The notes below the pieces were generated by a model. It searched no databases and had not been told where the DNA came from. It saw only the letters and a list, made by a program, of their open reading frames with translations. A DNA stretch of 21,131 bases from Candidatus Micrarchaeia archaeon (lineage in GTDB: Archaea > Micrarchaeota > Micrarchaeia > Anstonellales > J096): positions 1-21,131 of the forward strand of contig JBGQMB010000017.1 of the NCBI GenBank assembly GCA_041500405.1, written 5' to 3'. The translations under genes were made by a program, and so were the position numbers. Positions 1-21,131 of the stretch are shown here, one piece after another (the first letter of the stretch is position 1; the number at the start of each line of letters is the position of its first letter).

Positions 1-1
1 A

Positions 2-480
2 ACCAACTACACCGGCGGCAACGCAATAGAGGTCGCTGCAGGAAGCCAGCATGCATGCTACCTGCTCAGCAACGGCTCATCCAAATGCTACGGCAGGAAC
101 GACAACAACCAGTCAATCAGTTATGCAGGCGGCAATGCCATAGCCGTTTCGGCAGGCAACTATTACACTTGCTACCTGCTCAGCAACGGCAACTCCACCT
201 GCTACGGCGACTATATTAGCGGATTTTTCACATACCTTATAATGCCGAACTACACAGGCGGCGATGCAATCGCGGTCGCGGCAGGCAGCAACCAGGTGTG
301 CTACCTGCTTGCCAACGGCACCTCAAGGTGCTATGGCCTTAATGGCGCAGGCGAGGCAACCAACTACAATGGCGGAGACGCAATAGCCGTTTCCGGAGGA
401 AATGCCCGCACCTGCTACCTTCTCACAAGCGGCAACTCCACATGCTACGGCTACAATTATTCCGGAAGCATCAGGCCATA
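2..480 (+). repeat. Intragenic tandem RCC1-like repeats, about 114 nt (38 aa) period
   Basis: tgctacct cores at 56, 170, 299 and 413 (spacings 114, 129, 114). The 21-mer tgctacctgctcagcaacggc is exact at 56-76 and 170-190. Confidence 0.85.
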
Positions 481-2419
481 CACAAGGGGGGACATAAGAA
501 TACCGTTCCAGGCTTCCGACGCCCCGCTCGGCATCAGCAACGCCGGAAACGAAACGCAGGCTGCCGTGATATCTTATAGGGTTGCGGACGGCAACTACAC
601 ATACAGCGTGAACTGCTCCGACCTGGCTGGAAACACGAACGCAACGGAACAGAGGAGCATCGTCATAGACACAACAAACCCTGCAATAGCCTTTGCGAGA
701 CCGACGGACAACAACACTATATTCTACACAAGGACGAACATCATCGAAAACGCGTCTGCAAGCGACGCGAATTTCGCCAACCTGACAATATACCTTTACA
801 ACTCAACCGGCTTGGTGAATTACTCTGTCTCAACCTCAGGCCGCGCGTTCGCCAACTACACCAACCTTTCGGACGGCGTTTACTACATCAACGCAACCGC
901 GTACGACACGGCCGGAAACAGCAACACAACCGAAAGGAGGAACATAAACATAACGTACGACAGGACTGCGCCAAGGCTGTTCTTCATTTCAGTCACTGAC
1001 AACTCCAGCGTCACAAAGAGCGTGAAATACATAAACGCCAACGTTTCCGCGATTGACAACCAGTCTGGATTAGCAAATGTTTCGCTGCGCCTTTACGGCT
1101 CCGGAGGCCTGATAACATCTACGTCGTCAAACGAAAGCCCATTGTCAGGCACGTTCTCAAGGCTGCTCAACGGCGTTTACAGGATAAACGCGACCGCAAC
1201 CGACGTCAACGGCAACCTCAACAGGACCGAGACAAGGAACATCACCATAAACAGGAACCTTACGGCGTATATAGTCCTGCCGTCCCCAGGAGGCCTATAC
1301 TCCACAAAGACAACTACGCTCAATTATATCATCGGCGGCTTTATTGCGCCAACATCCTGCTGGTACACCCTGGACAGCGGCACATCCAGGACAGCGGTCC
1401 AGTGCTCGAACGCCTCAACATCCATAGCCTTTGACTCAGAGGGCGAGCACTGCGTCTACCTGCACGCGAACGGGACAGGCGTCTATGACAACGACACGTC
1501 ATGCTTCAACATTTCAACATCCCGCGTTTCGGCCGCGGGCGGCGCAATCCTGGACACAATGGAGATATCGTCATCAGTCTCCTGCGTCCGCCACAGCGTT
1601 GGCGAGATAACGGTGCTTGTCAAGGACAGCGCAGGCGCCGCTGTTTCAGGCGCGTCTGTTTCCATCTTAGGCACGTTCGGCACGACAGACTCTGCCGGCA
1701 AGGCAAAGCTCAGGATGGCAGACGGCGAATATACTGTAGTTGCACAGGCATCAGGACACTATTCAACAAGCGCATCCGTCGAGGTTTCGTGCGAATCATT
1801 CCACACGCTTGATGTTCTTCCGTCTGTTTCGTGCGGCAAAACCGCAGCAGAAGGCGCCACTGTTTCAACATCCGTGATTTACGATGACGCTCCGGCAAGC
1901 GGTGCAGGCGTCGCCTTTACAGGCACTTCGGAATCAGGCGCATCCGTCTCGCGTTCGGAGCAAACCAAGAAAGACGGAAAAGCGAAATTCAACGCGGTGG
2001 AGAACGGCGCATATTCCGTATCCTCCTCATTCCAGTCGCTTGACAGCTTAGCCGACTTTGACGTGTCATGCCATTACGCCCTGCCAACCGTCTCCAATGA
2101 GACAGGCGAGGAGACCGGCGGCGAGCAGCCTGGCACAGGACCAGCCGGCAATGCATCAGGCAACGGCACAGGCCCAACCAACAAGACGGAGCCTACACCA
2201 ACCGCAACCGCCAATGCCACTACAGGCCTGACAATAGAGGACATTGTGGGAGGCACGGCCAATGCCACAAGGGACATCGTGGGGGGCATGATAATATTCG
2301 TAACATCGTCTAAAACAGCTCCAATCGCAGTGGCGATACTTGTCGTTGCCGCCGTGCTGGGCTATGCCCTGGCCTTCAAGCCAGGCCTTCTGCCGTTCAT
2401 GCGGAAAAAGGAGAAATGA
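2..2419 (+). CDS. Large membrane-anchored surface glycoprotein (RCC1-like repeats, Ig-like domains, Thr/Pro/Gly linker, C-terminal TM helix); 5' end lies outside the window
   Basis: The frame of ORF 242..2419 is open from base 2 (TNYTGGNAIEVAAGSQHACYLLSNGSSKCYG...). It has four RCC1-like units (AIAVxAGxxxxCYLLxNGxxxCYG), three Ig-like units ending in (D/N)GxYxxxxxxxDxxGNxNxTExRxI, and carboxypeptidase-regulatory-like segments (VLVKDSAGAAVSGASV...GTTDSAGKA). It also has many N-x-S/T sequons, a hydrophobic helix IAVAILVVAAVLGYALAF and a basic tail RKKEK. Confidence 0.8.
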   Translation, partial: TNYTGGNAIEVAAGSQHACYLLSNGSSKCYGRNDNNQSISYAGGNAIAVSAGNYYTCYLLSNGNSTCYGDYISGFFTYLIMPNYTGGDAIAVAAGSNQVCYLLANGTSRCYGLNGAGEATNYNGGDAIAVSGGNARTCYLLTSGNSTCYGYNYSGSIRPYTRGDIRIPFQASDAPLGISNAGNETQAAVISYRVADGNYTYSVNCSDLAGNTNATEQRSIVIDTTNPAIAFARPTDNNTIFYTRTNIIENASASDANFANLTIYLYNSTGLVNYSVSTSGRAFANYTNLSDGVYYINATAYDTAGNSNTTERRNINITYDRTAPRLFFISVTDNSSVTKSVKYINANVSAIDNQSGLANVSLRLYGSGGLITSTSSNESPLSGTFSRLLNGVYRINATATDVNGNLNRTETRNITINRNLTAYIVLPSPGGLYSTKTTTLNYIIGGFIAPTSCWYTLDSGTSRTAVQCSNASTSIAFDSEGEHCVYLHANGTGVYDNDTSCFNISTSRVSAAGGAILDTMEISSSVSCVRHSVGEITVLVKDSAGAAVSGASVSILGTFGTTDSAGKAKLRMADGEYTVVAQASGHYSTSASVEVSCESFHTLDVLPSVSCGKTAAEGATVSTSVIYDDAPASGAGVAFTGTSESGASVSRSEQTKKDGKAKFNAVENGAYSVSSSFQSLDSLADFDVSCHYALPTVSNETGEETGGEQPGTGPAGNASGNGTGPTNKTEPTPTATANATTGLTIEDIVGGTANATRDIVGGMIIFVTSSKTAPIAVAILVVAAVLGYALAFKPGLLPFMRKKEK

Positions 2420-2502
2420 TGGCGCGCCAATTGCCTTTTTGGGCGCGATTCACCCCCTAAAAACAGGAATGGCCGGCTTCAGGGGTTTCCGCCGCTTGAG
2501 CC

Positions 2503-2510
2503 TATTTAAA
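2503..2510 (+). promoter_or_regulatory. Putative archaeal TATA box for the SelB-like/peptidase operon
   Basis: TATTTAAA ending 23 nt before the ATG at 2533, consistent with a leaderless or short-leader transcript. Confidence 0.5.
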
Positions 2511-2532
2511 TTTTGCCATCTTAACCAACAAT

Positions 2533-3408
2533 ATGCCGTGCATAGTTGGATACGCTGGCGATGCGGAGCACCTCAAGCATTTCGGGAAAAAGGAGGAGCG
2601 CAGGGGCATCCATGTCTACAGCCTGAAGGAGGATTCCAAGTACCTTACGGTCCTTAGCCCATTTGACTGGCACAACAGGCCCGAGACGCTTGCGCAGGTT
2701 TTCTCAACAGCGGACATAATCGTCATAGCGGCCAGCGGCAACATGCAGGAGATGGCCAATATAGTCATAGCCGCGCACCTTTCAGGCAAAAGGGGATTCA
2801 TACTCGGCGAGGCCTCGATAATAGAGCAAATAACAAAAGGAACCATTGTGGAGAAATATGAGCCGGTTTCAGACCCGCTTGAGCTTAGGGAAAAGCTTCT
2901 TGCAATTGAAAGCAACGCCGACTCAAGGACGCTTGCGCTTGTTGATGATGTCTTCAAGGTCAAGGGCATAGGCGTTGTTGCCCTGGGCTTCGTGATTTCC
3001 GGCTCGCTCAAAAGGCACCAAACGCTAAAGTCCCCGCAAAAGGGGCTCTTGGTCGAGATAAAGAGCCTGCAGCTGCATGACGAGGACGTTGCGGAAATCG
3101 GCGCAGGCAACAGGTTCGGCGCATCGCTGAAGAACGTTGACGAGACGCAGATAGACAGGGGAGACTATCTCTGCGACTATGACATGGCCACGGGAACAAA
3201 GGTTTCCGGCATAAGCACGCTCCATTTCCTTGAAAAAAGGCTTTCGGACGGCACGCAATACATGGCTGTGCAGTCCATGCAGGACTCGCCGTTCATACTC
3301 GGCCAGAACCTCACCTCAAAGCCGTTCGCGTCAAGGGGCGAGAAGGCGCTGATTGTCGACAAGTCAAAGGAGCCGTTCATAATAGCCAGCGCAGAGGTAG
3401 GCAAATGA
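2533..3408 (+). CDS. SelB/EF-Tu-like protein with degenerate G-domain (aSelBL-like)
   Basis: EF-Tu/SelB domain II motifs: VDDVFKVKGIGVVALGFVISG, VEIKSLQLHD, GNRFGASLKNV, IDRGD. The N-terminus lacks GxxxxGK(S/T), DxxG and NKxD. Confidence 0.8.
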   Translation: MPCIVGYAGDAEHLKHFGKKEERRGIHVYSLKEDSKYLTVLSPFDWHNRPETLAQVFSTADIIVIAASGNMQEMANIVIAAHLSGKRGFILGEASIIEQITKGTIVEKYEPVSDPLELREKLLAIESNADSRTLALVDDVFKVKGIGVVALGFVISGSLKRHQTLKSPQKGLLVEIKSLQLHDEDVAEIGAGNRFGASLKNVDETQIDRGDYLCDYDMATGTKVSGISTLHFLEKRLSDGTQYMAVQSMQDSPFILGQNLTSKPFASRGEKALIVDKSKEPFIIASAEVGK

Positions 3409-4352
3409 TAACGCTGACAAGCAGGGGCGATTCTTTCAGCGCGAATTTTTTCCATAACACGGGATTTGACATCGACCATGCCATATTTCTGCAGGAAGGA
3501 AAATCAGCCAAGCTGTTTGTGTCAAAGATGAACCTTGATTATGCCAGGCGCTTCGGGAAGGGCGCAATGCCGCTTGACATGAAGGCGCTTGGAAGGCTCA
3601 TCAAGGGCAAGCCGGTCGGCATGAGCTTCAGGGCAGAGAGCGCGTCCTTCCTTGATTTTGTGCGAAAACACGCAAAAAAGGCCGTTGACATGGGCGACGA
3701 GCTGCTAAAGGAACGCTCAATAAAGACAGAAACGGAGATATCATGCATAAGGAAAGCGGCAAGGAAGTCGCTTGAGATAATAATGGGCATAGACTATGCA
3801 AAAGGAAAGACGGAGCTGCAGATAGCCAAGGAGCTTAAGATGGCCGCCTTGGAGCAGGGCTTTGAGCTTGCATATGAGCCGATTGTCGCAACAGGAATCA
3901 ATTCGTCCTTTCCGCACAGCGTTCCGACCGGATTGAGGCTAAAGGGGCACGTGCTTGTTGATTTTGGCGTGAAAGTAGGCAACTACTGCGGGGACATAAG
4001 CGAAACAATCATCCTTGACAAAAAAGGCAGGGCCGCGCCCATTTACGAAAAGGCGAAAGACGCGTTCTTCATGGTTGCAGACGGATTGGACGGCGCGGAA
4101 ACAGGGAATGACGTTTACCTGCTTTACAGGAAGGCGTTCAAGAGGCTCGGCCTTCCGAAGATGCCGCATGCGATAGGCCATGGCATAGGGCTTGAGGTGC
4201 ATGAGTTTCCCCTGCTCAAAAAAGGCTCCGTGAACCAGATAAGGGGAACAACGTTCGCAATGGAGCCGGCCATTTATGCGAAGAATAAGTTTGGCGTCAG
4301 GTTTGAGCGCGATATCCTTGTCAAAAAGAGCGGAAAAGTGGAAATTTTCTGA
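3405..4352 (+). CDS. M24 family Xaa-Pro amino/dipeptidase
   Basis: Metal ligands in VDFG, YCGDISET, HAIGHGIGLEVHE, MEP and RFERD. ATGA start/stop overlap with the upstream gene. Confidence 0.9.
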   Translation: MITLTSRGDSFSANFFHNTGFDIDHAIFLQEGKSAKLFVSKMNLDYARRFGKGAMPLDMKALGRLIKGKPVGMSFRAESASFLDFVRKHAKKAVDMGDELLKERSIKTETEISCIRKAARKSLEIIMGIDYAKGKTELQIAKELKMAALEQGFELAYEPIVATGINSSFPHSVPTGLRLKGHVLVDFGVKVGNYCGDISETIILDKKGRAAPIYEKAKDAFFMVADGLDGAETGNDVYLLYRKAFKRLGLPKMPHAIGHGIGLEVHEFPLLKKGSVNQIRGTTFAMEPAIYAKNKFGVRFERDILVKKSGKVEIF

Positions 4353-4357
4353 TAACG

Positions 4358-4393
4358 TTTATAAACAAAGCGTCAGAAAGCAAAATAAGGTGA
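4358..4393 (+). promoter_or_regulatory. Putative TATA box (TTTATAAA) and GGTGA ribosome-binding site for the 4401 gene
   Basis: tttataaa at 4358-4365; ggtga at 4389-4393, 7 nt before the ATG at 4401. Confidence 0.55.
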
Positions 4394-4400
4394 AACCAAT

Positions 4401-4724
4401 ATGGCAAATGCAAATCCTCAGCCAGCTGCTGAGAAAAAGGATCCTGGAATTGCAGCATTAATAAGCCTTGTATGCATGCTTTTCCTGAGCGCTCCTTCGG
4501 CGGGATACATGTATCTTGGGAATGTCAGGAAGGGCATCGTGTACCTTATTGCAACATGGTGTGTGATAGCAATAACGACTGTTGTCTACATGCTTTTGGC
4601 AATGACTGTTGTGGGTGCAATATGCTTCCCGATATACATAATTCCACTTGCCTTTGATCTGTACATCGTCTGGGACGTGTACTGCATAGCAAAGGGAGAA
4701 AAGTCGAAGCTTCCGGACTTCTGA
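4401..4724 (+). CDS. Small membrane protein, TM2-domain-like
   Basis: KKDPGIAALISL...SAGYMYLGNVRKGIVYL resembles the TM2 pattern KxxxxAxxLS...GxxxxYLGxxxxG, followed by hydrophobic helices and a WDVY motif. It has its own TATA box and RBS. Confidence 0.75.
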   Translation: MANANPQPAAEKKDPGIAALISLVCMLFLSAPSAGYMYLGNVRKGIVYLIATWCVIAITTVVYMLLAMTVVGAICFPIYIIPLAFDLYIVWDVYCIAKGEKSKLPDF

Positions 4725-4757
4725 GTTCCGGAAAACTTTTTCTTTTATTTTCTTTTT
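4711..4757 (+). terminator. Putative terminator (inverted repeat plus T-tract) between convergent genes
   Basis: ttccgga (4711-4717) and tccggaa (4727-4733) are inverted, followed by tttttcttttattttcttttt. Confidence 0.5.
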
Positions 4758-4767
4758 ACCTTAATAT

Positions 4768-7700
4768 CTATACATCCAGTTCCTTCACTTCCAGCGCATG
4801 CTCCTCGATGTACTTGCGCCTGGGCTCGACTTCCTCGCCCATCAGGATGTTGAACAGCGTGTCCGCATAGGCCGCGTCCTGTATGCTGACTTTCTTCAGC
4901 TTCCTTGTCGCGGGGTCCATGGTCGTTCCCCATAGCTGGTCCGGGTTCATCTCCCCAAGGCCCTTGTACCTCTGCACGTCCGTTCCCTCGCCCATCCCCT
5001 TGAGCACCCTGTCCTTTTCCTCGTCGGTATATGCATAGGCCTCTGTCCTGCCCTTCTTCAATTTGAACAAAGGAGGCATGGCGACGTAAATGTATCCGCC
5101 ATCCAGCAAAGGCCTGAAATACCTGAAAAACAGCGTAAGCAAAAGCGTCATGATGTGGCTTCCGTCCACGTCCGCGTCCGTCATTATGATTATCTTGTGG
5201 TACCTCAATTTATTAACGTCAAAGTCATCGCTGAATCCAGTCCCCAGCGCAAGTATTATGTTCCTGATCTCCACGTTGTTCAATAGCTTCTGGAGAGTCG
5301 CCTTCTCTATGTTGAGTATCTTTCCCTTGAGCGGCAGGATTGCCTGGAACTCCCTGTCCCTGCCCTGCTTTGCCGAATTATGAACAAAAATTCCAGATGC
5401 TAGCGCAAAATTATGCGTTCCTTCAACCTCCAGGTCATAAACATCCGTCTTTTCATCCAATTTCTCGATGCTCACTGCCTTATGGTTGAAATTCTTGACA
5501 GCTTCCAGCATTGCATCCTCATCATTGTCAAAGAACCTTTCAGTGAATGTTTCCTTTCTGAGCAAATTCCTGTTTCCAGACTTTACTCTTTCCTTGTCAT
5601 ATGTTTCAAGGCTGCCGTGTTTTTCCAGTATCTGCTTCATGAATCCTATCGTGGCATTGAAATATGTCCTGTCGTAGGCACGTTTCCTCTTTTTTCTGAA
5701 CTCTGCAGTCCATTGCTCCTTGGTCTTGCCGCTTCTCCATTCCTTTAATTTGGGATCTTCCCATTGCTTCTTCGACAATTCGCTTAATATATATCTGGCT
5801 TCAGGATGTTCTTCAAAGTATTTTAAGACTACCCCGGATTGGAGCTTTCTGTTTTCTTCCTTGGACCAGTAGTCCTTTTGCGCTTTGTCAAGCCTTTTGA
5901 TGGCCTCTTCCCTGTATTTTGCATTGTTCTCATAGAAATTTATGAATTTTTTGACCATATATTCCTTGTATTCTTGGCTATCCCATTGCTTTTTTGCCCT
6001 TTCTGAAAGCATTTTCCTCATTTCAGAAGTGGACATTATTCTGGAAATATTTTCCCTATACTCCGGATTCTTGTGTGCTTCCCTTGCTTTCTGTTTTACA
6101 TCTTCCCTAAGTAGAGTCTTCTCAACTATCTTTGCATGCAGGCCAAGATGGGCTTCCTTTGACAGCCTTATGATGTTTCCAGGGCTGTTGTTTAGCTTGT
6201 TGAAATCAACATGGTGCTTATGCGCCCCAGAAATGATTTCATATTCTTCATTATTGGCATTGTACCTGTCTGCAAGGACATGGGTGAATATCCACTTGCC
6301 CTTTTTTTGGTCATAAACCATTTCATATCCTTTTATTGTTATCCTTCCCCCTATTTCTGACAGTTTCCTGTTCAATGGCATAATGCTTATGCCGTTATTC
6401 AGGCTGTCTGCCCTTGCATATGAGCAATCCCTTAGCATGAATTTATGGTCAGGCGTGCAGACTATGCTTTCGCCATTGTCAAGCGTTATTTTCATGACTT
6501 CTGCATTTGTTCTTGTCTTTCTTGGATTTTTTATCCGGCCAATGCCAACAGCCCCGTCAGCATCGATTGTGTAGCAATAGTTTGCCTTTCCCTTTTTGTC
6601 CTCTTCCACAAGTTCCCTGAAGCTGAGGTTTCTCCCATCCACCAGCGCCACTTTCGTATCTCCGTCAAAACATCCGCCTGCCGACTCGCCCTCCACTATG
6701 AACATCTCGGCCTCTTCCGCCTTCTTTGTTGAGCAGTCTGCCAGCTTTCCTGGCAAGACAGACGTCTCAAACACGCTTTTCCTCCTTACAAGGTCCTTTG
6801 CCTTCCTTGCGGCCTCCCTCGCCTCCATGGCCGAGACCGCCTTTTGCGCGATTTTCTTTCCCTCATCAGGGTGCATCTCCATCCATTCCTTGAGGATGTC
6901 ATACACTATGCTGTCCACGATGCCCTTTATCTCGTTGTTGCCGAGCTTGGTCTTTGTCTGGCCCTCGAACTGGGGCGATGGAAGCCTAACATGTATTATT
7001 GCGGTCAATCCCTCCCTTATGTCGTCCCCTGAAATCTTTTCCTCGCCCTTGAGCAGGTTGAACCTTTTCACGAAGTCGTTTATCGCCCTTGTCAGCGCGG
7101 ACCTGAACCCGACAAGGTGAGTCCCGCCCTCCTCGTTCTTTATGCTGTTTGCGAAAGCGTAAAGGTTCTCGGAGTAGGAATTGACATACTGGATCGCGAA
7201 ATCCACCTGGACCTTCCCTTCTGCCCTGCTTCCGGTGATAACCGGCGATATTGCCGGCTTGTCCTTGTCAATGGCCCCGACAAAGTCCGCAAGGCCATTT
7301 TCAGAGTAGAATGTCTCCTCCTTTTTCGCGTTTTCGTCAATGAAAATTATCTTGACCTTGGGGTTGAGGAACGCCTCATCCCTGAGGCGCGTTGAAATGC
7401 TGCCTGTGTCAAACGCCTGCTCCCCGAAAATCTGCTGATCCGGCTTGAACCGCACAGCGGTCCCTTGTATGCTGCTGGTGCCGATGACCTTTACGTCCTG
7501 GGACGGGACGCCCCTCTCATACCTTTGCATGTGGACCTTTCCCTGCCTGTGCACCTCCACGGTCATCCATTCGCTCAGCGCGTTGACTACGCTGATGCCG
7601 ACGCCGTGCAGGCCGCCGCTCACCTTGTAGCTGGAGTCGTCGAATTTTCCGCCGGCGTGCAGTATCGTGGTAACAACCTCGAGCGCGCTTTTGCCCGTAT

Positions 7701-7959
7701 CCGGATGGATGTCAACAGGTATTCCCCTGCCATTGTCCACTATCTCGGCCGAGCCGTCAGCCTTCAGCATCACTTTTATCTCTGTGCAGTATCCGGCAAG
7801 CGCCTCGTCTATGGAGTTGTCCAGCACCTCATACAAAAGATGGTGGTATCCCCTTGCATAAGTGTCGCCTATGTACATTGCGGGCCTTTTCCTGACTGCC
7901 TCAAGCCCTTCCAGTATCTTGATGGATGAAGCAGTGTATTCTCCCTTGTCATCTGCCAT
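4768..7959 (-). CDS. gyrB: DNA gyrase subunit B precursor containing an intein (631-aa extein plus 432-aa intein)
   Basis: LEGLEAVRKRPAMYIG, EVLDNSIDEA, DNGRGIP, HAGGKFD, GGLHGVG, FEGQTK, the TOPRIM motif EGESAGG/SAKQGRDR, PLKGKILN, MTDADVDGSHI and QRYKGLGEMNP. Confidence 0.97.
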   Translation of the reverse strand: MADDKGEYTASSIKILEGLEAVRKRPAMYIGDTYARGYHHLLYEVLDNSIDEALAGYCTEIKVMLKADGSAEIVDNGRGIPVDIHPDTGKSALEVVTTILHAGGKFDDSSYKVSGGLHGVGISVVNALSEWMTVEVHRQGKVHMQRYERGVPSQDVKVIGTSSIQGTAVRFKPDQQIFGEQAFDTGSISTRLRDEAFLNPKVKIIFIDENAKKEETFYSENGLADFVGAIDKDKPAISPVITGSRAEGKVQVDFAIQYVNSYSENLYAFANSIKNEEGGTHLVGFRSALTRAINDFVKRFNLLKGEEKISGDDIREGLTAIIHVRLPSPQFEGQTKTKLGNNEIKGIVDSIVYDILKEWMEMHPDEGKKIAQKAVSAMEAREAARKAKDLVRRKSVFETSVLPGKLADCSTKKAEEAEMFIVEGESAGGCFDGDTKVALVDGRNLSFRELVEEDKKGKANYCYTIDADGAVGIGRIKNPRKTRTNAEVMKITLDNGESIVCTPDHKFMLRDCSYARADSLNNGISIMPLNRKLSEIGGRITIKGYEMVYDQKKGKWIFTHVLADRYNANNEEYEIISGAHKHHVDFNKLNNSPGNIIRLSKEAHLGLHAKIVEKTLLREDVKQKAREAHKNPEYRENISRIMSTSEMRKMLSERAKKQWDSQEYKEYMVKKFINFYENNAKYREEAIKRLDKAQKDYWSKEENRKLQSGVVLKYFEEHPEARYILSELSKKQWEDPKLKEWRSGKTKEQWTAEFRKKRKRAYDRTYFNATIGFMKQILEKHGSLETYDKERVKSGNRNLLRKETFTERFFDNDEDAMLEAVKNFNHKAVSIEKLDEKTDVYDLEVEGTHNFALASGIFVHNSAKQGRDREFQAILPLKGKILNIEKATLQKLLNNVEIRNIILALGTGFSDDFDVNKLRYHKIIIMTDADVDGSHIMTLLLTLFFRYFRPLLDGGYIYVAMPPLFKLKKGRTEAYAYTDEEKDRVLKGMGEGTDVQRYKGLGEMNPDQLWGTTMDPATRKLKKVSIQDAAYADTLFNILMGEEVEPRRKYIEEHALEVKELDV
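5377..6672 (-). mobile_element. Intein with HNH-type homing endonuclease, inserted in the GyrB TOPRIM motif
   Basis: It starts CFDGDTKV (Cys codon at 6672-6670), has block B CTPDHKF and block F VYDLEVEGTHNF, and ends IFVHN before a +1 Ser. Internal HHVDFNKLNNSPGN is an HNH motif. The DNA is visibly more AT-rich than the flanking extein. Confidence 0.95.
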
Positions 7960-7970
7960 TGCCCTGCACC

Positions 7971-10214
7971 CTACCTTCCGACCATCCTTATTGCCTTTTC
8001 GACAATTCCGTCAATGGAGTCGTCTATTTTTTTGCTGCTGACCAGCATCACGCTTATGCCGTTCTTTCCCTTCACATATATGTTGCACGCCTTTCCGTAG
8101 CTGGAGAAGGAGATGTTCTTTGTCTTGTCCATTGTCTGGCCCAGCGACAGCAAAAACCTTATTATCCTGCCGCCCACCGCCAAGTTCACGCTCTCCTTGC
8201 CGAAGCTGAAGTAGCCTCCCGCATAGACGGTCCTGTTGAAGACCGCGCCGCTCATTATCCCTCCCTCCTTCGCAAGGCCGCGCATGAATGTCGCTATCCT
8301 TTCGGTCTCCGGAAGCTCGCTCCTCTTGAGCGTCTTGTCCTCCAGCACCCAGCCGTCCTCCTTGTTCTCGTCAATGAACTTGCTTACGAGCCAGAGCCTC
8401 CATTCTGCCGGTATCCCTATCAGCATGTCGATGTTGACCTTCTCGCTTTCAGACTCCTTTAGCTCGTCTTTGAGCATGCCTATCCATTTTTCCTCGTTTA
8501 TCGTAGCCGTCCTTTCCTTGTTCTTCACTATGAGCAGGCTTTCCGCTATTGTCTTGTTGTAATCCTCTATTGCGCCGTATGCCTCCCTTGTTTCGCCCTT
8601 CTTCAGCATTGTGTCCAGCCCGTCAAGGGATATGGCCGCTATCTTCCTGTATTCGTCATTGGTGTTTATGCCCCTGTCCGAGAATTCCCCTATCTCCTGG
8701 AATGCGCGCCTTATGTTGTCCTTGAGCTCCTTCATGCCCTTTTCTATCTCTGCCGCGGAATATCTCAGCACATTCCTTGAGTAATACTTTCCGCCGACAA
8801 CGGCCTTCAGCCGGTCCATCAGCACGTCGACCGCAAGGTATGCGCCAAAAAGGTAGATGACTATCGTAAGCAGGGCCGCCACGTCCTCTATTGGCACCAC
8901 CTCATATATGCTCCTGCCGTCCAGCGAGGCTATCGGCGCCCTTGCCGAGCTTGTTTCTAGGTATGCTCCGGCAACGAAAAGCACGATGCACAATGCCAAG
9001 GACTCTATCCACATCGGGTTCGAGGACCCGAGCGACTCAAGCGCCGCAGTTTTCGCGTCCCTTTTTGTCGCCATTGCGAGCAATGCCGCGTAAGCCGCCG
9101 AGCCAACCTGGAACAGGATGAGCAAGAGGACATAGTCAACCGCTATTGCAAGCACAAGCGACATCCTCGGCATTCCCGCGGCGGCGTTTATCGGAACGAA
9201 AAACAAGTTAAGCTCGGAAAGCGGGCCCTCCAAGTCCATGGCGCCGCTTGTCATGAACGTTATGTCTATTTTGCCCTTGTTCATCGCAACATATGTCAGC
9301 TGGCTGTTTTCGGCAGTTGACTCCATCGCATAAACCAGGTATTCGGCATTTGAGTTGTTTATCTCCGCGTCGTTGAACTTGACCTGTATGTTGGGCTCAG
9401 TGGCATACCTTGCGGAGTCCATCACGTCACTTAATGTCAGCCTGTTGGACAGCTCGGCCGGTATGCTGTCCTGCAGCGACACCGTTGCGGACCTTTTGAG
9501 CGCCGAGCCCATAATATTGTATATTATAATCAGCTTGTATTTTGTTGTGCTTACCGTAAAATGCGGTATTGCCGTTTCCGCGGAGGTTGCCTTTGGGCAA
9601 ATGCCCATCACAGCCACTGCCGGATGCACGCTTATCGCGGCATCAACCGTTTCCGCGCGCACAAAGAGCTCCGCAGCATTGTCCGTTGCGTTGGTTTCAT
9701 TATAATTCTTCAGTTCCTTGCTTAGCTCGTCCGTTATGGCCTTCTTCTCGTTTATCAGGCCAGCAAGGTCCTTCAGCACATATCCAATGTCGTTCAGCTT
9801 GACGCCCTTGCATGCGCTTATGTTGCATGCCGCCTTGCAGGTTGCCGGCGTCGAGCAGGCTTCCAGGCTTATCTTGCATTTTTCCTTTGTTGAGTTTAGG
9901 TAGGCATAGCTTGAGTTGACATATTTGGCTATGTCGCTTGTCTTTACAGTCCCATTCGTCTCAACGCCATATTCAATCGGGTAAACGAACATATATTTCC
10001 TTACAAGGACCGAGCCCGAAGTCGCATCCGAAGGGACAATGTTTATGGGCGTAAACTCGTACAGCGAGGCCTCGTCGGTCCCCTTGCCGTCAACGTTTAT
10101 GCTGGTTATGCCAGTCATCCTCATCTTTTCGCCTATGTCCACAGCGTTCTTTTCCATGCATCCTGCGAGGAGCAAGAGCGCCGCTAGGACGAAAAGGGCA
10201 TACCGCCTATACAT
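7971..10214 (-). CDS. Uncharacterised multi-pass membrane lipoprotein: Cys-rich ectodomain, about 3 TM helices, helical region, possible Roadblock-like C-terminal domain
   Basis: Signal peptide with lipobox LLLLAGC; CKISLEACSTPATCKAACNISAC; three hydrophobic stretches at roughly residues 350-465; charged helical region. The stop codon lies 11 nt before the gyrB start on the same strand. Confidence 0.75.
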   Translation of the reverse strand: MYRRYALFVLAALLLLAGCMEKNAVDIGEKMRMTGITSINVDGKGTDEASLYEFTPINIVPSDATSGSVLVRKYMFVYPIEYGVETNGTVKTSDIAKYVNSSYAYLNSTKEKCKISLEACSTPATCKAACNISACKGVKLNDIGYVLKDLAGLINEKKAITDELSKELKNYNETNATDNAAELFVRAETVDAAISVHPAVAVMGICPKATSAETAIPHFTVSTTKYKLIIIYNIMGSALKRSATVSLQDSIPAELSNRLTLSDVMDSARYATEPNIQVKFNDAEINNSNAEYLVYAMESTAENSQLTYVAMNKGKIDITFMTSGAMDLEGPLSELNLFFVPINAAAGMPRMSLVLAIAVDYVLLLILFQVGSAAYAALLAMATKRDAKTAALESLGSSNPMWIESLALCIVLFVAGAYLETSSARAPIASLDGRSIYEVVPIEDVAALLTIVIYLFGAYLAVDVLMDRLKAVVGGKYYSRNVLRYSAAEIEKGMKELKDNIRRAFQEIGEFSDRGINTNDEYRKIAAISLDGLDTMLKKGETREAYGAIEDYNKTIAESLLIVKNKERTATINEEKWIGMLKDELKESESEKVNIDMLIGIPAEWRLWLVSKFIDENKEDGWVLEDKTLKRSELPETERIATFMRGLAKEGGIMSGAVFNRTVYAGGYFSFGKESVNLAVGGRIIRFLLSLGQTMDKTKNISFSSYGKACNIYVKGKNGISVMLVSSKKIDDSIDGIVEKAIRMVGR

Positions 10215-10342
10215 GGATTCCTTTTGAGGCGCATTCCTTTTAAACCTTCATACCCGTTCCTCCCTCGGTAATGGCCGCTTTCCGCCAGCCAGCAGCTTTT
10301 TAATACCTTTTTTACAACAATTGCCCATCTAACGGTAATGTA
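10215..10342. promoter_or_regulatory. Divergent promoter region between the lipoprotein-gyrB unit and lonB
   Basis: Minus-strand TTTAAAA at about 10238-10244, roughly 25 nt before the ATG at 10214. Plus-strand TTTTTAATA at about 10297-10305, upstream of the lonB ATG at 10343. Confidence 0.45.
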
Positions 10343-12349
10343 ATGGCTCTTGACTTCAAGGACACAAGCTCGATACAGGTGCCTGAAAAGCTGGTCGACC
10401 AGATAATAGGCCAGCAGAAGGCGGTAGACATAGTCAAGACAGCCGCAAAGCAGAAAAGGCACATTCTGCTAATAGGGCCTCCGGGAACCGGAAAAAGCCT
10501 TTTGGCGCAGGCCATGGCGGAGCTTTTGCCCCTGGAGACGCTTGATGATGTTCTTGCCTATCCAAACAACGTAATGGAGAATGAGCCCCTTATCAAGACG
10601 GTCAGGACCTATCCTGACGTCAAGTATTTGCAGGAGCACAGGGAATTCCAGCGCTATTATTCACAGGAGGAATTGGCAAAGATAAGGGCGCTTTCGGAAA
10701 AGGCGAGCTACGAAAGGCTGGTTGACGCCCTGAAGATCGGCCTTGGAAGGAGGATAGTCATGAGGATGGACTATTCCCTGCCTTTGCAGAACAGGAAAAA
10801 GGACGAGTCATTCTTCACGCCTTTCACGACCGTGCTGGTAATACTCCTTATAGGGGCGGCGCTGCTCATGATGAGCATACCGGAATACATGAAGTGGTTC
10901 CTTTTGTCCCTTCTTATCGGAGGCGGAATGGTCTACAGCATGCTTTCATTTTTCGCGTCAATGCCAAAAGGCGGATTCGCAAAGGAATCTGTCCCAAAAA
11001 TGATCGTGGACAACACAGGAAAGAAGCTTGCGCCCTTTGTTGACGGAACAGGGGCAAAGGCAGGCGCGCTTTTGGGGGACGTGAAGCACGACCCGCTGCA
11101 GTCCGGAGGCCTTGGAACCCCAGCCCACCTCAGGGTCGAGGCTGGCGCAATCCACAGGTCAAACAAGGGCGTCCTTTTCATAGACGAGGTCGCGAGCATG
11201 AAAATGAACGGGCAGCAGGAGATACTGACTGCGATGCAGGAAAAGCGCTATCCAATAACGGGGCAGAGCGAGCTTTCCTCAGGCGCCTTGGTCAAGACCC
11301 AGCCTGCGCCATGCGATTTTGTCCTTGTCGGCGCAGGCAACCTGATAGACATGGGAGGCCTGCACCCCGCGTTCAGGAGCAGGATAAGGGGAAGCGGCTA
11401 TGAGGTGTATATGGAATCCGAAATGGCCGACAACGAACGGAACCAGGCTGACCTTGTGCGCTTTATCGCCCAGGAGATCAAGAAGGACGGGAAGATACCC
11501 CATTTTTCAAAGGAAGCGGTGCTTGAGATAATAGACGAGTCAAGGAAGGCGTCCGGAAGGAAGGGCAAATTAAGCCTGAACCTTAGGGAGCTTGGCGGCC
11601 TTGTCAGGGCTGCGGGCGACGTTGCGCTTGAGGAGAACTCAGGGCTTGTCGAGCGGAGCCACGTGCTTGCGGCGCGCAAGATTTTCTCAACGATTGAAGT
11701 CCAGGTTGCTGACCAGATAATCCAAAAGAAGAGGGAGTATGAGGTCATAAAGACAAGGGGATTTGAGGTCGGAAGGGTGAACGGGCTCGCTGTTTTGGGA
11801 GACTCCAACAAGGGCATGATACTCCCGATAGTCGCGGAAGTGGCGCCTTCCACAAGCGAGGTCGAGGGAAGGATAATAGCGACGGGAAAGCTCGGCAAGA
11901 TTGCAAAGGAGGCAGTCCGCAACGTTTCCGCGATAATCAAGAAGAACATCGGGACCGACATTTCCAAGAAGGACATCCACATCCAGTTTTTGCAGACCTA
12001 TGAGGGCGTTGAGGGAGACTCCGCAAGCGTGAGCGTCGCCGTCGCCGTTTTCTCGGCATTGCAGAATTTGACTGTCAGCCAGGCCGTTGCGATGACCGGC
12101 TCGCTTGACGTCAGGGGCAATGTTCTGCCGGTCGGCGGGGTCTCTGGAAAAATCAGGGCCGCATATGACGCCGGAATCCGCAAAGTGATCATTCCCGCCT
12201 CCAATGTGAAGGATGTTTACCTTGACAAGGAAATCATGGAAAAGATGAAAATAGTCGGGGTCAAGAGGATTGAGGAAGTCATAAGGGAAGCGTTCAACCA
12301 GTCAAGGGAGACCGCAAAGCTAGTCCTCACACTTTCCGGAAAGAAGTGA
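10343..12349 (+). CDS. lonB: Archaeal ATP-dependent Lon protease (LonB type, membrane-anchored)
   Basis: Walker A GPPGTGKS; two TM helices inside the AAA+ domain; [18 protein letters not shown]; Walker B VLFIDE; catalytic Ser in EGDSAS and Lys in VGGVSGKI. Confidence 0.95.
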
Positions 12350-13471
12350 GTCCATCGCCTCTTCGGCGTTTTTCTCCTTCAGCATCCTGTACAGGCTTGA
12401 AGGCCTTGTCTTCATCTTTCCTTTCAGCTCCGAATCAAGCATCTCTTCCATTCTTTCTATAAGGGGCCTCTTTTCCCTGTTCAGTTCCTTTATCAGCTTT
12501 ATCTTGTCCTTTATGTCCTCGCCGACAATGTCAGAAACGTCGACAACCGCGTCAGGATAATCCCTTGGGTTCATATCCCTTTTTCCAAAGCCCTCCTTCA
12601 GCGCGCCCCTTGCCTTTATTTTCGCTATTATCTCAACGCCGCTGTTTTCCGCCTTTATCTTGCTGTAAGCTTCTTCTATTATCTCGCATGCCCTGCCGGG
12701 CGCCTGGCCGCTTATGTCAACAACCTTGTAAATGCCCTTTTTCTGCAAAAGCTCAACAGGCTCCGCCTTTTTTGTTATCGTGTCGTAAATGAATATCGCC
12801 CTTGGCTCCAAAAGCTCGCACTCGTCCAGCTTTGCCGCGACAGTTGAGCCGGGCAGAAGCACCTTTCCGCTTTGCGAAACATATCTCTTGTGTATGTGCC
12901 CGTCTATGACAACATCGACCGGCAATGAGTCAAGGAATGCGAGAGTGATTGAGTTTTCGCCGCCGAACGGCACGAACTCCTCAATGCCTTGGTGCAGCAC
13001 CAGCACGTTTATCCCCTTTTCCGTCTTTTCCTTGTTGCTGTTCAGCACTTCAATGATTGCGTCACTTGCCTTGTCGTCTGGAACATGGCCCATTGATATT
13101 ACATTTACCATTTCTCCATCCTTCTCGAACGTTATTGTCTCCCCGTGGGCATAATGCGCTATGCCGCCGTTGGAGAACACGTTGAGCGGCGTTGCCATGC
13201 CCCTTATCCTCCTTTCGTGGTTTCCGTGGATCAGGACCGGCTTTTTGCCGTTCTCGTTGCTTGCGCGGAATGCCTCAGCCGCGCACACCAAGTCGTCCAT
13301 GCTCGGCGCGTCGGTGTCAAACACGTCCCCTGTCTGTATGACAACATCCGCGTTTTTTGACGCAAGGTGCATGGCCTCCTTTGCCTGTTTGCATGCATCC
13401 TGCCTGAACCTGCCCTTGTGCATCCGCATCCCGATATGGAGGTCTCCGACTATCCCTATCTTCATGAACAT
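12320..13471 (-). CDS. mre11: Mre11/SbcD-family DNA repair nuclease
   Basis: Phosphoesterase motifs GDLH, GDVFD, GNHE, LHQ and GHIH, plus PGS and a capping domain. The likely start is the ATG at 13471 (TGATG overlap with the upstream ORF) or 13465, rather than 13486. Confidence 0.85.
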
Positions 13472-13812
13472 CAACTTTCCACGCATTCCAAAAATTCCAA
13501 TCCAAACAACTGTCTATCATTTATCCATTCTGATTTTGGCCTCTTCAGAATCGCCGCTCCTTCCAGCAATTTTTGTATCCGGGAACCGGAATGATAAAAC
13601 TGTGCGTTAAGTAGCGGCATTCCATCTCCGATGAATACGTCTGCGCCTGCTTTAAGCAGCCTTGTTGCCCTTCTCAAATTCCCGTACTTTGCAGCGTCAA
13701 TCAGCCATCTGCCGAGGTTTTCCAGTTTTTTGGCCCTGGACTGCTTGGTGTACCTTCCAGATACGACGTCGTAATTCTCCGCCATGTAATATGGAACTTC
13801 ATACTTAGGCAT
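13471..13812 (-). CDS. Small ankyrin-repeat protein
   Basis: LIDAAKYGNLRRATRLLKAGADV matches the ankyrin consensus, followed by a degenerate second repeat (PLLNAQFYHSGSRIQKLLE). TTTAAA lies about 25 nt upstream (13835-13840). Confidence 0.65.
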   Translation of the reverse strand: MPKYEVPYYMAENYDVVSGRYTKQSRAKKLENLGRWLIDAAKYGNLRRATRLLKAGADVFIGDGMPLLNAQFYHSGSRIQKLLEGAAILKRPKSEWINDRQLFGLEFLECVES

Positions 13813-13849
13813 GATTCATTCCTGCAAGAAAGGGTTTAAATGATTATTG

Positions 13850-13882
13850 AAAAAGGGCCTTTTCTTTTCAAAGAAAAAGCCC
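13850..13882 (-). terminator. Second hairpin plus U-tract downstream of ftsZ
   Basis: The minus strand reads GGGCTTTTTCTTT-GA-AAAGAAAAGGCCC-TTTTT. The single arm mismatch is a G-U wobble on this strand. Confidence 0.45.
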
Positions 13883-13936
13883 CTGGGGAAAAAGAAAGCA
13901 TAGTGGCGCAGCTGCGCCCAATATTGTTTGAAATAT

Positions 13937-13980
13937 AAAAAATAGAAATAAAAAACAAAAGGAAAGGGGCTTGCGCCCCT
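13937..13980 (-). terminator. Intrinsic-type terminator directly after ftsZ
   Basis: The minus strand reads AGGGGC-GCAA-GCCCCT (13980-13965, GNRA loop), followed by TTCCTTTTGTTTTTTATTT, 8 nt after the ftsZ stop. Confidence 0.7.
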
Positions 13981-13988
13981 GCCTTGCT

Positions 13989-15068
13989 TCAGATCGCGTC
14001 GAGTCCCTCGGACATCGCCTTGTCAAGGTAGTTCTCGGTGTCTCCCGAGAGGTCCCTTCCTGCGATGCTTGCTCCCTTCACGCCGGTCACGATGGCGACT
14101 ATCTCAAGCCTGCCCTCGTAGTTCTGCATGATCCTTGCGCCCCACTTCACGTTCGCGTCCGGGTCCATCTTTTCCGTTATCATTTCACCGGCCTTGATTG
14201 CGTCGCCGAGCGTCAGGTCGCTGCCTCCGGATATGTGGATAAGGGCTCCCTTCGCGCCTTCGAAGTCAACGTCGAGAAGCCTGTTCTTTATGACTCCCTC
14301 TGCCGCCTGCCTCACCCTGTCGTTGGACTTGCCTTCTCCGACAGCGATGAATCCGACTCCGCCTCCCTGCATGATTGACCTCACGTCAGCGAAGTCTATG
14401 TTAATGAGGGATGGTTGCGTAATGGTCCAGACAAGCCCGCCGATTGCCCTTGCGAGAATCTCGTCCGCCACTGAGAACGCGTCAGTCATCCTAAGGTTCG
14501 GGAACAGCTCCACGAGCCTGTTGTTGTCCAGTATGACTACCGAGTCCGCGTATTTCTTGAGCTCCTTTATGCACTCGTCCGCCTTCTTCTTCCTCGCCTT
14601 TTCGAGGTTGAATGGGTATGTTACCATGGCAATGGTTATTGCTCCCTGCTCCTTTGCCATCTGCGCCACTATCGGCGAGGCCCCGCCTCCGGTTCCGCCG
14701 CCCATGCCTGCGCATATGAATACCAGGTGTGCTCCGTCAAGGATCTCCGCTATGGCCGGCCTGTCGACCTCGGCCGCCTTTGCGCCGACGTCTGCGTAGC
14801 CGCCTGCCCCGAGTCCCTTGGTTATGCTCTTTCCGATAAGCACCTTCTTTGCCTTTTCGTGTATGATATTCAGGTGCTGAGCGTCCGTGTTCATTGCCAC
14901 AAGCTCTGTTCCCTTGACTCCGAACTTTATGAGCCTGTTGATGGTGTTGTTTCCGCCGCCCCCAATGCCTATTGTGACGATCTTTATCTGATCGTTCGAC
15001 ATAATCTCTGTTCCCGTGTTTTCGCTAACCGTAGTTGCTCCAATTGCGTCCCTTATCAGGCTTTCCAT
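13989..15068 (-). CDS. ftsZ: Cell division protein FtsZ, archaeal FtsZ2-like
   Basis: GIGGGGNN, NTDAQHL, GLGAGG, GMGGGTGGG and the T7 loop INIDFADV. FtsZ2-like strings PFNLEKAR, LDNNRL, TITQPSLIN and ANVKWGARI. GGTGA RBS at 15077-15073. Confidence 0.95.
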   Translation of the reverse strand: MESLIRDAIGATTVSENTGTEIMSNDQIKIVTIGIGGGGNNTINRLIKFGVKGTELVAMNTDAQHLNIIHEKAKKVLIGKSITKGLGAGGYADVGAKAAEVDRPAIAEILDGAHLVFICAGMGGGTGGGASPIVAQMAKEQGAITIAMVTYPFNLEKARKKKADECIKELKKYADSVVILDNNRLVELFPNLRMTDAFSVADEILARAIGGLVWTITQPSLINIDFADVRSIMQGGGVGFIAVGEGKSNDRVRQAAEGVIKNRLLDVDFEGAKGALIHISGGSDLTLGDAIKAGEMITEKMDPDANVKWGARIMQNYEGRLEIVAIVTGVKGASIAGRDLSGDTENYLDKAMSEGLDAI

Positions 15069-15257
15069 GTTTTCACCATTTTTTGTGTTTTATCGTCTAT
15101 CCTTGTAATTAGTTCCTGCTTCCCCTATTTAAAAACGTTTTCTTTACCGACGGAGGATTTCGAACACAAACGTTTATCAGACACCACACTTCCCCTATTC
15201 TGTATTCATGCAAAGGTTTAAATACATTTAGTGCATACATTCACTTGGGTTGAAAAG
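15069..15257. promoter_or_regulatory. Divergent promoter region between ftsZ and the RHH-PIN pair, with repeated motifs
   Basis: Minus-strand TTTTTAAATA (15135-15126) and plus-strand TTTAAATA (15217-15224). Repeats: cttcccctatt twice, aaacgttt twice, atacatt twice. Confidence 0.55.
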
Positions 15258-15470
15258 ATGGTCAAAGTTATGACAATAAGGGACGAGGTTTACCACAAGC
15301 TGAACAAGATAAGGCTCAGCCGGGGCTTCAGCTTCAGCGAAACGATAGAGCACCTCCTTGAATCATACAACAGGTACGGGAGGGAGGCCGGCATAGGCGA
15401 GCTTGCGGGCGCGCTGCCAAAATCAAAGCTCAACAAAAGGAACGTGAAGAGGGTGGTCGGCGATGTCTAA
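15258..15470 (+). CDS. Ribbon-helix-helix antitoxin-like protein (archaeal VapB/DUF217-like)
   Basis: MVKVMTIRDEVYHKLNKIRLSRGFSFSETIEHLL matches the KTITIxDEVYxxLxxxK...SFSxxIxxLL pattern. It overlaps the downstream PIN gene. The ATG at 15258 is preferred over the GTG at 15231. Confidence 0.8.
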   Translation: MVKVMTIRDEVYHKLNKIRLSRGFSFSETIEHLLESYNRYGREAGIGELAGALPKSKLNKRNVKRVVGDV

Positions 15471-15834
15471 CACAATCTGCGTAGACTTTGACATGATGCT
15501 GTACTATCTGGTCGGCGACAAGTCCCACGTCGACAAGCTGAACATGTATATCAAGACGGAGGAGATGGCAGTGACCGCGCTTACGCTTGCGGACCTTGCC
15601 ATATCGATGGAGGATGAGGACCTCCCAAAAAAGATTTCAGCCAACTTCCGCATATTGCCATTCGACGAGCGCGCGGCGCTCAAGGCAAAGGAGATTTATC
15701 TGCCCATGCAGGAGGCAGGCAATGAGAAAGTCAAAATAGCGTACAACTCCGCCATCGTCATAACGAATGATGCGTTCTTCCTTGTGAAGGACAAGAACAA
15801 GTATAAGGGAGTGCCGGGCCTCAAGTTCGTCTGA
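15463..15834 (+). CDS. PIN-domain protein (VapC-like), degenerate active site
   Basis: ICVDFDMML, TALTLADL, FRILPFDERAA and LVKDKNKYKGVPGLK follow the VapC layout. It sits directly downstream of an RHH gene. Confidence 0.75.
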   Translation: MSNTICVDFDMMLYYLVGDKSHVDKLNMYIKTEEMAVTALTLADLAISMEDEDLPKKISANFRILPFDERAALKAKEIYLPMQEAGNEKVKIAYNSAIVITNDAFFLVKDKNKYKGVPGLKFV

Positions 15835-15840
15835 AAAAAG

Positions 15841-15913
15841 TGAGCCCGCCCGGGATTGAACCGGGGATCCCCGCTGTGTGAGAGCGGTGTCTTAACCACT
15901 CGACTACGGGCTC
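15841..15913 (-). tRNA. tRNA-Val(CAC), intronless, CCA not encoded
   Basis: The minus strand folds as acceptor GAGCCCG/CGGGCTC plus discriminator A, D-arm GTC-GAGTGGTTAA-GAC, anticodon arm CCGCT-CTCACAC-AGCGG and T-arm CCCGG-TTCAATC-CCGGG. It is followed by CTTTTTT. Confidence 0.95.
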
Positions 15914-15926
15914 CTGTATCCGTCTG

Positions 15927-15970
15927 TGAGCCTGTAGGGCCTTTGGCGGACCAAAGCGGACTACGGGCTC
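15927..15970 (-). repeat. Hairpin upstream of the tRNA containing a 12-nt copy of the tRNA 5' end
   Basis: gactacgggctc occurs at 15902-15913 (tRNA 5' end) and again at 15959-15970. A near-complement, gagcctgtag, lies at 15928-15937. An inner stem ctttgg/ccaaag spans 15941-15956. Confidence 0.85.
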
Positions 15971-16005
15971 GTCTGAAACCGCAGATTATACACTATCGGC
16001 ATTCG

Positions 16006-16014
16006 TTTTAAAAA
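16006..16014. promoter_or_regulatory. Putative TATA box, possibly bidirectional (kae1 and tRNA)
   Basis: ttttaaaaa lies about 25 nt before the kae1 ATG at 16039 and reads TTTTTAAAA on the minus strand toward the tRNA. Confidence 0.45.
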
Positions 16015-16038
16015 TCTTGCCGGAACTTCAATCTCCAT

Positions 16039-17031
16039 ATGAGGATTCTTGGCATAGAGTCTACCGCGCACACGCTCGGCATCGGCGTCTTCGATGGCAG
16101 AAAGGGCGTGCTTTCCAACGCGCTGTTCCGCTACCAGCCTTCGGACGGCGGAATCCTCCCCAGAGATGCGGCGGATTCCCATAGCCGGCATTTCGCATCC
16201 GTGCTTTCGCAGTCGCTTTCAGACGCTTGCCTTTCGCTTTCGGACATCGACGCTGTCGCTGTTGCGCAGGGGCCAGGCATCGGAGCGCCCTTGAGTTTCG
16301 GCGTAAGCATGGCCCGTTTTCTATCGTCATACCTGGGCGTTCCCATAATCGGCGTCAACCACCCTTATGCGCACATCAAGATAGCGGAGCATTTCGGGAA
16401 AGCGAAAAGGCCGATTATAATATATGTGAGCGGAGGCAACACCCAAATCCTTTTTGAGAACAGGGAGGGATTTTACGACGTGCTTGGCGAAACCCTTGAT
16501 ATGGGGCTTGGAAACCTGTTCGACGTTTTCCTTAGGGAAGCGGGGGAAAGGGAAGCGTACGGCTCCAAGCTTGAGGCAATGGCAAAAGGGGGAAAGTACA
16601 TCAGGATGCCCTATGTCGTCAAGGGGATGAACGTCTCATATTCAGGCCTTTTCACGCACGCAAAAAGGATGATTGGAAAGCACTTGCTGAAGGACATCGC
16701 ATATTCATTGATGGAAACCTCCCTTGCAATGACGGTTGAGATTGCGGAAAGGGCGTTCCACATGAAGGATGCGCAGTGCTTCATGGCATGCGGCGGGGTT
16801 GCGCAGAACACGCGGCTGAAGGAAATGCTCAGCCTGGTCGCAAAGGAGAACAGCGCGCGCTGGTTTGTCGCTCCAAACGAGTACAACGGCGACAACGGCG
16901 CCATGATTGCCTATGCAGGATTTTTGATGCAGAAAAAATACGGCTTCTTTGACTTGAAAGACGTTACGCCTTACCCCGATTACCGGATTGACAGGATGAA
17001 GCCGCTCCTTGAAAAGATGGGAAAGGTCTAG
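16039..17031 (+). CDS. kae1: tRNA N6-threonylcarbamoyltransferase Kae1 (TsaD family, KEOPS), stand-alone
   Basis: ILGIESTAHT, GGILPRDAADSH, QGPG, GVNHPYAHI, YVSGGNTQ, GETLDMGLGN, GGVAQN and DNGAMIA. No fused Bud32 kinase. Confidence 0.93.
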   Translation: MRILGIESTAHTLGIGVFDGRKGVLSNALFRYQPSDGGILPRDAADSHSRHFASVLSQSLSDACLSLSDIDAVAVAQGPGIGAPLSFGVSMARFLSSYLGVPIIGVNHPYAHIKIAEHFGKAKRPIIIYVSGGNTQILFENREGFYDVLGETLDMGLGNLFDVFLREAGEREAYGSKLEAMAKGGKYIRMPYVVKGMNVSYSGLFTHAKRMIGKHLLKDIAYSLMETSLAMTVEIAERAFHMKDAQCFMACGGVAQNTRLKEMLSLVAKENSARWFVAPNEYNGDNGAMIAYAGFLMQKKYGFFDLKDVTPYPDYRIDRMKPLLEKMGKV

Positions 17032-18044
17032 CCCTTTATCCTGTACCTTAATTTCGCGATTATGCCGCCAAGGCCCTTGACCTTGTCGCCCCATTCTGTC
17101 TTTGACGAGAATATGAAAATCCTTGAGCCTTCTTCGTCCGCCTTTTTCATCATCGCCTCAATCTCCAGGTCGGTGAGCAGGTCGTCGGAGACCGCAAGCG
17201 TGTCAACAGCGCCCTGCTCCAGCGCGCCGTTCACCTCCTGCTTTCCGTATGCCCCGTACCCGTCTCCCTTGAAGATGTGCTTCGCAAGCTCCTCGTAAAC
17301 CTCGGCCTCCTGCTTCAGCCTTTGCTCTATTATCAGGTTTTCGCTGTCCTCGACTATTTCGCGAAGGCTGCTTGCCTCAACATAGGACGCGGACTTCTTG
17401 ACAGGATTATATCCGTTCGCCTTAAGGTAATCGGAAAAGTAGTCCTTCTCGAACCCGGGGCCTGCCACTATAATATAGGCGCTTTTCGGCATCACGGCAA
17501 GGATGCCCTTGTAAAAGTCCTTTTTCTCCTTGCTTATCTCCTTCTCGCCCATCCTTTTGCTTGCCCTGTTCTCGAAGTTCGCCTTTACCTCAAATCCGTA
17601 GGGGTAAGCGACGGCGGCAAGCGCCTTCCTCTCGTCTATGAGTATTATGTAAACCCTTTCCTTCTTGCTTTCCTTTACAGCTTCATCTATCCTTTCAAGC
17701 TCGTAGTTCATCCATTTGCCCTTTATGATGGTTATGACGTCGCTTTCGGCAACGTCTATGCTGTGGTGCCTGCCAAGCTGTATGAACTCCGCGGGGCTTC
17801 CGCCCTTTATTATGCCAGATATCCTCAGCCTTGAGACATACGGCGAGAACTCTATGCTTTCTGTTTGCAGGGACATGAAAACCGGCTTTTTTTCCTGCTC
17901 CTTCCCGAATTCCACGACCCTATAGGTTTTCGCCTCTATGATGTCGCCTTTTTTCACAACGTGCGTCAAATGCCAGAGGTCCAGCTCGTTGTCTATGCCT
18001 ATCTTGATTGCGCCCTTGTTCAATTCCTTTGAGATGACGTGCAT
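17028..18044 (-). CDS. pelA: Pelota (Dom34) ribosome rescue factor
   Basis: LDLWHL, RLRISGII, GRHHSI, IIVAGPGFEK, AYGKQEV, GAVDTL and GLGGIIAKLRY. Confidence 0.93.
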   Translation of the reverse strand: MHVISKELNKGAIKIGIDNELDLWHLTHVVKKGDIIEAKTYRVVEFGKEQEKKPVFMSLQTESIEFSPYVSRLRISGIIKGGSPAEFIQLGRHHSIDVAESDVITIIKGKWMNYELERIDEAVKESKKERVYIILIDERKALAAVAYPYGFEVKANFENRASKRMGEKEISKEKKDFYKGILAVMPKSAYIIVAGPGFEKDYFSDYLKANGYNPVKKSASYVEASSLREIVEDSENLIIEQRLKQEAEVYEELAKHIFKGDGYGAYGKQEVNGALEQGAVDTLAVSDDLLTDLEIEAMMKKADEEGSRIFIFSSKTEWGDKVKGLGGIIAKLRYRIKG

Positions 18045-18052
18045 GGCAACCC

Positions 18053-18652
18053 CTATATGTAATATGACTGGTAATAATCCTCAACAAGGCTCCTGAGCTT
18101 CAGCTTGGTGTAGATATACCCGAAGAACAGGCCGCCAAGGTGCGCGGCTGACGCTATCCCGCTCCCGACCATGTTGAGCGTCCCCACGAACTCTATGACT
18201 GTCCAAACCACTATCGCGTATTTCATCTTCATCGGGAAAAACCACAGGAAAACAACCGCGTCCGGGAACAGCACCGCCGCGGCAGCCAATATGCCGTAGA
18301 TTGCGCCGCTTGCCCCAAGCGCCGGTATGTCCGGCGTCAATCCGGCCATGTACGCGCCCCAGTAGAATATCGAGCCTATCAGCCCTGCAGCAAGGAATAT
18401 CTTGAAGACTTCCTCGTTGCCGAGCCTCTTCTCGACAAGCGGCCCGAACATGAACAGCGCGAACGCGTTGAAGAACAGGTGCGTAAGCCCGCCGTGCAGG
18501 AAAATGCTCGTCAGCGCCCTCCAGGGCTGGCTGAACATCAATGACGGCACAAAGTCGAACGCCTCAGTGAATCCCGGAACAGCGCCCTGGATGATGAAAA
18601 CAAGGATCAGTATCCCGAGCAGCGGCATCGTGCCCAAAGCCGGAAACCTCAT
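18053..18652 (-). CDS. Rhomboid family intramembrane serine protease
   Basis: QPWRALTSIFLH, HLFFN, catalytic GASGA, AHLGG and about 6 TM helices. TGATG overlap with the ppsA stop. Confidence 0.92.
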   Translation of the reverse strand: MRFPALGTMPLLGILILVFIIQGAVPGFTEAFDFVPSLMFSQPWRALTSIFLHGGLTHLFFNAFALFMFGPLVEKRLGNEEVFKIFLAAGLIGSIFYWGAYMAGLTPDIPALGASGAIYGILAAAAVLFPDAVVFLWFFPMKMKYAIVVWTVIEFVGTLNMVGSGIASAAHLGGLFFGYIYTKLKLRSLVEDYYQSYYI

Positions 18653-21039
18653 CAGGCATCCTTCCTCTTTATAATCTCCCTTAGCATCCTGAGCATGACC
18701 CTCTTTTCCGCGCTTGCGACAATCTTCTTTGTCCGTTCAAACGCGTCGGGGTTGACAGAGACGCTTGTCACGCCGAACTCGATCAGCTTCTCTGTGAGCT
18801 CCGGATAAACGCTTGGCGCCTGCCCGCATATTGAAACTGTTATGTCCCTTGCGTTGCATATCCTCACGACCTGCTCTATCGCGTTCATCACGGCCTCGTT
18901 CCTCTCGTCGAAGTCCCTTCCAAGCACAGTGTTGTCCCTGTCTATGCCCAGTATGAGCTGGGTCAGGTCGTTGCTCCCTATGCTTACGCCGTCTATTCCC
19001 ACGTCAATGAACTTGTCAAGCAGGAAGACCGTGCTCGGCACCTCGACCATTATCCAAAGCTTGAAGTCCTTTGTCCTATACATGCCCATCGAGTGCATGA
19101 TGTCCTTTATCGACTTCAATTCGCCGACCCTTCTTACGAACGGTATCATGAGCCAGACGTTCCTGAGCGCGTACTCATCTATCACTTTCTTGACTGCCTC
19201 AAGCTCCATCTTGAACACTTCCGGCTCCTTGATGTACCTTGATGCGCCCCTGAACCCTATCATCGGGTTCTCCTCTTCCGCCTCGTACTTGTCCCCGCCT
19301 TCAAGGTGCTTGTATTCGTTTGTCTTGAAGTCAGTTGCCCTGTAAACAACGGGCCTTGGGTGGAACGCGCCAGCCACTTTTGCTATCTCCGCCGCAAGCG
19401 TGTCAATGAACTCCTGCCTTTTCCCTTCCTCAAGGAACTTCTTCGGGTGCTTGCCCATGTTCGCAATCACGAACTCGGCCCTCATCAGCCCAACGCCGTC
19501 CGTTGACAGGTGCGAAATCTTGTCCGCCAAGTCCGGCTGCGCCAGATTGACATACACCTTGGTTGCTGTGGAAGGTATGAACTCGGACTGGACCATCGTG
19601 GGCTTTATCTCCTTCTTTTCAGCGCCCGACGTTATCACGTTTCCCCTGTAGACCAATCCGCTCCTGCCGTCAACCGTTATCTCCATTCCCTCCGATATCT
19701 CCTTTGTCGCGCGGCTCGTTCCAACGACACATGGTATGCCCAGCTCCCTTGACACGATTGCGGCGTGGCTTGTTATGCCGCCCTCGTCCGTGACTATCGC
19801 GGCTGCCTTCTTCATTGCAGGCACGTAATCCGGGCTTGTCATTGCCGCGACAAGGATGTCTCCGCTCTTGACCTTGCCGATTTCCTCAGGCCCCTTCAGG
19901 ACCTTTGCCTTTCCGGCCGCTATTCCCGGCGATGCCGGAAGCCCCTTCAGTATTACCTCGGGCTTCTGCCCGCTGCTTGCCGGCGTTGGCTCCGGCTCTG
20001 ACAAAACGCCCTTATCCTCAATCATTGACATCGGTTTCGACCCCCTGATTACCGGCATTATCTCGGCTTTCCTGTCCTTTAGCGTTGTTATGTTCCTTGA
20101 CTGCACGATGTACAGCCTGTTCCCGTCAATCGCCCATTCAATGTCCTGGGGCGCCTTGTAATGGTCCTCGATGAACTTCCCTATCTTTGCAAGCTCCTTT
20201 ATTTCCTGGTCGTCAAGCTTCTGCCTCTTCATTATGAGCGGGTCCAGCTTTTCCTCCTTTGTGCCGCCCTGCGCATCCCTTATGACCATGAAATCCTGTG
20301 ATGCCACTTCCTTGCTTGCTATGCTGAAATCGGATTTTCTTATCTTGTATGTGTCGGGCGTGACCTCTCCGGAGACTACCGTTTCCCCAAGGCCGTATGC
20401 CGCCTCTATGACCATGATGTTCTTGTCCTGGCTTACAGGGTCTACGGTGAACATGACGCCTGCCCTGTCCGCGCTTACGAGCTTTTGGACCACTGCGGCA
20501 AGCCCGACCTTCATGTGCTCGAAGTTGTTTTGCACCCTGTAGAAAATCGCCCTTGCCTCGTACAGCGACGCCCAGCACTCCTTCACCGCGTTTATGACGT
20601 CTTCCTCGCCTTTCATGTTGAGGAACGTCTTTTGCTGGCCTGCGAAGCTTGCCTCTGGCAAGTCCTCTGCAGTTGCGGAGCTCCTTACCGCGGTTGCGAC
20701 AGTTTCCCTTTCAAGCTGGCACATCCTTTCGTACGCGTCCGCTATCTCCTTTCTCATGTCTTCGGGGATTTCCCCGTTGATTATCATTGCTTCTATCTTC
20801 TTTGACGCTGAATTCAATACCGTGCTGTCATTGACGTCCAATCCGTCCAGCACGCCCCTCATTGCGCTTTCCAGATGGTTTACCTTGAGGAATTCGAAAT
20901 ACGCATTGCTTGTGACTATGAACCCAGGCGGTATCGGGAAGTTCGCCCTCGTCATCTCGCCGAGGTTCGCGCCCTTGCCTCCCGCAATGCCGACATCATT
21001 TTTCGTGATTTCGTCGAACCATTTGATGTATTTTCCCAT
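18652..21039 (-). CDS. ppsA: Phosphoenolpyruvate synthase (pyruvate, water dikinase)
   Basis: GGKGANLGEM, AVRSSATAEDLPEASFAGQ, DIEWA, phospho-His motif GGITSHAAIVSRE, ENPMIGFRG, SIGSNDLTQ and ICGQAPS. Confidence 0.96.
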   Translation of the reverse strand: MGKYIKWFDEITKNDVGIAGGKGANLGEMTRANFPIPPGFIVTSNAYFEFLKVNHLESAMRGVLDGLDVNDSTVLNSASKKIEAMIINGEIPEDMRKEIADAYERMCQLERETVATAVRSSATAEDLPEASFAGQQKTFLNMKGEEDVINAVKECWASLYEARAIFYRVQNNFEHMKVGLAAVVQKLVSADRAGVMFTVDPVSQDKNIMVIEAAYGLGETVVSGEVTPDTYKIRKSDFSIASKEVASQDFMVIRDAQGGTKEEKLDPLIMKRQKLDDQEIKELAKIGKFIEDHYKAPQDIEWAIDGNRLYIVQSRNITTLKDRKAEIMPVIRGSKPMSMIEDKGVLSEPEPTPASSGQKPEVILKGLPASPGIAAGKAKVLKGPEEIGKVKSGDILVAAMTSPDYVPAMKKAAAIVTDEGGITSHAAIVSRELGIPCVVGTSRATKEISEGMEITVDGRSGLVYRGNVITSGAEKKEIKPTMVQSEFIPSTATKVYVNLAQPDLADKISHLSTDGVGLMRAEFVIANMGKHPKKFLEEGKRQEFIDTLAAEIAKVAGAFHPRPVVYRATDFKTNEYKHLEGGDKYEAEEENPMIGFRGASRYIKEPEVFKMELEAVKKVIDEYALRNVWLMIPFVRRVGELKSIKDIMHSMGMYRTKDFKLWIMVEVPSTVFLLDKFIDVGIDGVSIGSNDLTQLILGIDRDNTVLGRDFDERNEAVMNAIEQVVRICNARDITVSICGQAPSVYPELTEKLIEFGVTSVSVNPDAFERTKKIVASAEKRVMLRMLREIIKRKDA

Positions 21040-21131
21040 AACCGCACCTGGTTTATCTTGCGCTGGCTTGTTTAAAAAGGTTTATTGTTTTCCTCGTCTG
21101 TATATCCACATTTGACTGCTAATTGTAAAAT

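Follow-up and report, generated by a model that had tools for sequence, protein, structure and literature searches.

The tRNA-Val(CAC) gene of this Micrarchaeota genome is preceded by a 44-nt hairpin unit that opens with an exact copy of the first 12 nucleotides of the gene itself, and the unit is neither a product of chance nor an assembly error. Judged from the sequence comparisons given below, such units are a real, recurrent and structured feature of tRNA genes in one DPANN genus, and apparently a mobile one, for which a neutral explanation is plausible. The reading favoured here, at a probability of about one in two, is that the unit is a duplicative, tRNA-derived stub in the transcribed leader, which would fold on itself and be removed with the leader by RNase P.

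The window, the whole stretch of 21,131 nucleotides that was analysed, is contig C17 of an assembly (G000) of 916 kb in 60 contigs. The features around the unit are as follows:

15231-15470, plus strand: VapB-type antitoxin ORF (PF02697, E 7.4e-10)
15463-15834, plus strand: 123-aa ORF overlapping the VapB ORF, with no Pfam family at E<=0.001
15841..15913, minus strand: tRNA-Val(CAC), intact, acceptor GAGCCCG/CGGGCTC, discriminator A, CCA not encoded
15914..15926, minus strand: spacer of 13 nt from the unit to the tRNA, read from the sequence
15927, minus strand: A at the discriminator-like position, read from the sequence
15928..15937, minus strand: 3' arm of the outer stem, CTACAGGCTC, the exact reverse complement of GAGCCTGTAG
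15941..15956, minus strand: inner filler hairpin CTTTGG-TCCG-CCAAAG, 6 bp with a UCCG loop
15961..15970, minus strand: 5' arm of the outer stem, pairing with 15928-15937 at 9 of 10 positions, with a C6.A mismatch
15959..15970, minus strand: 5' copy GAGCCCGTAGTC, equal to tRNA positions 1-12 (15913-15902)
16006..16014, minus strand: TATA-like box TTTTTAAAA, the sole one ahead of the unit, which begins about 41-43 nt further on

Read in the sense of the tRNA, positions 15970-15927 of the minus strand are GAGCCCGTAG-TCCG-CTTTGG-TCCG-CCAAAG-GCC-CTACAGGCTC-A. The first-pass annotation, made from the letters alone, had reported this string together with the 12-nt self-copy, the outer stem paired at 9 of 10 positions, the 6-bp inner hairpin with its UCCG loop, the GGCTC-A end and the 13-nt gap, and all of these are exact on the minus strand. 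The unit is also predicted to fold as described there; its minimum free energy (MFE) is -21.3 kcal/mol as compared to -10.8 +/- 2.4 for 200 shuffled sequences (z -4.40), none of which was equally stable. The acceptor-like part has six of the seven acceptor pairs followed by the A, and GAGCCTGTAG, to which the 3' arm is exactly complementary, is the tRNA 5' end retained in a second species of the genus (G002). The 12-nt direct repeat of the tRNA 5' end brackets an insert of 45 nt, in which there is no ORF. The tRNA gene was recovered by ARAGORN at 15840-15913, as the sole tRNA in the window, and by the Rfam tRNA model at 15841-15913 with 65.5 bits. The Rfam scan gave no family at E<=1 over 15927-15970; the three matches at this threshold all lie over tRNA-Val(CAC), and besides the tRNA match (65.5 bits) they are Plastid-ycf2 (37.1 bits) and Tymo_tRNA-like (17.9 bits), both of which are under the gathering score.

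Contigs from three other public metagenome runs carry the same stretch with 0-2 differences, every one of which is outside the unit. The first of these (X2, record 1) covers 15600-16200 with 2 differences, at 16145 and 16164, the second (X3, record 5) covers 15600-16144 with 0 differences and the third (X4, record 17) covers 15885-16200. An assembly artefact had been raised as a concern by the first-pass annotation; since the unit is reproduced in independent contigs of three runs, it is not an artefact of this kind. In one low-depth contig of the X2 run, 84 other letters stand in place of 15914-15995, which suggests that a strain with another leader co-occurs.

A short 5' tRNA piece at promoter distance, followed by structured sequence that is not tRNA, is also what is seen in the split, permuted and multi-intron tRNA genes of archaea. 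The locus might be read as a disrupted tRNA gene whose real 5' exon would be the upstream 12-mer, with the 57 nt as far as the second copy forming an intron, or the junction of a split gene, that the splicing endonuclease takes out. The MFE fold of the Val-CAC precursor does indeed pair the upstream copy with the 3' end of the tRNA, and removal of 57 nt anywhere in the repeat would give an identical mature tRNA. However, in contrast to those genes, an uninterrupted and complete tRNA follows at 15841-15913, so that nothing needs joining, and no bulge-helix-bulge (BHB) is possible at the repeat. For a BHB motif with both cuts in the repeat, positions p-5 to p-2 must form a self-complementary 4-mer, from which the central 4-bp helix is made; GAGCCCGTAGTC contains nine 4-mers and not one of them is of this kind, and a BHB intron or split gene was therefore rejected by reasoning on the sequence. 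At the related units before tRNA-Ile the repeat is a 15-mer whose AGCT fits this requirement, but the flanking helices are unpaired. The disrupted-gene reading is barely credible.

The genes that flank the unit are ftsZ, the VapB-type antitoxin ORF, the 123-aa ORF, kae1/tsaD, pelota and a rhomboid protease. The two overlapping ORFs (15231..15834, plus strand) converge on the 3' end of tRNA-Val(CAC) and had been labelled convergent RHH-PIN genes; the antitoxin part of this label holds (PF02697), but a PIN partner is not shown, the 123-aa ORF being without a Pfam match at E<=0.001. By inspection, no TATA-like hexamer lies between 15970 and 15914. The TATA-like box at 16006..16014 also precedes the divergent start of kae1/tsaD (16039) by about 25 nt, and it may serve the tRNA, kae1/tsaD or both. 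Most plain G000 tRNA genes have a TATA-like hexamer 30-35 nt before +1; in the Gly and Arg-TCG genes, which have units of their own, the box is at 30-35 nt counted from the unit and not from the tRNA, and in a metagenome relative (L092) it ends 25 nt before the unit. From the position of the promoter it is likely that the cassette is co-transcribed with the tRNA. RNase P would then cut at the true +1, and the cassette would be discarded with the leader. In all three species of the genus an RNase P RNA of archaeal type, about 218 nt long, is found at 53-68 bits (E 1.9e-14 to 5e-19), scores that fall under the Rfam gathering score of 84.

In three species (G000, G001 and G002) of one Micrarchaeota genus, each Val gene found has a unit placed between its promoter and the tRNA. 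In the common architecture 11-15 nt are copied from the tRNA 5' end and followed by a filler hairpin, an arm that complements this copy, in most cases an A, and a spacer of 2-17 nt. Absence of the structure from relatives and from other tRNAs had been named by the first-pass annotation as telling against its proposal; the scan showed the unit to be present in congeners as well as at other tRNAs. In G000, 4 of 44 tRNAs, namely the three Val genes and Gly-GCC, have an exact 12-nt self-copy upstream. A census that sought an 11-nt tRNA prefix with at most 1 mismatch within 250 nt upstream gave matches at 7/44 tRNA genes in G000, 6/42 in G001 and 2/42 in G002, and its controls (the downstream 250 nt and the reverse complement of the upstream sequence) gave 0/44, 1/42 and 0/42. 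Units with 2 mismatches, at G001 Gly-GCC and G002 Val-CAC, were missed by this rule and seen by eye. The match at G000 Leu-TAG has 1 mismatch, lies upstream of the TATA box and is without a hairpin; it is doubtful and was left uncounted. After these corrections the working counts are 6 units in G000, 7 in G001 and 3 in G002. Two extra exact copies of the Val 12-mer (C3:15137- and C20:16094+) are in coding-like sequence and were taken as chance. A scan for fragments with blastn-short was dominated by chance 12-mers.

The hosts other than Val are Arg-TCG (G000, G001), Ile-GAT (G001), Lys-TTT (G001) and Gly-GCC/TCC (G000, G001), and the metagenome contigs L092 and L116 each add one Val unit. In G000 the Val-TAC unit (contig C14) has the same outer stem as the Val-CAC unit and a longer inner stem, CTTTGGCG-TTTG-CGCCAAAG, and the Val-GAC unit (contig C10) has kept a perfect 12-mer and lost the 3' arm. 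The Gly units are a variant: after the 12-mer come T/A-tract hairpins that resemble terminators and a hairpin like a T-arm, in some cases with a second promoter; the 3' arm nonetheless pairs with the 12-mer. Two tandem units of 69 nt precede G001 Ile-GAT, and tandem copies are also present at the end of G000 contig C34.

The range of the family was searched with a model (R1) derived from the Val units. Strong matches were confined to G000-G002 among the 151 genomes searched of the order and, in a phylum sample of 151 genomes that left out G002, to G000 and G001; every match in the three genomes is at a unit preceding a tRNA gene. A weak match in G063 (E 0.02) was rejected, there being no tRNA within the 3-kb locus; a further weak match, in G067, has E 0.08. 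An 8-nt self-copy is absent from the 200 nt upstream of all 16 Val genes taken from other genera, and no units were found in the other genera searched. The inner-stem motifs are confined to units, bar one unrelated coding-like site. Of two pattern scans of metagenomes the first gave 0 matches and the second 55 loci, 2 of them true units and 53 chance co-occurrences in coding-like or unrelated sequence. A contig pattern search of public genomes gave 31 loci, 4 from two congeners and the others bacterial, together with one Methanoculleus record; those from outside the genus are probably tandem tRNA-Val genes. As far as searched, the family appears to be restricted to one genus.

The two-tier hairpin is predicted for all nine units folded (8 Val units and the G000 Arg unit), with energies of -20 to -31 kcal/mol and z of -1.5 to -8.7. 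A ninth Val unit (G002 Val-GAC) has a like fold at -19.5 kcal/mol, and the Gly, Lys, Arg and Ile units also close the stem between 5' copy and 3' arm. In a MAFFT alignment of the 8 Val units 83% of cells are paired, and 5 of the 18 pairs differ on both sides. The covariation score of this alignment, a set of few and related sequences in which the inner stem of the G002 rows is out of register, is 0.216 versus 0.137 for shuffles (0/500 reach 0.216) and 0.012-0.097 for slid partners; stem covariation of the Val units is thus to be taken as support rather than proof. The sequence of the inner filler hairpin differs among relatives, with compensatory changes. The loops are unconserved and the spacers, at 2-17 nt, cannot be aligned among relatives; in G002 there are 2-3 nt only between the unit and +1.

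The arms of the units are matched to their hosts, being GGCCTG/CAGGCC at Lys, GGCCCG/CGGGCC at Arg and GGCTCG/CGAGCC at Ile. The tRNA-Ile has, in its own 3' strand, a G opposite T5, and the arm of the Ile unit must therefore have been compensated and not copied from the tRNA. The 5' copy tracks the lineage changes of its own tRNA, with G2 in G001 Val-TAC, T6 in G002 and A7 in G002 Val-GAC, and it follows the tRNA acceptor even where the decoy stem is weakened by this (C6.A in G000/G001, G2.U in G001 Val-TAC). The copy is off by 1-2 positions in L116 (2 of 12 positions differ from its tRNA), G002 Val-CAC, G001 Val-GAC and two Gly units. Such tracking is most simply explained by local gene conversion between the direct copies; selection to pair with the genuine 3' strand of the tRNA, which would be a functional interplay, would account for it equally well.

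Units at different tRNA genes share 76-82% identity. Of 73 aligned columns, 60 are identical between the Arg-TCG unit of G000 and the Ile-GAT unit of G001, and within G001 the Arg unit is identical to the Lys unit at 47/62 and to the Ile unit at 53/70. There is no unit at the orthologous Lys-TTT promoter in G000 and G002, at the orthologous Ile-GAT promoter in G000 or at the syntenic Gly-GCC locus in G002, and units must therefore have been gained or lost within the genus. The G002 Ile-GAT and Arg-TCG genes are likewise without a unit, at promoters whose orthology is not established. Taken together, units appear to have been copied among tRNA genes and to be amplifiable in tandem.

The 3' part of the Arg unit resembles the T-stem 3' strand and the acceptor strand of its tRNA, the G002 Val-CAC unit retains a T-loop-like GGTCAAT, and the Gly units retain GGGTTCAAA and GGCAGC-GCA. 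By their sequence, then, the units would be copies of tRNA genes in which the middle has been replaced by a hairpin. The 3' arm of the Val units, exactly complementary to GAGCCTGTAG, reaches positions 8-10, which the tRNA's own 3' strand leaves unpaired, and this suggests fold-back copying or selection for a longer stem. In the favoured account the family would have arisen from tRNA gene copies and spread among tRNA genes with similar 5' ends. The spread would most likely have occurred by homology-driven copy-paste in recombinational repair with the two direct 5'-end copies as anchors; a broken tRNA 5' end would invade the upstream copy at a unit-bearing gene, copy through the unit and re-anneal at the downstream copy. 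One of the suggestions of the first-pass annotation was a scar left at the 5' end of the tRNA by duplication or integration. Of its suggestions this one is the best supported as an origin, the unit belonging to a duplicative family of tRNA-derived stubs at several tRNA genes.

Where part of a tRNA is duplicated next to a tRNA gene, the copy is usually regarded as the dead footprint of an integrated plasmid or virus. The unit would in that case be a site-specific integration scar, in which a plasmid or virus whose att site equals the tRNA 5' end left an attL fragment upstream and a rebuilt tRNA as attR, its body having been lost, or else a miniature non-autonomous derivative of such an element. 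This would account for tRNA 5'-end direct repeats that bracket an insert and for its presence or absence between species, and the Gly units, with a second promoter of their own just before the rebuilt tRNA and terminator-like hairpins at their start, look like the end of an element. There is also a precedent in Caldiarchaeum, where a 5' tRNA-Thr fragment lies 1.8 kb upstream of tRNA-Thr as a direct repeat with a recombinase gene between, and where the authors describe a tRNA 5' or 3' terminus as the typical attachment site (PMC3293823); a second article reports partial tRNA genes of the class left by integrated elements in Thermococcaceae (PMC9897764). Like such att-derived fragments, the units form a tRNA-end direct repeat beside an intact tRNA, their presence differs between close relatives, and the 5' end is an accepted att site. 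Unlike those fragments, the units have an insert of 45 nt rather than of kilobases with no recombinase gene in it or detected in the three genomes, and they have an arm complementary to the fragment, a covarying hairpin, and homologues at different tRNA genes with adapted arms. The insert is 19-127 nt at the other units and gene-less throughout. Tyrosine integrase (PF00589) was found in 0 of the 3 genus genomes, assemblies that are 77-92% complete and from which an element may have been left unbinned, and Y1 transposase (PF01797) is represented across the three by just one fragment of 31 residues, in G001. Since integration also leaves the host-compensated complementary arm and the stem covariation unexplained, it is an unlikely explanation of the units.

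Tentatively, and less likely than not, the units may be a tiny, gene-less element of a kind not described before that is confined to tRNA leaders, would fold as RNA into a likeness of the acceptor stem and spreads to further tRNA genes of similar 5' end by means of the duplicated 5' end as a recombination handle; its open or closed state may set the speed of tRNA maturation, or the minihelix RNA may have a role of its own. That no Val gene found in the three species or the two metagenome relatives is without a unit counts against a stub that is simply tolerated and hints at more than a scar. Quasi-palindrome correction by template switching acts upon imperfect palindromes, in which both arms then change together, and REP- and MITE-like repeats are small repeated palindromic units without genes. 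The units resemble these in that their arms change together and in being small, gene-less and repeated; they differ from REP and MITE repeats in that they occur only at tRNA gene 5' ends (R1 matches), with no target-site duplication beyond the tRNA prefix and no associated transposase.

It had been noted earlier that the 3' arm could pair either with the decoy copy or with the real 5' strand of the tRNA, and both folds are indeed predicted in silico. In the strand-swapped fold the partner of the 5' copy is the genuine 3' strand of the tRNA, and that of the 3' arm is the genuine 5' strand. On nearest-neighbour energies this fold is equal to or lower than the closed hairpin plus tRNA in 5 of 7 precursors (8 were compared, and G001 Val-GAC, with its tRNA of 72 nt, was left out as not valid). 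In our preferred reading, the cassette, being made first, would close on itself and keep the extra 5' strand and its complement off the true acceptor strands. Because the strand-swapped fold has equal or lower energy, an unpaired copy would be harmful, which would select for the closed hairpin. The pairing may therefore be kept since an open copy would misfold the pre-tRNA, or it may be kept by quasi-palindrome self-correction; the cassette would have no regulatory job. The same energies in 5/7 precursors also speak against the closed hairpin as the prevailing form. Furthermore, G000 Val-GAC has no 3' arm and yet has a perfect 12-mer, which is contrary to self-sequestration; an unsequestered copy is therefore tolerated at least there.

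The two folds could alternatively constitute a regulatory leader switch, in which the closed hairpin, permitting tRNA folding and access of RNase P, alternates with the strand-swapped fold and so gates the maturation of tRNA-Val. This was one of the suggestions of the first-pass annotation, and of it the refolding stands as possible in silico (5/7 precursors), but its use as a switch is unsupported, and the co-transcriptional order favours the closed hairpin. The 5' copy does co-vary with its own acceptor even at a cost to the decoy stem (C6.A; G2.U), and in G002 the unit is just 2-3 nt from +1, both of which speak for a switch. It is reported that cleavage by RNase P can be controlled by designed helices in the leader (PMC7897497); the designed RNase P riboswitches in pre-tRNA leaders are synthetic and ligand-controlled (PMC7897497, PMC8925977). 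The units are like these designs in placing a structured 5' leader directly before +1, where the cleavage site could be hidden or exposed, and unlike them in having no ligand-binding element. No ligand pocket, conserved loop or Rfam match was found, and loops and spacers vary freely. Moreover, the copy in L116 is off at 2 of 12 positions, the 3' arm is missing at G000 Val-GAC, and the terminator-like hairpins and second promoter of the Gly units make a common mechanism unlikely. A switch is distinctly improbable.

The Val units may also be described as acceptor-minihelix mimics, as had been suggested, with their 7-bp acceptor-like stem and A; the description does not extend to the Arg, Ile and Lys units, in which G1 is unpaired. 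Both RNase P and CCA-adding enzymes accept minihelices as substrates, and in vitro charging of a valine minihelix is possible. The unit might on this basis be a small-RNA gene, from which a minihelix would be freed by RNase P and tRNase Z to act on, or as a decoy for, the CCA-adding enzyme, ValRS or tRNA-targeting toxins. The acceptor-like stem, with A at the discriminator-like position in 6 of the 8 aligned Val units, and its retention at all Val genes found would agree with such a role. However, the stem is mismatched (C6.A; two mismatches in L092), the discriminator-like position is G or T in the other 2/8, and the tRNA model does not match the unit. Compared with acceptor-T-arm minihelices and tRNA-like structures the units resemble them in the 7-bp acceptor-like stem and the unpaired base 3' of it, but they have no T-arm or elbow, an internal loop and filler hairpin being found instead, and there are mismatches in the stem. 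As a small-RNA gene, the unit would be a long shot.

No description of such leader units was found in the open-access full-text literature. As compared to known tRNA fragments, the units would be new in being tiny, gene-less, located in the leader, folded as a hairpin with host-matched arms and common to different tRNA genes. They leave a footprint of 44-55 nt in a putatively transcribed leader, with a covarying hairpin whose arms suit each host tRNA, and new tRNA genes seem to have acquired them within a single small-genome DPANN genus. If a unit is only a tolerated scar it would be a clean natural case of a duplicated acceptor strand neutralised by a local complement, and a warning for the annotation of tRNAs. 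An active unit would be the natural equivalent of the designed RNase P leader switches, or else a selfish unit of a new class that targets tRNAs, and would bear on how archaeal tRNA genes become disrupted.

A last explanation places the function of the unit on the plus strand or in the DNA, where it would stop read-through from the convergent vapB pair into kae1 as an insulator or terminator, or would form a cruciform. All 9 Val units are more stable as antisense RNA, by 0.8-5.7 kcal/mol; the C.A mismatch becomes a G.U pair on that strand, as the first-pass annotation had pointed out. A scan of 15700-16100 on both strands for a hairpin followed by a T-run gave nothing at the unit, the sole terminator-like site being at 15756-15735, and a unit is present also at loci without a convergent gene, so that the insulator against antisense read-through proposed earlier is unsupported. 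The geometry is not kept, the vapB-partner gene of G002 being upstream of the cassette and co-directional with it, and the architecture recurs in other contexts at Arg, Ile, Lys and Gly. A plus-strand or DNA role of this kind is very unlikely. The greater antisense stability of the Val units is ambiguous; it gives no support for selection on the sense RNA, and a DNA-level palindrome effect may lie behind the units. The Gly units are far more stable as sense RNA, and those of Arg, Ile and Lys are about equal on both strands.

The cassette formed by the promoter, the leader hairpin unit (a copy of the host tRNA 5' end, a filler hairpin and a complementary arm) and tRNA-Val(CAC), at window positions 15835-16014, is inverted relative to the neighbouring vapB-partner gene between the window's genome (G000) and its congener G002 (locus L002). 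In G000 the gene and the cassette are convergent; in G002 they are co-directional, with the gene upstream. The first-pass annotation had called this gene PIN. The ORF in question (15463-15834), which overlaps the VapB-type antitoxin gene, matches no Pfam family at E<=0.001, and the PIN label is therefore unconfirmed.

The leader itself may also vary. In X2, a public metagenome run with contigs matching the window, a single 151-nt contig (depth 2.8) joins 15913 to 15996 via 84 other letters, so that window positions 15914-15995 are replaced; a strain variant of the tRNA-Val leader appears to be present in the sample. The tyrosine recombinase family PF00589 had no match in the whole genomes of G000 and its congeners G001 and G002, so that even recombinases of the Xer type went undetected in these assemblies, which are 77-92% complete.

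Two Gly-type units of 116 nt each lie in tandem at G000:C34:8574-8771, reaching the contig end; each consists of the 12-mer, hairpins and a second promoter, and the contig probably breaks inside this repeat. The Gly units have at their core the same kind of hairpin that is found downstream of many tRNA genes in this genome, a T-tract/A-tract palindrome with the pattern CCTTTTCTT-nnn-AAGAAAAGG that looks like a two-way terminator. Examples 3' of tRNA genes are:

G000 C3:33843, T-tract/A-tract hairpin
G000 C12:9756, T-tract/A-tract hairpin
G000 C56:2375, T-tract/A-tract hairpin

With the archaeal model of RNase P RNA, matches were obtained in g2, g3, g7 and the genus of the window, and in none of the 10 genomes (G005-G007 and G009-G015) from the sister genera g4, g5 and g6 of the same family. 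Possible reasons for this silence are that the RNA has diverged, that the enzyme is protein-only or that the tRNAs are leaderless.

Outside this family, a tRNA-like 5' piece (GGGCCCGCAGTTGAGTGGTTATCC...) precedes the tRNA-Val(TAC) gene (1498-1572) of locus L019 (genome G039) by about 70-110 nt; this piece fails the self-copy rule used for the units. In G000, 3' tRNA fragments were seen close downstream of intact tRNA genes in two cases:

G000:C7:4066-4088, an exact 23-nt match to positions 49-71 of Gly-GCC, 32 nt past the Gly-GCC gene
G000:C2:28115-28137, an exact 23-nt match to positions 54-76 of Arg-CCG, 67 nt from Arg-GCG

An intron-containing tRNA-Ile with anticodon TAT was called, alongside two CAT tRNAs, in all three genomes (G000, G001 and G002):

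G000:C7:28381-28485, tRNA-Ile(TAT) with intron
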